From the NCBI GenBank assembly GCA_013203145.1, contig JABMOV010000105.1, forward strand, positions 1 to 62,366: 62,366 bases of DNA. The letters run 5' to 3'. The notes under the pieces were generated by a model. It worked only from the letters and a program-made list of their open reading frames with translations. It was not told the DNA's origin and did no database searches. The DNA comes from Fidelibacterota bacterium. GTDB taxonomy: Bacteria > Fidelibacterota > Marinisomatia > Marinisomatales > JABMOV01. The position numbers and the translations under genes were made by a program. This document shows, in pieces, positions 1 through 62,366 of the stretch; the stretch's first letter is position 1; the number at the start of each line of letters is the position of its first letter.

Positions 1-290
1 CTATCAATGTTTGTGAATTGATAGGTAAAACTTTTAACATGAGAAATAATACCAATTGATTCATTCTCCATATTAAAGGCTGATACCATATTTTTTGCAG
101 TTGAAAATCGTTTTACACCTTTTGTGATTTTATTATTTTCAACAATACAGACTCCATCCAACTGAAAAATTAATTTTTCGTTACTATTAACGGAGACTGA
201 AGATTGAACCTGAAGTTTCTCTTGTGAAATTCCAATGGAAAGGAATATTGTTATCAATAAGGATAGAGGGCGTATATTAATTCGTTTCAT
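1..290 (-). CDS. hypothetical secreted protein, N-terminal part only (gene runs off the left edge)
   Basis: My reverse-complement translation from the ATG at 290..288 gives 96 stop-free codons: MKRINIRPLSLLITILFLSIGISQEKLQVQ... The basic N-terminus plus hydrophobic stretch looks like a signal peptide. It is absent from the ORF track because there is no stop in the window. No family recognised. Confidence 0.4.
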   Translation of the reverse strand, partial: MKRINIRPLSLLITIFLSIGISQEKLQVQSSVSVNSNEKLIFQLDGVCIVENNKITKGVKRFSTAKNMVSAFNMENESIGIISHVKSFTYQFTNID

Positions 291-427
291 GTTTAACATC
301 TTTGAATAATGGATAAGTTACTACTTTTCTAACAGAATACTGATATTTGAAACGCTATTTTCTCATGGTTATGGAAGATGTCGTCAGTAATTTAGATTTC
401 TACATTTATTAAAATTTTGAGGTAATA

Positions 428-1798
428 ATGCAAGTGAATCCGTATATGTTCCGTGAATATGATATCCGAGGAAAGGTCGCCGATGATTTTCCACCGGAAG
501 TTGTTGTTGCGTTAGGGAAAGGTTTTGCCACTTATGCAAAACGACTAGGAGCAAATGAAATAGCATTAAGTGGCGATGTTCGAACATCTACACCACGATT
601 ATTAGAAAATTTCAAGGAAGGTGTATTATCAACAGGGATGGATATTATCTATCTTGGTATACTCCCGACTCCAGTTAATTATTATAGCATGTTTAAACTA
701 AATGCAACTGCAGCCGTTCAGATAACAGGCAGTCATAATCCTCCTGAATTCAACGGATTTAAATTATCCTTATTCAAAAAAGCAGTTTTCGGCGATATGA
801 TTCAATCCGTTAAGACCCTCATTGAAAACGAGGACTATGAAATCGGAGAAGGTGATGAAGCAAGATATGACCTGAAAAAAGAATATGCCGTAATGTTAAA
901 AGAAAAAATCACATTCCATCGACCCGTAAAAGTAGTAATGGATTGTGGCAATGCCGCAGGTGCTATCAATGCACCAGAAATATTTAAAATGTTGGGTGCT
1001 GATTTGACCGAATTATTTTGTGATGTAGACGGAACATTTCCAAATCACCATCCTGATCCAACCGTTGCTGAAAACTTAAAAGACTTAATTGGTTTAATGA
1101 AAACGGGGAATTATGACGTTGGTATCGCTTTTGATGGAGATGCTGATCGTGTTGGTGTAGTTGATGAAACTGGTGATATTATTTGGGCGGATCAATTGAT
1201 GGCACTATTTTTACCTGGGATTATTGAACCGGGTGATGAAATTCTCTATGACGTAAAATGCTCAAAAGCCTTAGAAGATGTTATTCTGCGCCTTGGTGGA
1301 AAACCGATTATGTGGAAAACGGGACATTCTCTAATCAAGCAAAAAATGTCTGAAGTTAATTGTAAACTCGGTGGTGAGATGAGTGGTCATATTTTCTTTG
1401 CAGATGACTACTTTGGCTATGATGATGCAACCTACGTTGCAGCCCGTTTAGTAGAATTATTATCAAAAACGGATAAAAAATTATCTGAACTAAAGGCCGA
1501 AATACCTAAATATTATTCCACCCCTGAAATGCGTATGGCAGCGGAAAATGACGAAGAGAAATTCCGTATTACAAAAGAAGCCGTCACCTATTTCACTGAA
1601 AATTATGATTGCAATACCGTCGATGGAGTTCGGATCAATTTTTCCGATGGTTGGGGTTTGGTTCGCTCGTCTAATACACAACCTGTTATCGTTTGTCGCT
1701 TTGAAGCGTCTTCTCCCGAAAAGATGGAAGAGTACAAAGAGTTGGTGCTGGATAAACTACAATCTATTGGTCACTTAGAGATTGAGGCAGGCCATTAA
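428..1798 (+). CDS. phosphoglucomutase/phosphomannomutase (alpha-D-phosphohexomutase family)
   Basis: 456 aa. Active-site Ser loop 'TGSHNPPEFNGFK' and Mg-binding 'FDGDADR'. Confidence 0.9.
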   Translation: MQVNPYMFREYDIRGKVADDFPPEVVVALGKGFATYAKRLGANEIALSGDVRTSTPRLLENFKEGVLSTGMDIIYLGILPTPVNYYSMFKLNATAAVQITGSHNPPEFNGFKLSLFKKAVFGDMIQSVKTLIENEDYEIGEGDEARYDLKKEYAVMLKEKITFHRPVKVVMDCGNAAGAINAPEIFKMLGADLTELFCDVDGTFPNHHPDPTVAENLKDLIGLMKTGNYDVGIAFDGDADRVGVVDETGDIIWADQLMALFLPGIIEPGDEILYDVKCSKALEDVILRLGGKPIMWKTGHSLIKQKMSEVNCKLGGEMSGHIFFADDYFGYDDATYVAARLVELLSKTDKKLSELKAEIPKYYSTPEMRMAAENDEEKFRITKEAVTYFTENYDCNTVDGVRINFSDGWGLVRSSNTQPVIVCRFEASSPEKMEEYKELVLDKLQSIGHLEIEAGH

Positions 1799-2762
1799 TA
1801 TAGAATTTCAGAATCATGTAAAAACCTTTCAAGATCAGGTTAATCGGGAATTGGAATCCCTTGATATTCCAATGGAACCGCATTATTTGTATGATCCTGT
1901 TCGCTACGTAAGTAAAGGTGTCGGTAAAAGACTGAGGCCAATTCTTGTAATGCTGGTTTGTGAAAAATATGGTGCCGATAAAACTGATGCTTTGAATGCC
2001 GGCCTTGCAGTAGAAATGCTGCACAATTTTACGTTGGTTCATGATGATATTATGGATCAGGATTCAATACGCCATGGACAACAAACTGTTCACAAGCACT
2101 GGGATGAATCCACAGCCATATTGGCTGGTGACGGGATCTATGCTATCGCTCAATTACTCATGAGTCGTGTAAAATCAAATCCTTTACAAGCAGTACGTGC
2201 TTTTAATCAAGCGACCTTGATGGTATGTGAAGGGCAAGCATATGATAAGGAATTTGAAAATGATTCAAGCGTATCATTAGATAAATATATCATAATGATT
2301 GAGAAGAAAACCGGTTGGCTTATTGGTTTATGTGCTGAATTGGGAGGAATACTGGCAGATCTGGACCAAGGATTGATATCGTGTTTACGATCTTATGGGT
2401 TGAATCTTGGAATTGCATTTCAAATTCAAGATGATATTCTTGAAATCACTTCCAATGCGAAAGATATGGGTAAAAGTCTGGGTAGTGATGTGGAAGCCGG
2501 GAAACAAACCGTGCTATCCATTATGGCTCGCGAAAAATATCATCAAAAATGGGATGAGAATTTTGAAAAATGGTCTACCTTAGATGTCAAAAAGCGTATG
2601 TTTGAAATGAAGACATTTATCGAGCAGAATGGTATTCTTTCTGATGCCCAAAACTTAGCCAAAACATATATTGAAAAGGCTCATCAAGAACTCATTAAAT
2701 TTTCTCCCCAAATTGATGATTTGCATCGATTTTCAGAAATGGTTTTAAACAGGAAGAAATAA
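1782..2762 (+). CDS. polyprenyl diphosphate synthase (FPP/GGPP synthase family)
   Basis: Two Asp-rich motifs, 'HDDIMDQD' and 'QDDILE'. The TTG start at 1782 overlaps the upstream gene by 17 nt, so the exact start is uncertain. Confidence 0.85.
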   Translation: MRQAINIEFQNHVKTFQDQVNRELESLDIPMEPHYLYDPVRYVSKGVGKRLRPILVMLVCEKYGADKTDALNAGLAVEMLHNFTLVHDDIMDQDSIRHGQQTVHKHWDESTAILAGDGIYAIAQLLMSRVKSNPLQAVRAFNQATLMVCEGQAYDKEFENDSSVSLDKYIIMIEKKTGWLIGLCAELGGILADLDQGLISCLRSYGLNLGIAFQIQDDILEITSNAKDMGKSLGSDVEAGKQTVLSIMAREKYHQKWDENFEKWSTLDVKKRMFEMKTFIEQNGILSDAQNLAKTYIEKAHQELIKFSPQIDDLHRFSEMVLNRKK

Positions 2763-3803
2763 ATGCATTATCCCATAGATAAAGAAAATATGCACAAATC
2801 AATATATGACTTTTCGGAACATATGACATTAGCCATTACAATTGGTGAATCAATTACTCTCAATCAATCTTATTCCGAAATCAGAAATATTGTAATTGCC
2901 GGGATGGGAGGATCTGCGATTGGCGGTGATATCATTCGCGCGCTAGTGGGATCGACATTAAAAGTACCATTAGTCGTATCACGTCACTACGAATTGCCAG
3001 CTTGGGTCGATGAGCGCTCACTAGTAATTTGTTCGTCCTATTCAGGAAATACAGAAGAAATATTGTCTGCTTACGAGGATGCCGCAAAAAAAGGTGCTCA
3101 GATTTGTGGGGTTACAACTGGTGGGAGATTGTTGTCACTCCTAAATGAAAACCTGTTAGATTCTGTTATCATCCCGGACGGTCTCCAACCACGTGCCGCT
3201 TTAGCATTATCGTTTATACCAACTTTATATTTGTTACATGCCTTAGGATTAATCCCTGACACATTCCAGGAAGAACTACTTCATGCACAATCCAGATTAA
3301 ATAAAATACGTGAAGTATTTTCAATAGATAATGATGAAAATCCGTGCTATTCACTTGCAAGTAAAATTTACTGCACCATTCCAGTAATCTATGGTCAAAC
3401 AGAATGGACATCTATTGCAGCAATCCGATTTAAAGGGCAACTTTGTGAAAATGGAAAGATGCTGGCTTATCACAATGAATTGCCGGAATTCAATCACAAT
3501 GAAATTGTTGGCTGGGAAAATAATTCCAGTTTGCTCAATTCGATATCAGTTATTTGGATTCATGATGAACAAGATCATCCTCGTGTGAAGTTGCGTCAGG
3601 AAATAACCGAAAATATTTTATCAGAATTACCATCATCACAGCATATTGTAAAGGGTGAAGGAGATTCCGCCTTCGAACGGTTTTTATATATTGTCCATTA
3701 TGCAGATTGGGTGAGTTATTGGTGTGCAATCCACCATCAAACCGATCCTACTCCTGTTATTAAAATTGATCATCTCAAAGATGAATTAGGTAAAGTGAAA
3801 TAG
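2763..3803 (+). CDS. bifunctional phosphoglucose/phosphomannose isomerase (SIS domain)
   Basis: 346 aa. SIS-type 'GMGGSAIGGD' loop. Its ATG directly abuts the previous stop. The PMM/PGM context fits. Confidence 0.75.
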   Translation: MHYPIDKENMHKSIYDFSEHMTLAITIGESITLNQSYSEIRNIVIAGMGGSAIGGDIIRALVGSTLKVPLVVSRHYELPAWVDERSLVICSSYSGNTEEILSAYEDAAKKGAQICGVTTGGRLLSLLNENLLDSVIIPDGLQPRAALALSFIPTLYLLHALGLIPDTFQEELLHAQSRLNKIREVFSIDNDENPCYSLASKIYCTIPVIYGQTEWTSIAAIRFKGQLCENGKMLAYHNELPEFNHNEIVGWENNSSLLNSISVIWIHDEQDHPRVKLRQEITENILSELPSSQHIVKGEGDSAFERFLYIVHYADWVSYWCAIHHQTDPTPVIKIDHLKDELGKVK

Positions 3804-3840
3804 TCCTTGAGAATTCTAACCTGAATTGATATAATCAACT

Positions 3841-4398
3841 ATGGAATTTCTACTCCCTGTCACCATTGATCGAATTCGATTTCATCCACCTAGCCGTAGT
3901 TACGCTGTTGTTGTGAAAGATGTGAATAGTGAATTAAAACTACCGATCATGATTGGTACGTATGAAGCTCAATCTATAGCAATGGCACTTGAAAAAGTTA
4001 AAGCATCACGCCCAATGACCCATGATTTACTGACTTCCTTAATCGGAGAATTTGATTCTCATCTTGTTTCGATTCATATATCTGATTTAATCGAAGGTGT
4101 TTTTTATGCCAGATTAGTTATTGAAAATAACAGTGATGGGGTTCAGCGAAATATTGATTGTCGTCCAAGTGATGCAATTGCTATTGCTGTTCGCATGGAT
4201 GCCCCAATCAAGGTGGCTAAACATGTAATGGATGAAGTGGGATATCTGGAAGAATCTGAAGTTGAAATGATGATAGACGATAATCCAACTGAGACTGAGT
4301 CAATTAGCGAATTAGAAGTGCAGTTAAATGATGCCGTCTTGCAAGAGGATTATGAAAAAGCTGCAATTATTCGTGACAGAATAAAAGAATTGCCCTAA
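3841..4398 (+). CDS. bifunctional nuclease family protein (DUF151-like) with C-terminal UVR-type helix
   Basis: 185 aa. The N-terminal region resembles the BFN/DUF151 family ('RPMTHDL', 'DCRPSDAIAIAVR'). The C-terminal 'LQEDYEKAAIIRDRIKEL' is UvrB/C-motif-like. Confidence 0.7.
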   Translation: MEFLLPVTIDRIRFHPPSRSYAVVVKDVNSELKLPIMIGTYEAQSIAMALEKVKASRPMTHDLLTSLIGEFDSHLVSIHISDLIEGVFYARLVIENNSDGVQRNIDCRPSDAIAIAVRMDAPIKVAKHVMDEVGYLEESEVEMMIDDNPTETESISELEVQLNDAVLQEDYEKAAIIRDRIKELP

Positions 4399-5123
4399 AA
4401 ATTTCCCTGTAACGTATCCAGTGCATATTGAGCCGCTGATTGTTCCGCGGTTTTTTTATTTGATCCCAATCCCGGGGGATATGTCTCTTCACCAATTTTC
4501 ACATGAACCTCAAACATTTTCTGATGTTCAGGACCTGTGACACTGGTGATTTGGAAGCGTGGGTTTCCAATGGAGAGAGAATGGCAATATTCAATTAATC
4601 GACCTTTATAATTGGTGGATTTCCAAGCTTCTTCACGATGACGCCAGACCGTATCTATGATAAAGATGCGACATGGATCAATTCCATTATCAAGAAATAT
4701 TGCGCCTACAAGAGCCTCGTAGCAGTTTGCATTTTGACGGTCTGCAATTTTATCTATCTCTAAATTGACTGTTGGGTCAATTGTTAAAAAATCGAGCAGA
4801 TTTAATAAGCTGCCCATATTTGCTAAAAATGATTTTTGAACCAGAGCAGCACGTTTTTGAGTCAATAATCCTTCATCACCTGCAGGATATTCTTTCATGA
4901 GCTCTTTGCTGATAACAATATCGATGACGGCGTCACCAAGGAACTCTAGGCGTTCATAATTTTTTCTTGGAGTTGGATCTATAGAACGATGTGTAAATGC
5001 TTGATTAAGAATGGTAGGATCAAGAAAACGATACCCAATTATTGATTCAAGTTTTTTGAATTCATGTTTTGGGCGAAAAAGAAAATTTAGGAATCTCAAA
5101 CGTCGTGCCAGCGCCTGATACAA
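4395..5123 (-). CDS. rnc: ribonuclease III
   Basis: RNase III signature 'ERLEFLGDAV' plus a C-terminal dsRBD ('KKTAEQSAAQYAL'). The annotated start overlaps fabF by 28 nt, so the true start may be internal. Confidence 0.9.
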   Translation of the reverse strand: MYQALARRLRFLNFLFRPKHEFKKLESIIGYRFLDPTILNQAFTHRSIDPTPRKNYERLEFLGDAVIDIVISKELMKEYPAGDEGLLTQKRAALVQKSFLANMGSLLNLLDFLTIDPTVNLEIDKIADRQNANCYEALVGAIFLDNGIDPCRIFIIDTVWRHREEAWKSTNYKGRLIEYCHSLSIGNPRFQITSVTGPEHQKMFEVHVKIGEETYPPGLGSNKKTAEQSAAQYALDTLQGNF

Positions 5124-6340
5124 ATCACTCCATTATGTCCACCAAACCCAAAAGTATTTGAAAGAGCTGCTTCAATTGGGAATGACTCAGCCTTATTGGG
5201 AATATAATTTAAATCACAATCGGGATCTGGTGTTGTTTGGTTGATTGTAGGTGGTGCGATATTATTTTCAATGGCTTTAACAACAGCAATAGCTTCAATA
5301 GCACCTGTGGCACCTAATAAATGACCTGTCATAGATTTTGTTGAACTAACTTTAAGATTATTATAGGCATGATCACCAAAAACCTCACGAATTGCAATCG
5401 TTTCATTGCGATCATTAATAGAAGTAGAGGTTCCATGAGCATTGATATAATCGATGTCTTCAGATGCTAATCCTGCGTCCTTTATTGCCAAACGCATCGC
5501 CCGAATGGCTCCATCTGGGGCAGGGGCAGTAATATGATAAGCATCGTCAGTAGAAGCATAGCCAGCTAATTCAGCAAGGATGGTTGCTCCACGATTTTTG
5601 GCATGTTCTAGTGTTTCTAATACTAATAAACCAGCACCTTCACCCAATACAAATCCAGAACGTGTTAGATCAAATGGTCTGCTGACTGTAACGGGATCAT
5701 CTTCACTTTTAGATAATGCCTTCATATTAGCAAAACCAGATACTGTTAGGGGGGTCACACTGGCTTCAGCTCCACCACTAATCATGACATCTGCATCGCC
5801 GTAATGTAATAAACGAAGAGCGACGCCAATGGCATCAGTGGCAGATGAACATGCTGTAATTATGGTTTGATTTGGACCTTTAAATCCGAATTTTATCGAA
5901 AGATGAGCGGCTCCTATATTTGCAATCATTTTAGGCACAAATAGAGGAGATACCCTTTTAGGACCACGATCCATGTAGACAGAATGTTGTTCCTCTAGGG
6001 TTTGGATTCCACCTACTCCTGTGCCGAGCGTCACACCCACACGTTCCAAATCGATGGAATCTAAATCTAACCCGGAATGATTCACCGCCTCTTGAGCCGC
6101 TATTAATCCAAGGATCGAGAAACGATCCAGCCTACGTACTTCTCGAGGATCCAAGTAGTCTATAGGATTGAAAATAGATAGTTCACCAGCAATTTTTACC
6201 GAATGGTCTTCTGTATCATAACTGGTAATCGGACCGATCCCACTTTTCCCAGCAAGAAGTGCGTTCCAATATTGCTCTACATTATTTCCGTTTGGTGCGA
6301 GGGCACCCATTCCCGTAATAACTACTCGACGATGTTTCAT
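5096..6340 (-). CDS. fabF: beta-ketoacyl-ACP synthase II
   Basis: 414 aa. Catalytic Cys context 'ITACSSATDA', then 'NAHGTST' and 'TGHLLGA'. Confidence 0.95.
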   Translation of the reverse strand: MKHRRVVITGMGALAPNGNNVEQYWNALLAGKSGIGPITSYDTEDHSVKIAGELSIFNPIDYLDPREVRRLDRFSILGLIAAQEAVNHSGLDLDSIDLERVGVTLGTGVGGIQTLEEQHSVYMDRGPKRVSPLFVPKMIANIGAAHLSIKFGFKGPNQTIITACSSATDAIGVALRLLHYGDADVMISGGAEASVTPLTVSGFANMKALSKSEDDPVTVSRPFDLTRSGFVLGEGAGLLVLETLEHAKNRGATILAELAGYASTDDAYHITAPAPDGAIRAMRLAIKDAGLASEDIDYINAHGTSTSINDRNETIAIREVFGDHAYNNLKVSSTKSMTGHLLGATGAIEAIAVVKAIENNIAPPTINQTTPDPDCDLNYIPNKAESFPIEAALSNTFGFGGHNGVICIRRWHDV

Positions 6341-6352
6341 AAGAATTTTCTG

Positions 6353-6583
6353 CTATACTTTGGTTTCGATATAAGTTACCGCAGCTCCAACTGTTGTCAT
6401 ATTTTCAGCATCTTCATCTGGTATTTCAATGCCAAATTCTTCTTCTAATTCCATGATAAGTTCTACAGTATCTAAAGAATCTGCACCAAGATCATCAACG
6501 AATGATGCTTCCATGGTTATTTTATCTTCTTCGACACCAAGTTTATCAACGATTACTTCTTTTACTTTATCATAAGTAGACAT
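6353..6583 (-). CDS. acpP: acyl carrier protein
   Basis: 76 aa. Phosphopantetheine attachment motif '[12 protein letters not shown]'. Confidence 0.95.
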
Positions 6584-6596
6584 ACTCTCTCCTTGT

Positions 6597-7343
6597 TTAT
6601 ATCATTGTCATTCCGCCGTCGACCGTAAATGTTTGTCCTGTTATATAACCGGCCTCGTCGGATGCTAAAAAGTTTACCATTGCTGCAATATCTGCAGCCT
6701 TACCAATGCGACCCAAAGGTATTTGACTAAGCAAAGTCTCTTTTGCTTTATCGGTAATAGCATTGGTCATTTCAGTTTCAATGTATCCTGGTGCAACACA
6801 GTTTACTGTGATTCCACGAGATGCATATTCTTTTGCTATCGATTTTGTAAATCCAATTAAACCCGCTTTTGAAGCAGCATAATTGGATTGACCGGCGTTT
6901 CCTGTTAATCCAACGACAGAGGAGATATTGATGATCCTTCCACTGCGTTGTTTCATCATGGGACGTGTGACAGCTTTTGTCCCGTTAAAAGCGCCTTTAA
7001 GATTAATATTTAGGACCATATCCCAATCATCTTCTGACATTCTCATAAGTAAAGTATCTCGAGTAATTCCTGCATTGTTCACAAGAATGTCAATATGACC
7101 ATATTGCTCCATTGTAAATTTTACTAGATTTGAAAAAGATTCGGCATTGGAAATATCCGCTGCGAAATAATGAGCATTTCCATTGTTTGCGTTAATGGAG
7201 TCAGCAACGACTTTTATATCGGCTTCAGTGCGACTTGCACAAACAACTGTGGCACCAACCTTTGCTAATTGTTCTGCGATTCCTTGCCCGATTCCACGGG
7301 AAGCTCCGGTAACAATAGCAACTTTATCTGTTAAACTATACAT
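6597..7343 (-). CDS. fabG: 3-oxoacyl-ACP reductase
   Basis: SDR motifs 'TGASRGIG', 'NNAG' and 'YAASKAG'. Lies within the fab cluster. Confidence 0.93.
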
Positions 7344-8262
7344 GGTTAAAATTCCTGATATCTTCTATCGTTTCAACACCTGATATTGGGATATCTCTGT
7401 TGATACGTCGATTAAGCCCTTGCAGTACTTTACCAGGACCAACTTCAAAAAATGTGTCAATTCCGTCATTAATCATTGCTAAAATTGTCTCATCCCATCT
7501 AACTGGGTTTTCCAATTGTCTTTCCAAGCCATCCTTAATAGAAGCTCCACTTTTTACTGGAGCAGCATCTACATTGATATAAACAGGGAAATGAGTATCG
7601 TGAATTTCCACTGTACAGAGCTTTTTCGCAAGTGCTTCTCGTGCTGGTTTCATGAGAGGGGAATGAAAGGCGCCAGAGACATTCAACGGGACGACCTTCT
7701 TCGCACCATATTCACGAGCCAGTTCCATGGCACGATGAACAGCAGCAAAATCTCCTGAAATCACAATTTGACCGTTTGAGTTATAATTTGCTGGGACTAC
7801 AACTTCATCCACAGTAGTTGCTTTTGCGCAAAGACGTAAAATATCATCAGGTGAAGACCCAATTACGGCTGCCATTGCTCCATTTTGAGTTTGACCAGTT
7901 TCATACATACTTGATGCACGTAGTTTGACCAAATCCAAGCCCGTAGCAAAATCGAATGCACCTGCAATAGCAAGGGCAGAGTATTCACCAAGACTATGTC
8001 CGGCAGCAGCTTTGGGAGTGGCACCTTGTTCCAACAGCAATTCTCCAAGGATGACGCTAACGATGTAAATTGCAGGTTGCGTATATTTTGTTTGTTTTAA
8101 TAACTCATTTGGACCTTCAAATATAATGGATTGAATATCCTCGCCCATAATATCATTTGCCTGATTGAAATAGGATTTACCTAATTCGGTATTGTCGTAT
8201 AAATCTTTTCCCATTCCAACCTTTTGAGAAGCCTGTCCTGGAAATAAAAATGCTGAATTCAT
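7336..8262 (-). CDS. fabD: malonyl-CoA:ACP transacylase
   Basis: Active-site motif 'GHSLGEYSA'. 308 aa. Confidence 0.93.
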   Translation of the reverse strand: MNSAFLFPGQASQKVGMGKDLYDNTELGKSYFNQANDIMGEDIQSIIFEGPNELLKQTKYTQPAIYIVSVILGELLLEQGATPKAAAGHSLGEYSALAIAGAFDFATGLDLVKLRASSMYETGQTQNGAMAAVIGSSPDDILRLCAKATTVDEVVVPANYNSNGQIVISGDFAAVHRAMELAREYGAKKVVPLNVSGAFHSPLMKPAREALAKKLCTVEIHDTHFPVYINVDAAPVKSGASIKDGLERQLENPVRWDETILAMINDGIDTFFEVGPGKVLQGLNRRINRDIPISGVETIEDIRNFNHV

Positions 8263-8264
8263 TG

Positions 8265-9248
8265 CTACATTCCCCAGCGAATAAGAGTGCTACCCCAGGA
8301 AAATCCTGCACCAAATGCTGCCAGTAACAAAAGATCACCTTTTTGTAATCGTCCGTTTTCGTAAGCCTCATCAATGCCAATAGGAATTGTACCGGCTGTT
8401 GTATTACCATAGCGATCAATATTTATCAGTACTTTGTCTTCTGAAATATTGCATCTGTTTGCGGCTGCATCGATTATGCGTTTATTAGCCTGATGTGGAA
8501 TAAATAATGTGAGATCTGTACCATCAACACCGTTCCGTTCCATAATTTGAGCACTTACATCAGCCATACCTTTGACAGCAAATTTAAAAACTATTTTACC
8601 ATCTTGTTGAATATAGTGCATTCTTTTATCGATTGTTTCATGAGAGGTTCCGTGTAAAGATCCTCCTCCTGGCATTTTTAAGTATTCTCCGCCGGAACCA
8701 TCAATGCGCATAATAGAATCAATGATTCCTGTATCATCTTCAGATGCTTCAAGCATAACGCCACCAGCACCATCTCCAAAAAGGACGCAGGTGTTTCGAT
8801 CTGTATAATCAAGAATGGAACTCATGGTATCCACGCCAATCACAATAACTTTTTTGTATTTCCCAGATTCAATAAATTTTGTCCCACATTCAAGGGCATA
8901 CAAAAAACCAGTGCAAGCACCGGATAAATCAAAACCCCATGCGTTTTTAGCTCCAATATTATTTTGTACTAATGCAGCAGTAGAAGGGAATTGCATGTCT
9001 GGTGTGACCGTAGCCAAAATAATTGCTTCAACTTCAGATGGATCAGTATTTGATCTTTCTAATAGAGTATTAGCAACATGTGTAGACATATCTGCTGAAG
9101 CTTGACCTTCTGCCACGACATGTCTTTCACGAATTCCTGTTCTTGTACGAATCCATTCATCAGACGTTTCTACCATTTTTTCCAATTCATGATTCGTCAT
9201 TATCCGTTCGGGTAAATATCTTGCAGTAGCTGTGATGGTTGCCTTCAA
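8265..9248 (-). CDS. fabH: beta-ketoacyl-ACP synthase III
   Basis: Cys context 'GACTGF', plus 'PHQAN' and 'GNTTAG'. 327 aa. Confidence 0.93.
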   Translation of the reverse strand: MKATITATARYLPERIMTNHELEKMVETSDEWIRTRTGIRERHVVAEGQASADMSTHVANTLLERSNTDPSEVEAIILATVTPDMQFPSTAALVQNNIGAKNAWGFDLSGACTGFLYALECGTKFIESGKYKKVIVIGVDTMSSILDYTDRNTCVLFGDGAGGVMLEASEDDTGIIDSIMRIDGSGGEYLKMPGGGSLHGTSHETIDKRMHYIQQDGKIVFKFAVKGMADVSAQIMERNGVDGTDLTLFIPHQANKRIIDAAANRCNISEDKVLINIDRYGNTTAGTIPIGIDEAYENGRLQKGDLLLLAAFGAGFSWGSTLIRWGM

Positions 9249-10249
9249 GCGCTTGCTCCTAAATGTTCTTCTAAACTGATTCGAATATCTTCGATTAGAT
9301 TTTCATCAATACATTTTTTTGCCAAAAGGACAGAATTGCAAACAGCTTTGGGTCCGGCACTGCCATGCGTGATGATCGAAACACCATTTACTCCCAATAA
9401 AGGTGTCCCACCGTGTTCTTCATAATCAAATTTTTTCGCAAATCCTTTGAATACGGGTTTTAATAATAGTGCGCCAATTTTATAAGAAAATTTATCTGAA
9501 ATTCTTGCTTTAATTTCATTGGAAAAAACATTGACCCAACCTTCGGCAAATTTCAATAATATATTTCCAACAAAACCATCACAAACCAAAACATCGGCTT
9601 CGCAGTCCATAATATGGCGGCCTTCAATATTTCCTATAAAGTTTGGCAATTCTTTTTTTAACAATTGATATGTCTCTTGGTACAATTCACTGCCCTTATT
9701 AGGTTCAGCTCCAATATTTATTAGTCCCACTTTAGGATTTTTATGATTTTCAACATGGTCAAAGTAATGGCTTGCCATGATAGCAGACTGGAGAATGTGG
9801 TATGGTTTAGCATCAGGGTTAGCACCTACGTCGCATAATATTTTTCCACCGTGCAGGGTGGGAATGTATACACCCAATGTGGGTCGCTTTACATGCTTAA
9901 TCCGACCATAGGATAATAATGATGTCGTCATCACAGCACCAGTATTTCCAGCACTTACGAATGCATTCGCTTCCTTATTTGTAACCATTTGAATACCACG
10001 TACTAAGGATGAGTCGGGTTTGGTTTTCAATGCTTTAGATGCACGATCATGCATCCCTACGATTTGGGTAGTATGTATAATAGATAGTCTAGGAGAAATA
10101 AAACCATCCAACACTGTATCGATGGTATTTTCATCTCCTAAGAGTACAATTGAAAGATCACTAGGCGATTCGGATAAGGCCTGAATGGCACCCTGTACTA
10201 CCGCCTCGGGAGCATTGTCTCCTCCCATAGCATCCAAGGCTATGATCAT
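9245..10249 (-). CDS. plsX: phosphate acyltransferase
   Basis: N-terminal 'IALDAMGGDNAP'. Sits in the conserved position between rpmF and fabH. Confidence 0.92.
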   Translation of the reverse strand: MIIALDAMGGDNAPEAVVQGAIQALSESPSDLSIVLLGDENTIDTVLDGFISPRLSIIHTTQIVGMHDRASKALKTKPDSSLVRGIQMVTNKEANAFVSAGNTGAVMTTSLLSYGRIKHVKRPTLGVYIPTLHGGKILCDVGANPDAKPYHILQSAIMASHYFDHVENHKNPKVGLINIGAEPNKGSELYQETYQLLKKELPNFIGNIEGRHIMDCEADVLVCDGFVGNILLKFAEGWVNVFSNEIKARISDKFSYKIGALLLKPVFKGFAKKFDYEEHGGTPLLGVNGVSIITHGSAGPKAVCNSVLLAKKCIDENLIEDIRISLEEHLGASA

Positions 10250-10255
10250 TCGATA

Positions 10256-10438
10256 TTAAGATTCCTTGGCGGAAACAACAGGACGACCGCGATAATAACC
10301 GCAGTCTGGGCAAGCGTGGTGTGGCATTTTCATTGATCCACATTGTGTACATTCCATGAAAGAAACATGTGCCGCATTCCAATGTGTTCTACGTTTTCGA
10401 CCACGTGCTCTTGAAATTCTAGTTTTTGGTAGTGCCAT
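10256..10438 (-). CDS. rpmF: 50S ribosomal protein L32
   Basis: 60 aa. 'MALPKTRISRARGRKRRTH' plus the zinc ribbon CTQCG...CPDCG. Confidence 0.9.
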   Translation of the reverse strand: MALPKTRISRARGRKRRTHWNAAHVSFMECTQCGSMKMPHHACPDCGYYRGRPVVSAKES

Positions 10439-10453
10439 TTGCTCTCCAAATTA

Positions 10454-10954
10454 TCAATATTTATTTAATTCTTTTAATACTTCCCACCTAGGATCACCAG
10501 ATTTACTCTCACATGAACAACGTTCATGGTTTAAATCATTTCCACAAGTAGGACATAAACCCTTACAGGATTCTGAACATGTTTTGCTATACGGGACTTC
10601 AAGTAAAATGAGATCATGAAAAATCGGACCTAGATCAATTTCATCCATGGAGTCTGGAAACCAAATCATATCCAAAGAACCATTGTCTGCATTATCTTTA
10701 TCTGGAGTCAACCAAATTTCAAAATGGTGTGTGACTGATGAATTGAATTGATTTAAACATCGATCACAGACCAAGCAAAATGTGATATCAACAGTGCCAA
10801 ACACTTTAAATCCAGTAGGGACAGTTTGCGCTGATAATGTGCAGGGAAATGACTTATGACCTGACAAAACAGTATCAGCACTGATATTCTCAACAGAAAT
10901 ATCAAAAAGCTCTTCGTGCAAACCACGATTCAATTCTAATCGTAATAGCTTCAT
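10454..10954 (-). CDS. yceD: YceD/DUF177 family protein
   Basis: 166 aa. C-terminal Cys motifs 'CSESCKGLCPTCGNDLN'. Sits in the conserved position upstream of rpmF. Confidence 0.8.
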   Translation of the reverse strand: MKLLRLELNRGLHEELFDISVENISADTVLSGHKSFPCTLSAQTVPTGFKVFGTVDITFCLVCDRCLNQFNSSVTHHFEIWLTPDKDNADNGSLDMIWFPDSMDEIDLGPIFHDLILLEVPYSKTCSESCKGLCPTCGNDLNHERCSCESKSGDPRWEVLKELNKY

Positions 10955-11050
10955 TTTTAGCCCGGAAAAGTACCCAAAAACAATTGTTTATCCAAGGGAT
11001 AAAAGGGTGACTTAAATCATTAATTATTGGGTGAGTAACCCGTTATTATT

Positions 11051-12322
11051 TTATTCTTTTTCTTCCGTGTTGGTATCAACAGTTTCGCTTGAATCATTTT
11101 CAATTGTGCCACCGTCTGATTCATCCTCAATATCATCGTCGGAATCAGGTTCGTCACTATCTTCTTCTTCTTCAAGCTCTTCTTCATCTTTTCTCTCTAA
11201 GAGATTATCGTCGTCTGTTTTCTTTTTGAAAATAACAAACATTAGGACTTCACCTACGGAAAGAATGGATAAACCATAGCTAATGACGGAAACCACAAGC
11301 AAGAATAAGAAAATTGCCAGAATAATCCCCGAGACATATTCGGTGCCATTTAACACTACATTGGTTGGTACCGCGCTCATATCAAACCATGTACAGCATG
11401 ACCATCCACTACAGGCATGAGTTGTTGCACAACAGGCATCAACTTTTGGAGCACATAATGCAAATGGATTAACTGTGTTCCATGCCCAATGTGCAATATT
11501 TGCCAGTTTACCACTTGTAAACCACTCTAGACCAAATACGGACTGTAACCAGTTCATACCAAATACAGCATTTACTAGTTTGTAACTGGCAAACCAGAAA
11601 AATTGAAATATATGAATGCCAATCATACCAATGGGTAATAGGACTGCATGATAAAGTACAATTCGCCATGGTTGTGACCAGGTGATAGAATAGCTTTGGA
11701 AAACTGCTCCCATTGTATCTTCTTCATAAACGGCTACAATAGCAGGAGTGTAGATAAAGGAAATAAGGAAAACAACCGCTGTGTATACGGTGAACAATGA
11801 TCCGAAAAAGTATAATAAATATGGAAGAACAAACAAGAATTCGCCGATAAATGGTATTTGACCGAATAGAGCGAATACAGCTGCACCAATCAAGAAAAAC
11901 AATATGATAAGAACAAATGAAATCCATGTAAAAATAACAGGATGCCAATGTTTCTTTACATATTTAAAAGCATCACCAGCTGAATAGAATTCATCACCTT
12001 TAAGTTGCTTATAGGTGACACGTGCTACTGCAGTACATCCCAGGCTGATAGCATAGAATAGAATAAGTGCTCCTGCCCAGTATAAAATGTTTCCAAAAAG
12101 GGTTAACGAACTACAACACAGAAATGGATATAAACCATATTGTTCCCATCCGGCGCCAACAGTCGTTCCAGAAACAGCCAGGGCAATATAGGCCAGTAGC
12201 CAAAAGGCTGCGTAACCAATAACACCAGCCAATGTAAAAATAAATATCTTTTTTCCACTTAACGCCATCCGTGGCGCACGGAAAATATCTCTTACATCAA
12301 AGTAGAGTTTCATTGGACCCAT
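11051..12322 (-). CDS. multi-pass membrane protein with Cys-rich loop and polyacidic C-terminal tail (unknown function)
   Basis: 423 aa with many hydrophobic segments. Cys-rich loop 'CAPKVDACCATTHACSGWSCCTW'. The last ~55 residues are almost entirely D/E/S. No family recognised. Confidence 0.7.
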   Translation of the reverse strand: MGPMKLYFDVRDIFRAPRMALSGKKIFIFTLAGVIGYAAFWLLAYIALAVSGTTVGAGWEQYGLYPFLCCSSLTLFGNILYWAGALILFYAISLGCTAVARVTYKQLKGDEFYSAGDAFKYVKKHWHPVIFTWISFVLIILFFLIGAAVFALFGQIPFIGEFLFVLPYLLYFFGSLFTVYTAVVFLISFIYTPAIVAVYEEDTMGAVFQSYSITWSQPWRIVLYHAVLLPIGMIGIHIFQFFWFASYKLVNAVFGMNWLQSVFGLEWFTSGKLANIAHWAWNTVNPFALCAPKVDACCATTHACSGWSCCTWFDMSAVPTNVVLNGTEYVSGIILAIFLFLLVVSVISYGLSILSVGEVLMFVIFKKKTDDDNLLERKDEEELEEEEDSDEPDSDDDIEDESDGGTIENDSSETVDTNTEEKE

Positions 12323-12343
12323 TATTATCTCCTGGTATTATAA

Positions 12344-13216
12344 TTATTGTTCAATTCGAACGTGATCAATCCATGTGGATAAATCATGTGTTTGACCTAA
12401 AGATTCCGCAACAGTCTTTGCTATTGCAATATCATTATAGCTGCCAACTCTAACGCGATACCATATTTGATCGGTTTCGATGAAATATGCTTTTTGAATA
12501 TATGCGTCAAACCCAGCATTAATTAAATCAGCGGCTACTTTTTCAGCATCTTTGAGTTTGTTTCTTGAAGCAACCTGTATCGTATACCGTTCCACATCAA
12601 AAGGGATTTTTGATCCAGGAATGGCTTGTTTTTTTTGTTTTCGTGGCGGAGGGGGAGGTTCTTTTTTTGCAATTTTTACAGGTTCGATTTCAATAGCCAC
12701 TTCTTCTGCTACAATTTCAGTAACTACAACAATAGCATCAGTAACACTATCCGTGCCAGGTGTTGTATTCAACCATTCTTCTTCGGTGACTTCAGGTCGT
12801 TCTTCATCCTGAGAATCATCGCCATTGTCATCGTCTTCAATTTCATAAGTGAAAGTTTGAGAAGATACTTCATCACCATATTGTGATAGAGTGGCTATAA
12901 ATGCATATGTACCAGGTTCGTCAGGGATAAATGTGGCAGTTGCCATATCATCAGAATATTCAGCATCGTCAACATTTAACCAGCTGTCCTCAGGTTTTTC
13001 CTGGATTACCCAGGTTATTTCCAAGTCATCACCGGATTCCAGTGACTCAGCTTGAAGAATAATTGATTCGCCAACTACGCCTGTATCAGTTTGACCTCCA
13101 CAGGAAATCAACAGACTGTATAGTAGAATGAGTATTATGTTAAGATAGAACTTCAAGGTATGATTTCCTCTCCGATATAATCGGTTAAATTTGGATTGAT
13201 GTGAGGAAAAATGCAA
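12344..13216 (-). CDS. SPOR domain-containing lipoprotein
   Basis: Lipobox-like 'LLISCGG', an acidic/Pro-rich linker and a C-terminal SPOR-like segment 'YTIQVASRNKLKDAEKVAADL...YRVRVGSYNDIAIAKTVAESL'. Confidence 0.75.
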   Translation of the reverse strand: MHFSSHQSKFNRLYRRGNHTLKFYLNIILILLYSLLISCGGQTDTGVVGESIILQAESLESGDDLEITWVIQEKPEDSWLNVDDAEYSDDMATATFIPDEPGTYAFIATLSQYGDEVSSQTFTYEIEDDDNGDDSQDEERPEVTEEEWLNTTPGTDSVTDAIVVVTEIVAEEVAIEIEPVKIAKKEPPPPPRKQKKQAIPGSKIPFDVERYTIQVASRNKLKDAEKVAADLINAGFDAYIQKAYFIETDQIWYRVRVGSYNDIAIAKTVAESLGQTHDLSTWIDHVRIEQ

Positions 13217-13228
13217 ATACTCTTCTAA

Positions 13229-13654
13229 TTATCGGTTTGCAATCAATTCTGCGTCAGAAAAGAAGAATGAAATCTCGATAATTGCATTTTCATCGCTGTC
13301 AGAACCATGCACTGCATTTTCACCTAAACTGGTCGCAAAATCTTTACGTATTGACCCTACATCAGCATCAGCTGGATTGGTTGCGCCGATTGTTTCACGC
13401 CAGGCAGCGACGGCATTTTCTTTTTCTAGTGCTAATACCATACTTTGACCTGAAGACATGAATGTAGTCAATTCTTCATAAAATGGACGTTCTTTATGAA
13501 CAGCATAAAATCCTTCAGCCTGTGCTTTAGTCATACGCATAAGTTTTGCACCAAGGATTTTAAAATCTGATTGCAGGATACGGTCATAGATTTTTCCAGT
13601 ATGTCCGTTTTTTACTGCATCTGGTTTAATAATTGCGAAAGTTCTGGTTCCCAC
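13229..13654 (-). CDS. ndk: nucleoside diphosphate kinase
   Basis: 'FAIIKPDAV' and the active-site 'NAVHGSD'. GTG start with an AGGAGA SD 6-7 nt upstream. Confidence 0.93.
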   Translation of the reverse strand: MGTRTFAIIKPDAVKNGHTGKIYDRILQSDFKILGAKLMRMTKAQAEGFYAVHKERPFYEELTTFMSSGQSMVLALEKENAVAAWRETIGATNPADADVGSIRKDFATSLGENAVHGSDSDENAIIEISFFFSDAELIANR

Positions 13655-13669
13655 TGTATATCTCCTAAT

Positions 13670-13693
13670 ATGTCATCGCAATTGCAATGACAT
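13670..13693. repeat. 24-nt near-perfect palindrome between sucD and ndk, sharing the TGTCATCGC/GCAATGACA core of the window's repeat family
   Basis: The sequence is ATGTCATCGCAA|TTGCAATGACAT. The two arms are complementary with 1 mismatch. Confidence 0.6.
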
Positions 13694-13698
13694 AATGT

Positions 13699-14574
13699 TT
13701 ATTTATTTAATTGCTCTGCCATGGCTTTACCAATTTCAGCAGGACTGTTCACAACATGAATCCCAGCTTCTTTTAGTGCTTCCATTTTCTCTTTAGCAGT
13801 TCCTTTACCTCCAGCAATGATGGCTCCGGCATGTCCCATGCGGCGTCCGGGAGGTGCTGTTTGACCTGCGATAAATGAAACAATTGGTTTTTTAAAACTA
13901 TTGTCAATAACCCATTGGGCAGCTTCTTCTTCAGCTGTCCCACCAATTTCCCCTATCATAACAATTCCGTGTGTGTCATCATCATTAGAGAACAATTCTA
14001 ACATATCAATAAAATTTGTGCCAATAATGGGATCGCCACCAATACCGATAACGGTGGATTGACCCATGCCAAATTCACTTATTTGATGAACAGCCTCGTA
14101 GGTTAACGTGCCTGATCGAGACATAATTCCAACATGCCCAGCGGAATGAATGAATCCCGGCATGATTCCAACTTTTGCCTGCCCGGGAGAAATAACTCCG
14201 GGACAGTTTGGGCCAACTAACCGTGTAGGTTTTCCCTTCATAAAATCATTAACAATGATCATATCTTTTGTGGGAATACCTTCAGTTATACAAATAACAA
14301 GATCTAAGCCAGCATCAACCGCTTCCATAATGGCGTCTGCAGCAAATGGAGGGGGAACAAAAATAACTGATGTATTGGCATCCGTGGCGGCTTTTGCTTC
14401 TGCAACTGTATTGAAAACGGGTTTGCCAAGGTGTACAGATCCACCTTTATTTGGCGTAACGCCACCCACAACATAGTTTCCATATTCTATCATCTGGCTA
14501 CCATGGAAAGAGCCTTCTTGTCCGGTAAATCCTTGGATGATCAAGCGTGTATCGTTATTGACTAAAACACTCAT
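13699..14574 (-). CDS. sucD: succinyl-CoA synthetase alpha subunit
   Basis: 'SRSGTLTYE' and the phosphohistidine loop 'MGHAGAI'. Confidence 0.95.
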
Positions 14575-14582
14575 ATTCTCTC

Positions 14583-15743
14583 CTAACTGGCAGCGTGTAC
14601 TGCTTTTTCAGCAGCATCACTTAAACTTGTTGCGACAATAAAATCTAATGGGGATTCTTCTAAAAGAATGGCTGCTTCTTTGGCATTCGTACCTTCTAGT
14701 CGTACCACGACAGGAATTTTAACTTCCACCGTTTGCATAGCATCAATCACCCCTTGAGCCACACGATCACAGCGGACGATTCCACCAAAAATATTGATCA
14801 ATATGGATTTTACATTTGGATCAGAAAGTATAATCTTGAAACCATTTGCTACAGTTTCAGGATTTGCAACGCCGCCCACATCAAGGAAATTTGCAGGTTC
14901 ACCACCATATAATTTGATGATGTCCATTGTACCCATTGCTAAACCAGCACCATTGACCATGCAGCCGACGTTTCCGTCCAACTTGATATAGTTTAGATTA
15001 AAGCGACTGGCTTCAACTTCTGCAGGATCTTCTTCCGACAAATCACGAAGTTCAACCAAATCCTTCTGACGGAAAAGCGCATTGTCGTCAAAATTGATTT
15101 TCGCATCCAAGGCGATAACATCGTCGTCTTTGGTAACCACTAATGGATTAATTTCCATTAATGTACAATCTTTTGCTTTGTATACTTTCCATAAAGCCAT
15201 GAAAATGGATACGGCATGTTTTACCTGTACGCCTGATAATCCTAAAGCAAAAGCGAGCTTTCGTGCTTGAAAGCCTGTCAATCCTAATCCAGGATGAATC
15301 CATTCCTTTACAATTTTTTCAGGAGACACTTCAGCAACTTTTTCTATTTCCATTCCGCCTTCAGTTGAAACCATGAAGACATCTTGCTTTGATCCACGAT
15401 CTAATACGATACCAGCGTATAATTCACGCTCGATGGGAATACCGGACTCAATCAATAATCGCTGAACTTGTTTCCCTTCAGGTCCAGTCTGATGAGTAAC
15501 CAATTGCATTCCCAGGATGGTTTTTGCAATTTCCCGTACTTCCTCAATAGAATGTGCAAGTTTGACACCGCCGCCTTTTCCACGTCCACCAGCATGAATT
15601 TGGGCTTTTACTACAACAGGAAATCCTTCCAGTTGTTTGGCCAAACTCACCGCTTCATCGACAGAAAATGCTGGATATCCAACGGGAACATTTACATTAA
15701 ACTTCCGAAATAGTTCTTTACCTTGATATTCGTGTATTTTCAA
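14583..15743 (-). CDS. sucC: succinyl-CoA synthetase beta subunit
   Basis: '[12 protein letters not shown]' ATP-grasp N-terminus. 386 aa. Lies directly upstream of sucD. Confidence 0.95.
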
Positions 15744-15755
15744 AGAATACTCCTT

Positions 15756-16715
15756 TTAGGTGGCATTGTCTCGGACAATAGTTGTACCGGATCGTCCACC
15801 AATGGCTTCTTTTACATGTGAGATAGAGGTAATGATCACTTTCTCACCATGGTATTTTAAAAAATATATGGCTGCCTCAAATTTTGGTGCCATACTTCCT
15901 TTTTGAAATTGTCCTTCATCCAAATATTGCTTAGCCTGAGATGCAGTACATTTTTTTATGGGACGTTGCGACGCTTTATTAAAATCCAAATATGCACATT
16001 CCACATCGGTAATAATCCACAACTCATGGGCTTTGATAATGCGTCCCATAAGTGCAGCAGCAAGATCTTTGTCAATGACAGCGTCTAAACCCTCCAACGT
16101 GTTTGAGTCCTTATAATGTACAGGGATTCCTCCGCCACCAGCACATAAAACAATGGTGCCATGGTCAACAAGCGTTTTTGTGCTAAAACCGTGCATGATA
16201 AATTGGGGAAGAGGAGACGATACAACCCGTCTCCATTCCCCTGGATTTTGTTCTTTAACCGTCCAGCCGAATTTTTTCGCTAGAGATTTCGCCTCATTTT
16301 CAGGATATCGCTGACCAATAAATTTGGTTGGATTCTGAATAGATGGATCATCTTTATCAACAATAACCTGTGAAACTAACGTTACAACTTCACGATCGAC
16401 ATGTGCTTCTTTTAAGCGGTTTTGCAGAGATTGTTGGATCATATACCCGATTGTGCCCTGGGTTCCAGCAACACATAACCCAAGAGGTAAGGGAGGTACT
16501 TGCTCATGAGTTAAATCCATGCGCAAAAGTTCATCACCAACTTGTGGCCCATTGCCATGCGTAATGCAAATATTGTAATCAAAGTCTACAAAATGCATGA
16601 TGGCTTCAAGACTTTTTCGAGTATGTGCAAATTGCACAGTAATATCACCTGCACTGCCTTTTGGTGATAGGGCATTCCCACCTAAAGCAATCATGACAGA
16701 TCGGTTTGGTCTCAT
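15756..16715 (-). CDS. arcC: carbamate kinase
   Basis: 319 aa. Amino-acid-kinase fold motifs 'IALGGNAL', 'THGNGPQVG' and 'CAGGGGIPV'. Confidence 0.85.
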   Translation of the reverse strand: MRPNRSVMIALGGNALSPKGSAGDITVQFAHTRKSLEAIMHFVDFDYNICITHGNGPQVGDELLRMDLTHEQVPPLPLGLCVAGTQGTIGYMIQQSLQNRLKEAHVDREVVTLVSQVIVDKDDPSIQNPTKFIGQRYPENEAKSLAKKFGWTVKEQNPGEWRRVVSSPLPQFIMHGFSTKTLVDHGTIVLCAGGGGIPVHYKDSNTLEGLDAVIDKDLAAALMGRIIKAHELWIITDVECAYLDFNKASQRPIKKCTASQAKQYLDEGQFQKGSMAPKFEAAIYFLKYHGEKVIITSISHVKEAIGGRSGTTIVRDNAT

Positions 16716-16737
16716 CTTCGGTTGTTCTGCAGTCTAT

Positions 16738-18054
16738 TTAAGATGTGAAGGGTTTTAATACTTCTTCAAGATTTGGTGAACCAATTTCCTGTAATTCATA
16801 CGTGACGCGAACAGATGGTTTATTGATCTTTGCAACACGTCTCAAATCTATAGGAGTACCAATAATGACAACGTCACACTCAGTATTCTCAATGGTTTCT
16901 TCCAGATCTTTCATCTGCTGCTCACCGTATCCCATGGCTGGTAATAATTTGCCAATATTAGGATATTTTTCAAATGTTTCAGTAATAGAACCAACGGTAA
17001 ATGGTCGTGGATCAACAACGCTGTCAGCACCAAATTTTTCTGCTGCCACCATACCGGCTCCATATTGCATTTCGCCATGTGTTAATGTAGGGCCATCTTC
17101 TACGACAAGTGCTTTTTTCCCATAGATTAGTGTTGGGTCATCCACTGAGATAGGAGACGCCGCATCAATGATTATTGCCTTTGGATTGGTTTCGCGTACA
17201 TTCCAACGCACTTCATCGATATCTTCCATATCAGCCGTATCAATCTTGTTAATGACGACGACATCGGCTAACAAAAGGTTTGTTTCACCAGGGTAATAGG
17301 AAAGCTCATGTCCGGGACGGTGTGGGTCTACTACTACGATATAAAGATCGGTTTGATAAAAGGACATATCGTTGTTTCCGCCATCCCAAAGGATGATATC
17401 AGCTTCTTTTTCAGCTTCACGAACAATGGCTTCGTAATCCACACCTGCGTAAATAATCGTGCCTGAAGTAATGTGTGGTTCGTATTCTTCCATTTCCTCA
17501 ATTGTACAGTCGTGCTTCTTTAAATCTTCGATTGTAGCGAAACGCTGGACTTTTTGTTTTACCAAATCACCATAAGGCATAGGATGTCGTATAGCTGCAA
17601 CTTTTTTTCCGGCTGCTTTTAATATTTCAGCAACTTTGCGTGTTGTTTGACTTTTACCACAACCAGTTCTAACAGCACCGATACCAATAACAGGTTTGGT
17701 GGATTTTATCATGGTGGGTGTGCTACCCAAAAGTTTAAAATGTGCTCCCGCTGCCATAACGCGAGAGGCTTTATGCATTACATCTTCGTGGGCAATATCA
17801 GAGTAGGAGAATATGACTTCTTCTACCTCTAAATCCTGAATGAGAACATCAAGATCAGATTCATCGTGGATGGGGATTCCGTTTGGATAGAGTGAACCTG
17901 CTAATTCAGCAGGATATGTACGTCCGTCTATGTCAGGAATTTGTGTGGCAGTAAATGCAACGACTTCTACAGTATCATTATTTCTGTAGAGTAAATTGAA
18001 ATTGTGAAAATCGCGCCCTGCGGCGCCCATAATTAATGTTTTTGTACGATTCAT
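16738..18054 (-). CDS. cyclic 2,3-diphosphoglycerate synthetase-like P-loop protein
   Basis: 438 aa. The N-terminal 'IMGAAGRDFHNFN' is typical of the CPGS-like family as I remember it. It also has the Walker-A-like motif 'RTGCGKSQTT'. The family call is from memory only. Confidence 0.55.
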   Translation of the reverse strand: MNRTKTLIMGAAGRDFHNFNLLYRNNDTVEVVAFTATQIPDIDGRTYPAELAGSLYPNGIPIHDESDLDVLIQDLEVEEVIFSYSDIAHEDVMHKASRVMAAGAHFKLLGSTPTMIKSTKPVIGIGAVRTGCGKSQTTRKVAEILKAAGKKVAAIRHPMPYGDLVKQKVQRFATIEDLKKHDCTIEEMEEYEPHITSGTIIYAGVDYEAIVREAEKEADIILWDGGNNDMSFYQTDLYIVVVDPHRPGHELSYYPGETNLLLADVVVINKIDTADMEDIDEVRWNVRETNPKAIIIDAASPISVDDPTLIYGKKALVVEDGPTLTHGEMQYGAGMVAAEKFGADSVVDPRPFTVGSITETFEKYPNIGKLLPAMGYGEQQMKDLEETIENTECDVVIIGTPIDLRRVAKINKPSVRVTYELQEIGSPNLEEVLKPFTS

Positions 18055-18161
18055 TTTTCTTCTCCATTAGTTGTTTAGGTAGTGATCATCAAGCAAAAGA
18101 CGGACGTGTTAACTAAACCCAAACGTTTGTTCAAAGGAGATTAATCGATAAATATATTTGA

Positions 18162-19796
18162 TCATTTTTCTTCCATGAAGGGATATCGGTAATCTGTTGC
18201 TGGCACAAAAGTTTCTTTGATTGTTCGTTGAGATACCCAACGTAATAAATTAGACATGGATCCTGCTTTGTCATTGGTCCCAGATGCCCTACCACCGCCA
18301 AATGGTTGTTGACCCACTACAGCTCCAGTTGGTTTATCGTTGATATAGAAATTTCCTGCAGCATGTGTTAATGCATCAGCAGCTTCTATTATGGCATAAC
18401 GGTCATTAGCAAAGACACAACCAGTGAGAGCATAGGGAGAAGTGGAATCAACCAAATCTAATGTTTCTTTCCAATCCTTAGGGTCATAGAGGAAAATAGT
18501 TAGTACAGGTCCAAAAATCTCTTCTACCATCGTTTTGAATTTAGGATTATCTGTCAGGATTACCGTTGGTTCGATGAAATATCCGTCCGTTTTATCATAA
18601 CCTCCACCAAAGATGATTTCTGCATCATTGGCATTCTTTGCATAATCGATGTACCCTGTAATAGTGTTAAATGCAGCTTCATCGATAACAGCATTCATAA
18701 AATTAGAAAAATCTGTCACGTCACCCATTTTGATGGTGGAACATTCATCTATCAGCAGTTTTTTTAATTCAGGCCATTGCGTTTTTGGTAAATAGGCACG
18801 GGAGAGGGCAGAACATTTTTGACCTTGATATTCAAAGGATCCGCGAACCATTGCAGTAATGACACCCATCGTGTCGGCAGACTCATGGGCGATACAAAAA
18901 TCCTTGCCACCAGTTTCACCAACGATTCTCGGGTAGGATTTATAGGTATTTATGTTTGATCCAATAGTACGCCACATGTTTTGAAAAACAGCAGTTGATC
19001 CGGTAAAATGAACTCCGGCAAAACTTGGATCATTTATGACGATTGGGCCGACTTTGCTTCCAGGGCCAGGAATAAAATTGATAACTCCATCAGGAAGACC
19101 GGCTTCCTTAAACATTTTCATTAAAAAATAAGTGGGGTAAACTGCCGAAGATGCTGGTTTCCACAAAGCAACATTACCCATGAGAACCGGGGCAGTAGGT
19201 AGATTGCCAGCAATACTCACAAAATTAAATGGAGTAACTGCAAATACAAATCCTTCCAAGGGACGGTGTTGGACAGTATTCCATAATCCATCAGGAGAGA
19301 TAGGTGGTTGCTGTTCGTAAATCTCTTCGGCGTACCAGGCGTTAAAATTATAAAAATCTATCAGTTCACATGCGGAATCTATCTCAGCCTGATAGGCATT
19401 TTTACTAACATTCAGCATAGTGGCAGCATTCAGCGTATCGCGATAAGGACCCTGTAACAAAGAAGCCATCTTTTTAAACACTGAAACACGATGTTCCCAC
19501 GGTGTAGTTGACCATTCTTTCCAGGCTTTTTGAGATACCCTTATTGCTTCGTGCACTTCAACTTCACTTGCTAAGTGATACGTGCCTAATACATGATTAT
19601 GATTATGAGGCATCACACAGTTTGCGGTATTACCAGTGCGTACTTCTTTTCCATTTATTATCAATGGAATTTCTATTGTAGTATTTGATAATTCAGCGAG
19701 CTTCGTTTTCAGAGAGACTTTTTCTGGGCTTCCAGGACCATATGATTTAATTGGTTCATTAACTGCTTTTGGGACAGTTACCTTTGCATTAGCCAT
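18162..19796 (-). CDS. pruA: L-glutamate gamma-semialdehyde (1-pyrroline-5-carboxylate) dehydrogenase
   Basis: 544 aa aldehyde dehydrogenase. Motifs 'GETGGKD' and the catalytic Cys in 'FEYQGQKCSA'. Length and termini fit long-form PruA. Confidence 0.88.
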   Translation of the reverse strand: MANAKVTVPKAVNEPIKSYGPGSPEKVSLKTKLAELSNTTIEIPLIINGKEVRTGNTANCVMPHNHNHVLGTYHLASEVEVHEAIRVSQKAWKEWSTTPWEHRVSVFKKMASLLQGPYRDTLNAATMLNVSKNAYQAEIDSACELIDFYNFNAWYAEEIYEQQPPISPDGLWNTVQHRPLEGFVFAVTPFNFVSIAGNLPTAPVLMGNVALWKPASSAVYPTYFLMKMFKEAGLPDGVINFIPGPGSKVGPIVINDPSFAGVHFTGSTAVFQNMWRTIGSNINTYKSYPRIVGETGGKDFCIAHESADTMGVITAMVRGSFEYQGQKCSALSRAYLPKTQWPELKKLLIDECSTIKMGDVTDFSNFMNAVIDEAAFNTITGYIDYAKNANDAEIIFGGGYDKTDGYFIEPTVILTDNPKFKTMVEEIFGPVLTIFLYDPKDWKETLDLVDSTSPYALTGCVFANDRYAIIEAADALTHAAGNFYINDKPTGAVVGQQPFGGGRASGTNDKAGSMSNLLRWVSQRTIKETFVPATDYRYPFMEEK

Positions 19797-19944
19797 GATA
19801 CCTCAATCGTGAATGATTTATAAAAATATTATTCGAAAAAAGAGTAAAAAATTACCCATATTTTGGCAAGGGAATCAATAGAAGTGAACAATTTCTGTAG
19901 ATACTTTTTCATAGAATAGAATATTCACGTTCAACAATAAAATT

Positions 19945-20904
19945 TCATGATTTCATTGTAAAAAGTATCTCTCTCATTTCATCAATTCCCGAAGAAGAAA
20001 CCAGAGATTTTCTAATGCTTGCAGCACTGGGAAATCCTTTGATGTACCATCCGAAATGCTTTCGAATGAGATTTGTAGCAATATATTCACCTTTATCTTC
20101 TATGAGTAATTGAAGATGTCGCTCACACATCTCTATTAAATCATTAGGAGATGGGGGAAGGCTAACAATACCATCTCTATCATTATTAAGTTGTTTGAAT
20201 ATCCACGGATTTCCTAAAGCAGCTCTTCCAATCATAATAGCATCACATCCCGTTTCTTCAAACATTCTTGTGGCATCATTCGGCGATCGTATATCGCCAT
20301 TCCCGATTACAGGTATTTTAACGGAATTCTTCAATTCTTTGATAAGAGACCAATCTGCAAATCCAGTATATTTTTGATTTGCAGTTCGTGGATGCAACGT
20401 TATGGCGCTAACTCCAAGAGCTTCCAATCTAACTCCAGCTTCTGGAATAACAATCGAGTTTTTATCCCAACCCGCTCGCATTTTAACTGTTACTGGACGA
20501 TCTTTCACAGTTTCTATAACAGCAGCTGTGATTTCATCCATAAGGCAAAGGTCTTTTAACGCTGCTGATCCGGCGCCTTTTTTAGTGATTTTTGGCACTG
20601 GACATCCGTAATTAATATCAATTAAATCGGGATCAAATCGATGAACAATTTCTTTGGCTGCTTTTGACATAACTTCAGGTTCATCGCCAAATATCTGAAT
20701 TCCAATGGGTCGTTCTGCCTCAGAAAATTGTATCATATTTAGGGTTTTGGAATTCTCCCTGATGATACCATGTGCTGAAACAAACTCAGAATACACAATG
20801 CCTGCACCTTGCTCTTTGCATATAAGACGAAAAGCATAATCTGTTACTCCAGCCATGGGAGCCAGAAAAAATGGATTTTCTATTTTTAGTTTACCGATAA
20901 CCAT
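19945..20904 (-). CDS. dusB: tRNA-dihydrouridine synthase
   Basis: 'LAPMAGVTD', 'DINYGCP' and 'HPRT'. 319 aa. Confidence 0.9.
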   Translation of the reverse strand: MVIGKLKIENPFFLAPMAGVTDYAFRLICKEQGAGIVYSEFVSAHGIIRENSKTLNMIQFSEAERPIGIQIFGDEPEVMSKAAKEIVHRFDPDLIDINYGCPVPKITKKGAGSAALKDLCLMDEITAAVIETVKDRPVTVKMRAGWDKNSIVIPEAGVRLEALGVSAITLHPRTANQKYTGFADWSLIKELKNSVKIPVIGNGDIRSPNDATRMFEETGCDAIMIGRAALGNPWIFKQLNNDRDGIVSLPPSPNDLIEMCERHLQLLIEDKGEYIATNLIRKHFGWYIKGFPSAASIRKSLVSSSGIDEMREILFTMKS

Positions 20905-20925
20905 TATTTATAAAAAATTAAGTTG

Positions 20926-21378
20926 TTACTTCGACCAATCAATTTCAAAAAACTGATAGTCTGTTTTCTCCCATCCAAGTGAAGAATAAACATGTTGGGC
21001 TGTTGTATTTGATTCATCAACATATAATCGCATTCCACAAATGCTCCCTTTCTGCTGGGCTAAATCTTTAGCATGGAGGAACAATGAGCGAAAGATACTG
21101 CGTTTTCGATAGTCAGGATGAACATATACAGACTGAATCCACCAGAAATAACCATTGCGCCAATCAGACCATTCAGTTGTAATCATCAGTTGCCCCATGA
21201 TAATATCGGCATCCTTGGCAATAAGGTAAAATCCTTTTGTTGTATCATTAATTACGGACGTCACACCCTTGTGAACCACATCATAATCAAGCGTCTTATT
21301 TTCTGTTTCCTGTGCCATGGCAATATTATATTGAACAAGTATTGATATGTCTGATACAGTAGCGATCCTAATATTCAT
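20926..21378 (-). CDS. GNAT family N-acetyltransferase
   Basis: 150 aa. GNAT-like core '[28 protein letters not shown]'. Confidence 0.8.
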
Positions 21379-21492
21379 TTTAACCTCGATTTAGAAAAAC
21401 AAAATTACAACAACAAATATTTGAACTGTATCAATTATGAGATTAAATTCATCGGCTTTTTTGGATTGCAAAAAGATTTATTAGAGGATATT

Positions 21493-21729
21493 ATGAGTAG
21501 AGTTTGCGACGTAACAGGTAAAAAACCAATGTTCGGGAATAGTGTGAGTCATGCTAACAACAAAACCCGTCGTAGGTTCGATGTTAACTTACAGAAGAAA
21601 AGATTTTGGTTGCCGGATGAAAAACGGTACATCACGCTTAATGTATCCACACGTGGATTACGAATTATCGATAAAAAGGGAATTCGTAAGGTTGTGAATG
21701 AACTGCGTGTAGGTGGTATGAAAATTTAA
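21493..21729 (+). CDS. rpmB: 50S ribosomal protein L28
   Basis: I moved the start to the internal ATG at 21493 (ORF track starts at 21421). From there the product reads '[29 protein letters not shown]', the canonical L28 N-terminus. Confidence 0.9.
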
Positions 21730-21753
21730 ATCACACTTGACACTGTATTAAAT

Positions 21754-21790
21754 AAAAGCCCCGGTATTTTAAATATCGGGGCTTTTTGTT
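21754..21790. terminator. bidirectional rho-independent terminator between rpmB and ftsZ
   Basis: AAAAGCCCCGGTAT-loop-ATATCGGGGCTTTTTGTT. An 11-bp stem with 1 mismatch, flanked by an A-run and a T-run. Confidence 0.7.
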
Positions 21791-21814
21791 TCTATCCTGC
21801 TATGGTAGAATTAA

Positions 21815-23014
21815 CTATTCGTGCTGACGACGAATGAAAGCCGGAATTTCCAACTCTTTGCCAAAAAGTGATGGTTTGCTATCATCAAAGAAATGACGTT
21901 GTTTAGATGGTTCCGGTATTACGGGTTCTTCTTTAGGAGTTGTTTTTTGATTGTGTAACGGAATATTTACTTTTTCAGCCAATATGTTTGTCTCAGGCTG
22001 CGTGTTTCTTTGCGGCACAGAGTGGACGGATTTTTTCTCTTTTTCAGCCGTATCCATGCGGTTGAAGCCTGTAGCGATTACAGTTACAGAAATTTGATCA
22101 CCCATATTTGGATCTATTACGGCTCCAAATATGATGTTTGCATCATTTCCTGCTTCTTCAAATATAATCTGCGTGGCATCTGTTACCTCATGAAGCGTAA
22201 GATTGGTCCCACCAGTTATATTCACCAATACGCCTTGTGCGCCATTGATACTTGCATTATCCAGTAATGGGCTTGAAATGGCTTGTTGCGCAGCCAAAAC
22301 AGCACGTTCTTCTCCTGCAGCAGTTCCAGTACCCATAATGGCTTCACCCATGTTTTTCATAACCGTTTCAACATCGGCGAAATCAAGGTTTATAATCCCA
22401 TTAACGTTGATAAGGTCGGAGATGCCTTTTGCTGCTTGATGCAGGATGGAGTCGGCTAATTGAAATGCTTCTGTCAATGTGGTGGATTTATCCACAATTG
22501 TCATCAATTTTTGGTTCGGGATGACTATCATAGTATCACATGCTTTCCGAAGTTCAGAGATTCCGGCCATTGCGCGGTTCATCCTTTTGGGACCTTCGAA
22601 CGTAAATGGCAATGTAACAATCCCAACCGTAAGGATACCCATTTCACGGCTGATTTGTGCCACAACTGGCGAAGCGCCTGTACCGGTTCCACCGCCCATC
22701 CCGGAAGTGATAAATACCATGTCGGCACCTTCCAGAAGAGTTTCTACAGCCTGACGGTCAGCTTCTATTGCCTCTTTACCAATGTCTGCTTTGGCTCCAG
22801 CTCCCAGACCCTTGGTTAAATTTTTTCCAATTTGTACTTTGTGTTTAGCGGGATTTAGATCAAGATCCTGGGCATCGGTATTAATAACAATAAAATCAAC
22901 ACCACCCATACTGGAAGTGATCATTCGATTTACGGCATTTCCACCGCCACCACCGACACCAATGACTTTTATTTTTGCTTTTTGTTCAGCAAGATTATCG
23001 AATTCAAATAGCAT
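21815..23014 (-). CDS. ftsZ: cell division protein FtsZ
   Basis: '[13 protein letters not shown]' and the tubulin signature '[10 protein letters not shown]'. Confidence 0.97.
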
Positions 23015-23037
23015 AACTATGCTCCTTCATTTGCAGG

Positions 23038-24309
23038 TTAGAAAAACTCTTTAAACCATTTTCCAAGTTTTTTAAATAGATATCCCGGGTGTAAGACCCC
23101 TTCTTGAATGTGACTTGATTCGGGATTAAACTGATACCATTGGGTTAAACCAAGGGCACAAGCATATTGTGGTTTTGCTGCCACATCAGAAATACCGCGG
23201 AGTCCCCTTGGTGAGCCAATTCGCACTCGTGTTTTTAACACTTCTTCAGCCAGTCCGGCTAAATTTTTGAGTTCAGAACCGCCGCCAGTTAAAACCAATC
23301 CGTAAGTGAGTTTTTCATGGATGTCGGCTTTAGCAACTTCACGTGCGGCTAATTGTAAAATTTCTACCATCCGCGCTTCAACATAGCGGGAAAGTTCATG
23401 CTCTGAAACATTACGCTTCATATTCTTTTCATTGTCTGGGATTTCAAAATCCAGCTCAGGTGATGCCATGGATGCTTTGGCAGATGCATATTTTAATTTG
23501 ATTTCTTCAGCAATCTTTTTGGGGACTTGCAACATAACAGCAATATCATTTGTAACACTGTTGGCACCAATGGGAATAACTCCCGTATGACGCACGCCAC
23601 TGTCAAAGAAAACGGTAACCTCTGTTGTTTCAGCACCGATATCCACACAGGCTACCCCTAATTCCATTTCATCCTGATCAAGGACGGCAATCGCAGAAGC
23701 CAATCCCTGAAAGACCAAGCCATGAACTGTAATTCCCAATTCTTCAACACAATTTACTAGGTTGGTCATGGCGGATATGGCAGTCGTGACTAAGTGAACA
23801 CGCGCCTCCAAGCGACGACCAGTCATTCCAACGGGATCCTTAATTCCAGTCATCGTATCAATAATAAATTCTTGTGGGAGGACGTGGAGAATATTGCGAT
23901 CAGGGGGGAAGGTGATATTTTTCGTCATCTCGAATGCTTTTTGGACATCTTCCTTCCGTATTTCTTGTTCTTGCGGAATGCCCGACCCAGGAGCCTTATG
24001 GATAGGAGTCGCACCGTTTGTATTTATCCCACGGATATGATCGCCCGTCAGCGAGCACCACGCATTTTGGATTTTCACATTTGCCATGGTTTCCGCATTG
24101 GTGATTGCAGATTCCAATTCTGAACTAACCTTGTCCCTGTGAATGATACATCCTTTACGAATGCCGGTGGATGGAGATGTGCCAATCCCTAATAATCGAG
24201 CATCATTATTGGCGTCACCTAAATCAACAATACTGCAGGTTATTGTAGCAGACCCAATATCAATGCCGGTGATAATATTTTTATCTGTCGTCATACTCAA
24301 ATTCTTCAT
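23038..24309 (-). CDS. ftsA: cell division protein FtsA
   Basis: Actin-like ATPase motifs 'GIDIGSA', 'VDIGAETT' and 'LTGGGSEL'. Confidence 0.93.
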   Translation of the reverse strand: MKNLSMTTDKNIITGIDIGSATITCSIVDLGDANNDARLLGIGTSPSTGIRKGCIIHRDKVSSELESAITNAETMANVKIQNAWCSLTGDHIRGINTNGATPIHKAPGSGIPQEQEIRKEDVQKAFEMTKNITFPPDRNILHVLPQEFIIDTMTGIKDPVGMTGRRLEARVHLVTTAISAMTNLVNCVEELGITVHGLVFQGLASAIAVLDQDEMELGVACVDIGAETTEVTVFFDSGVRHTGVIPIGANSVTNDIAVMLQVPKKIAEEIKLKYASAKASMASPELDFEIPDNEKNMKRNVSEHELSRYVEARMVEILQLAAREVAKADIHEKLTYGLVLTGGGSELKNLAGLAEEVLKTRVRIGSPRGLRGISDVAAKPQYACALGLTQWYQFNPESSHIQEGVLHPGYLFKKLGKWFKEFF

Positions 24310-25082
24310 AATCGTCGTTCTCGTGCAATCACCTGGTTATTGTATCTCAGATCTAAGTAAGCATAATCCGTAAGTAATCGTTTAGACAGAAGCGTAGATT
24401 CAAATTCTTTTAGTACATTTAGTTTTGAGTACAAATCTAATTTCCCAAGAATTATGCGAGTGGGATAATTTTCAAGCACTAATTCATAATCATCTGATGG
24501 ATTCAGTCGTATTTCTGATAAACTTTCATATAGTGTCGGATAGGATTCGATCATCCAACTCAAAATATCGCCAGCTTTGCGCACTGGCTGCGAAATAACT
24601 ATTTCGCCTTCGGGGTAAAGCTCAGGTGCCGGATTAAAATTTGACATAATGGGCAAGTCTAAATCGTCTAAACGTTCATTATTAGGCAATATATACCCTT
24701 CACGTCCAACATAGATATTGGATGAATTATTAACCCAGGCAATAGGTTGTCTTTCTGATAATTCAATAATAACTCTCTTTGGAAAACGACGAGAAACACG
24801 TGCTGCCTTCACATAAGGATGGTTTTCCAACTGCGTATGAATTAATCCCATATCAAGCGACAAAATTGACGATGAATCAATGGTTGGAATTGCATTTAAA
24901 TACTCAGACGTTTGTATGATAGTATTACCTTTTATTGTAATAGCGGCAATCCGCGTAGATTCTGTGAAATCTGCCCATTGATAACTATATCCCGTTATGA
25001 GAAAAAAGACGATTGTGATTGGAATACCGACCAACCATATTGACCAAGGTTTTGGTTGCTGTGATTTTCTACGCCTGGCCAT
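24306..25082 (-). CDS. ftsQ: cell division protein FtsQ (POTRA domain)
   Basis: 258 aa with a single N-terminal TM segment. Called mainly from its position between murC and ftsA. Confidence 0.8.
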   Translation of the reverse strand: MARRRKSQQPKPWSIWLVGIPITIVFFLITGYSYQWADFTESTRIAAITIKGNTIIQTSEYLNAIPTIDSSSILSLDMGLIHTQLENHPYVKAARVSRRFPKRVIIELSERQPIAWVNNSSNIYVGREGYILPNNERLDDLDLPIMSNFNPAPELYPEGEIVISQPVRKAGDILSWMIESYPTLYESLSEIRLNPSDDYELVLENYPTRIILGKLDLYSKLNVLKEFESTLLSKRLLTDYAYLDLRYNNQVIARERRL

Positions 25083-26460
25083 GAATATCCTTCAAATGAT
25101 TTGCATAGGATTCACTAAAACGCCAAATGCTACCGGCACCAAGAGAAATAATGATGTCTCCAGGTCGCGATAATTCATCGACCAGTGGAGTTAATGAGTC
25201 AATTTCTTCAACATAGTGAACATGTTTATGTCCTGATTCCTGAGCCGCTTTCGCAACAATTTCTCCTGTAATTCCAGGGATGGGATCTTCGCGTGCAGGG
25301 TAAACATCCAGCACAATAAATATATCACAGTCCATAAAGGCCGAAGCAAAATCCATATAAAAGTCTCTTGTCCGGGAATATAAATGGGGCTGAAAAATGG
25401 CGATGATACGACGATCCCATCCATTGCGCGCTGCTTTGAGTGTCGCCTTAACTTCCGTTGGATGGTGAGCATAATCATCCACGACCATTATATCATTAGT
25501 CTGACCTTTAATTTCGAATCGGCGACGTACACCGCCATAGGAGGCGAGACCTTTTTTAATTATCTCAAAGGATAATCCCATTTCCATGGATAACGCCACA
25601 ACTGAGAGCGCATTCAATACGCTATGTGTCCCGGGAACTTGTAGTACGATTTCCCCAAGTTTTTCATTTCCAGACATCACTGTAAATGTGGATTGAATCC
25701 TATCGAAATTCAAATCTTTCGCACGATAGTCTGCCTGGTGGGAAAGTCCATACGTTTTGACAGGTCGTTTTATAGATGATAAAATAGTTTGTACACCAGG
25801 AGAGTCAATACAAGCGATTACTCTGCCATAAAAAGGTGATGAATTGGCGTATTGTGTAAATGAATTCTGGATATCTTCCAGATCGTCGTAAATGTCTGTA
25901 TGTTCTAATTCAATGTTGGTAATGATACTCATTGTGGGGCTTAAGGCCAGAAAGCTGCGATCATATTCATCAGCTTCCACCACAATGATGTCACCAGAGC
26001 CAAGAACGCTATTCGTATTTAATGTTGTAACTAGGCCGCCAACCACAAGTGTTGGGTCCAGTCCTGCATTAGCGAGAACAGCGCCAACCATTGAAGATGT
26101 TGATGTTTTACCATGCGTTCCTGCAACACCTATACTTGTTTCTTTAACCGCCATAAGCTGACCTAGCATTTCAGCGCGACGGATAACTGGAATTCCACGA
26201 CGGTTAGCTTCAACCAGTTCTGGATTATTCTGTTTTACTGCGCTGGAATAAACTAAAACTTCGCAATCTGCCACATGGGAAGCTTCATGACCTTTAACTA
26301 CATTGGCGCCTAATCTTTGCAAATTTTCAACAATGGGCGAGAAGTTTAAATCTGATCCTGAAACCTTGAAACCCAGGTTAATCAATAATTCAGCAATTCC
26401 AGACATTCCGATTCCGCCAATTCCCACAAAATGTATATTTTTTACTGAGCGGTATTTCAT
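25069..26460 (-). CDS. murC: UDP-N-acetylmuramate--L-alanine ligase
   Basis: 'HFVGIGGIGMSG' and the P-loop 'GTHGKTST'. Confidence 0.93.
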   Translation of the reverse strand: MKYRSVKNIHFVGIGGIGMSGIAELLINLGFKVSGSDLNFSPIVENLQRLGANVVKGHEASHVADCEVLVYSSAVKQNNPELVEANRRGIPVIRRAEMLGQLMAVKETSIGVAGTHGKTSTSSMVGAVLANAGLDPTLVVGGLVTTLNTNSVLGSGDIIVVEADEYDRSFLALSPTMSIITNIELEHTDIYDDLEDIQNSFTQYANSSPFYGRVIACIDSPGVQTILSSIKRPVKTYGLSHQADYRAKDLNFDRIQSTFTVMSGNEKLGEIVLQVPGTHSVLNALSVVALSMEMGLSFEIIKKGLASYGGVRRRFEIKGQTNDIMVVDDYAHHPTEVKATLKAARNGWDRRIIAIFQPHLYSRTRDFYMDFASAFMDCDIFIVLDVYPAREDPIPGITGEIVAKAAQESGHKHVHYVEEIDSLTPLVDELSRPGDIIISLGAGSIWRFSESYANHLKDIHGQA

Positions 26461-27545
26461 ACTCGCGCAATCTCCTCAATAATGTCAACAATATGGGATG
26501 TTGCTTCAGGTTTACTCATGCTTTTTGCAGCTTTACTCATTTCAGATATTCGATCTTTGTCACTAATAATTTGTTTTATCAATGAAAACAGTTTTTCAGG
26601 TGTCAGATGGGGTTCTTCAATCATTATAGATGCACCAACCGTTGCCATTGCTTCAGCATTTTTTCTTTGATGATCTCCGGCGGCAGAGTGAAGGGGAACC
26701 AAAACACTGGGTTTCCCCCAAACGGCCAATTCGGCCAGCGCGATGGCGCCAGCACGACTAATTATGGTATCGGATATACTGTATGCTAATGCCATATCTT
26801 CAATAAAGGGTAGGACGCGAATGCTTTCGTTATCCTTGGATTGATACCGTGAAAAATGATGTTTTCCAGTTTGCCATAATACTTGAATACCAGCATTCAC
26901 AAACAAGGAAGAAGCAATGTTCATTATATGATTTAGTATGGCAGAGCCCTGACTTCCACCCGTAAGGAAAACGGTGGGCATATTTGGATTTAAATTGAAG
27001 GTTTCAGCTGCCAAGATTCTATTTCCCTCTGGCTGGGAATACCGTACCGGATTTCCAGTAAAAACAGTATTGGTATTCAGAAGATTGGTTGTTGTTTCAA
27101 ATCCAAGACAAACTTTTTCAGCCCGTTCTGCGAACATTCTGGTTGTTAATCCAGGAAAGGAGTTTTGTTCTTGCAATACGACTGGAATGCCTTTTTGAAT
27201 TGCGATTTTGACAGGCAACGCGCTGGCATAACCGCCAGTCCCTATTACAACCAATGGACTAATTCTATTAAACAGCCTCTTCGCTCTATAATATGAAACG
27301 AACAAACGCCAAGGTAAAAGCAAATTTCTTCCGACGGATCTAAAAGAAAGACCACGTTGCAATCCACGAATAGGTAATAATGTGTAGGTAACATTTTGAT
27401 TTGGTAATAACGAAGCTTCAATCCCAAATGTGGATCCTACATAATGTACAATACAATCATTGTGACGTTTTTTCCACTCATTCCCAATTGCCAAAGCCGG
27501 GAATAAATGTCCGCCTGTTCCTCCACCTGCAATTAAGATATTCAT
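26457..27545 (-). CDS. murG: undecaprenyldiphospho-muramoylpentapeptide beta-N-acetylglucosaminyltransferase
   Basis: 'GGTGGHLFPALA' N-terminus. 362 aa. Confidence 0.93.
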   Translation of the reverse strand: MNILIAGGGTGGHLFPALAIGNEWKKRHNDCIVHYVGSTFGIEASLLPNQNVTYTLLPIRGLQRGLSFRSVGRNLLLPWRLFVSYYRAKRLFNRISPLVVIGTGGYASALPVKIAIQKGIPVVLQEQNSFPGLTTRMFAERAEKVCLGFETTTNLLNTNTVFTGNPVRYSQPEGNRILAAETFNLNPNMPTVFLTGGSQGSAILNHIMNIASSLFVNAGIQVLWQTGKHHFSRYQSKDNESIRVLPFIEDMALAYSISDTIISRAGAIALAELAVWGKPSVLVPLHSAAGDHQRKNAEAMATVGASIMIEEPHLTPEKLFSLIKQIISDKDRISEMSKAAKSMSKPEATSHIVDIIEEIARV

Positions 27546-28690
27546 TTATTATACCTCTGCATAGTTGAAGGACGTGACACCACACGTCGGGATTGACTGA
27601 TATTGAGTAAAATACCAATTGCAGCAAAATTGATAATCATTCCAGACCCACCATAACTAATCAGAGGCATAGGAAGTCCTGTTACGGGGAATATATTTGT
27701 TGTTACGGCAGCATTGATAAAGGCATACAATACAATATTGAATGAAATGCCAATCGCCAAAAAAATACCAAAAGGGTCAGTGCAGTCTTTAGCTATTTTG
27801 ATTCCACGTTGGAAGATGAACAGAAAAATCGTCAAAATAAATATGGTACCAATTAATCCAATTTCCTCACCAATGATGGAAAAAATAAAATCAGTATGAG
27901 GAGTAGGGAGGAAAAAGTTTTTTTCCATACTATTGCCTAATCCCAATCCAAAAAATCCGCCGTTACCAAGACTAATCAGAGACTGCGTAACCTGGTAGCC
28001 GATAGATCCATCATCAGTGCCGTACAACCACGCCAATACACGAGCACGACGGTATGGCATTGCCATCATTACCGGTAAGGCTACAGCGATAGCAACCGCT
28101 CCGGTGGCCATCATATGTGGTAATCTGGCACCGCCCATGAACAGCATCACCGCTGTTATGATACCAAACATCATTGCTGTGCTGAAATCAGGTTGAATTA
28201 CTATGAGAGCAAATAGAATGCCGATAACGACAATAGGAGGTACGAATCCACTGTAAAAATCTTTGATTTGATCTCGTTTATAATCGAGGTATGCCGCAAG
28301 GTAAATAATTAGTGACAATCGTGCAATATCCGCAGTCTGAATGGATATGGGGCCAAGATACAACCATCGTGCTGGTGCGTGAATTCCTTTAATAAGAAAA
28401 ATAGCTTTTGTAATAACCAGAAGGGCAATTGAACCATACATTAACCATGGAGCAATATTTTTGAGATTACGATAATCAATAAGAATACTGGTAAATAAAA
28501 CAATAATGCCAATTAACATTCGTTTTAAATGTGCCTGCAAGTAGACTGTGTCGGTTCTACCACTCGTTTCTGACATGGATAAGGACGAACTTGCACTGTA
28601 GAGCATGACTGTACCAATTATTGCCAGAATCACGACTGCTGCCATTAATGGCCGGTCAAAATTCTTCATACTTAGTGTGATTGTTTTCAT
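27542..28690 (-). CDS. ftsW: SEDS-family lipid II flippase/peptidoglycan polymerase FtsW
   Basis: 382 aa polytopic membrane protein. Motifs 'QPDFSTA' and 'TGLPMPLISYGGS'. Confidence 0.9.
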   Translation of the reverse strand: MKTITLSMKNFDRPLMAAVVILAIIGTVMLYSASSSLSMSETSGRTDTVYLQAHLKRMLIGIIVLFTSILIDYRNLKNIAPWLMYGSIALLVITKAIFLIKGIHAPARWLYLGPISIQTADIARLSLIIYLAAYLDYKRDQIKDFYSGFVPPIVVIGILFALIVIQPDFSTAMMFGIITAVMLFMGGARLPHMMATGAVAIAVALPVMMAMPYRRARVLAWLYGTDDGSIGYQVTQSLISLGNGGFFGLGLGNSMEKNFFLPTPHTDFIFSIIGEEIGLIGTIFILTIFLFIFQRGIKIAKDCTDPFGIFLAIGISFNIVLYAFINAAVTTNIFPVTGLPMPLISYGGSGMIINFAAIGILLNISQSRRVVSRPSTMQRYNK

Positions 28691-30066
28691 GCAATCTGCT
28701 CTAATTCATTTGCCCATTTTTTAAACATATCACCACGTTCTTCATAACTGGTAAATTGATCAAAGCTGGCGCAGCCCGGGGACAATAAAACAATATCCCC
28801 GGAGCTGGCAAGCTGATGGCTCAAGCGGACCGCATCCTTAAGACCCTCCACTAAGGACAGTCTAACCGCATCCTCTAATGCAGTCGCTATGATATCTCGA
28901 GCCTGGCCGTAAGCGAGGACGGCCTTTACGTTGTGGGTATGTGGTAGGAGTTGTGTGAAATCGCCCCCTTTATCTTTCCCTCCAAGGATTAGGATAATCG
29001 GTTGCGTATAGCTTTGTAGCGCCACTTTAACTGCATCTACATTTGTGGCCTTGGAATCATTAATGAAGTCGATTCCGGATATTGTAGCTACATTTTCTAA
29101 CCGATGTTGGATGGCCTGGAAAGATCGAAAAACATGCTGAATTTGGTCATCAGGAATGCCAATAGTTTTTGCCGCCATTGCGGCTGCTGTCAGATTGGCA
29201 ACATTATGAGGACCTGGTAATGCGATTTCATCAATTTTTATATAAATATTTTTGGACTTATCATAAATATTGGCTGCATTGATTCTAAATGAATATTCAG
29301 AATTTTCATTAAATCCGAATATTTTGATTTGAGAAGAGACATTATTTAGTCGTTCTGTTAAAATAGGATCGTCGCCATTATAAATAATCGTATCAGATTT
29401 GCCCTGATTTTGGCACATATTCATTTTTGAAGAAGTGTAATCTGCCATGGAACCATGACGATCTAGATGGTCAGGTGTAATATTTAGGAAAACAGAAATA
29501 TTCGGATGAAAGTGTTGAATGAATTCCATTTGAAAACTTGAAATTTCAAGTATATAAACTTGGTTCGGATCAGGATTTTCAATCTCGTCTAAGACATTCT
29601 TTGAGAAGGCAGAGCCTACATTGCCCGCCAATACACCATGCGTAGAATCTGTTTGGCACATGGCAGTCAAAATGTTCACAGTTGTTGTTTTTCCATTAGA
29701 ACCTGTCACTGCAATAATGGGAGATTCTGTGAACCAACTAGCGAATTCAATTTCGCCTACAATTGTGATCTTTTTAACTAATGCGTGTGTAACAATTGGT
29801 TCGTTTTTAGGTACACCGGGAGATAAAATCCACAAATCTGCGTCATAAATATTATCCGTATAACTGCCTAATTCTACTGAAATTCCTATTTCACTTAATT
29901 CTTCACCACGTGATTTGACTATATCGGATTGGGAAGGATCACTAATCAAAACGTGCGCACCACAATGAATTGCAAGTTTGGCGGCGGCGTACCCACTGAG
30001 ACCAAGACCGATCACTACGATCTTTTTATCCTTTAAATCAATAGTATTTCTATTTGAAATGTCCAT
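28687..30066 (-). CDS. murD: UDP-N-acetylmuramoylalanine--D-glutamate ligase
   Basis: 'VIGLGLSG' and 'GSNGKTTT'. Confidence 0.92.
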   Translation of the reverse strand: MDISNRNTIDLKDKKIVVIGLGLSGYAAAKLAIHCGAHVLISDPSQSDIVKSRGEELSEIGISVELGSYTDNIYDADLWILSPGVPKNEPIVTHALVKKITIVGEIEFASWFTESPIIAVTGSNGKTTTVNILTAMCQTDSTHGVLAGNVGSAFSKNVLDEIENPDPNQVYILEISSFQMEFIQHFHPNISVFLNITPDHLDRHGSMADYTSSKMNMCQNQGKSDTIIYNGDDPILTERLNNVSSQIKIFGFNENSEYSFRINAANIYDKSKNIYIKIDEIALPGPHNVANLTAAAMAAKTIGIPDDQIQHVFRSFQAIQHRLENVATISGIDFINDSKATNVDAVKVALQSYTQPIILILGGKDKGGDFTQLLPHTHNVKAVLAYGQARDIIATALEDAVRLSLVEGLKDAVRLSHQLASSGDIVLLSPGCASFDQFTSYEERGDMFKKWANELEQIA

Positions 30067-31170
30067 TTATCGAATTTTAAATGTGGTTAATGAGAATAAT
30101 GCTAATAGTAAACCAATAATCCAAAAACGGATTACAACGCGAGTTTCCGGCCATCCTGATAATTCAAAATGATGATGTATGGGGGCCATACGAAATAATC
30201 GTTTACCTTCACCGGTCTTTCGCTTTGAATATTGGAAATATGTAAGTTGTAACACAACGGAGGTGGCTTCCCAAACGAAAACACCGCCAATGATAAACAA
30301 CAATAATTCTTTTTTAAGTAAAACAGAAAGAGTACCCAATGCCGCACCCATGGAAAGGGAACCTACATCGCCCATAAATACTTGGGCGGGAGTGGAATTA
30401 AACCAGAGGAAGCCTATGCAGGCTCCTGTCAATGCTGCAGTAAAAATTGTGAGTTCTCCTGCACCAGGGAGATAGATAATATTTAAATAATCAGAAAAGT
30501 CCACTCGACCGCTGATATACGCAATCGCTGAAAAGACAGTAAATGCAATAGCCAATAAACCTGCTGCTAACCCGTCTAATCCATCGGAAAGGTTAACGGC
30601 ATTAGAATAGCCAGTAATAACCAGAACAATGATTAATGGATAAAGCAGACCAAAATCTAACTCGAGATTCTTGAAGAAGGGAACGGAGGTACTGCTTTTA
30701 AATGCAGCAAATTCTGGTGTATGAAAAATGATATAACTTATGATGAATCCAAGGATAATTTGTCCAGCCAGTTTATATCGTGCTACTAAACCATCTTTCA
30801 TCTTTCGGATGGTTTTTAAGTAATCATCAAGGAATCCAATCAATCCCATCCATACAGTCGCCAAAATGATGATTTGCACATAGATATTATCCAGTTTTGC
30901 AAACAGTAATGTGGGAATAAATACTGCCAACAGGATGATGATTCCGCCCATTGTTGGAGTTCCACGCTTTTTTTGGTGGGATTCAGGTCCGCGATTTCCA
31001 ATTTCTTCACCGATCTGGTGTTTTTCGAGTTTTCGAATAATCCACGGACCAATAATAAAACTGATAAGAAGAGCAGTAATGGCAGCAAAAGCTGCGCGTG
31101 CTGTAATGTATTGAAATACATTCAGGAATGATAAGTGCTTGGTTAATGGAAATAGGAGTTCATATAACAT
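30067..31170 (-). CDS. mraY: phospho-N-acetylmuramoyl-pentapeptide transferase
   Basis: 'KKRGTPTMGG', 'NAVNLSDGLDGLA' and 'MAPIHHHFE'. Confidence 0.95.
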   Translation of the reverse strand: MLYELLFPLTKHLSFLNVFQYITARAAFAAITALLISFIIGPWIIRKLEKHQIGEEIGNRGPESHQKKRGTPTMGGIIILLAVFIPTLLFAKLDNIYVQIIILATVWMGLIGFLDDYLKTIRKMKDGLVARYKLAGQIILGFIISYIIFHTPEFAAFKSSTSVPFFKNLELDFGLLYPLIIVLVITGYSNAVNLSDGLDGLAAGLLAIAFTVFSAIAYISGRVDFSDYLNIIYLPGAGELTIFTAALTGACIGFLWFNSTPAQVFMGDVGSLSMGAALGTLSVLLKKELLLFIIGGVFVWEATSVVLQLTYFQYSKRKTGEGKRLFRMAPIHHHFELSGWPETRVVIRFWIIGLLLALFSLTTFKIR

Positions 31171-32510
31171 TATTTTGACTCCAATTCAGCAATAAGGGTT
31201 TCCATTGCCATTCCGCGAGAACCTTTGAATAGAACAATATCGCCAGGTTTGACGATGTCGCTCATTGTTGGAATAAGTCCTTCTTTAGTATCGGAATGAA
31301 ATTTGATAATTCTGTTGTTTACAGCCTCATGGGTATAAGTGGTCCATTTACCAGCGGTCAATACGACATCTAGTTGTTTTTGCGTACAATAGTTGCCGAT
31401 TTGTGAATGGAGGTCAGAAGAATCGTCACCAAGTTCCAACATATCACCAAAAATGAAGATTTGTTTGCCATTGTCAAATGAAGATAGAAAATCGATGGAT
31501 TCTTTTGTCGATGTCACGTTTGCGTTGTACGTATCATCAATAATTGTGATATCACCAATTTGCTTAACAACACACCGCCCATTTGTGGGTGTATAGGAAG
31601 CAATTTGAGATTGAATAACCTCCCAATCAACGCCGAGCGTAACTGCAATCGAAGCAACTGCCAGAATGTTTTTTGCCAATGTTTTATTTCGAGAATACGT
31701 GAGAACATCGACAGTATTAATGTTCACTGTAACGGATTGATCGTCTTCCACAATGAGATCGGCGGCAAAATCACAAATAGGTGTAAATCCAAAATGGATT
31801 TCCTCACCAACGATGGGCAAATCAACAATTCTTGAATCAGAATCATTAACAAAGGAAATACCATCTGACAATGAGAGGAATAATTCACCTTTTTCCTGGG
31901 CAATAGCATCGATAGATCCAAAACCTTCAAGGTGGGCAGGAGCAATATTGGTGATTAATCCGTGGGTAGGTTGGGCAATGTCACACAAGTATGAAATATC
32001 CCCGCTTTGATTTGCGCCCATTTCAAGAATTGATGCAGTATGCGTATCTGTCAGTGTTAATAAGCAAAGCGGTAATCCAATCGACGTATTGAAATTTCCC
32101 TCGGTTGCATGGACATTATATGACGACGACAAAACATGTCGTAATAGCTCTTTGGTGGTCGTTTTACCGTTTGTACCCGTAATACCAATTACCGGAATCG
32201 AAAATCGTTGGCGCCATTTTTGAGCAATTTCCCCAATAGTGATTATTGCATTACCAACAATGATGGATTGAGCAGATTCAAATTCTTGACTACGATTCTC
32301 AACCATTAAAGTTGTGGCACCAGCTTCTACGGCCTGACTGACAAAAGTATGTCCATCGACCTGTTCACCTTTTAGTGCAATGAACATGTCTCCAGGAAGA
32401 ACATGGCGATTATCCGTGGCAATTCCCGTCACCTTATTATCAAGATGCTGTCCTGTAACCGCTTGGAATACTTCAGCAAATAATTCAGGTTGTGGCAAGC
32501 TAATTCTCAC
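31170..32510 (-). CDS. murF: UDP-N-acetylmuramoyl-tripeptide--D-alanyl-D-alanine ligase
   Basis: '[13 protein letters not shown]'. 446 aa. Confidence 0.92.
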
Positions 32511-33957
32511 AGCAGTACTCCCGAATTATCGCCAAATCTGAATACGGTATTTTTTCTCCGCGGATTTCCTGATAGTTTTCCCGGCCTTTTCCTAAAACCA
32601 CAACAATATCACCTGTATTGCATTCTTGAATTGCCTGTTTTAGGGCAACTCCACGGTCATCAAATAGTGTATAAATATGTTTGGTAAAACCGGCGATAAT
32701 ATCCTGGTTGATTTGACTGATATCCTCATCCCTGGGGTTATCAGGAGCAATGAAGCATCGATCCACATGCATTTCTGCGATGGATGCCATAGCCGGTCGT
32801 TTTGAAGCATCCCGATTGCCACCGCCACCAAAAACAAGAGTTATGCGACCACCTTTGTCTATCAAATTGTGGATGGTTCTTAATACTTGGTCATAGGCAT
32901 CGGGTGTATGAGCGTAATCCATAATGACCATTCCACCATTTCGACAGGGAAATTGTTCCATTCTACCGGATATTGTTTTGCAATTTTTTATACCATTAGA
33001 AATGGCTGAATTAGGAATGCCGATGGCATGCATGGCGCCGACAGCAGATAAAATATTTTCTACATTAAAACTACCAATAAGACCAGACTCAATAGTATAG
33101 GTCTCATGTCCTCCGGTGATGGTGCCATTAATTCCATTTAAAGAGGAATCCAAATCAGAAAAATGCAAATCATCAGAATTGTAGGTGGACGTAAAAACAA
33201 CCGGTGCCGGACAAAGCTCAGGAAGTTGTTGCCCGTATTCATCATCCATATTAATGACTGCGGTGGCAGTGATTGGGAGCTTTTTAAACATTCGTGCTTT
33301 TGATTGGAAATATTCTTCCATGGTTCCATGATAATCCAGATGCTCTGGAGTGAGATTTGTAAAAACAGCTACATTAAAATCCACATCTGCTACACGATAT
33401 TGATGGATGGCATGGCTGGAAACTTCCATGACGACATGGGTAAATCCCTGATCGACAAAATCCCGCATAGTGCGCTGTAACGTGATGGCATCTTCTGTTG
33501 TGAGGGTCTTTTTTGCCTCGTATCCATCAGCAATAATGCCCAAGGTTCCCATCTGTGCAACCTTAATATCAGCCGACTCTAATATGCTGTTTATAATACT
33601 AGCCGTTGTGGTTTTACCATTTGTTCCTGTAATGCCAATAACGGTTAATTCCTTTGTGGGATGTCCATAATATTCAGCCGCAACCAAACTTGCCATACGT
33701 CGTGGGTTGGCCACGTGAATCACGGGAACTTTTTGCTTTCCAATTTTCCTGCCATTGGCAATAATTGCTGATGCACCTCGTTCAACAGCGTCTGGGATAA
33801 ATTCATGGCCGTCATGCGCCGTGCCAGGAATAGCAATATATATGTCCCCGGGATTCACTTTCCGTGAGTCAATGGATATGCCGGATACATGCGTAGGCGG
33901 TAGGGATTGTTCTTCAGACAATAGATGTTTTAACAATGTGTCTAAACGATGATTCAC
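32500..33957 (-). CDS. murE: UDP-N-acetylmuramoyl-L-alanyl-D-glutamate--2,6-diaminopimelate ligase
   Basis: '[11 protein letters not shown]' and 'DNPR' near the C-terminus. Confidence 0.92.
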
Positions 33958-35936
33958 TGCAATCCTATCTCACAAGTATTTCCGCTTTTTACTCGTGTTC
34001 CAGGAGCAGGACTTTGCCAGATTACTTTCCCTGAACCATTGACTTTAACTTTGAGATGAGCTTTTCTCAGTGTTGATAAGGCTTTCTTCAAACTCATCCC
34101 CCTTACCTCTGGTACTTTACCTAATTTTTCTTTTTCTGAATAAAATTCTGTGGTTTGTAATAAAGCAGTCGATATGCTGCTTATAGGATTCATTGCCATA
34201 ACCATCTTTGTTTGAGCCAAAACTGGTTCTGATTTACTTGGTTGTGTTTTTGGTGTCTCCAGATTATCATCCATATTGATAATCCGTTGCATTACCCGTC
34301 GAAAAACCGGTGCTGCACCTTCGCCACCCCAATGTTTACCATAACGTGGCTCATCAATTATTATCACACCTAAAACCTGAGGGTTTTCAGCAGGGAAGAA
34401 GCCCACAAAATTGCTTACGAATTTGGAATTGGAATATTTTCCGTCTATAAATTTTTGTGCGGTACCCGTTTTGCCAGCCACGGACCATCCCATGATTTGA
34501 GCATTACCTCCCGTACCACTTTCCACAACTTTTACCAACATGGATTTAACAGATTCCATTACCTGAGGAGAAGCAATTTTCCTGATCACTTCAGGTGTCT
34601 CGCGGTATACAATTTGACCGTTTTGATCCACAATTTGATGCACCAAACGAGGGCGCAATAAATACCCACCATTAGCAATGGCAGAATAGGCAACCGCCAA
34701 CTGGAGTGCCGTAACACCAATTTCGTGTCCCATGGATAATTCAGCTAAAGATATATCACTCCAGTCATCGACTTTTCGTAATGTTCCGTTAACTTCACCA
34801 GTCAGATTAATATTTGTATTGCTGCCAAAACCAAAATCACGACAGTAACGATAAAATGAATTTTTGCCAATGGTTTCAGCAATTTTTATAATGCCAACAT
34901 TACTGGAATGCTGAATGATTTGAACAACAGTGAGCAATCCATATTCTTCATGATCGTTGATCCGAACATCTTTTAAGGTATAACCGCCATATTCGCAGTT
35001 GAATTCCTGATCGGCTGTTACAGTATTCAAATCTAATGCAGCAGTGGCAGCAACAATTTTATACGTAGAGCCAGGTTCAAACTGATCGGTTATCGCTCTT
35101 ATTTTTTGATTTTCAGTTGGATATTGAGAAGAATTATTTGGATCAAAATCAGGGACGGAAGAGATCGCCAGAATATTACCGGTTTGAGGATCGATAATGA
35201 CCCCGGTGGCGCTGGTGGCGTCGAAGGATTTTACAGCATTCGCCAATTCATCCTGTAATATGGACTGATATTCCAAATCCAATGTTGTTTGGATATTGGC
35301 ACCATCCACCGGATGTTTGGAAGGGAAACCAGTTTTTGGATTGAGTTGACCTTTTCCATTCCGTTGTTTTACGATCCAGCCTGGTGTGCCAAGGAGTGTC
35401 TTATCATAATCTTTTTCCAGCCCTGTGACACCATGATCATCAACATCAACGAGACCAATAATCTGTGCACCGACATTATCGTGAGGGTAATTCCGGCGGG
35501 AGTTTCGTTCAACGATAATCCCATCTGTTTTCTTCAAGTCCAGCGTGTTGTAGACATCCTTGCGGAGATTACGCTCTAAATAAACAAACGATTTACCCGA
35601 CTTCAATTTCTTCATATAATATTCGCTATCGCGACCCGTCACTTCGCTGACTTTCACTGCAATAGCTTCTTTGTCACGGATGCCAGATGGATGTGCTCCG
35701 ATGGAATAATGAATAATGTTTCGTGTCAACGATGTGTTGTTACGATCAAAAATGTTTCCACGAACTGCCATAACAGGTTCACGGAATTGACCTTGCTGGA
35801 TTCCACGAGCATGATAGCGCTCACCACTCATAATCTGCACTTGAAACAGGCGGATGGCCAATCCTGCCCAGCTCATAATGACGAGCGATGATATTATCAT
35901 GACGCGGGTTCTATATTTAAGGTAGGTCTTTGTCAT
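33954..35936 (-). CDS. ftsI: penicillin-binding protein (FtsI-type transpeptidase) with C-terminal PASTA domain
   Basis: Transpeptidase motifs 'STYK', 'SSN' and 'KTGTA'. The last ~65 residues ('[16 protein letters not shown]...') look like a PASTA domain. Confidence 0.92.
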
Positions 35937-36262
35937 AAGGTGTTATTAAACCGCATGGGTATATAAACAATAAGTGATTCAGGTTCGGCGGGAACCATAT
36001 TTAATTCTTCACGGGCTTTTTTTGCGACCATATCGGCACGCTGTAAATAATCGATATCACTTTTCATTTCTTCAATATTATTTTGAAGCTCGTGCAATGT
36101 TGTGTATTGTACTTCAATGGCATAAAGTGTTTCATCGACTTCTGAATAGACCCATAGGTATGCAATCAAACCAATTATGGTGGTTGCGGTAAAAAAGAAA
36201 AACAAAAGGGTTTGGATAATTTCCTTTTGTTTTTTTGAACGTCGTTTTGTTTTTCGAACCAT
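35933..36262 (-). CDS. ftsL: FtsL-like cell division protein
   Basis: 109 aa with a basic N-terminus, one TM segment and a coiled-coil-like tail. Called from its position between rsmH and ftsI. Confidence 0.7.
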   Translation of the reverse strand: MVRKTKRRSKKQKEIIQTLLFFFFTATTIIGLIAYLWVYSEVDETLYAIEVQYTTLHELQNNIEEMKSDIDYLQRADMVAKKAREELNMVPAEPESLIVYIPMRFNNTL

Positions 36263-37152
36263 TAGCGAATGCGCTCCAATGCACGGAGTTTGGTAGGCTT
36301 GGCTCGTGAGTTTTCACGTAATTCTTCTTCTGTTGGCGTTAAAGGTCTTTTGGTGAGAACGTTGGCAACACCTTCCTGTTTTAACGCACGAAAGCGATGT
36401 TTTACCATGCGATCTTCCAGTGAGTGAAAACTCATGATAACAACCCGACCACCAATTGCAAGATGGTTGAAAAAGATATCGAGGAAATTGGTGAGATGAT
36501 CCAATTCTTTGTTAACAGCAATACGTAAGGCCTGATATATCCGGGCTTGGGATTTATGTCGTTGTGCCGGTGGAGTAGACCTGCGAATCGCCTCATTTAA
36601 ATCACCAATTGTCTGCACCACCGGCATCTTCTTTATTGCACGAGAAATTTTTCTAGAATGACGCTCTTCGCCATACTCATATAATATATTGGCTAATTCT
36701 TCTTCTGAGGAATTGGCAATAAGATCGGCAGCTGTACCATCTGCGGATGAATCAAATCGCATATCAAGGGGACCTTCATTGCGGAATGAAAATCCTCTTT
36801 CATGGGTACCCAATTGCAGGGAAGAAAGGCCAAGATCTAATAATATCCCGTTCACTTCGGTGATTCCCAATTGTGACAGGATGGAAGGAAATTCGTCGTA
36901 TGCCGTGTGAAAAAGTGAGACCGGTGAAGAGGCAAGTATATGCTTTTTACATATTTCCAAAGCCTCTTCATCACGGTCAATCCCGACAAGCCTCCCAGTT
37001 TGGAGGGTTGAAAGGATGTGTTTGGCGTGCCCTCCTAATCCGATGGTACCGTCCAAATAGATTCCATCGGGGAGAATGTTGAGATAGGATAAAACTTCCG
37101 CTACCATGACCGGAAGATGAACTGGTGTTCCATCCTGCTGCTGAATGGTCAT
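36262..37152 (-). CDS. rsmH: 16S rRNA (cytosine1402-N4)-methyltransferase
   Basis: 'HLPVM', 'DGTIGLGGH', 'DLGLSS' and 'SFHSLEDR'. Confidence 0.95.
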   Translation of the reverse strand: MTIQQQDGTPVHLPVMVAEVLSYLNILPDGIYLDGTIGLGGHAKHILSTLQTGRLVGIDRDEEALEICKKHILASSPVSLFHTAYDEFPSILSQLGITEVNGILLDLGLSSLQLGTHERGFSFRNEGPLDMRFDSSADGTAADLIANSSEEELANILYEYGEERHSRKISRAIKKMPVVQTIGDLNEAIRRSTPPAQRHKSQARIYQALRIAVNKELDHLTNFLDIFFNHLAIGGRVVIMSFHSLEDRMVKHRFRALKQEGVANVLTKRPLTPTEEELRENSRAKPTKLRALERIR

Positions 37153-37616
37153 ATAATAATTTTTTCAGCCAGTTCATTATAATCAGTTTGTTCAATAGTT
37201 TTGGCCTGTTCTTCAAATGTTAACAGGATTTGTGGGTTCCAGATTTCAATTTTATTCACCATGCCGATGATTAGGGCATCGTGCGATAGATCAGCATGTT
37301 GAATGAGAATTTGCGTTAATGGAATGCGACCTTGTTTATCAAAGCTAACAGTGGATGCGTAACGCACCATGTCACGGATGAACTGTCGGTTCACGGCATT
37401 AATAGAGGATAAACTGCGCAGAGCACCTTCGATCTGACTTTGCCAGACGGACAGGGGATAGGCATAAATACACGGATCTAAACCTTTAGTAATAACAAAG
37501 GTTTGATCGCTATCTGCCGACAGCGATTGTCGGAATTTCGCCGGAATATTGACACGCCCTTTGGCATCAATAGTATAGGCGAATTCGCCGGTGAATGTAT
37601 TTTCACTTATGCTCAT
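37149..37616 (-). CDS. mraZ: division/cell wall cluster transcriptional regulator MraZ
   Basis: Two SpoVT/AbrB-like half-domains, 'DAKGRVNIP' and 'DKQGRIPL'. It is the first gene of the dcw cluster. Confidence 0.93.
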   Translation of the reverse strand: MSISENTFTGEFAYTIDAKGRVNIPAKFRQSLSADSDQTFVITKGLDPCIYAYPLSVWQSQIEGALRSLSSINAVNRQFIRDMVRYASTVSFDKQGRIPLTQILIQHADLSHDALIIGMVNKIEIWNPQILLTFEEQAKTIEQTDYNELAEKIII

Positions 37617-37641
37617 GCTTGCACTTTTATACAGAGATAGT

Positions 37642-37661
37642 TACCCACAACTACCCACAAC
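37642..37661 (-). promoter_or_regulatory. putative MraZ operator: two tandem 10-nt repeats each containing GTGGG
   Basis: The plus strand reads TACCCACAAC twice (minus strand GTTGTGGGTA twice). The repeats lie 26-45 nt upstream of the mraZ start, and the 10-bp phasing matches the known MraZ-box logic. Confidence 0.5.
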
Positions 37662-37918
37662 GTAACACTTTTGATCAAAATGGGCAAATATTATTTACAT
37701 TTTTATAAATAAAGTTTTATAACAGATCATATTTAAGTTTGAAGATTTTAGAGAAGAGTTAGGATATTTATGTAAATGAGTGAAATAAAATGGTGAGGAG
37801 TGGGGAGGAATTATGGATTGAATTAATATCCACAAGTAACATTCTAAGATAATAAAAACCCTGGTAATTTCACAAACTAGGGCTTTTTGTAATTTCTACT
37901 ATATATTATGGAGTAATT

Positions 37919-38383
37919 ATGTTTGAAAATATAAAAATGTCAGCAGCTGTTCTTTTTGCATCTGCGATTGTAGGTATATTGGGTGGATATATTCTTTTTA
38001 CTAATTCTGTAAGAGAAGAGATTCGGGATATTGTTTATTCGGATAATTACTTAAGTGAGGTTGCTAGTAAAGTAAATCGATATATGATTTTTGATGATCA
38101 GAAAATTGTATCTTATGATAGGCATACTCTTGATCTAATTGAGGAATTCGATATTGAATGGACTACACCAAAAACCGGAGGTAGTGACTTTCCGGGGAAG
38201 ATTACTGTATTTTTTAAAGAATACATAAAAAACGAACCATTGCTTTCAATAGTTAATAATTATAATCAAAATATAAAAATACAGAGAGGTGAATTTAAAA
38301 ATTGGATATTTATTTTAAATCGACCTATCTCAAATTCAAGCGAACGTGAACCAATAAGATATAAATTGGAATTACTTGACTGA
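37919..38383 (+). CDS. hypothetical membrane-anchored protein
   Basis: 154 aa with an N-terminal TM segment 'AAVLFASAIVGILGGYILF' and a GGAG SD. Very AT-rich. No family recognised. Confidence 0.6.
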   Translation: MFENIKMSAAVLFASAIVGILGGYILFTNSVREEIRDIVYSDNYLSEVASKVNRYMIFDDQKIVSYDRHTLDLIEEFDIEWTTPKTGGSDFPGKITVFFKEYIKNEPLLSIVNNYNQNIKIQRGEFKNWIFILNRPISNSSEREPIRYKLELLD

Positions 38384-38508
38384 TGAATACACCGATTCTG
38401 GATCTACCCGTTATGTCGGAGAATTTGGAATGCTGAATATAACTGCGAACTACCTATTGAAATGGAACACTGCCCCCATTGGGATTAAATGAAGTCCTTG
38501 GATTAGTT

Positions 38509-39018
38509 ATGATTGAGTGGATAAAAGAAATGGACTGGGAGTTAATTAATTCATTTACAGGTTGGTTAATACTCATCTCAATTTATATAGCCTATATCAT
38601 GATGAGAAGACGTGTCAGAATCAGAGCACTAATGTATGTGGCTATTGATAACCCAACTGAATTCCATAGTTTAAAAATTGAAGTATTGAATAGTGGCTAT
38701 AATAATATATCCATTAGTGGTGTTTTTTACCGAATCCGTTTTTTTGTTTGGAAAAAGGATTACTGGATTCGCGATCAATCGTTTAATGGCTCCAAAGTGT
38801 TAGTTTCCCAGGAATCAGTCGATTTTATGATACCGGAATTAGTATTAGCAGAACATTTAAATAGTATCTTCCAACGTTATAAATATATTCCAAAAAGAAT
38901 AATACTCGGTTGTTTATTTGTAACGGCACCATCATCAGTCAAAATATTTCAGAAGCACATAGGTTTTATTGATCAAAGACAGATATGGAAAATCTACAAG
39001 AGATATCCATTTGATTAA
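38509..39018 (+). CDS. hypothetical membrane protein, paralog of 39033..39548
   Basis: I chose the ATG at 38509 (ORF track: TTG at 38479). The N-terminus 'MIEWIKEMDWELINSF'+TM then aligns with 'MIEYIKLWDWDFINSV'+TM of the next ORF. Confidence 0.6.
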   Translation: MIEWIKEMDWELINSFTGWLILISIYIAYIMMRRRVRIRALMYVAIDNPTEFHSLKIEVLNSGYNNISISGVFYRIRFFVWKKDYWIRDQSFNGSKVLVSQESVDFMIPELVLAEHLNSIFQRYKYIPKRIILGCLFVTAPSSVKIFQKHIGFIDQRQIWKIYKRYPFD

Positions 39019-39032
39019 ATACTGGAGATTCA

Positions 39033-39548
39033 ATGATTGAATACATCAAGTTGTGGGATTGGGATTTTATTAACTCGGTTTCACAATTGTTAATTGCATT
39101 TTCAACCTTTTTAGCGATCATCCTTTCTTTGTATTTATCAAAGAGCGCAATAAGACAAAGAGTAAAATGTAAAACAAAATTTATTTATTATTACGAATCA
39201 AATAAATATGGAATCAGTTCAGTGTTGATTAGTAAATGTCCAGCAAAAATATTTATTGATAGTGGTAATATTCAGTATGGCTATTTATTCAGACATAAAG
39301 AAAAGTTAGCATTCGAATCATTTAATGATTGGTTTATAAATCCGTATGGTTCATTCGAATTGTTTGCAAATAACTTTGGAATAAGTAAAAAGCTAATCTC
39401 AAAATATAATATTTACCCCCGAATATTTTTTATAATCTACTTACTGAGTTTTCGTGTAGTATTTATAACTACGCATGGGAAATTAATAAAAGCTGCGTTA
39501 GGGAGAAAGTCGCGGAGATATTTGTTAGATTGTATTTCAAATAATTAA
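39033..39548 (+). CDS. hypothetical membrane protein, paralog of 38509..39018
   Basis: 171 aa. GGAGA SD 5 nt upstream. Shares the N-terminal motif plus TM segment with the preceding ORF. Confidence 0.6.
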   Translation: MIEYIKLWDWDFINSVSQLLIAFSTFLAIILSLYLSKSAIRQRVKCKTKFIYYYESNKYGISSVLISKCPAKIFIDSGNIQYGYLFRHKEKLAFESFNDWFINPYGSFELFANNFGISKKLISKYNIYPRIFFIIYLLSFRVVFITTHGKLIKAALGRKSRRYLLDCISNN

Positions 39549-39712
39549 GTACAATTCTGCAAAAATGCCACCATATCGAGCACTATATTTTTATTTTGTT
39601 TTTTTCACCAAAGACAGACTGTCACACCGCTCATTAAGCATTTAATAGGGATTCAACGACGTATTAAACGTATTTAACGCCCGATTTAATCATCCACCCT
39701 AATGCGAGATCG

Positions 39713-39758
39713 TTCCCGCGATTTCCCATCATTTCCCGGGTTATCCCGCTTATTTCCC
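39713..39758 (+). repeat. five helically phased (T/A)TCCC repeats (10,10,10,11-nt spacing) in a 547-nt non-coding gap
   Basis: The run reads cgTTCCCgcg atTTCCCatc atTTCCCggg ttATCCCgct tatTTCCCct. Motif starts are at 39713, 39723, 39733, 39743 and 39754. Confidence 0.7.
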
Positions 39759-39840
39759 CTGTTAACGCTGCAAAATCGCCCGAATTTTCTACTGATTATT
39801 GTTAGTCCCCACATTTTTTCATACTGCATATAATTAATAA

Positions 39841-39860
39841 AAATACGTAGTAGAGCGTAT
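39841..39860 (+). repeat. 20-nt exact direct repeat, copy 1 (AAATACGTAGTAGAGCGTAT)
   Basis: Identical 20-mer at 55202..55221. It is preceded by the -10-like TATAAT at 39829-39834. Confidence 0.9.
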
Positions 39861-40095
39861 GGACAAAAAATTGAAGAACTCTTAATTTAGTCCAGTTGGA
39901 AATAAATAATTCTGATGTGGAATATAATATTCTTTATAGTAGTAATTATCGTATTACAACGGGGGAATCAACAAGATGCCCAGAATATAACCATCGTTAT
40001 TTCCAAAGAGTAGAATGTAATGAAGCATACACTATGAAAATAGATGTTGCTTACAGAATGTAAAATCATATTGAAATAAAAAAGAGGACTAAATC

Positions 40096-40470
40096 ATGAG
40101 TGATTATAATATCGATCTTGACAATTTCGAAGCCAAAACACTAAATGAAGAAGAAAGTTGTACTAACTTAAATGTTAAAGCAAACCGGACAAGTACCTTC
40201 ACAGCCAATAAGGGTATAAATGTTGATAAAAATGCTTCTTTGATAACTGATAATGTGAGCACCATTACTATAAACAAGCACTTGAAATGCAATGGCGATA
40301 GTACTATAACAGCAAATAATGTGAGTACCATTACGATTTATGGCGCTGATTTAAATGGTCATACTACAATAGTAGCCAAAAAAACCTCTACTGTGACAAT
40401 TCATGGAAATGTTAAAAGTTCTACAATAGATAAAGACAATTCCTCAACGGTTACATTTTATAGCCGATAA
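40096..40470 (+). CDS. small repeat protein, beta-solenoid-like (unknown function)
   Basis: 124 aa with an AGAGGA SD. It carries ~22-aa repeats with an 'STxT(I/V)' core: DNVSTITINKHLKCNGDSTITA / NNVSTITIYGADLNGHTTIVAK / KTSTVTIHGNVKSSTIDKDN / SSTVTFYSR. The DNA shows the same repeat at 40249 and 40315. Confidence 0.6.
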   Translation: MSDYNIDLDNFEAKTLNEEESCTNLNVKANRTSTFTANKGINVDKNASLITDNVSTITINKHLKCNGDSTITANNVSTITIYGADLNGHTTIVAKKTSTVTIHGNVKSSTIDKDNSSTVTFYSR

Positions 40471-40594
40471 ATAGACTGCGAATATTGCTTATACTAATTT
40501 TCAGTAAAGCATGAGGATGGTTAGCGTTGTCGGGGTGGGTTGAGGAGGTAGACCTCCTTGATCCGCTCCGAATTACAGAGCTTCCAGACTAAAT

Positions 40595-40972
40595 CTATAT
40601 TTCAGCAAAAGCAATAACATGACCGTCAAGGTCTAAGCAATATCCAACACGTTGCCCCCAATCGCGATCTTGTAATGGGCTGAGCAGTTTTGCTCGCGCT
40701 TCTTGGGCGCGACTCAAATATTCATTGGCATTTTTCACCTGTAAATACAATTCAGCTTTGGCTTGAGAAACATCAAAATCCGCAGAATCTAGGTGGGGTG
40801 ATAGTAATTGTTGAATTCCTGAATAGGGCATGAGTCCAAGTGATGATTGTTCGCTTAATTTGAATTCAGTCATTCCCGGTACGTGTAAAACAGGTTCAGC
40901 ACTAAGCACGGTTTTATAAAAAGATGTACTTATTTCCTGATTGGATACATAAAGAATAAACATGGGATTCAT
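40595..40972 (-). CDS. VOC (glyoxalase/bleomycin-resistance) family protein
   Basis: 125 aa with the typical VOC length and pattern, ending 'GYCLDLDGHVIAFAE'. Confidence 0.7.
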   Translation of the reverse strand: MNPMFILYVSNQEISTSFYKTVLSAEPVLHVPGMTEFKLSEQSSLGLMPYSGIQQLLSPHLDSADFDVSQAKAELYLQVKNANEYLSRAQEARAKLLSPLQDRDWGQRVGYCLDLDGHVIAFAEI

Positions 40973-40992
40973 GAGCTTTCCGTATGTTGGGA

Positions 40993-41826
40993 TTATTGAA
41001 TTGGTGTATAATGAATAACGGTAATATTCAACGGATCAGCCGTGACCCGAACACGAACAGGATCATTCTGGGATTGGATCTTCCGAATGGCATCGCCATT
41101 GAGATATACATTTAAACCACGAGAATGATTAAACAAGAGATCAAGTTCCTGATCAAACGTATAGGTTCGAATATCACCAGCAGGGATGGCTATTGCTTCA
41201 CTTGCCAATGTATCTTGTTTCACCTGAAATCCCGTGGCGTCAATCGTAATGATTTTCAATGAAAATGGTGGTTCAATATTGAGTACTGCCTCATCGGTGG
41301 ATGCTGCAACAAAGTCAGAAAGCAGTGCGACCTCTGTAATAATATCCACATCATTGGCTAGATAGGCCGCTGCTGGAATTGTCTCAGGTGACGATTCCTG
41401 CTTTTGAGAAATTGATTTCTGAATAATAAAAATGGCAAAAACCCAGATGATGAGTAAAACGCCACCTTTAACCAAGTTCGAACGATATTGGGAAATGGAA
41501 AACGTTTTGCCAGAGCTAGGTGCCCCGGTTTGTTCAGCAGCCATGGTTATCACCGGTTTAGACTTAGACTTTTCTCTAACAGGTTCTCCTTCAGCACGGC
41601 TCAAAAAATGTTCAAATTGAGTCAGAGCTTCTTCAGGATCGCCGCCAATTTCGATGACATAGGCGCGTAAAAATAACCGGACATACGCTTTAGGTAATAC
41701 TTCAAAATTGCCTTCTTCAAACGCCTCTAAAAATTTAATATTGATTTTAGTACGGTTTTGTATTTCCGCTAAATCAATGCTTTGGCGTTCTCGGAGTGCT
41801 TTTAGTTCTTTGTAAAATTCGTCCAT
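40993..41826 (-). CDS. rodZ: RodZ-like cytoskeleton protein (HTH + TM + DUF4115-like C-terminus)
   Basis: N-terminal XRE-type HTH 'LRERQSIDLAEIQNRTKINIKFLEAFEEGNF', a central TM segment 'GGVLLIIWVFAIFII' and a beta-rich C-terminal domain. Confidence 0.7.
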   Translation of the reverse strand: MDEFYKELKALRERQSIDLAEIQNRTKINIKFLEAFEEGNFEVLPKAYVRLFLRAYVIEIGGDPEEALTQFEHFLSRAEGEPVREKSKSKPVITMAAEQTGAPSSGKTFSISQYRSNLVKGGVLLIIWVFAIFIIQKSISQKQESSPETIPAAAYLANDVDIITEVALLSDFVAASTDEAVLNIEPPFSLKIITIDATGFQVKQDTLASEAIAIPAGDIRTYTFDQELDLLFNHSRGLNVYLNGDAIRKIQSQNDPVRVRVTADPLNITVIHYTPIQ

Positions 41827-42117
41827 AACTTAAAATCGTGGCGTGAAATTAACGGGGATTCTTGGGAAGAGGAAGAGAAGTTTTAAGGTTCATGGTAGAT
41901 GTTTGATGGAAGATGGCAGATGTTGGAGTTCCGATTTATCGGGAGTAATCCCGATAGTGAAATGAAATGGAGCGTATCGTAAGAAGATGGCCTTCTGTTT
42001 CATTTATTTTTCCCATTGGTATTTTTCCAGCCTTAATTTTTGAATTAGAAAATAAGTTATAATTTTGTAACCCAAGTAATAAAAACGCATCTGATACATA
42101 TTAAAGCAGGAACCTGA

Positions 42118-42459
42118 ATGTTTTTTAGAAAACCACGACTAGATGAAATTGATGTAAATAATGCCAAACAACTGTTGGATAATCCTGACATAGTTTGGTT
42201 GGATGTGCGTGAAATTATTGAGCACAATCAATTGCGTATTCCGAATTCAACATTAATTCCCATGGGATTACTTCCTCTGCGAGAATCTGAACTCAGGGAT
42301 GTCCTGGACAAAGAAATTATTGTCTACTGTCGGACCGGAAGCCGTTCGTATCATGCCACGCGATGGTTAAACGACAGAGGATATAACGCTAAAAATATGG
42401 TGGGTGGAATTATGCAGTGGAGCAGGTTTGATCATCCAACAATACAAGGTGCAGTATGA
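42118..42459 (+). CDS. rhodanese-like domain protein
   Basis: 113 aa. Active-site loop 'VYCRTGSRS'. Confidence 0.85.
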   Translation: MFFRKPRLDEIDVNNAKQLLDNPDIVWLDVREIIEHNQLRIPNSTLIPMGLLPLRESELRDVLDKEIIVYCRTGSRSYHATRWLNDRGYNAKNMVGGIMQWSRFDHPTIQGAV

Positions 42460-43127
42460 AAACAAAACTTCAATTATTTATAATTTTATTATCACTTTCT
42501 ATCATGGCTTGTTTTGCAAAACCCAGTGCAACTGTTTCAGGAAAATTGCTTAGCGGATACCGGGTTTTAGCCGTTCAAGACAATGAGGAAAAGTTGACAT
42601 ACACTGTGTATCGTGGTGATTACATCAAGTTCCAATTGCCCAGTCAGGATCAAAATATTGATGTCATTTTCCCATCACTGGAAAAGTCTGAATCAATTAC
42701 GGGTATACCAGAGAATGATCCTTATTTCAAAATGAAAGCCAGCGGAAATTTTCAATTTATCATCGATGGTAAACCGGGAATTATAAAAGTATTGGACTAT
42801 GTTGAAAGCTCATATACTGAAATCTCCGCGACTGAAGCCAGGAATTTTATCCAAGATCGTGAACCGTTTATTTTGGATGTGAGATCAGCGCGCGAATATG
42901 CCGGTGGTCATCTACAGGATGCTACGCTGATACCCGTGCAAAACATTCAAAATCGTCTTCACGAATTAAGTGATTATAAAGAAAAAGATATCATTGTTTA
43001 TTGCCGATCAGGTAATCGTAGTACTGTTGCATCTAAAATCCTAGTTGATGCCGGATATAAACGAATTTATAACCTACGGTCTGGTATGAACGGTTGGTCC
43101 AAAGCAGGTTATCCTACCCAAAAATAA
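42456..43127 (+). CDS. secreted/lipoprotein with C-terminal rhodanese domain
   Basis: Signal sequence 'LFIILLSLSIMAC' and the active-site loop 'VYCRSGNRS'. Overlaps the previous gene by 4 nt. Confidence 0.8.
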   Translation: MKTKLQLFIILLSLSIMACFAKPSATVSGKLLSGYRVLAVQDNEEKLTYTVYRGDYIKFQLPSQDQNIDVIFPSLEKSESITGIPENDPYFKMKASGNFQFIIDGKPGIIKVLDYVESSYTEISATEARNFIQDREPFILDVRSAREYAGGHLQDATLIPVQNIQNRLHELSDYKEKDIIVYCRSGNRSTVASKILVDAGYKRIYNLRSGMNGWSKAGYPTQK

Positions 43128-43199
43128 TCTTTTGTTTAAGAGCGGATTTTCAATTTGATTTCGTTGTAATTTGTCCTCCAAACTGATATCAAGGGACGC

Positions 43200-44198
43200 A
43201 TGGGAGACAAAAAAGAAAAATCTATTCAACACCTCATCGGTGTAGCCGAATCTGTAATCAAAGCTGAGGCAGAAGAATTATTGCTTGTGGCAAATCGCAT
43301 CGATCATGATGTGGTGAAAGCGGCTGAAATCATTATAAATCATTCCGGTAAAATTGTTATTTGCGGATTAGGCAAATCTGGCATCATTGGGCAAAAAATC
43401 GTTGCCACATTAAATAGTACAGGTACCAGAGCCGTTTTTCTACATGCTGGCGAGGCTCTACATGGTGATTTGGGAATTTACAAGCCGGGTGATCCCACCA
43501 TTCTTTTATCTAAAAGCGGAAGTACCGAAGAAATATTGCAGTTGATTCCGGTTTTGCGTGAATTCAATTCGGTATTGATCGGTATTGTAGGAAATGTCTC
43601 TTCACCCGTGGCGGCGAATGTGGATGTCATTATTGATGCTTCCGTAAGCAGGGAAGCCGATCCGCTGGGTGTCGTACCCACAACAAGCACAACGGTGACC
43701 ATGGCAATCGGTGATGCATTAGCGGCAGTGCTCATGGTGGCACGCAATTTTAAACACGAAGATTTCGCCCGCTTTCATCCCGGAGGCAGTTTGGGTAAGC
43801 GTTTGAGATTACGTGTGAAAGATATCATGAAACCGCTTCGTTCTGTGGCAACGGCAAAAGCAACCGACTCGTTGCAAAAAGTCGTTATTGAGATGACAAA
43901 AAATCCCCAGGGTGCAGCCTTAATTGTAGACGATGATAATCATCTTGAAGGAATTTTTACTGAAGGTGATGTTCGTCGCTGTATGGCTCTGGACAAGGAT
44001 TTTCATGAGATCGAAGCAGGTCAAGCCATGACTGCCAATCCCATTTTTATTACCAGTGATGCCATTCTAAATGATGCCATAAATTTGATGGAAGATCGCT
44101 CATCACAGATATCAGTATTACCAGTCGTGGAAAATGGAGGAAAGATTTGCATAGGTCTCATTCGATTACACGATATTTATCAGACTAAATTGGTTTAA
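43200..44198 (+). CDS. kdsD: arabinose-5-phosphate isomerase (KpsF/GutQ family; SIS + tandem CBS)
   Basis: 'ICGLGKSGIIGQKI' SIS loop, 'FHPGGSLG', and a C-terminal CBS pair. Confidence 0.88.
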   Translation: MGDKKEKSIQHLIGVAESVIKAEAEELLLVANRIDHDVVKAAEIIINHSGKIVICGLGKSGIIGQKIVATLNSTGTRAVFLHAGEALHGDLGIYKPGDPTILLSKSGSTEEILQLIPVLREFNSVLIGIVGNVSSPVAANVDVIIDASVSREADPLGVVPTTSTTVTMAIGDALAAVLMVARNFKHEDFARFHPGGSLGKRLRLRVKDIMKPLRSVATAKATDSLQKVVIEMTKNPQGAALIVDDDNHLEGIFTEGDVRRCMALDKDFHEIEAGQAMTANPIFITSDAILNDAINLMEDRSSQISVLPVVENGGKICIGLIRLHDIYQTKLV

Positions 44199-44208
44199 TT
44201 CACTTTGT

Positions 44209-44245
44209 AAACTGACACGGACACTTTAAGTGTCCGTGTCAGTTT
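44209..44245 (+). terminator. perfect 16-bp stem hairpin downstream of kdsD
   Basis: AAACTGACACGGACAC-tttaa-GTGTCCGTGTCAGTTT. The T-tail is short. Confidence 0.6.
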
Positions 44246-44264
44246 CTAGATCAAGATATAAATA

Positions 44265-44298
44265 AAAAGCCCCCGAATCATCGGAGGCTTTTTATTTT
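44265..44298. terminator. bidirectional rho-independent terminator
   Basis: AAAAAGCCCCCGA-atca-TCGGAGGCTTTTTATTTT (1 mismatch in the stem). It lies immediately 3' of the minus-strand ABC operon. Confidence 0.7.
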
Positions 44299-44860
44299 AT
44301 TCAAATGGATTGGTAGCAGTCGTATCGGGTTCAGGCGGTTTAGGAATTTCACCCCAGTATTTTGGTGAAGTATTTAAAGTATAAATGACGTTTTCGTTAG
44401 TCAAATACACTTCATCTTCTCCTGGAATTCGCACATAATTATGACTCCAATCTGAGCTCGAACGCCCAAACATTGCAGATGCCAATTCTTTTTGTGATGC
44501 ATCTTTAACCTGAATAAATGATCCAAGGGAATCGTCTACGGAATAAGTAGCCCACTTAGCAGGATTTGACGATATCATTGTTTCGCGCTTAACAGCAAGC
44601 GTTTTGCTAAACAAATTGTCAATTTGCCCGGATTTCATCACGAGCGTATCATTCCCGGCAATCGTCCAACTATCACCAGTCCGGAAGAGTGTGATGCTTT
44701 CATTATCCTTAGAAATGGTCACTTCCCAAACATCATCTTTTTCAACATCAAATACTTCACCAGTTTTGGTAACATGTCGGTTTTGCATCATGGAGTTAAT
44801 TCCCCAAACGACTACCAAAACCACTAAAGCAATAGATGCCCATTTAAGTTCTTTAGTCAT
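44297..44860 (-). CDS. DUF4340-like protein (accessory to GldG-type ABC system)
   Basis: I chose the ATG at 44860 (ORF track: 44923). It has a GGAGGAG SD ~5 nt upstream and an 8-nt overlap (ATGACTAA) with the upstream stop. An N-terminal TM segment and its position after the GldG-like gene support the call. Confidence 0.6.
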   Translation of the reverse strand: MTKELKWASIALVVLVVVWGINSMMQNRHVTKTGEVFDVEKDDVWEVTISKDNESITLFRTGDSWTIAGNDTLVMKSGQIDNLFSKTLAVKRETMISSNPAKWATYSVDDSLGSFIQVKDASQKELASAMFGRSSSDWSHNYVRIPGEDEVYLTNENVIYTLNTSPKYWGEIPKPPEPDTTATNPFE

Positions 44861-46352
44861 AGAGCTCCTCCAAGAGTTTTGTGCGTCCACTTTCGCGCTT
44901 CCAATTGATAAATCCAAATCCAATAACCAATAGTGCAGGAAGTAAAATATTCAACCATTTCCAGCGTGCTTTAGAAGCATCTTCCAACTCACCTAATGGA
45001 CGAGTTGTGATTTCTCTGGATCGAAGTGCTACAAGATCACTATCGCCGATGAGGAAATCAACGGCATTCATAACAAATACCATATTTTCAGGACTTCGTC
45101 CGCCACCGTTATCACTCATGAGTTCAGAGTCACCCACCAAAATCAGCTGTGATAATCCACTGTTTTCACCAAATGATGCCGTAGCATATGCAGCCACCAA
45201 TTTTGGAGGTTGAGACAGATTTTTCAACATCGGATTATCAATGGGGCTCAAACTATATCGTCCCGTCATGGCTCCTGATCGATTTGATGAGGAAAACAGA
45301 GGAAGGATTGATCCACTTCCAGTTGTATCTGCGATGATTTCACTGGTAAAAAACAATCGTAATTGTTCTAAACCTGACACAATGGTATGATCATTAAAAT
45401 CTCTGATCAGTGGGAAGAATTGATATTCCATGGCAGTATTGTAAGAAAAGATACCATTACGTTGTTGAACGGTGACACTTCCACACTTTTTGTCCAACAC
45501 AAGGTTTTCCTGAATATGTAATCCAAATTGATCGGTAAGATCAAAAATATTGGATTGAATGGGCGTTCCTTGTTGTGATTGCAAATCGGCAGAAACTCTG
45601 GATTGACCCATGAGAACATTTCCACCATTGGATACGTAATTCTGAAGATTCGCATATTCGGTTGTAGATAATGAATCGGTCATTCCATTCACCAATACCA
45701 TTTGCACTGTAGGTGGAATGGGATTCGCTAACTGAATATTCTGTACTTGATAGGATTCTCTGAGGGCATTGGCAATATTCTCATTCTTTGACGTTTGATG
45801 AGCTGCTGTTGCAAAGGCCACGGATTTCTGTTGCGTATCCACCAGTTTTTTGATTTTGGTGGTAATATCATATTCAAGACCCGTCGTTGTTTGAATAATG
45901 GGAATCGATTCACGTTTATCTTCATAAAGGATAACCATTCCCATATGAACCCGTTTGATTTCCATTTTATCATTTTCCACAACTTGAAGTTGAACTGGTT
46001 GAATACCATATTTTTGTGCTTCTTGAGTCAGTTCTTCATCATTATCCGGTTTATAAAATTCAAACCGAAGTTTTCCGTCAGAGTAAGCAGAATATTCTTC
46101 TAAAATATCCTGTAAGAAGCGACGATTATTTCCGTATTCCCCAGGAAGGTTTTCTGAGAAGTACACTTTTACCGTCATCAAGTCGTCAATTTTATTCAAG
46201 ACAGCTTTACTGGATTTTGATAAGGAATACATTTTGTTATCCGTAAAATCAAGGCGGAAGAACATATTCCGTGCTACCACATTTGCCAATAAGACAGCTA
46301 CTAAAGCGATGACGATATATATCGTTAGAGATTTTTTATTCATTACATCCAT
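44853..46352 (-). CDS. GldG-like ABC-transport auxiliary protein
   Basis: 499 aa with N- and C-terminal TM anchors. Sits downstream of the ABC-2 permease and ATPase. Confidence 0.7.
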   Translation of the reverse strand: MDVMNKKSLTIYIVIALVAVLLANVVARNMFFRLDFTDNKMYSLSKSSKAVLNKIDDLMTVKVYFSENLPGEYGNNRRFLQDILEEYSAYSDGKLRFEFYKPDNDEELTQEAQKYGIQPVQLQVVENDKMEIKRVHMGMVILYEDKRESIPIIQTTTGLEYDITTKIKKLVDTQQKSVAFATAAHQTSKNENIANALRESYQVQNIQLANPIPPTVQMVLVNGMTDSLSTTEYANLQNYVSNGGNVLMGQSRVSADLQSQQGTPIQSNIFDLTDQFGLHIQENLVLDKKCGSVTVQQRNGIFSYNTAMEYQFFPLIRDFNDHTIVSGLEQLRLFFTSEIIADTTGSGSILPLFSSSNRSGAMTGRYSLSPIDNPMLKNLSQPPKLVAAYATASFGENSGLSQLILVGDSELMSDNGGGRSPENMVFVMNAVDFLIGDSDLVALRSREITTRPLGELEDASKARWKWLNILLPALLVIGFGFINWKRESGRTKLLEELYD

Positions 46353-46355
46353 GAC

Positions 46356-47069
46356 TTACCTCCATCTCCGAGTTTCTACCATACGGATGGTAAGGGTGAG
46401 AAAAAGCCATATCATGGTTCCAAAGTAAATCAGGTTTCGGGAATCAATTACTCCTCGCGACATATTTGATAAATGGTAATCCACGCTCAAATACTGGATA
46501 ATCCCTGCCAGTGAATGAGGGACGAATATTAGGAGTTTATCCATGAGGAAAAATACCAATACGATGACGACCGCAATGATAAATGCCACCACTTGATTTT
46601 CAGTAAGGCTGCTGGAAAAAATCCCGATGGCAGCATAAAATGCACCAACGAAAATCAATCCCAGATACCCACAAAGGGCCGCACCAAAATCAATATTAGC
46701 TCCCACAGACGCTAAGGTGAAAAAGTGTACCAGGGTAAATGCTAAACCTGCAACGATAAGTACTAAAGCGGACAGATATTTACCCATCACAAATTCCCAA
46801 TCACGGATTGGCAATGTTGCAATTACCTCGATGGTACCGATATTTTTCTCCCTCGCCAAAAGTCCCATGGTAATCACAGGAATAAAGAAAAGGTAAACCA
46901 ATGGAACGATGCTGAATAATGCGCGCATATCCGATTGATTAATGAGGAAAAATGTGTTTGTAAAGAAATACCCGTTAAACAGGGTGAAACACACCAAAAA
47001 TATATATGCCATTGGACTCATGAAATAGGAGCGGAGTTCTTTGACAAAAATGGTTTTCACATTATGCAT
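46356..47069 (-). CDS. ABC-2 family transporter permease (GldF-like)
   Basis: 237 aa with about 6 hydrophobic segments. Overlaps the ATPase gene by 8 nt. Confidence 0.8.
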   Translation of the reverse strand: MHNVKTIFVKELRSYFMSPMAYIFLVCFTLFNGYFFTNTFFLINQSDMRALFSIVPLVYLFFIPVITMGLLAREKNIGTIEVIATLPIRDWEFVMGKYLSALVLIVAGLAFTLVHFFTLASVGANIDFGAALCGYLGLIFVGAFYAAIGIFSSSLTENQVVAFIIAVVIVLVFFLMDKLLIFVPHSLAGIIQYLSVDYHLSNMSRGVIDSRNLIYFGTMIWLFLTLTIRMVETRRWR

Positions 47070-48006
47070 TTGAGCCTCCTTCCATGGTCAATGAGCGGAA
47101 TACATCCTCAAGTTGAATTTTATGTCTGCTCATTTCAAGGATGACCCATCCGGAATCGACGGCATGCTTGAAAATGGATTCCCGCGGATCAGATCCACGT
47201 TCATATTCAATAGAAAGTGAAAATGTTTCACCATCCTTAGGTCCGATGGATACATCCAATGCCGGATGTGTTGCTTTCAATGTATGGACAGAATCCTCGC
47301 TCACATTTTTCACTTCAAGAGCAAGCTGAGTACGACCTTTAAGATTGGCAATGAGTTCCTTGCTGGTTCCATTTGCCACAATGATTCCGTCATCAATGAT
47401 GACGATTCGGTCTACCGTTGCTTCGATTTCTTGAAGAATATGGCTGGACATAATGACCATTTTTTCTTGTCCGATTTGCTTGATAAGCTCCCGGATTTCC
47501 ACAATTTGGTTTGGATCTAATCCTGTGACAGGTTCATCCAAAATTAATATGTGTGGATCATGAATCATGGCACATGCTAATCCAATGCGCTGTTTGTATC
47601 CTTTCGAACAGGCTGAAATCTGGCGGTGGATGACACCTTGTAACCCGCATTGTTCCACAACTTTGCCCAATGCTTTTCGGAAATCTTTACCGATAATTCC
47701 TCTTACACGAGCTGTGAACTCAAGTAAATCATATACCATCATTTCTGGGTATAGTGGATTCGATTCAGGTAAATATCCAATTTGCTGACGGATATCCAGG
47801 GAATGATCTAAAATGTTTTGATCGTTTACATAAACATTTCCCGATGTTGGGGAAAGAAAGCTAGTCATGATTTTTAAGGTTGTTGATTTACCAGCGCCGT
47901 TGGCACCTAAAAATCCAACAATTTCGCCATCATTTACGTCAAAACTAATAGATCGCAAAGCCTGGACATCACCATAATGTTTAACAAGATTCTCAATACG
48001 AATCAT
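47062..48006 (-). CDS. ABC transporter ATP-binding protein (GldA-like)
   Basis: Walker A 'GANGAGKST', signature variant 'CSKGYKQR', Walker B 'ILILDEP'. Confidence 0.92.
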   Translation of the reverse strand: MIRIENLVKHYGDVQALRSISFDVNDGEIVGFLGANGAGKSTTLKIMTSFLSPTSGNVYVNDQNILDHSLDIRQQIGYLPESNPLYPEMMVYDLLEFTARVRGIIGKDFRKALGKVVEQCGLQGVIHRQISACSKGYKQRIGLACAMIHDPHILILDEPVTGLDPNQIVEIRELIKQIGQEKMVIMSSHILQEIEATVDRIVIIDDGIIVANGTSKELIANLKGRTQLALEVKNVSEDSVHTLKATHPALDVSIGPKDGETFSLSIEYERGSDPRESIFKHAVDSGWVILEMSRHKIQLEDVFRSLTMEGGSNA

Positions 48007-48217
48007 TGGTGATAACCCTCCAATATTATTTGGCTATACTTTGAAAAAAAACAAAAGTTCCATACAAATTCAGGGCGGGAAATTAAGTGGTGATGCACGG
48101 AGATGGAAGAGAGAAAATGAATGAGTTGCTAGCTATTAGTTAGGAGTTTACAGGTTTCAGTATTAGGAGATAAGAATGGAGTGGTTGATGGATAAAAGAA
48201 AAAACATTAACCACGTT

Positions 48218-48252
48218 TGTCATTCCGATCCCGACGGGTCGGGGGAGGAATC
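48218..48252. repeat. nested-palindrome intergenic repeat
   Basis: TGTCATTCC-gat-CCCGAC-gg-GTCGGG-gga-GGAATC. The inner stem is a perfect 6 bp and the outer arms are ATTCC/GGAAT. Confidence 0.6.
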
Positions 48253-48357
48253 TACTTTAATTAATATAGATTAAAGATTTATACAACGAAGATTTCTCAC
48301 ATGTCTTCGACATGATTCGAACTGACAGCGACTGAAGTACGTTTGAAAAACACTAAA

Positions 48358-48439
48358 CTGTCATCACGAGCGAAGCGACGTGATCACATAAAACATACAA
48401 TGGGATTGCTTCTCCAGATAAATCGGGATCGCAATGACA
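48358..48439. repeat. nested-palindrome intergenic repeat related to 50382..50598
   Basis: CTGTCATCACGAGCGAAGCGACGTGATC ... GGGATTGCTTC ... CGGGATCGCAATGACA. It has the same TGTCATC.CGA / TCGCAATGACA ends as the tandem units downstream. Confidence 0.6.
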
Positions 48440-48537
48440 ATAAATTAACTGTGAAATATTTTTCCTCAACATTAGTGTCTCAAAATGCATCGAAAATCTA
48501 TAAATTTTGCTCTAATTATTGTGGTAAAGGTTACTGA

Positions 48538-49497
48538 ATGAATAAAGATTTTGTTTTAAGTATAGACGTCGGCGGTACAAACACCGCGTTTGGACTTGTT
48601 GATAAAACGGGTTACTGTATTGCCAAGGATTCCTTACGAACCAATTCAGGGAAAACTGCCGAAGAATTATTTACACATTTATTTATGCAGTTTTCAAACA
48701 CACTGAAAGAATTCAAAAAGGATCATCATTTGGTTGGGGTTGGTATTGGTGCTCCCAATGCGAACTATTATACTGGTGAAGTCAAAGCTCCACCAAATCT
48801 AACCTGGCATGATGTAAACCTGGTCCAGCTCCTTTCTCAATTTGTGGACGTTCCTGTAGTAATTACCAATGACGCCAATGCCGCTGCATTAGGTGAAATG
48901 CATTTTGGTGCTGCTAAAAACATGAAACACTTTATTGAAATAACATTGGGTACAGGATTGGGAAGCGGTATTGTTGTTGATGGAAAAGTTGTATATGGTC
49001 AGGATGGTTTTGCTGGCGAATTGGGACATGTGACAGCAATCTTTGATGGGCGAATATGTGGTTGTGGTCGCAAAGGATGTCTTGAGGCATATGCATCAGC
49101 TACTGGCATTGTGAAAACCGCGGTTGAAATGATGGATACTATAAATGGTGACTCAGAACTTTTACATATTGATAAGGAAAAACTTGAATCCAGAGATGTA
49201 TTTGTAGCTGCGCAAAATGGTGATCAATTGGCATTGGAAATTTTTGAAAAAACAGGTGAAATCCTTGGACGTACTCTGGCAAATTCCGTCGTTCATACGT
49301 CCCCTGAAGCATTCATCTTTTTTGGTGGCATGGCGCAGGCAGGTGATTTGATTTTGGATCCGGTACGACGACATTTAGAAAAAAATGTTATGAAAGTATT
49401 CAAAGGAAAAACAAAAGTATTACCATCCGGTTTGCCAGGAACCGATGCTGCCATTTTAGGTGCCGCAGCATTAATCTGGAATGAATTAGACTCATGA
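48538..49497 (+). CDS. ROK family sugar kinase (glucokinase-like)
   Basis: 'IDVGGTN', 'GAGELGH'-type loop 'FAGELGH', and the ROK zinc motif 'CGCGRKGCLEAY'. Confidence 0.88.
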   Translation: MNKDFVLSIDVGGTNTAFGLVDKTGYCIAKDSLRTNSGKTAEELFTHLFMQFSNTLKEFKKDHHLVGVGIGAPNANYYTGEVKAPPNLTWHDVNLVQLLSQFVDVPVVITNDANAAALGEMHFGAAKNMKHFIEITLGTGLGSGIVVDGKVVYGQDGFAGELGHVTAIFDGRICGCGRKGCLEAYASATGIVKTAVEMMDTINGDSELLHIDKEKLESRDVFVAAQNGDQLALEIFEKTGEILGRTLANSVVHTSPEAFIFFGGMAQAGDLILDPVRRHLEKNVMKVFKGKTKVLPSGLPGTDAAILGAAALIWNELDS

Positions 49498-50381
49498 AAA
49501 TACTAATATCAAATTTGCCGAAAAACCCCTGGTGGGGACACGGAACTCCCATCTATGAAAATAATCCTGCAATGAAAGAAGGGGTCGTACCCAATCAGGA
49601 ATTGGTTGAAATTGAGATTTATCTTCTGAAAAAACTTTTTCAAAAGTTACCTTTTGAACTCATCGACCTTGACTTTCCATATATCTTAGACCAACACAAT
49701 TTTGATTTACGGCAACACGATTTTGTTTTTGTCCGTGATTTATTTACCAGCGATCAAAATGGAAACGTCGTTATTTCAAAATTCCGTGAAAAAGAGCGAC
49801 AGATTGAAGCGGATATTATTCAGGTCATTTTAGATGCTATGGGTTATAAAACGCATCGATTGCCGGAATCATCCGATTGCTTTGCCGAAGGTGGAGAATT
49901 TTATTATTGTTCGAATGAAAAATTTCTTTTTGGAGGTATTTCACGGAATAATATAAAAGGTACTGAGAAAGTCGCCGAAATCCTGAATGTCAAAGAGTTG
50001 GTTATACTAGAATCAAAAGCATTTCATTTGGATACGATTTTTACGCCTGTATTTAATAAGGAAAACAAAACTGTGGCGGTGATTACAGCAACGGAATTAC
50101 TGACGAATGAATCTGCAAGGAACTTGACAGTATTCTGTGAAAAGTATGGTATTGAGTTGGTACAGGTTTCGCCGGAGGAGGCCATCGGCACCGACACCGA
50201 ATTAGGTGAATTTGCAGTGAATTGTTTACCGCTGCCTGGATATCTTATAGGTCCGGCACGTTTCAGAAGTAATAAAATTGACCCATTATTAAAATCGTTG
50301 GGCGTCATGCATATCACCATTCCAACAACCCAATTTCGTTTAAGCGGTGGAGCGATTCATTGTTTAACAAATGAATTATAA
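49494..50381 (+). CDS. guanidino-group-modifying enzyme superfamily protein (amidinotransferase/DDAH-like)
   Basis: Ordered motifs 'FVFVRD', 'AEGGEF', 'FHLDT' and the C-terminal catalytic-Cys motif 'SGGAIHCLT'. Overlaps the ROK gene by 4 nt. Confidence 0.65.
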   Translation: MKILISNLPKNPWWGHGTPIYENNPAMKEGVVPNQELVEIEIYLLKKLFQKLPFELIDLDFPYILDQHNFDLRQHDFVFVRDLFTSDQNGNVVISKFREKERQIEADIIQVILDAMGYKTHRLPESSDCFAEGGEFYYCSNEKFLFGGISRNNIKGTEKVAEILNVKELVILESKAFHLDTIFTPVFNKENKTVAVITATELLTNESARNLTVFCEKYGIELVQVSPEEAIGTDTELGEFAVNCLPLPGYLIGPARFRSNKIDPLLKSLGVMHITIPTTQFRLSGGAIHCLTNEL

Positions 50382-50598
50382 ATTGCTTTGTCGTTCTTTT
50401 AGGACTCCTCGTAATGACACGGGTATTGTCATCGCGAACGTAGTGCGGCGATCTAAGCAGAATTATAGATTACTTCGTCGTTCCAATAAACTGGAACTCC
50501 TCGCAATGACATAGGTATTGTCATCGCGAACGCAGTGCGGCGATCTAAGCGGAATTTGAGATTGTTTCGTCGTCCTGTCAGGACTCCTCGCAATGACA
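50382..50598 (+). repeat. tandem array (2.4 copies, 87-92-nt unit) of nested-palindrome repeats
   Basis: The units are 50382-50468, 50469-50560 and 50561-50598 (partial). Each has ATT..TT.GTCGT..GGA.CTCCTCG.AATGACA..GGTATTGTCATCGCGAACG.AGTGCGGCGATCTAAGC.GAAT. The arms TCGCAATGACA and TGTCATCGCGA are inverted copies. Confidence 0.85.
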
Positions 50599-50792
50599 AT
50601 GAATAGTGGAAATACACTACAAAATGATCATTTATGGTTGTTTGACGATATTCAAAAAGGCAGTCCCTTGGTTATCTTATTTGCACTTTAAACCATCATT
50701 ATTACAAACCAATTGGTAGCTCGAAAATTTACTCTAGTTACAAAACAGGCGACGTAATAAATATAAAATAATTCACGTTTCTTTCTTCAGAT

Positions 50793-52028
50793 TTAAACTT
50801 TAAAACTTTGTCGTTCTCGAGGAGCAATACATTTGGTTTTCGAATTCATTTCCGCCAAAAGTTTTTGAGCGGTTTTCAATTTCATATCTATATCATCATC
50901 ATTTTGATCTGGATCGTGATGAATAATGTGTAATTCTTTTACGCCCGCCTGATGAGCCAGCTTCACAACTTGTGACACAGAGGAATGTCCCCAAGTACTC
51001 TTTTGCTTATATTCCTCGTCGGTATAGGTAGTATCGGTAATTAAAATATCTGCGGAACTTAAAAAAGCGGTTAGTTTTTCCCAGTAATCCAAATTATAGT
51101 TTCGTGAATTTTCAGGAAATAACTCATTATCGGTTATGTAACAGATAGATCGGTTCTTGTATTCTAATCGATACCCAAGGCAAGTACCGGGATGAGAAAG
51201 TAACATCGTTTTTAGCTTGATATTATTTATCTCGATTTCCTCTTCCTTGAGATTTCGAAAATATGTTCTGGAGGCAAACTCTTTCATCGTGATGGGAAAA
51301 TAGACCCCATCCATTTGAGCTGAAATCAATTCACGCATAGTAATATCACCGTGAGAAGCACCCAATATCTCGAATTCATTTCCTGGGATGTATAAGGGAA
51401 CAAAGAATGGCAGGGCGTTGATATGATCCCAGTGGGGATGAGAAATGAGGATTTTTGCATGAAGTTTTGGACCCTGTGTGCTCAATAAGTGATTTGACAA
51501 CTGTTTGATTCCTGAGCCAGCGTCGAGAATAAAGAGATTGTTTTTTGGGAATTGGATTGATACACAGCAGGTATTGCCACCATACTTAAGTGATTCTTTC
51601 CCAGGAACCGGCAGTGTCCCACGTACACCCCAATACGTTAATTCGATTTTGTCTTCAATTATATCTTCTAAGTGTTTGATGAATACTTCATTGTCTAATG
51701 GTTTAGTTAAATACCCATCGGCACCTAATTCCAGGGCACGTTGTTGATCATGCTCATACGTTTTGCCCGAAAAAATAACAATTTTAAGATTTTCCAGGTT
51801 TGGTTCCTGCCGCAATAACCGGCACATATCTAATCCATCTATTCCAGGCATCATTAGATCGAGAATTACTACATCCGGCTTAGTCCTCTTTATTTCCACA
51901 ATAGCCTCAGTGCTGGAAGAGCTGGTAATTACCTTTGCCTTGTATCCCTCCAGTAATGATTTCAGTATTAACAATGTACCGGGATCGTCATCGACTATAT
52001 GAATAATAATATTTTTTAATATGGACAT
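50793..52028 (-). CDS. response-regulator receiver domain fused to MBL-fold metallo-hydrolase
   Basis: N-terminal REC domain ('IVDDD', phospho-acceptor context 'VILDLMMPG', 'FSGK'). The C-terminal beta-lactamase fold has 'SHPHWDH'. Confidence 0.8.
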   Translation of the reverse strand: MSILKNIIIHIVDDDPGTLLILKSLLEGYKAKVITSSSSTEAIVEIKRTKPDVVILDLMMPGIDGLDMCRLLRQEPNLENLKIVIFSGKTYEHDQQRALELGADGYLTKPLDNEVFIKHLEDIIEDKIELTYWGVRGTLPVPGKESLKYGGNTCCVSIQFPKNNLFILDAGSGIKQLSNHLLSTQGPKLHAKILISHPHWDHINALPFFVPLYIPGNEFEILGASHGDITMRELISAQMDGVYFPITMKEFASRTYFRNLKEEEIEINNIKLKTMLLSHPGTCLGYRLEYKNRSICYITDNELFPENSRNYNLDYWEKLTAFLSSADILITDTTYTDEEYKQKSTWGHSSVSQVVKLAHQAGVKELHIIHHDPDQNDDDIDMKLKTAQKLLAEMNSKTKCIAPRERQSFKV

Positions 52029-52250
52029 TGTTTCAATTTACATTGTAAAGAAACGTAATACACAGTGACTTTTAGGGAAGTTATACCGATGAAAGATTAT
52101 ATAATGTGTACGTAGGTGTAATAAGCTATAATTTTGACATCCATTATTAACATTAAGAATTCATTCTAAACATAGATATTGTGGATTTACCGTGGAGTAT
52201 CCTACTCAACGGTTGTCGGTTTTAAATAAAATAAAAACTTTTGAGCATTC

Positions 52251-55001
52251 ATGACAACATTCTGTAATTATTACTATCAGATTAGAAGATTTATTAACGA
52301 ATTTCAAAAATTAAAGAGGTGCCCCTTGCGAAATGCAATTATTCTTTTGATTATATCTTCGCTTTTTGCTAATGAGTCGACTTTTAATCCTGAAGATTTT
52401 AGGTTCCGAGATGTTTATGCTGTTCGCTTGGAGAAACCACTAGTGTTAGATGGTCTTCTGTCGGAAGACATCTATTCTGGACCATTCGTTTCAGATTTTA
52501 TTCAATATGCTCCTAACAATGGAAATCGAGCCACAGAGAAAACTGATATGTGGATTGGTTATGATGACGAAGCTCTTTATGTTGGTGCTCGTATGTGGGA
52601 TGCCAGTCCTGATTCAATTGTAACTCGTATTGGGCGCCGGGATGATCATTTTAATTCCGATTTATTTGAAGTGATTATCGATTCATATAATGATAAGCGC
52701 ACCGGTTTTTCATTCCAAATTAATCCGTCTGGAGCCATCCGTGACGAAACATATTATAATGATAGTTGGACCGACCTAAGCTGGGATGGCATCTGGGAAG
52801 GGAAGACCAGTATCGATGATAAAGGATGGACGGCCGAACTGCGTATACCATATTCTCAACTTCGGTTTGACGAACAGGAAGAATATACCTGGGGCATTTT
52901 CCCCACACGGTATATACAGCGTCGTGGCGAATGGGATTATTTTATGTACAAACCGCTCGAGGAAAGTGGAGCCATGTCGAAAGCGGCAACGTTACACGGC
53001 ATCCGTGGTATTAAACCACCAAGAAGACTTTCTGCTATGCCATATTTTGCTTCGAGCACGAGCAATCTACCATCGCAGGAGAATAATGCATTTACGGGCG
53101 GTCGTCGTTCGAATATAGGGATTGGAACTGATATCAGAATGGGCATTGGCGGAAACCTGACCCTTGATGCAACGATAAATCCTGATTTCGGCCAGGTTGA
53201 AGTTGATCCTTCCAGTATCAATCTATCAGCGTACGAAACGTACTACGCGGAGAAAAGACCGTTTTTTGTTGAGGGACGTTCAATATTTGATTTTGGTAGC
53301 AGTGGTCCAACCAATAACTGGGGTTTTAACTGGAGTAGTCCAAGTTTTTTTTATAGTCGGAGAATTGGTAGATCGCCACAAGGTTACATTGGGGTGCCTT
53401 CTGATTCACTGAACCAGCCAGATGCAACACGCATCCTTGGAGCTGTAAAGGTTAGTGGTAAATTGAAAGGTGACTGGTCGGTTGGTGTATTAAGTGCCCT
53501 AACCAGTCGCGAGTTTGGTGAATACTATCTTGATGGCAAAAAGGATGAGCAACAAATAGAACCACTTACTTCATATAATGTGCTTCGTGCGCAAAAGGAA
53601 ATAGCCGATGGTCGTCGTGGTATTGGCTTTATTGGATCGTTTACAAATCGAAGTTTCAACGGTTCCAACCTAACTGGGATTGATGGTATTTATACTCTAT
53701 CAGACAATCTGGCCGAACAAGCGTTAACCTTCGGCGTCGATGGTTGGAATTTCTTTGGGGAAGATCGAGATTGGGCACTTGGTGCCTGGGCCGGTATGTC
53801 ACATGTAAGCGGCACTCAGAATCGCATCGCTAGTCTACAGAAAAACTCAAGTCACTATTTTCAAAGGCCTGATGCTGATCATCTTGACTTTGATCCAACT
53901 CTCACTGAACTAAATGGGTTTGCAGGACGACTTTCACTCAACAAAGAGCAGGGAAATATCCAGTTTAACACGGCATTGGGAGCGATATCGCCAGGCTTTG
54001 ATAGCAATGATCTTGGACGTACGTCCGTTACTGATAGGATAAATCAGCATACAGTAATAGGCTATCGCTGGACTGAGCCCGGCAAGACTATCCGATCTGC
54101 AAGGGTGGATTTTGCTTACCAGACAAATCATAACTTCTCAGGTGTGAAAAATGGTGTACAGATTATTTCTATGGGTTATGCCAGCTTCCTCAATTATTGG
54201 GGTGTTAATTATTTTTACAATTGGATGCCTGAAGTATTGAGCACAACGGCTCTTCGTGGGGGTCCCGCAGTCATTAGACCAACTATTCATAGCCTGGATT
54301 TAGGTGTAAACAGCGATGGCCGAAAGCAAATTTCCGGCGATGCATATGTCAGCTTCTCGACAGATGCTGGTGGTGGCCATAGTGAGTTTTTTGAATTATC
54401 AGCGGACATGAATTTTGGCGACCAGTTTAATGTGAGTATTGGTTCATATATATCAAATAATTTAGAGATGACTCAATATATCCATAGAGAGCCAGATTCT
54501 TTAGCCACAGCAATGTTTGGGAATCGTTATATAGTAGGCCAAATGGAGCAGCACACCGTTGGTTCGAATATTCGAATTAGTTACACATTTACTCCCAAAC
54601 TATCTTTACAGGCTTATATACAACCATATCTATCCGTTGGGAAGTACAGCCACTTCAAAGAATATGCCGCACCTGAAACGTACTCATTCATCAATTATGG
54701 TGACGATGCATTCACAGTGACGGAGGATGGCAATTATGTGATTGATCCACAAGGTGACCCGGATACAGACGATCAGTTTACAATTTATAACCCTGATTTT
54801 AACTCGAAATCGCTGGTGGGTACCGCCGTATTGCGATGGGAATTCAGCCCTGGTTCTACAGCATTTCTGGTTTGGACACGTAATGGCTCAAACTATGATC
54901 GCCCAGGAGTCTACGATTTTGCTCGTGATATGGGAGATGTGCTTTCTGCCCAGGCAGATGACTTTATTGCTCTTAAAGTAACCTATCTACTTGGGAAATA
55001 G
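52251..55001 (+). CDS. DUF5916-like outer-membrane protein with N-terminal carbohydrate-binding (CBM9-like) region
   Basis: 916 aa. It contains 'NPDFGQVEVDP' and a long beta-rich C-terminal region. A likelier start is the TTG at 52326 (AAGAGG SD 6 nt upstream), giving the signal peptide MRNAIILLIISSLFA. The family call is from memory. Confidence 0.6.
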   Translation: MTTFCNYYYQIRRFINEFQKLKRCPLRNAIILLIISSLFANESTFNPEDFRFRDVYAVRLEKPLVLDGLLSEDIYSGPFVSDFIQYAPNNGNRATEKTDMWIGYDDEALYVGARMWDASPDSIVTRIGRRDDHFNSDLFEVIIDSYNDKRTGFSFQINPSGAIRDETYYNDSWTDLSWDGIWEGKTSIDDKGWTAELRIPYSQLRFDEQEEYTWGIFPTRYIQRRGEWDYFMYKPLEESGAMSKAATLHGIRGIKPPRRLSAMPYFASSTSNLPSQENNAFTGGRRSNIGIGTDIRMGIGGNLTLDATINPDFGQVEVDPSSINLSAYETYYAEKRPFFVEGRSIFDFGSSGPTNNWGFNWSSPSFFYSRRIGRSPQGYIGVPSDSLNQPDATRILGAVKVSGKLKGDWSVGVLSALTSREFGEYYLDGKKDEQQIEPLTSYNVLRAQKEIADGRRGIGFIGSFTNRSFNGSNLTGIDGIYTLSDNLAEQALTFGVDGWNFFGEDRDWALGAWAGMSHVSGTQNRIASLQKNSSHYFQRPDADHLDFDPTLTELNGFAGRLSLNKEQGNIQFNTALGAISPGFDSNDLGRTSVTDRINQHTVIGYRWTEPGKTIRSARVDFAYQTNHNFSGVKNGVQIISMGYASFLNYWGVNYFYNWMPEVLSTTALRGGPAVIRPTIHSLDLGVNSDGRKQISGDAYVSFSTDAGGGHSEFFELSADMNFGDQFNVSIGSYISNNLEMTQYIHREPDSLATAMFGNRYIVGQMEQHTVGSNIRISYTFTPKLSLQAYIQPYLSVGKYSHFKEYAAPETYSFINYGDDAFTVTEDGNYVIDPQGDPDTDDQFTIYNPDFNSKSLVGTAVLRWEFSPGSTAFLVWTRNGSNYDRPGVYDFARDMGDVLSAQADDFIALKVTYLLGK

Positions 55002-55036
55002 TAACCGATTGTAAAACAAATCTGATTCACGATTAG

Positions 55037-55105
55037 TTCACCATCCCAATAACCCAATTTTGATTAAGCGGTGGTGCGATCCACCGCTTGACGAATGAAT
55101 TGTAA
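55037..55105 (+). pseudogene. decayed 3'-terminal fragment of a paralog/allele of the GME-superfamily gene 49494..50381
   Basis: Ungapped alignment with 50313..50381 matches 56 of 69 nt by my own count. It translates FTIPITQF*LSGGAIHRLTNEL* against ITIPTTQFRLSGGAIHCLTNEL*, showing an in-frame stop and catalytic Cys to Arg. Confidence 0.8.
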
Positions 55106-55201
55106 GTGGTTTTATCAACCGGAACACTTTACAGTTGAAACATTTCTTATAACTAAATAGCATAATGTTATTACGATTTCAGTTACTATTAAAACTCATA
55201 T

Positions 55202-55221
55202 AAATACGTAGTAGAGCGTAT
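55202..55221 (+). repeat. 20-nt exact direct repeat, copy 2 (AAATACGTAGTAGAGCGTAT)
   Basis: Identical to 39841..39860. It is preceded by the -10-like TATAAA and lies 90 nt upstream of the 55312 cassette. Confidence 0.9.
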
Positions 55222-55311
55222 TGTATTATTCAATACCACGTTACTATACTTATTACTTATTTTTAGAATATACTCAATGCGTTTTCACAACTAAACGAAA
55301 CAGGAGATATT

Positions 55312-56109
55312 TTGGGGCATACTCGATTAGGATATATACCAAAATCAAAAAAATTCAAAGCGCTTTTGGAAAACTATTTTTCTAACGGGGCATTTGACAA
55401 TTCTGAGATTGAAAAAGCAATAATCACAATTGCTGGAGCTACACTTGAAGCTGCAAAAGAAGGAATGAGAATCGCTAAATCTGATAAAGGTGTACAATTT
55501 ATATTTAGTCTTTTAACTCAAATTGTCTCTTCGTCTTCAAATGATAATTGGTATGACGAGATGAAAAATTTGGGAATTAATATCAATAATAAATCTCAAT
55601 ATTTTGATTTATCCTGTGAATCTCAAAAATTAGTTGATCAATATTTATTCCATAATAACCTTGGTTCTGATCTAAGCGAAATGGCTCAATCTGCAATGGG
55701 AGATGCATTGTCGTCTGTTGTGAAAAGTGAGACAGTCAATCTATTTAAATCTGACAATGACCTTCAGAGCAGATTTAATAAAAATACAGAACAAGAAAAT
55801 TTCGTTTGTATCAGCAAATCATTTTTCAGTGGATTTTTAAATAGATATCTGAATTTTTTTCTAAGCCGGATATCAGTTGATACTAATCGTGGGAAAATGA
55901 TTAGAAACCTACAAGACAATAGGGATTTCAATAAATCGCTAAAGATTCACTGCGATCAAACTTCTTACATAGTTGAGGATTTTAGTAGAGGATGGTATGG
56001 AAAAACTAGGTATAAGAATAAAATCGATAAGCCCGACACCACAGGATTTGTTGCCACAGCTTTAGATAAGCTTAAAAACGAGATGATTATGCAGGGTAAG
56101 GGAAAATAG
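55312..56109 (+). CDS. hypothetical protein, first gene of the QueC-like/SIR2-like cassette (possible QatB-position partner)
   Basis: 265 aa. TTG start with an AGGAGA SD at 55303-55308. Its TAG stop overlaps the GTG start of the next gene (TAGTG). No motif recognised. Confidence 0.65.
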   Translation: MGHTRLGYIPKSKKFKALLENYFSNGAFDNSEIEKAIITIAGATLEAAKEGMRIAKSDKGVQFIFSLLTQIVSSSSNDNWYDEMKNLGININNKSQYFDLSCESQKLVDQYLFHNNLGSDLSEMAQSAMGDALSSVVKSETVNLFKSDNDLQSRFNKNTEQENFVCISKSFFSGFLNRYLNFFLSRISVDTNRGKMIRNLQDNRDFNKSLKIHCDQTSYIVEDFSRGWYGKTRYKNKIDKPDTTGFVATALDKLKNEMIMQGKGK

Positions 56110-57980
56110 TGATCCAGCCCAGGATATATCTCTGTAATGGAATTTGCGAGAAGGAATATCCTTTATTACCTGACAAATACAAACCTGTCGAATTAAATTC
56201 GAATATTAGGTTCCCCAACGTAAATGTATTTATAGAACTTTATAATATAACTAACAGGTTAAATAATAATATTTCTCCAAGAATGCGTGATTTATTAGAG
56301 ATAGCGTCTTATATATATTGTGGGGATATTGCGACAAGTAGAGGATCTCACTGGACAAATAAGAGTTCAATTGAATCTTGGCAGCGTGAACTTAAATATG
56401 TTATTCCAGTTCGTGATTATGATTTTTGGACTCAATCTTCAGTAATATTCCAATTAAGAGAAACTTTAAATTTCTTAACAAATGATATTTATGATTTTGA
56501 GTTTCGCAAATTAAATATTTCTGATCATGATCAGATGTATATCAAATTATCAGAAGATAAAAAAATAAATGATTATATCTTTGACAAAGTAGTATTATTC
56601 TCAGGAGGACTTGATTCTTTAGCTGGAGCAATTGAATCTTTACACAATGATGAAAAAATTATACTGGTCAGTCATAGATCAAATGCAGTATTAGATAGTC
56701 GTCAAAGGAAATTATTTTTCGAGATTCAACGCAAGTACAAGAAAAATGTATATCATATTCCGGTATGGGTAAATAAGGCCAAAGGGCTAAGCAATGATTA
56801 TACGCAAAGAGCTAGATCATTTCTCTTTTCTTCACTTGGAGCAATAGTTGCCCACTCACTTTCGATTAATAATATTAGATTTTACGAAAATGGAACGGTT
56901 TCAATCAATTTACCTGTAGCAGAAGAGGTCGTTAGAGCGCGGGCATCAAGAACCACCCATCCAAAAACATTATTTTACTTCCAAAAATTTTTCAGTTTGG
57001 TAACAGAGAAAAAATTAAATGTTGAAAATCCATTTATATACTGCACAAAAACTGACGTTGTCACCAAACTTAAAAAATATAATGCTGAACATTTAATACC
57101 GTTGTCTTGTTCATGCGCGCATCCGTTTGAAAAAACAAAAACTCAATGGCATTGCGGTATATGTAGTCAATGTATTGATAGGAGGGTGGCAATACTATCT
57201 TCAGGATTAAGTGAGTATGATTCCGATAACGATTACATAACTGATGTCTTTCTAGGTAAGCGTAAAATAGGACCTCAAAGAAACATGGCATTGGGATATA
57301 TAAAATTAGGATTAGATTTATATGATCTTGATGAATCAGTCTTATATGAAAAATTCAGTCTTGAAATATCTAGGGCGATAGAAAATTCTGATAATCGTAG
57401 TGAGGCTGCAGGATCAATAATTAGTCTTTTAAAAAGACATGGGGAAACCGTACGGAATGTATTTCGAGAACAGTATAGGTCTAATTCTGATAAAATTATT
57501 GATGGGGAAATTGAACCAAGTTCAATATTGGGATTAGTAATTGGACAAAAACACAATGAGAAATCATGGATGAAATTTGCTAATAGAATTTTTGAAATAT
57601 TAAACGATGGAATTCCAATTATTTGCCAAACTGAAAAACCTGATATTGAACCTAGATTGCAAGAAATGTGTGATGGATTACTAAGTTCAAATGGGGAAAT
57701 ATTAGATCGGGAATATCCTTTTGTTCAATGGGCATCTCGATTAACAAAACCTGATTGGCAGTCTGAAGAATATTCACTATTTGTTGAACTGAAATACATT
57801 AGGGAAAAAAGCGATATCAGTAGGATTACGCGGAGTATTTCGAGTGATATTACTACATATGGTGATAATGGTAGAAAAACTTTATTCGTGGTATATGATC
57901 CATATTATTTACTTATTAGCCGTGACAAGTTCGTTTCAGATATTGAAAAACATGATGGCCAGCTAGCAAAGATAATTTAG
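56109..57980 (+). CDS. QueC-like PP-loop ATPase with long N- and C-terminal extensions
   Basis: 623 aa. PP-loop 'VVLFSGGLDS' (residues 161-170, nt 56589-56618). QueC-type Cys cluster 'SCSCAH...HCGICSQCIDRR' (C336-x12-C349-x2-C352-x2-C355). C-terminal 'KPDW...VELKY' (residues 547-563). Confidence 0.7.
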   Translation: MIQPRIYLCNGICEKEYPLLPDKYKPVELNSNIRFPNVNVFIELYNITNRLNNNISPRMRDLLEIASYIYCGDIATSRGSHWTNKSSIESWQRELKYVIPVRDYDFWTQSSVIFQLRETLNFLTNDIYDFEFRKLNISDHDQMYIKLSEDKKINDYIFDKVVLFSGGLDSLAGAIESLHNDEKIILVSHRSNAVLDSRQRKLFFEIQRKYKKNVYHIPVWVNKAKGLSNDYTQRARSFLFSSLGAIVAHSLSINNIRFYENGTVSINLPVAEEVVRARASRTTHPKTLFYFQKFFSLVTEKKLNVENPFIYCTKTDVVTKLKKYNAEHLIPLSCSCAHPFEKTKTQWHCGICSQCIDRRVAILSSGLSEYDSDNDYITDVFLGKRKIGPQRNMALGYIKLGLDLYDLDESVLYEKFSLEISRAIENSDNRSEAAGSIISLLKRHGETVRNVFREQYRSNSDKIIDGEIEPSSILGLVIGQKHNEKSWMKFANRIFEILNDGIPIICQTEKPDIEPRLQEMCDGLLSSNGEILDREYPFVQWASRLTKPDWQSEEYSLFVELKYIREKSDISRITRSISSDITTYGDNGRKTLFVVYDPYYLLISRDKFVSDIEKHDGQLAKII

Positions 57981-58074
57981 TCGCAATTATTCGAAGAATT
58001 TTTGTACATCAAGAATTATAATTTTATTTACGTTTATTACTATACTTGTTTCAAATGAATCTCTTGGAGGTATC

Positions 58075-59055
58075 ATGATAAAGGAAAATACTGTGTTCAT
58101 TTTAGGAGCAGGGGCAAGTAAAGCCTTTGGCTATCCTACCGGAAGGGAGCTTACAAACTATATTAAAACAAAATTCATTGGGGACTTTGAAAGGAGTTTT
58201 GGTAAAGTTACTCAACCGGGTTCAGCACAGGAGGAAAAAATTGATGAAGCAAAAATATTTGTTGATGCCTTTATACAAAGTGGCGGCGGAACTTCAATAG
58301 ATTATTTTCTCTCGAGAGCCAGAAATCATGGCCAAAGACGAATAATTCAAAACTATGGGCGACTTGCTATTGCATTTAATATTATACAACGTGAAATAGT
58401 TCACAGTAAAAACCAGATTGATATTGAAAATGATAATGATGATAATTGGCTTGATTATTTTTATGAACATTATTTTCTTTCCGGTCAATTAGAAATAGAT
58501 CCCGAAGAAATATCTCAAGTGCCGATTAGTATTATTACATTCAATTATGATAGATCTCTTGAGTATTTACTTTATAGTCGTCTAAAGCAAATTGTAAATA
58601 ATAATGATGAGGATATAGTAATGAAAATCCTTAATAAAATTCCAATTATACATATTCATGGTATTATTGCTCATCTTCCCTGGCAAGTGATGACAAAGGA
58701 AGTGAAAAATCGAATTCAATATGGAGCATTGAAATTGCATACTGCAGATATATTAAAGCAGAACATTAAAATTGTACATGAAAAATCAAATACTGATATT
58801 ATTAGGGAAGCGAAATCTAAAATTAAGAGGGCTGATAAAATCTACTTTTTAGGGTTTGGATATGATACAAACAATCTGGAGAAAATTGGAATCCCCAAAT
58901 TGTTACATGAAGGACAACAAATATATGGTACTGGTCGCACCACTAATCGAATTCTTCATGAGACATCACAATCTCTCCTAAACAATGGACTTGAGGAAGA
59001 AGATATCATACTTGAAAACAAAGGCATTACACAGCTTCTTACTGATTACCCCTAA
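58075..59055 (+). CDS. SIR2-like (SIR2_2-type) domain protein, putative NADase effector
   Basis: 326 aa with a GGAGG SD. Ordered motifs are 'VFILGAGASKAFGYPTGRELT' (residues 7-27), 'ITFNYDRSLEYLL' (154-166), 'IIHIHG' (191-196) and 'IYFLGFGYDTNNL'. Confidence 0.6.
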   Translation: MIKENTVFILGAGASKAFGYPTGRELTNYIKTKFIGDFERSFGKVTQPGSAQEEKIDEAKIFVDAFIQSGGGTSIDYFLSRARNHGQRRIIQNYGRLAIAFNIIQREIVHSKNQIDIENDNDDNWLDYFYEHYFLSGQLEIDPEEISQVPISIITFNYDRSLEYLLYSRLKQIVNNNDEDIVMKILNKIPIIHIHGIIAHLPWQVMTKEVKNRIQYGALKLHTADILKQNIKIVHEKSNTDIIREAKSKIKRADKIYFLGFGYDTNNLEKIGIPKLLHEGQQIYGTGRTTNRILHETSQSLLNNGLEEEDIILENKGITQLLTDYP

Positions 59056-59202
59056 ATAACGGATTAGGCCGCCAATCATGATGACATACCCAACCACCGA
59101 AGAATAGCCCACTTTTTTCGTTTTTTATAATCTCATTTAAACTGATCACCAATAAGTTTGGAACTTTTACATTATGATAACATACATAAATCTTTATTAA
59201 TG

Positions 59203-59216
59203 ACTGACCGGTCAGT
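59203..59216. promoter_or_regulatory. putative TetR operator: perfect 14-bp palindrome
   Basis: ACTGACCGGTCAGT lies 30 nt upstream of the TetR start. It is nested in the outer inverted repeat AATGACT (59198-59204) / AGTCATT (59229-59235). Confidence 0.5.
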
Positions 59217-59245
59217 AACCTACTGGCTAGTCATTTGAGGAAAAT

Positions 59246-59854
59246 ATGTCTATCATAGAACGTAAAGAACGGGAAAAAGAAAAACGGCGTGTGTCCATAC
59301 TGCGTGCAGCAGAAACATTGTTTGCGCAGAATGGATTGCATCAAACCAATCTGGAAGATGTGGCCACTGCAGCAGAAATCAGCAAGGGCACCATATACTT
59401 GTATTTTAAAAGCAAACAGGATTTGTTTTTTTCCGTAATTGAAAATAAATATCAAGATTATATCGTTGGATTAGAAAAGGAATTAGACAAAGCCACTTCT
59501 TTAGAAGAAGCCATTCGGTTTCTGGTAAAATACCAATTGATGCATTCTCAAAATCACCACCATTTCTTTCGCATTATGATGTCAGAGCAATCGAAAGAAA
59601 GGGATGCTGCCCACAGTGAGCTTCAGCGCGGGTTCGTGCATAAATCACGACTTGTTTTAGAATCGGTAACAACAATCTTTGATCGCTTCATACCAAGTGA
59701 TTCAACTTCTTTTTCATCAGATACATTGGCATTAAGTATCACCGGAACAATCAACGCCCATGTTATGTCCTGGCTTATTTCAGGAAAAAGCAGTGACCTG
59801 GATCAGGCCGAAAAAGAAATAAATTATCTCATTATTAATGGTATCAGGAATTAG
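59246..59854 (+). CDS. TetR/AcrR family transcriptional regulator
   Basis: N-terminal HTH 'ILRAAETLFAQNGLHQTNLEDVATAAEISKGTIYLYFKSKQDLF'. Confidence 0.9.
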   Translation: MSIIERKEREKEKRRVSILRAAETLFAQNGLHQTNLEDVATAAEISKGTIYLYFKSKQDLFFSVIENKYQDYIVGLEKELDKATSLEEAIRFLVKYQLMHSQNHHHFFRIMMSEQSKERDAAHSELQRGFVHKSRLVLESVTTIFDRFIPSDSTSFSSDTLALSITGTINAHVMSWLISGKSSDLDQAEKEINYLIINGIRN

Positions 59855-59862
59855 GACGTACA

Positions 59863-61296
59863 ATGCGAATTACTCTTATTTACTTGTTTATTTTTTCCAT
59901 TGGATGGTCGCAGGCGTCGCTTGAATTATCGTTGCAAGATGCCCTTAGATTATCTGATGAGAATAATCTCACGCTCAAAAAAGCACGTTTAGATTATGAC
60001 GTTTCCGTATCTCAAAAGCAGGAGGCAAAATCTAGCGCATATCCGGTAATCAGCACATTTGCCCAGGGGACGAAAAATCTTTCCATCGCTACTCAACCCA
60101 TATCCTTTCCTGTGCCATTCGGTATCCTAGATGCCACTGGAAACCCGGTTGCTCAAATCGATGCAAATGGTATTCCACTTCCTCTTAGAGATGCTTATGG
60201 AAATGTTGTACCAGGGCAGATGCAAAAGACGGGGATCCAACTCATACCAGTCAACCTAGCATTTGGTCAGGATAACACATTGGTTTATGGATTCAACATA
60301 ACACAACCACTTTTTGATGGAAGAGTTCTGGCAGCTTTACGCAGTGCCGGCACGTATGAAATCATGGCACAGTCCGGGCTCAATTCTCAAAAAAGTCTGA
60401 TTATTGAACAAACTACGTCACAATATTATTCCGCGCTGGTAACCAATCGTGTATTAGCCGTGATGAAAAAATCTCTGGAATTGGCAAACCGACATCTCAA
60501 GGATGCCCAGGCACTTTACGCCATCGGGAATGCAGCCGAACTTTCAGTTATTCAAGCGGAAGTTCGTGTGGCCAATGCAGAAACGCAGGTGAGTCAGGCG
60601 CGAAAAACCAAGGAGCTAACCCAATCCATGTTAAAACGTACCTGTGGACTTCCCATGGATCAGGACATTATTCTTACGGAACAACTCGATGCTCCAGTTG
60701 AGGATATTCCAACCTATAAAGAATTGTCAAAAAAATTACTGGAGAACCAACCCATATTGAGGCAATTGGAAGCCAATCAAAAACTCATGCGTGAAAATAT
60801 TTTGTTAAAAAAAGCAGAGTTTATGCCATCACTGGCTTTGACAGGAAGTTATTCGCAACAGCTTCCCTACAATGATGGGCAATTTAGCGACGGTGTATTT
60901 AGAGAAGCTTCTTCCGTCGGTGTGGCTCTTAGTTTTCCCATTTTCAATGGGTTTGGATCGAAAGCACGATTAGATCAGGCCAAAGCCACGTTCCAGAGCA
61001 GCAAATACACCTATAAGGATACGGAAAACGCTTTGTTAATGGAACTCTCCCAACTTTATTATTCTGCAAAAGAAGCTATTTTGCGAATCAGCGCAGGAGA
61101 TAAGCAAGTCAACTTAGCCCATCGAGGGGCAGAGATTGCTGAATCCTTGTACCAAAAGGGCATGAGTACGGATTTGGAATATCAGGATGCCATCAATGGA
61201 TTACGACAGGCTGAGCTTGGTTTGGCACAGGCTTATTATGAGTATCACACAGCATTGGCGGGAATTCAACGATCCACTGGAATTAACAATTTTTAA
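59863..61296 (+). CDS. TolC-family outer-membrane efflux protein
   Basis: 477 aa with a signal peptide and the two-repeat OEP architecture. Context is TetR and MFP genes. Confidence 0.85.
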   Translation: MRITLIYLFIFSIGWSQASLELSLQDALRLSDENNLTLKKARLDYDVSVSQKQEAKSSAYPVISTFAQGTKNLSIATQPISFPVPFGILDATGNPVAQIDANGIPLPLRDAYGNVVPGQMQKTGIQLIPVNLAFGQDNTLVYGFNITQPLFDGRVLAALRSAGTYEIMAQSGLNSQKSLIIEQTTSQYYSALVTNRVLAVMKKSLELANRHLKDAQALYAIGNAAELSVIQAEVRVANAETQVSQARKTKELTQSMLKRTCGLPMDQDIILTEQLDAPVEDIPTYKELSKKLLENQPILRQLEANQKLMRENILLKKAEFMPSLALTGSYSQQLPYNDGQFSDGVFREASSVGVALSFPIFNGFGSKARLDQAKATFQSSKYTYKDTENALLMELSQLYYSAKEAILRISAGDKQVNLAHRGAEIAESLYQKGMSTDLEYQDAINGLRQAELGLAQAYYEYHTALAGIQRSTGINNF

Positions 61297-61308
61297 ACAG
61301 GAAACATT

Positions 61309-62352
61309 ATGAAAAAACTCTTTATACCAATCATCTTCTTATTTGCAATCGGATGTCAATCCGATAATAAACCTGCTGAATCAGAGAGCACAAAAGATGC
61401 TCCAGCGATTCCAGTACGGATAGCCACATTGGAATATTCTGAATTTCGTGAAAACATTAATGTTATCGGGAAAACAGAAACTGTTCGACGTGGGAATATC
61501 ATTTTTGAAGTTCCGGGCAAAGTGAACCAGATAAATGTGGAAGAAAACGATAAAGTTTCTGCCGGAACTGTGTTAGCGCAACTAGATGATGAACAATATC
61601 AGGCTGGATTCACACTTGCAAAATCAGCCGTTGTAAAAGCTCGTTTAGATTTTGAAAATGCACAAACACTATTCGAAACAAATGTCATTTCAAGAGAGCA
61701 ATACGATATGGCACAAATTGGTTTAAACAATGCTGAAGCGGGATTCATTCAAGCCCGAAAAGCGATGGAGAACACGGCCATTAAAGCACCCTTCGACGGG
61801 ACAATTATTGACAAAAATTTGGAAATTGGCGATGTTGTTGCTCCCGTAGCTGGTTTGGCACCACCGTTTGCAATTGCTGATATGTCAGAAGTGAAAATTA
61901 TTGTATCTGTACCAGAATCCAGGATTGGGTTTCTTCATGAAGGACAATTAGCTGAAGTACATATAAAATCCTTGCCCAACAAAATATTTAATGGGAAAGT
62001 GCATCGCGTGGGTCTGGCGACACAACGACTGACAAATTCTTTTGAAGTTGAAATTCGTCTGGAAAATACCGATGGTCTTTTAAAACTGGGAATGGTCGCA
62101 GATATTACGATCATTGTAAATCAATGGGATGAAGCATTGGTAATACCTATATCCGTCATACACCAAGATAAAACCGGACCATATTTATATGCTGCAAAAG
62201 AAGGGAAAGCAGAATTACGTCGTATCGAAATATTAAGCCTAAATGGTATCAATGCCCGAATCAGTGGTGAAATTGCCAAGGGCGATATCCTGATCACTCA
62301 TGGACATCACGATGTGAGAAATGGCTCCAGACTCTCGGTTGTGGGAGGTTAA
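61309..62352 (+). CDS. efflux RND transporter periplasmic adaptor (MFP/HlyD family)
   Basis: Lipoprotein signal 'IIFLFAIGC', a coiled-coil hairpin region, and 'IKAPFDGTI'. Confidence 0.88.
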   Translation: MKKLFIPIIFLFAIGCQSDNKPAESESTKDAPAIPVRIATLEYSEFRENINVIGKTETVRRGNIIFEVPGKVNQINVEENDKVSAGTVLAQLDDEQYQAGFTLAKSAVVKARLDFENAQTLFETNVISREQYDMAQIGLNNAEAGFIQARKAMENTAIKAPFDGTIIDKNLEIGDVVAPVAGLAPPFAIADMSEVKIIVSVPESRIGFLHEGQLAEVHIKSLPNKIFNGKVHRVGLATQRLTNSFEVEIRLENTDGLLKLGMVADITIIVNQWDEALVIPISVIHQDKTGPYLYAAKEGKAELRRIEILSLNGINARISGEIAKGDILITHGHHDVRNGSRLSVVGG

Positions 62353-62357
62353 GATAA

Positions 62358-62366
62358 ATGAAATTA
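62358..62366 (+). CDS. first 3 codons (MKL) of a downstream gene, presumably the efflux permease (truncated by window end)
   Basis: ATG at 62358 lies 5 nt after the MFP stop. Only 9 nt are visible, so the call rests on operon logic alone. Confidence 0.25.

Follow-up and report, generated by a model that had tools for sequence, protein, structure and literature searches.

The window that we analyzed is the full 62,366 nucleotides of a contig from a Fidelibacterota bacterium, and the locus of interest consists of three consecutive genes with a hairpin at its left edge, as follows.

55064-55091, no strand assigned: hairpin with an 11-bp stem and a 6-nt loop, at the left boundary of the low-GC island
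55302-55307, + strand: Shine-Dalgarno-like AGGAGA, 4 nt 5' of the ORF1 TTG, read from the sequence
55312-56109, + strand: ORF1, TTG start, 265 aa, QatB-like partner and presumed substrate protein
56109-57980, + strand: ORF2, GTG start, 623 aa, predicted QatC-family PP-loop (QueC-fold) enzyme with a C-terminal PD-(D/E)XK nuclease domain
58075-59055, + strand: ORF3, ATG start, 326 aa, standalone SIR2-fold protein

The last base of the ORF1 stop codon is also the first base of the ORF2 GTG, giving a 1-nt overlap, and ORF3 follows ORF2 after 94 nt, with GGAGG ahead of its ATG. All three start codons were confirmed by family alignments, in which the conserved N termini read MGHTRLG (ORF1), MIxPR..C (ORF2), and MIxxxTVFILGAGAS (ORF3). 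The genes have GC contents of 0.325, 0.323, and 0.328 and GC3 values of 0.27, 0.23, and 0.235, respectively, whereas the flanking genes have GC contents of 0.39 to 0.43. Taken as a unit, the trio has a GC content of 0.32, compared with 0.39 for the whole window, and only 3 of 587 sliding windows of the same length are lower. The gene layout and the AT-rich block reported in a preliminary description of this DNA were therefore both present, as were the TetR efflux genes that it placed downstream (TetR, OEP, and HlyD). Upstream, what it had taken for a decayed gene fragment (55037-55105) is instead the hairpin at 55064-55091, which has a minimum free energy of -26.4 kcal/mol (z = -3.06; 0 of 200 shuffled sequences folded as well) and gave neither an Rfam match nor a tRNA. 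Because it lies ~60 nt 3' of the stop codon of the upstream DUF5916 gene, this hairpin is likely to be the terminator of that gene. As previously noted, the window contains no QatA, no TatD-type QatD, no TGT-like gene, and no CD-NTase.

Judged by its sequence, ORF2 is a QatC-family QueC-fold PP-loop enzyme, and the features on which this assignment draws, together with the domain that follows them, are listed below.

56268-57215, + strand: QatC-homologous region, residues 54-369, with a QatC-type N-terminal extension and a QueC-like Rossmann core
56601-56618, + strand: PP-loop S165-G-G-x-D-S170, ATP pyrophosphate-binding motif, invariant in 32 homologues
56943-56963, + strand: A-S-R-T-T-H-P, residues 279-285, QatC-type remodeled active-site loop; R278-P285 invariant
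57114-57173, + strand: Zn-binding cluster C336-x12-C349-G-x-C352-x2-C355-x2-R-R, invariant in 32 homologues
57744-57962, + strand: PD-(D/E)XK nuclease domain REase_DpnII-MboI (PF18742), residues 546-618, with P548-D549...E560-x-K562

The NCBIfam QatC model matched ORF2 with an E value of 7e-64 and a score of 216 bits, which falls below the equivalog cutoff of 280 bits, and the PADLOC QatC model matched with an E value of 4e-61. Alignment by hhalign with canonical QatC (nine PGAP-annotated sequences) placed ORF2 residues 54-369 onto QatC residues 57-373 of 465 (probability, 100%; E = 2.8e-49), and the ORF2 family profile found the QatC chains in the PDB (9vlk_A, 1.3e-40; 9zee_B, 9e-38). ORF2 and QatC have 30% identity. 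The earlier recognition of ORF2 as QueC/QatC-like, based on its SGGxDS loop and C-x12-C-x2-C-x2-C cluster, was thus upheld. In the alignments, the PP-loop coincides with QatC S156/S161, and ORF2 S280/T282 correspond to QatC T278/T280 (alignment with 9zee_B, P. aeruginosa numbering), which in QatC stand in place of the Tyr/Asp of QueC and Cap9 (PMC13279940, PMC13376578, PMC13639016). A long loop ending in S/T-R-T-T-H-P is common to both proteins, and QatC has an equivalent Zn site with the CGxCxx..RR pattern (PMC13279940, PMC13376578, PMC13639016). No sequence similarity to the C-terminal, QatB-binding extension of QatC was found in ORF2, the alignment ending at about residue 369.

Many homologues of ORF2 are annotated as "7-cyano-7-deazaguanine synthase," Pfam QueC matches it with an E value of 6e-8, and it has the PP-loop ATP pyrophosphatase fold, SGGxDS loop, and C-terminal Cys cluster of QueC. 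It is nevertheless hardly credible that ORF2 is a genuine QueC of queuosine/preQ0 biosynthesis. The Pfam match spans only the C-terminal half of the model (positions 93-205), the TIGR00364 QueC score is 24 bits against a cutoff of 150 bits while the QatC model gives the E value cited above, and the catalytic and substrate-binding motifs of QueC are replaced. ORF2 is also ~3 times the length of QueC, with extra N-terminal, linker, and nuclease domains, and queD, queE, and folE were not found around the loci carrying ORF1 and ORF2 homologues. Canonical QatC itself does not complement a queC deletion (PMC13279940, PMC13376578, PMC13639016).

In place of the QatC C-terminal extension, ORF2 carries a linker of ~115 aa followed by the PD-(D/E)XK domain. 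The match to PF18742 (E = 2.7e-6) scores 27.4 bits, only just over the cutoff of 27 bits; D549, E560, and K562 are invariant among homologues, nearly all of which carry the same precomputed PF18742 match, and one of them is named "PD-(D/E)XK nuclease domain-containing protein." The domain differs from REase_DpnII-MboI enzymes in being fused to a QatC-like enzyme rather than standing alone as a restriction enzyme beside a cognate methylase, and in that ORF2 relatives bear non-nuclease domains at the same place. A nuclease-type C terminus is common to 29 loci, and the relatives as a whole fall into at least six unrelated C-terminal classes, comprising the nuclease, a metallophosphoesterase (Metallophos), and several unknown domains. 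We presume that the PD-(D/E)XK domain is the built-in effector of ORF2.

ORF1 is a member of a family with 1,492 cluster representatives and gave no Pfam, PADLOC, or NCBIfam match. Members of the ORF1-ORF2 variant are labeled "hypothetical protein" by PGAP. The N-terminal motif M-G-H-T-R-L-G (55312-55332, + strand) is nearly invariant in the family; MGHxRLG opens the protein at 71 of 77 loci and in each of the representatives sampled. The AlphaFold2 (AF2) model (pLDDT 77) is all-alpha, with 11 helices and residues 1-14 disordered, and a Foldseek search with it returned QatB (9y02_A) as the sole high-probability match (probability, 0.96; TM 0.44/0.52; E value, 0.16), every other match having a TM score of ≤0.26. 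At the level of sequence and profile, ORF1 showed no similarity to QatB (hhalign probability, 5.9%), and the ORF1 profile found no QatB in the PDB. On the model, then, ORF1 resembles QatB in its size, helical fold, and disordered Met-Gly tail, although it has the motif MGHxRLG rather than MGTS and its tail is short and not Gly/Pro-rich, unlike the long tail of QatB. In QatB, defense requires the MGTS glycine motif (PMC13279940), and by analogy Gly2 of ORF1 is presumed to be an acceptor amine.

Of 85 loci with an ORF2 homologue, 77 have an ORF1 homologue immediately upstream of it and in the same orientation; the overlap is exactly 4 nt in 42 of these 77 pairs, and most of the others overlap too. 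We concluded that ORF1 is a dedicated, translationally coupled partner of ORF2. The proposal that the two genes mirror qatB-qatC also held, in gene order, overlap, partner size (~265 aa), and N-terminal glycine. QatABCD (Gao et al. 2020; structures 9y01/9y02, 9vlk, and 9zee) additionally includes QatA, a KAP NTPase, and the TatD protein QatD, neither of which is a recurrent neighbor of the pair in its relatives. QatBC is the minimal defense unit and is sufficient alone (PMC13279940, PMC13376578, PMC13639016); in parallel, two genes may be enough here as well.

The pair is associated with mobile elements. Of 144 neighbors, 11 are integrases; genes for transposases, primases, and methylases, together with ResIII and RT, occur as well, recombinases and ParB-like genes also recur beside it, and on a Leptospira plasmid it adjoins IS982. 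Cylindrospermum sp. NIES-4074 is a cultured carrier of the pair. Such surroundings would also suit a pair with no immune role, either as addiction or toxin-antitoxin-like cargo in which ORF1 restrains the nuclease or as a nuclease that reads or writes a 7-deazaguanine-type DNA modification. The ORF2 nuclease is of a restriction-enzyme type, 7-deazaguanine bases are substrates of QueC-fold enzymes, and relatives of these enzymes act in DNA modification. We consider a nonimmune role unlikely, however, since the QatC-type loop lacks the deazaguanine-recognizing Tyr/Asp of QueC and Cap9, since the TIGR00364 score is low, and since the invariant Met-Gly of ORF1 best fits a role as protein substrate of the kind established for QatB and CdnD. 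Furthermore, defense islands typically feature C-terminal swapping and neighbors of the kind seen here (restriction-modification methylases, ResIII, and RT), and addiction and defense roles can coexist.

ORF3 was correctly described as a SIR2-fold protein. Its AF2 model (pLDDT 84) gave 49 PDB matches at E < 1e-3, all of SIR2 fold, with SIR2-HerA the best (1.7e-6); the Pfam SIR2_2 score of 20.3 bits is under the gathering score of 24.5, and the PADLOC SIR2 match is weak. The motifs GAGAS (11-15), TFNYDR (155-160), H193-x-H-G196, and FLGFG (258-262) are invariant in 34 homologues, so that the motif series reported earlier stands, with the correction that the invariant His is H193 and not H195. 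ORF3 shares its fold and the GAGxS, NxD, and His motifs with the defense SIR2 NADases (SIR2-HerA/Nezha, ThsA, DSR1/2, SPARSA, and KomC) and the FAM118 sirtuins, and it is presumably NAD+ consuming. In contrast to those proteins, it is a single-domain protein with no HerA, TIR, SLOG, pAgo, or KomB partner nearby.

The preliminary description had joined all three genes into one defense cassette. In such a system, infection would be sensed by the QueC-like enzyme together with its small partner, and these would activate ORF3 as an NAD+-depleting effector. Several observations favor this arrangement: the genes share one strand, with a 1-nt overlap, a 94-nt gap, and no terminator detected between ORF2 and ORF3; their GC and GC3 values are nearly identical and below those of the flanks; N157, D159, and H193 of ORF3 are intact; and its best structural matches, SIR2-HerA and KomC, are defense NADases. 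The trio also occurs in a second assembly, but with proteins that are 100% identical, so that this represents the same population. However, an ORF3 homologue was present in 0 of 85 ORF2-homologue loci (phmmer; a SIR2 family HMM gave 0 matches at E <= 1), ORF1 or ORF2 was present in 0 of 80 ORF3-family loci, and the closest metagenomic relatives of the pair and of ORF3 each lacked the other component. The ORF3 family is large and has no conserved partner, its members usually lying amid housekeeping genes such as those for ArgRS, KdsB, and CTP synthase. Moreover, the effector slot that had been assigned to SIR2 is filled by the fused PD-(D/E)XK nuclease of ORF2, which had been overlooked, and in relatives by other modules. 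Since the families do not co-occur and ORF2 carries its own nuclease, the case for SIR2 as the effector comes down to adjacency in one genome. A single three-gene system is thus very unlikely. In the literature searched we found, as had been stated, no described pairing of QueC with SIR2, and our results do not support the QueC-SIR2 system that had been proposed. ORF3 is not a conserved partner of the pair and is probably an unrelated neighbor. It may nonetheless be cotranscribed with the pair, or locally linked to it in function, in this genome, because of the shared strand, GC and GC3, the 94-nt gap, and the lack of a detected terminator.

The locus therefore probably comprises two independent things, a two-gene QatBC-like antiphage module with a built-in effector and an unrelated SIR2 gene that happens to adjoin it in the same AT-rich islet. 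The antiphage role of ORF1 and ORF2 is suggested by homology and genomic context. In QatBC, the catalytic residues of QatC are essential, and its active site is occupied by the tail of QatB (PMC13279940, PMC13376578, PMC13639016). Type IV CBASS Cap9-CdnD (Wassarman et al. 2025), in which a QueC-fold ATP-dependent enzyme takes the N-terminal glycine of its partner protein into the active site and modifies it, provides the mechanistic template, although the locus here has neither a CD-NTase nor the TGT-like Cap10, and Cap9 is minimal (~185 aa) with canonical QueC substrate residues whereas ORF2 is large with a QatC-type remodeled site. By analogy with QatB-QatC and Cap9-CdnD, ORF1 and ORF2 would form a 1:1 complex. 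ORF1, once its Met had been removed, would insert the amine of Gly2 into the active site of ORF2, and ORF2 would use ATP to adenylate a carboxylate substrate for ligation onto the ORF1 N terminus; for ORF2, this chemistry is reasoned by analogy at two removes. The state of the conjugate or complex during infection would control the fused nuclease, which would cut DNA and so halt either the phage or the cell that it infects. The nuclease would thereby act in cis as QatD acts in trans in QatABCD, where QatD is tethered by the QatB N terminus (PMC13279940, PMC13376578, PMC13639016).

The literature searched contained no description of this ORF1-ORF2 variant, whose members are unnamed by PGAP. Taken together, these results identify ORF1-ORF2 as a widespread, unnamed fused-effector variant of the QatBC module, and the interchangeable C-terminal modules suggest that its ORF1/QatC-like core behaves as a sensor/regulator unit with exchangeable effectors.

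The three open reading frames lie consecutively on the plus strand, exactly where the preliminary description had placed them, and the start codons of all three are backed by homologues whose N termini align from residue 1:

55312-56109, plus strand: ORF1, TTG start, 265 amino acids
56109-57980, plus strand: ORF2, GTG start, 623 amino acids
58075-59055, plus strand: ORF3, ATG start, 326 amino acids

The translation signals that had been read from the sequence were also borne out: a Shine-Dalgarno-like AGGAGA lies 4 nt 5' of the ORF1 TTG, the last base of the ORF1 stop codon is the first base of the ORF2 GTG (one base in common), and ORF3 follows after an AT-rich spacer of 94 nt, with a GGAGG 5' of its start. 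The block had been described as AT-rich, and GC content is indeed 0.325, 0.323 and 0.328 for ORF1, ORF2 and ORF3, respectively (GC3, 0.27, 0.23 and 0.235), compared with 0.39 to 0.43 for the genes that flank this islet; among 587 windows of that length taken across the 62-kb window, just 3 are poorer in GC. The window contains a dcw cluster (MraZ, RsmH, MraY, FtsA and FtsZ) and is chromosomal.

Upstream of the islet is a DUF5916 gene whose nearest relative, at 56% identity, is found in a Candidatus Neomarinimicrobiota MAG; in the sole genome relative of this gene (locus L173, Ca. Neomarinimicrobiota), the sequence ends 263 bp past it. The downstream flank is a TetR/OEP/HlyD operon, in agreement with the TetR efflux operon first reported there. 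The “decayed gene fragment” assigned to 55037-55105 was not upheld, and we found a terminator-like hairpin instead:

55064-55091: hairpin with an 11-bp stem and without a U-tract, z = -3.06, ~60 nt after the DUF5916 stop codon

Given that position, the simplest reading is that the hairpin belongs to the upstream gene, and it is probably the DUF5916 terminator. No tRNA was found in the window, and around the islet there were neither convincing flanking direct repeats nor matches to Rfam families. A second low-GC patch (GC, 0.31 to 0.32) lies at 37919-40470, just past mraZ, and carries three consecutive plus-strand ORFs of 154, 179 and 171 amino acids without Pfam matches; a 124-amino-acid ORF at 40096-40470, likewise without a Pfam match, has a repetitive sequence of the STITI/STVTI type. 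This patch may be another small foreign islet. Elsewhere in the window, PADLOC matches to mad3 (2e-25), mad8, HEC-01A and AriA all came from one minus-strand ORF at 47062-48006, which Pfam identifies as an ordinary ABC-transporter ATPase and which lies beside an ABC-2 permease and auxiliary genes; we dismissed these matches as cross-reactions. A weak mad2 match (4.8e-7) was not recovered when 40 window ORFs were rescanned at E <= 1e-5.

ORF2 had been described as QueC-like on the basis of a PP-loop and a Cys4 cluster. Both motifs are present and invariant among 32 homologues (PP-loop, S165 and S170, corresponding to QatC S156 and S161; Zn site, C336, C349, C352 and C355), and membership in the QueC-fold family was confirmed through QatC models. 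ORF2 matched the NCBIfam QatC model NF041925 with an E value of 7.3e-64 and the PADLOC QatC model with an E value of 4e-61, whereas it scored only 24 bits against TIGR00364, the model for true QueC, for which the cutoff is 150. Because its NF041925 score of 216.1 bits is below the equivalog cutoff of 280, ORF2 is, by sequence comparison, a clear QatC homologue but not an equivalog. A profile of the 32-member family retrieved QatC chains from the PDB (9vlk_A, 1e-40; 9zee_B, 9e-38), and hhalign aligned the family to nine PGAP-annotated plasmid QatC proteins over residues 54 to 369 with 100% probability (E = 3e-49); that comparison served as the positive control, and the negative control, the ORF1 family against QatC, gave 0.3%, both as expected.

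The resemblance extends to structure-defined features of QatC: ORF2 has the SxGxDS motif, the Cys4 Zn site, the beta/alpha extension at the N terminus and the loop that in QatC binds QatB. The alignment begins at residues 54 to 58, within the QatC N-terminal extension. The long loop that is specific to QatC, with T-R-T-T-H-P at its end in QatC and A-S-R-T-T-H-P in ORF2, is kept and aligns gaplessly to N265-H282 of 9zee_B; ORF2 residues R278 to P285 are invariant, and S280 and T282 sit where QatC has T278 and T280, the residues that stand in for the base-recognizing Tyr and Asp of QueC and Cap9 (PMC13279940). The sequence alignments stop at about residue 369, short of the C-terminal three-helix extension of QatC, in which a basic patch (R407, R410 and R414) binds QatB; residues 370 to 485 of ORF2 are conserved within its own family.

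What the preliminary description missed was the C terminus of ORF2. Residues 546 to 618 match REase_DpnII-MboI (PF18742), marginally in ORF2 itself (27.4 bits against a cutoff of 27), and the same domain is precomputed on nearly all of 120 ORF2 homologues. D549, E560 and K562, which make up the PD...ExK site, are invariant in the family, and P548 is nearly so (>=90%). From the QatC matches, PF18742 and these invariant residues, we conclude that ORF2 is a QatC-like enzyme fused to a predicted PD-(D/E)XK nuclease. The architecture is common to >120 proteins of ~622 amino acids with 44 to 50% identity, which are named in their source databases as “7-cyano-7-deazaguanine synthase,” “hypothetical protein” or “PD-(D/E)XK nuclease domain-containing protein.”

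Relatives of ORF2 were collected with an alignment-based search, as a single-sequence query returned no genome loci, and the resulting 85 loci come from 80 species-representative genomes, one plasmid and four metagenome contigs. An ORF1 homologue lies immediately 5' of the ORF2 homologue on the same strand in 77 of the 85; the two genes overlap by exactly 4 nt in 42 of these 77 pairs, and most of the others overlap too. ORF1 is thus the obligate partner of ORF2. It has no match in Pfam, PADLOC or NCBIfam (PADLOC v2 holds no model for it), and an exhaustive profile search recovered 1,492 cluster representatives at E <= 1e-3, 1,043 of them at E <= 1e-10. The N-terminal motif MGHxRLG (Met-Gly-His-x-Arg-Leu-Gly; MGHTRLG in ORF1 itself), and with it Gly2, was present in 71 of the 77 loci, and the motif was found in all of the representatives that we sampled over the range of scores.

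The earlier proposal that ORF1 and ORF2 parallel qatB-qatC held for position, size, fold class and Gly2 and failed for sequence homology to QatB. QatB consists of a helical domain of ten helices and an unstructured N terminus with an essential MGTS glycine motif (PMC13279940). The AlphaFold (AF2) model of ORF1 (pLDDT, 77; pTM, 0.79) shows an all-alpha fold of 11 helices in which residues 1 to 14 are disordered, and Foldseek against the PDB gave high probability for QatB only (9y02_A, 0.96; 9y01_A, 0.85; TM, ~0.44 to 0.52), every match other than QatB chains having a TM of <=0.26. Like QatB, then, ORF1 is encoded 5' of and coupled to a QueC-like gene and has a helical globular domain and a flexible N terminus with Gly2. 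The tails themselves differ: that of QatB carries MGTS and is long, disordered and rich in Gly and Pro, whereas that of ORF1 carries MGHTRLG and is short, at ~12 to 14 residues. The ORF1 profile search against the PDB did not retrieve QatB, and hhalign of the family against eight canonical QatB proteins gave a probability of 5.9%. Because structure and position agree and the sequence-level searches were negative, we call ORF1 QatB-like for its position, its size, its fold class and the glycine at its N terminus, and we place it outside the QatB sequence family.

Across the relatives, what is fused C-terminally to the QatC-like core (residues 1 to ~480) varies, and no fewer than six modules unrelated to one another are found there. 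Twenty-nine loci encode the DpnII-MboI nuclease, 25 Acidobacteriota loci a domain of ~170 amino acids, 12 and 6 loci domains of ~229 and ~147 amino acids, respectively, and other relatives a further one of ~174 amino acids; at least four of these domains have no Pfam match. In one locus, from a Planctomycetota MAG (L040:5887-8604), a 905-amino-acid QatC-like protein carries a calcineurin-like metallophosphoesterase instead of the nuclease. The MGHxRLG partner is kept across all C-terminal variants. Output domains that are swapped on a constant sensor or enzyme core are the usual hallmark of immune systems.

The neighborhoods of the pair contain integrases (11 of 144) as well as recombinases, transposases, primases, methylases, ResIII and RT genes. 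A general third gene was sought by neighbor clustering and rejected, the only recurrent neighbors being integrases, recombinases, and transposase-like and ParB-like genes. A few of the closest relatives have a 227-amino-acid gene, without a Pfam match, ~26 nt 3' of the QatC-nuclease gene:

L001:7802-8485, same strand as the pair: 227-amino-acid gene
L178:7895-8578, same strand as the pair: 227-amino-acid gene
L180:4368-5051, same strand as the pair: 227-amino-acid gene

Neither the window nor most of the loci have this gene, which could be a third component confined to one lineage. The Acidobacteriota loci L027 to L053 repeatedly have a ParB-like gene (~313 amino acids) and a Cys-rich transposase-like gene (~366 amino acids) upstream on the opposite strand and tyrosine integrases downstream of the pair, which there looks like cargo carried by related integrative elements of one family. 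Among the plasmids of PLSDB, a pair of this type is found on p1_LIP1709037 of Leptospira noguchii (L166:4156-6800) alone, on which overlapping genes for 260 and 621 amino acids, both named “hypothetical protein” by PGAP, lie directly 3' of an IS982 transposase. The unannotated Listeria phages LM 4-14-1 and LM 4-11-1 (OR848142.1 and OR846725.1) encode a QatC-like protein with 26% identity to ORF2 residues 61 to 388 (E = 2e-17). Sequenced plasmids and phages contain almost no members of the family, which is found chiefly in uncultivated lineages; this distribution is probably why it has been overlooked.

The third gene, ORF3, had been called SIR2-like, and its fold was borne out, with the correction that the invariant histidine is H193 and not H195. 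Its family conserves LGAGAS, TFNYDR, H193 and FLGFG, with G11 to S15, N157, D159 and H193 invariant. The Pfam SIR2_2 match was below threshold, and the AlphaFold (AF2) model (pLDDT, 84.4; pTM, 0.87) had 49 Foldseek matches in the PDB at E < 1e-3, all of the SIR2 fold and led by SIR2-HerA, KomC, Sir2Tm, FAM118B and SPARSA. As modeled, ORF3 belongs to the SIR2 superfamily, with a Rossmann fold, a GAGxS NAD-binding loop and predicted catalytic Asn/Asp and His residues.

The preliminary description took ORF1, ORF2 and ORF3 to be a candidate three-gene defense cassette, and in its favor ORF3 shares strand and composition with the pair and no terminator was found between them. Promoter and terminator scans gave no more matches than shuffled expectation and are therefore uninformative on ORF3 cotranscription. 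The trio is not, however, conserved as a neighborhood: an ORF3 homologue was found in none of the 85 pair loci, either by phmmer or with a family HMM at E <= 1, and ORF1 and ORF2 were found at none of the best 80 genomic loci of the ORF3 family. The closest metagenomic relatives on either side also lack the other component, and the only other assembly with the trio encodes proteins that are 100% identical and so represents the same population. The settings differ as well: whereas the pair occurs among mobile elements, ORF3 relatives are solitary proteins of ~310 to 340 amino acids whose neighbors are chiefly housekeeping genes (arginyl-tRNA synthetase, KdsB, CTP synthase and RsfS), with no integrases among the neighbor families listed and no conserved neighbor across 80 family loci. 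In several Planctomycetota genomes, including L108, L115, L118, L120 and other Pirellulales and Sedimentisphaerales loci (L082 to L161), ORF3-type genes have conserved synteny, with kdsB upstream and argS or pyrG downstream. This synteny suggests vertical inheritance, perhaps with a housekeeping or regulatory role, rather than a defense-island lifestyle, and the housekeeping-like context argues against presuming that ORF3 is a defense gene.

We conclude that ORF3 is not part of a conserved cassette and that the QueC-like and SIR2 genes very probably lie side by side in this one genome by chance. ORF3 and the pair may have been acquired together, may be cotranscribed and may even be functionally linked locally; most likely, ORF3 acts on NAD+ independently of the pair. 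That the three genes form a single system is very improbable, and there is an equally slim chance that a neighboring SIR2 protein was recruited as an extra effector in this one genome.

SIR2-HerA, Thoeris, DSR, SPARSA and Kongming each have a cognate partner or sensor (HerA, TIR plus SLOG, the large DSR C terminus, pAgo and KomA/B, respectively), none of which was found for the single-domain ORF3 in the window. As the preliminary description had noted, the components that would complete QatABCD or type IV CBASS are missing. PADLOC found no QatA, the KAP-family P-loop NTPase of the QatABCD operon, in ORF1 to ORF3 or 52 other window ORFs, the sole ATPase matches being those of the ABC transporter, and a KAP NTPase is not a recurrent neighbor in 80 related loci of the pair. 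Nor was QatD/TatD matched in the window or present among the recurrent neighbor families, and the nuclease fused to ORF2, of the PD-(D/E)XK type, is a different one from TatD-family QatD. Neither a CD-NTase nor a TGT was matched in ORF1 to ORF3 or the rest of the window; type IV CBASS comprises CdnD, TGT-like Cap10 and a minimal QueC, Cap9, whereas ORF2 is of the QatC type. We class the pair as a module of the QatBC type whose effector is fused and interchangeable and whose partner is divergent. The QueC superfamily was surveyed in 2026, and qatA or qatD neighbors were noted for only about one-third of the QatC cluster, but these fusions were not described there; nor did the searchable literature yield an account of QatC fused to a nuclease, of partners with the MGHxRLG motif or of QueC paired with SIR2, the last as first supposed.

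QatB and QatC are the minimal functional unit of QatABCD, the subject of three structural papers from 2026 in which the QatBC reaction was not reconstituted and the way phage is stopped was not explained (PMC13279940, PMC13376578, PMC13639016). Domain architecture, catalytic residues, gene coupling, the N-terminal glycine motif, effector swapping and mobile-element context were seen directly in the pair family; the structures and genetics of QatBC and of Cap9-CdnD, the QueC-like enzyme and its protein target in type IV CBASS, suggest by analogy how it might work. ORF1 and ORF2 would form a 1:1 complex in which the Gly2 amine of ORF1 enters the ORF2 PP-loop site, ORF2 would then ligate a group onto this amine in an ATP-dependent reaction, and the ligation would gate the nuclease fused to ORF2. 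In QatABCD, the nuclease QatD is held by the QatB N terminus, whereas in the pair the predicted nuclease and the QatC-like enzyme are covalently joined in one chain.

The family comprises about 1,000 to 1,500 clusters at 50% identity, mostly from uncultivated Acidobacteriota, Planctomycetota, Chloroflexota, Cyanobacteria and relatives. We consider the case evenly balanced that ORF1 and ORF2 stand for a large family, so far without a name, of immune modules made up of two genes, in which a QatC-like protein ligase, acting on the MGHxRLG partner family, is hard-wired to interchangeable effectors; the same even weighting applies to the effector set that this joint reading entails, namely the PD-(D/E)XK nuclease, the metallophosphoesterase and at least four unknown domains.

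These results remove the QueC-SIR2 pairing as a false lead and correct the annotation of proteins now named “7-cyano-7-deazaguanine synthase” or “hypothetical protein.” The pair family is a natural experiment on QatBC, in that the QatC-type catalytic core and the glycine-tailed partner are kept and the output is built into the same polypeptide as a recognizable nuclease, with other enzymatic or unknown domains in sister clades. On this basis, the core of the QatBC type would act as regulator or sensor, and the effector would be separable from it. If the immune-module reading is true, the fused versions would offer direct access to the way in which QatB modification leads to restriction, and conjugation at the N terminus by QueC-like enzymes would amount to a general switch over immune effectors that is portable between them.

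Follow-up and report, generated by a model that had tools for sequence, protein, structure and literature searches.

The window analysed here, a stretch of 62,366 nucleotides, is contig JABMOV010000105.1 (assembly GCA_013203145.1) of a Fidelibacterota bacterium. It contains a low-GC islet with three genes on the same strand, which are a partner gene, a gene for a fusion protein that combines a QatC-type enzyme with a nuclease-type domain, and a SIR2-like gene:

55000..59200, no strand: low-GC islet with three genes, 27-35% GC vs 40-46% in the flanks
55302..55306, forward strand: AGGAG ribosome-binding site, read off the sequence, 5 nt ahead of the TTG start of the partner gene
55312..56109, forward strand: partner gene, 265 aa, TTG start, resembling QatB in its position and design
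56109..57980, forward strand: QatC-REase fusion gene, 623 aa, GTG start, terminal stop codon
58075..59055, forward strand: SIR2-like gene, 326 aa (PADLOC SIR2, E 8e-9; Pfam SIR2_2 below threshold)

The neighbours of the fusion gene in the window are, besides the partner and the SIR2-like gene, genes for a DUF5916 protein and TetR/efflux genes. A search around the islet for flanking direct or inverted repeats, a mark of mobile elements, yielded only short, weak matches, and in a promoter and terminator scan the sites were no commoner than in shuffled sequence.

The GTG start of the fusion gene shares one base with the stop codon of the partner gene. Given that there are more than 120 full-length homologues of the fusion protein (~622 aa, 44-50% identity, E 1e-177 to 0), the open reading frame is not a chance one. 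Homologues beginning with MIxPR, and the 4-nt overlap with the upstream gene that is typical of the related loci, speak for its GTG start. The public gene calls for the same contig begin the gene at Met59, which results in a protein of 565 aa. The 623-aa frame reported in the initial annotation of this DNA is thus real, and the elements listed there are all found at the positions given, namely the SGGLDS loop, RMRDLLEIASYIYCGDIATSRG (residues 58-79), RARSFLFSSLGA (residues 234-245), ENPFIYCTKTDV (residues 306-317), the cysteines 334, 336, 349, 352 and 355, TKPDWQSEEYSLFVELKYI (residues 546-564, holding D549, E560 and K562) and TLFVVYDP (residues 591-598). The codon span for D549 to K562 has to be corrected: position 57750, from which it was counted, is the start of the P548 codon, and the right span is 57753-57794. 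The fusion gene comprises the following features:

56109..56588, forward strand: QatC-type N-terminal extension, residues 1-160 (hhalign to canonical QatC, residues 50-398)
56589..57203, forward strand: PP-loop (QueC-family) ATP pyrophosphatase core, residues 161-365 (Pfam QueC, E 6e-8)
56601..56618, forward strand: SGGLDS pyrophosphate-binding loop, residues 165-170 (invariant in 116 homologues)
56946..56963, forward strand: substrate-pocket loop S280-R-T282-T-H-P285 (aligned to solved QatC; invariant)
57114..57173, forward strand: Zn-binding cluster C336...C349-G-x-C352-x-x-C355, then R358 R359 (invariant; aligns with the Zn site of solved QatC)
57204..57638, forward strand: helical region, residues 366-510 (AF2 model, pLDDT 85; helices 389-508)
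57639..57977, forward strand: PD-(D/E)xK domain, REase_DpnII-MboI, residues 511-623 (Pfam PF18742, AF2 model)
57753..57794, forward strand: putative catalytic D549...E560-x-K562 (at least 97% conserved in 116 homologues)

Judging from its sequence, the fusion protein is related to QatC, an anti-phage enzyme. It matches the PADLOC QatC profile with E 4e-61 and scores 216.1 bits with the NCBIfam QatC equivalog (NF041925), which is below the cut-off of 280. In an hhalign comparison, its residues 50-398 align with residues 50-395 of canonical QatC (probability 100%, E 4e-49); the last ~55 residues of QatC and the residues of the fusion protein beyond ~398 are left unaligned. The phmmer alignment with the solved QatC 9vlk_A (E 4.5e-30) begins at D61. 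The fusion protein is ~30% identical to QatC and exceeds it in length by 170-200 aa; its helical region is larger, and it carries the fused PD-(D/E)xK domain. The QatC-specific motifs are retained: the complete set (SGGxDS, D(x)4R...WxR, RxRxxxF/Y, ExG, HP, P(x)4TK and C...CGxCxxC..RR), as defined in PMC13329287 and including the N-terminal D..R..WxR, is present and invariant in the family, with conservation scored over 116 homologues. Residues 1-160, which had been taken for a motif-less, possibly sensing extra module, are instead the known N-terminal extension of QatC. Here, D61 is the counterpart of the catalytic D63 of QatC and, like D73-x4-R78...W91-x-R93, is invariant among the homologues. 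The PP-loop core does lie at residues 161-365, as proposed, and contains RARSFLF (234-240), E260-N-G262, H284-P285 and P308...T313-K314. In QatC, S156 and S161, the equivalents of the serines in the SGGLDS loop, are essential for defence, and T278 and T280, which are matched by S280 and T282 of the fusion protein in the alignment to solved QatC, have a role in the pocket (PMC13279940). In the pocket, Thr278 of QatC is replaced by Ser280; the spacing differs as well, with 12 residues in R..W (7 in QatC) and 12 in Cys..CGxC (19 in QatC). Both the PP-loop and the cysteine cluster align with solved QatC. Of the C334/C336 pair singled out in the initial annotation, C336 is kept in the family and C334 is not, as indicated by the homologue alignment.

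What the protein has beyond QatC is confined to residues ~400-623. The helical region (residues 366-510) matches, in position, the C-terminal extension through which QatC binds QatB, and it is common to sister proteins up to about residue 485. The portion from ~395 onwards had been left unassigned; residues ~400-510 make up a helical region, and residues ~511-623 belong to the REase_DpnII-MboI domain. The PF18742 profile scores 27.4 bits with the whole protein and 29.2 bits with the fragment (cut-off 27), with a match that takes in the catalytic half of the domain (profile positions 63-140 of 150), and it is found in all 24 homologue fragments searched (best E 1.6e-13). The conservation of at least 97% extends beyond the D549, E560 and K562 triad to E514, Q518 and D522 in the preceding helix. 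In the AF2 model (pLDDT 85), the domain adopts the alpha-beta-beta-alpha-beta-alpha-beta arrangement, that is, the PD-(D/E)xK topology; D549 opens one strand, the ExK motif is on the next, and the helix with E514 comes before both. Foldseek searches of PDB with the partner and C-terminal models, and of BFVD with the latter, gave sensible best matches, none of them with E <=0.001. For the nuclease domain, the best PDB match is the MUS81 nuclease domain (probability 0.96, E at least 0.09, rmsd ~4 Å over ~75 columns), and in BFVD the C-terminal model has no more than weak local matches to nucleases. Weak as the structural matches are, the nuclease-fold idea, which had been put forward with little weight, gains from the profile match, the conservation of the D, E and K residues and the topology of the model. 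The broader proposal of a defence-type QueC paralogue, in which a nuclease-like module is fused to an adenylating core, is likewise supported by the QatC matches and PF18742. The C-terminal domain can be considered a putative metal-dependent DNA nuclease, an activity predicted from the sequence and the model. The conserved triad does not prove an effector role over that of a DNA-binding sensor.

The upstream partner gene, which is absent from the initial annotation, is the key to the system. Of 78 related genome loci, which come from many phyla, 73 have a homologous partner gene immediately 5' of the QatC-like gene and in the same orientation, and the partner family comprises ~1,500 clusters at 50% identity. 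The protein starts with MGHTRLGYIPKSKKF, followed by an all-helical body. The N-terminus is near-invariant in the family, MGHxRLGx(I/L)P(K/R)(T/S)xxW, and G2 and H3 are present in 122 of the 122 representatives that start with [MV]GH (full-length representatives, n=136). The public gene calls here drop this N-terminal glycine motif, the part that matters. The AF2 model of the partner (pLDDT 76) consists of 11 helices and a disordered N-terminus, and its only global matches in the Foldseek search of PDB are the QatB chains 9Y01_A and 9Y02_A (probability 0.97-0.98, TM 0.40-0.51, E 0.2-0.45, rmsd ~6 Å), other PDB chains having TM <=0.25. At the sequence level, there is no match to NCBIfam QatB and no phmmer or profile match in PDB, and hhalign against QatB gives probabilities of 0.5% with a thin and 13% with a deep profile. 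Homology of the partner and QatB is thus unproven, considering the lack of significant sequence similarity and the Foldseek E values.

The two families are alike in gene position, overlap with the downstream gene, size (~265 aa), the all-helical body and the flexible Met-Gly N-terminus, which in both is followed within a few residues by a conserved Pro and a conserved Trp. They differ in the motif itself, which is MGHxRLG with an invariant His3 in the partner and MGTS in QatB, and in the length of the tail (~12-29 residues vs 30-90). QatB-QatC complexes have been solved (9Y01/9Y02, 9VLK and 9ZEE). The Gly2-bearing tail of QatB occupies the active site of QatC, the G2D substitution ends defence, an NDG-modified QatB N-terminal peptide has been detected, and the tail also binds the nuclease QatD (PMC13279940, PMC13376578, PMC13639016). 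According to four structure papers of 2026, QatC probably modifies the N-terminus of QatB, the in-vitro reaction being reconstituted in none of them.

In a survey, 98% of the detected qat loci were qatABCD. With HMMs for QatA, QatB and QatD built from six plasmid qatABCD loci, neither QatA nor QatD was found within 8 kb of the fusion gene in the window or in any of the 78 related genome loci, and the QatB HMM had no match in these loci either. The related loci share no conserved third gene, the downstream genes being unrelated singletons. The neighbours in these loci are often defence genes, including BREX, type I and type III restriction-modification, HEPN/RES, TIR and SIR2. In the sister proteins, the C-terminal module is exchanged: one carries a metallophosphatase, at least five of the modules have no confident Pfam match, and most of the tails show no recognisable catalytic domain. 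Such swapping of C-terminal modules is typical of effector domains.

By analogy with the known systems, the fusion gene and its upstream partner probably constitute a self-contained two-gene Qat-like anti-phage module in which the nuclease replaces QatD. From the domain identities, residue conservation, gene pairing and genomic context described above, we infer a defence function and the following coupling of a modification chemistry to a nuclease activity. The partner would shed Met1, which would expose Gly2, and its short, flexible tail (GHxRLG..P..W) would enter the QatC-like PP-loop active site. There, the QatC-like domain would use ATP to adenylate a carboxylate substrate, either 7-carboxy-7-deazaguanine or the substrate of QatC itself, and the activated substrate would be passed to the Gly2 amine of the partner. 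The C-terminal PD-(D/E)xK domain would act as a cis-fused, DNA-cutting effector and stand in for QatD, the TatD nuclease that qatABCD encodes as a separate protein; its activity would be tied to the partner's state, and the system would do without the QatA ATPase. Counted against a two-gene module are the QatC score below the equivalog cut-off, the lack of sequence similarity between the partner and QatB, the non-significant structure matches of the nuclease and the partner tail, much shorter than that of QatB; counted for it are the QatBC precedent, the defence neighbours, the module swaps in sister proteins and the low-GC islet. In the open-access literature, we found no paper on a nuclease fusion of QatC or QueC, nor one on the two-gene unit; such an account may exist in subscription journals or supplements.

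The REase-fold domain might alternatively be a sensor of phage DNA that switches on the QatC domain, with the modified partner as the true effector. This seems unlikely: inactive sensor derivatives of the restriction-endonuclease fold usually lose the catalytic set, whereas E514, D549, E560 and K562 are nearly invariant in this family, and the metallophosphatase of the sister protein is an enzymatic module at the same position. The scarcity of recognisable catalytic domains among the other sister tails fits a sensor better, as does the observation that QatBC, which includes no nuclease, alone protects against some phages (PMC13279940).

The system in the window could also comprise three genes, the SIR2-like protein being an NAD-depleting effector controlled by the partner and the QatC-REase fusion. 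The SIR2-like gene is located only 94 nt downstream of the fusion gene, on the same strand and in the same low-GC islet, and at one related locus (L096) a TIR-domain gene occupies the equivalent place. SIR2 and TIR genes are, however, common independent residents of defence islands; no SIR2 homologue was detected beside any of the 78 related loci with their singleton downstream genes, and 12 of the 38 REase-type loci lack a close same-strand downstream gene. A three-gene system is thus quite improbable, and the SIR2-like gene is not a conserved part of the two-gene unit.

Another option is a toxin-antitoxin or addiction pair, in which the partner restrains the nuclease fusion as a toxin and the pair stabilises mobile elements. 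The tight overlap of the genes would fit such a pair, and so would the location of the unit on plasmids and near transfer genes (L005 and L094), the presence of sister forms on viral or prophage contigs and the low-GC islet; yet it would leave unexplained both the invariant PP-loop enzyme and the invariant Gly2-His3 tail, which parallels a known protein substrate of the QueC family. We regard a pure addiction role as very unlikely; a toxin-antitoxin or abortive-infection role is in itself compatible with defence. Finally, it is extremely improbable that the QueC-like domain makes a 7-deazaguanine derivative for DNA or tRNA and the REase domain cuts unmodified DNA, in a Dpd-like or restriction-modification-like manner. 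In favour of this, QueC-family enzymes supply DNA 7-deazaguanine modification systems (PMC13329287), and PF18742 is named for type II restriction enzymes. Against it, the canonical QueC motifs YxQxHxxE, VPxRN and YPDC are all absent, the score with TIGR00364 is 24.2 bits (cut-off 150.3), queC is not complemented by canonical QatC (PMC13329287), and neither a transglycosylase nor a methyltransferase gene lies next to the unit in the window or is conserved at the related loci.

The motif, score and context tests rule out both a housekeeping QueC and a Cap9. Cap9 and the CD-NTase of type IV CBASS, a case of protein deazaguanylation, resemble the present pair in that a QueC-family enzyme has an adjoining partner gene, and Cap9 acts on the Gly2 amine of its partner. 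However, Cap9 is a minimal enzyme of ~185 aa with a canonical QueC pocket and a CD-NTase substrate, and its system requires the transglycosylase Cap10 and a cyclic-nucleotide effector, whereas the fusion protein has 623 aa and no CD-NTase, Cap10 or cyclic-nucleotide effector in its neighbourhood. A type II restriction-modification system of the DpnII/MboI type was rejected as well, the methyltransferase being absent from the islet and not conserved beside the homologues. The stand-alone REase_DpnII-MboI enzymes share the D...ExK motif, which here belongs to the C-terminal module of a multidomain enzyme that has no cognate methyltransferase. The nuclease domain is the proposed functional counterpart of QatD, a metal-dependent nuclease that attaches to QatBC, but is fused to QatC instead of being encoded separately and binding the QatB tail, and its fold is unrelated (PD-(D/E)xK vs the TIM-barrel of TatD).

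On the two-gene reading, the unit seems to be a compact form of Qat defence. Tentatively, the pair might represent a large, unrecognised branch of Qat-type immunity in which a small-molecule mark, placed on the Gly-His end of the partner by a QueC-family enzyme, directly gates a cis-fused effector, with QatB/QatC as a sensor-activator chassis for varied effectors. More speculatively, His3, which is absent from QatB and from the CBASS CD-NTases, could reflect the conjugation of another substrate, or a Gly-His end that binds metal and acts in the nuclease site. A natural two-gene version, with QatC joined to a nuclease and without QatA and QatD, offers a simpler system for the study of the QatC reaction and the fate of the modified protein. 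Defence-system finders that need qatA and qatD miss this branch, which has neither. The fusion of QatC to a nuclease points to DNA cleavage as one output. To judge from the exchange of C-terminal modules, QatB and QatC together seem to be a control unit that can be reused, not one fixed system.

The best-supported reading of the QatC-REase fusion gene and its upstream partner is a compact module akin to qatABCD, the anti-phage system made up of the QatA ATPase, QatB, QatC of the QueC family and the TatD nuclease QatD, with a presumed role in defence. The genes concerned, together with one that is unrelated to this unit, are:

50793-52028 (-): 411 aa, response-regulator receiver domain fused to a metallo-beta-lactamase-fold domain; unrelated to the QatC-REase unit
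55312-56109 (+): partner, 265 aa, TTG start with AGGAG ahead of it
56109-57980 (+): QatC-REase fusion, 623 aa, GTG start, terminated by a stop codon
58075-59055: SIR2-like gene, 326 aa, stand-alone, 94 nt downstream of the fusion gene

The fusion ORF is genuine, and every motif quoted in the initial annotation is found at the residues given there (the codons for D549-K562 occupy nt 57753-57794). Full-length homologues number more than 120 (~622 aa, 44-50% identity), which identifies the ORF as a conserved gene and excludes a chance frame. The public gene call on the same contig starts the fusion protein at Met59 (565 aa, leaving off 56109-56282) and the partner at Leu19 (TTG; 247 aa, leaving off 55312-55365), so that the conserved MGHTRLGYIPKSKKFKAL tail of the partner is lost; the longer forms of both genes are supported by homologues.

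Judged by sequence comparison, the fusion protein is clearly homologous to QatC and probably works like it. The PADLOC match to QatC (E 4e-61) is accompanied by phmmer matches to the solved QatC structures 9vlk_A (E 4.5e-30) and 9zee_B (E 2e-28), and residues 50-398 align to QatC 50-395 in a profile-profile comparison with six canonical plasmid QatCs (probability 100%, E 4e-49); for some canonical QatCs, the tblastn alignment begins at residue 5. Because these matches cover residues about 50-398, which can be assigned to a QatC homologue, the N-terminal 160 residues, initially regarded as unassigned, turn out to be the known QatC N-terminal extension, which is needed for defence in Pseudomonas aeruginosa (PMC13279940). 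The following elements of the QatC signature are invariant across 116 homologues:

D61, corresponding to QatC D63
D73-x4-R78...W91-x-R93
SGGLDS, residues 165-170
R234-x-R236-xxx-F
E260-x-G262
H284-P285
P308-x4-T313-K314
C336...C349-G-x-C352-xx-C355..R358-R359

The pocket has S280/T282 where P. aeruginosa QatC has T278/T280. The protein differs from QatC in two membership criteria: the NCBIfam QatC score, which is below the equivalog cut-off (216 versus 280 bits), and the qatABCD operon. With HMMs derived from six annotated plasmid-borne qatABCD loci, neither QatA nor QatD was detected within 8 kb of the gene in any of the 78 related loci from species-representative genomes, nor in the window. 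The identity of a queuosine-pathway QueC was rejected given that the canonical QueC motifs YxQxHxxE, VPxRN and YPDC are all missing from the protein and the TIGR00364 score is 24 against a cut-off of 150.

Residues about 400-623 are extra relative to QatC. A model of residues 366-623, built with a 24-sequence alignment (mean pLDDT 85), shows helices across residues 389-508, followed at 514-622 by a helix that holds the conserved E514/Q518/D522, a low-confidence segment, two adjacent strands, helix, strand, helix and strand. The first of the adjacent strands opens with D549 and the second holds E560-x-K562, so that the modelled fold corresponds to a PD-(D/E)xK arrangement. Pfam REase_DpnII-MboI (PF18742) scores 27.4 bits with the whole protein and 29.2 bits with the fragment (cut-off 27) and matches 24/24 homologue fragments (best E 1.6e-13), and conservation of D549, E560 and K562 is at least 97%. 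Thus, the nuclease idea, considered weak at first, is borne out at the sequence-profile level, where the prediction of a PD-(D/E)xK nuclease is well supported. Structure searches are only suggestive: the best PDB matches are to the MUS81 nuclease domain (probability 0.96, ~75 columns, rmsd ~4 Å, E 0.09), and the local matches in BFVD, to PD-(D/E)XK, ERCC4 and endonuclease I proteins, are weak. The PADLOC "Helical-REase" models match weakly (E 0.001-0.03).

Sister forms, found in 47 of the 78 loci (e.g., L051 7887-10604, L038 8001-9950 and L069 1418-3472), have residues 1 to ~485 and the same MGH partner in common but differ in their C-terminal modules, the swap occurring where the modelled nuclease domain begins. 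Of these 47 proteins, 42 have tails that group into seven unrelated clusters, one being a calcineurin-like metallophosphatase (E 4e-13) and the other six giving no confident Pfam match. IMG/VR viral and prophage contigs contain 158 relatives of the QatC-like core; the full REase domain occurs in none of the 80 listed, all but one of which match only to residue ~490, with L139 reaching residue 550. Such tail swapping is typical of effector modules; under a rival reading, the REase domain would be a sensor.

The GTG start of the fusion gene overlaps the partner stop codon by one base; across the 78 loci the usual overlap is 4 nt. In 73 of these loci, the gene immediately upstream, in the same orientation, is a partner homologue; of the five loci that lack one, three are truncated at a contig end. 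At L012 (7671-9776) and L050 (2366-4033), the QatC-like ORF runs 50-110 codons further upstream and no separate partner ORF was detected, which could reflect fusion of the partner to QatC, a frameshift or misassembly. A profile search of 1.84 billion representatives places 1,492 clusters (50% identity) in the partner family at E <=0.001 and 1,042 at <=1e-10. The window partner begins with MGHTRLGYIPKSKKF, and 122 of 136 full-length representatives have an [MV]GH start; among these 122, G2 and H3 are each present in 122, R5 in 103, L6 in 102, G7 in 107, P10 in 113, T/S12 in 114 and W15 in 115.

The QatB N-terminus carries a conserved MGTS, followed at a distance of a few residues by Pro and Trp, which are likewise conserved; Met1 is cleaved off, Gly2 is located in the QatC active site, the G2D substitution abolishes defence, QatBC blocks some phages without other Qat proteins, one group found an N-terminal QatB peptide bearing an NDG modification, and the tail of QatB is also a binding site for the nuclease QatD (PMC13279940, PMC13376578, PMC13639016). 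In size, gene position, overall architecture and the logic of its Met-Gly tail, the partner resembles QatB, but it has a distinct motif with an invariant His3 and a shorter tail. Its AF2 model is all-helical (11 helices, pLDDT 76, pTM 0.79), with residues 1 to 12-29 disordered or of low confidence. Foldseek against PDB superposes it globally only on the QatB chains 9Y02_A and 9Y01_A of QatB-QatC crystal structures (probability 0.98/0.97, TM 0.40-0.51, 216-227 columns, E only 0.2-0.45), all remaining matches having TM <=0.25. No sequence link to QatB was found by NCBIfam or hhalign (probability 0.5% with a thin and 13% with a deep profile). The partner is QatB-like by design and possibly a remote QatB homologue.

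The first downstream gene is a different one at every locus, and therefore the conserved unit consists of two genes; a toxin-antitoxin pair is a rival interpretation of this arrangement. Defence genes are often among the neighbours: BrxC/BrxL, type III and type I restriction-modification genes, a methyltransferase-REase fusion, a DUF1156/DUF499 pair adjoining conjugative-transfer genes, HEPN/RES and, at L096, a TIR gene. The unit itself could alternatively be a DNA-modification system. The SIR2-like gene (PADLOC SIR2 E 8e-9; Pfam SIR2_2 below threshold) shares with the pair a low-GC islet (32-33%, versus 41-43% in flanking genes and 39% in the contig) that is compatible with horizontal acquisition, and another rival reading takes SIR2 as the effector. 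The TIR-domain gene of L096 occupies the equivalent position, which is not conserved elsewhere; both families are NAD-degrading. Near the upstream edge of the islet, just past the DUF5916 gene, is a GC-rich hairpin (55069-55088, GCGGTGG-TGCGAT-CCACCGC) that the terminator scan did not list because it has no T-run.

Hosts of the related loci include Acidobacteriota, Cyanobacteria, Planctomycetota, Chloroflexota, Ignavibacteria, Proteobacteria and other phyla, as well as one Leptospira plasmid and one archaeal MAG. The Leptospira noguchii plasmid p1_LIP1709037 carries a distant full-length pair (L005, 4156-6800; 32% identity; partner start MGHERLG) that adjoins an IS982 transposase, both genes being annotated as hypothetical proteins. 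The uncultured archaeon MAG contains one full-length REase-type pair (L088, 7198-9848) on a contig binned as archaeal, with a partner start, MGHERVSSLP, that departs from the bacterial consensus.

For the Qat-like defence module, the following mechanism can be proposed. The QatC domain would activate a carboxylate with ATP, that of CDG or of whatever other substrate QatC uses, and attach it to the amine of partner Gly2; coupled to this modification, the fused PD-(D/E)xK nuclease would provide a DNA-damaging output, taking the place of QatD. Surveys of Qat systems assign ~98% of the detected loci to qatABCD (PMC13434339), and in a QueC-family survey only about one third of the QatC cluster adjoins qatA or qatD, the remainder being left undescribed (PMC13329287). 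Databases name the homologues "7-cyano-7-deazaguanine synthase", "PD-(D/E)XK nuclease domain-containing protein" or "hypothetical", and no paper describing the fusion or the MGH partner was found in the open-access literature searched. The partner/QatC-REase pair is of moderate interest as a potentially simpler system in which to study the Qat mechanism.
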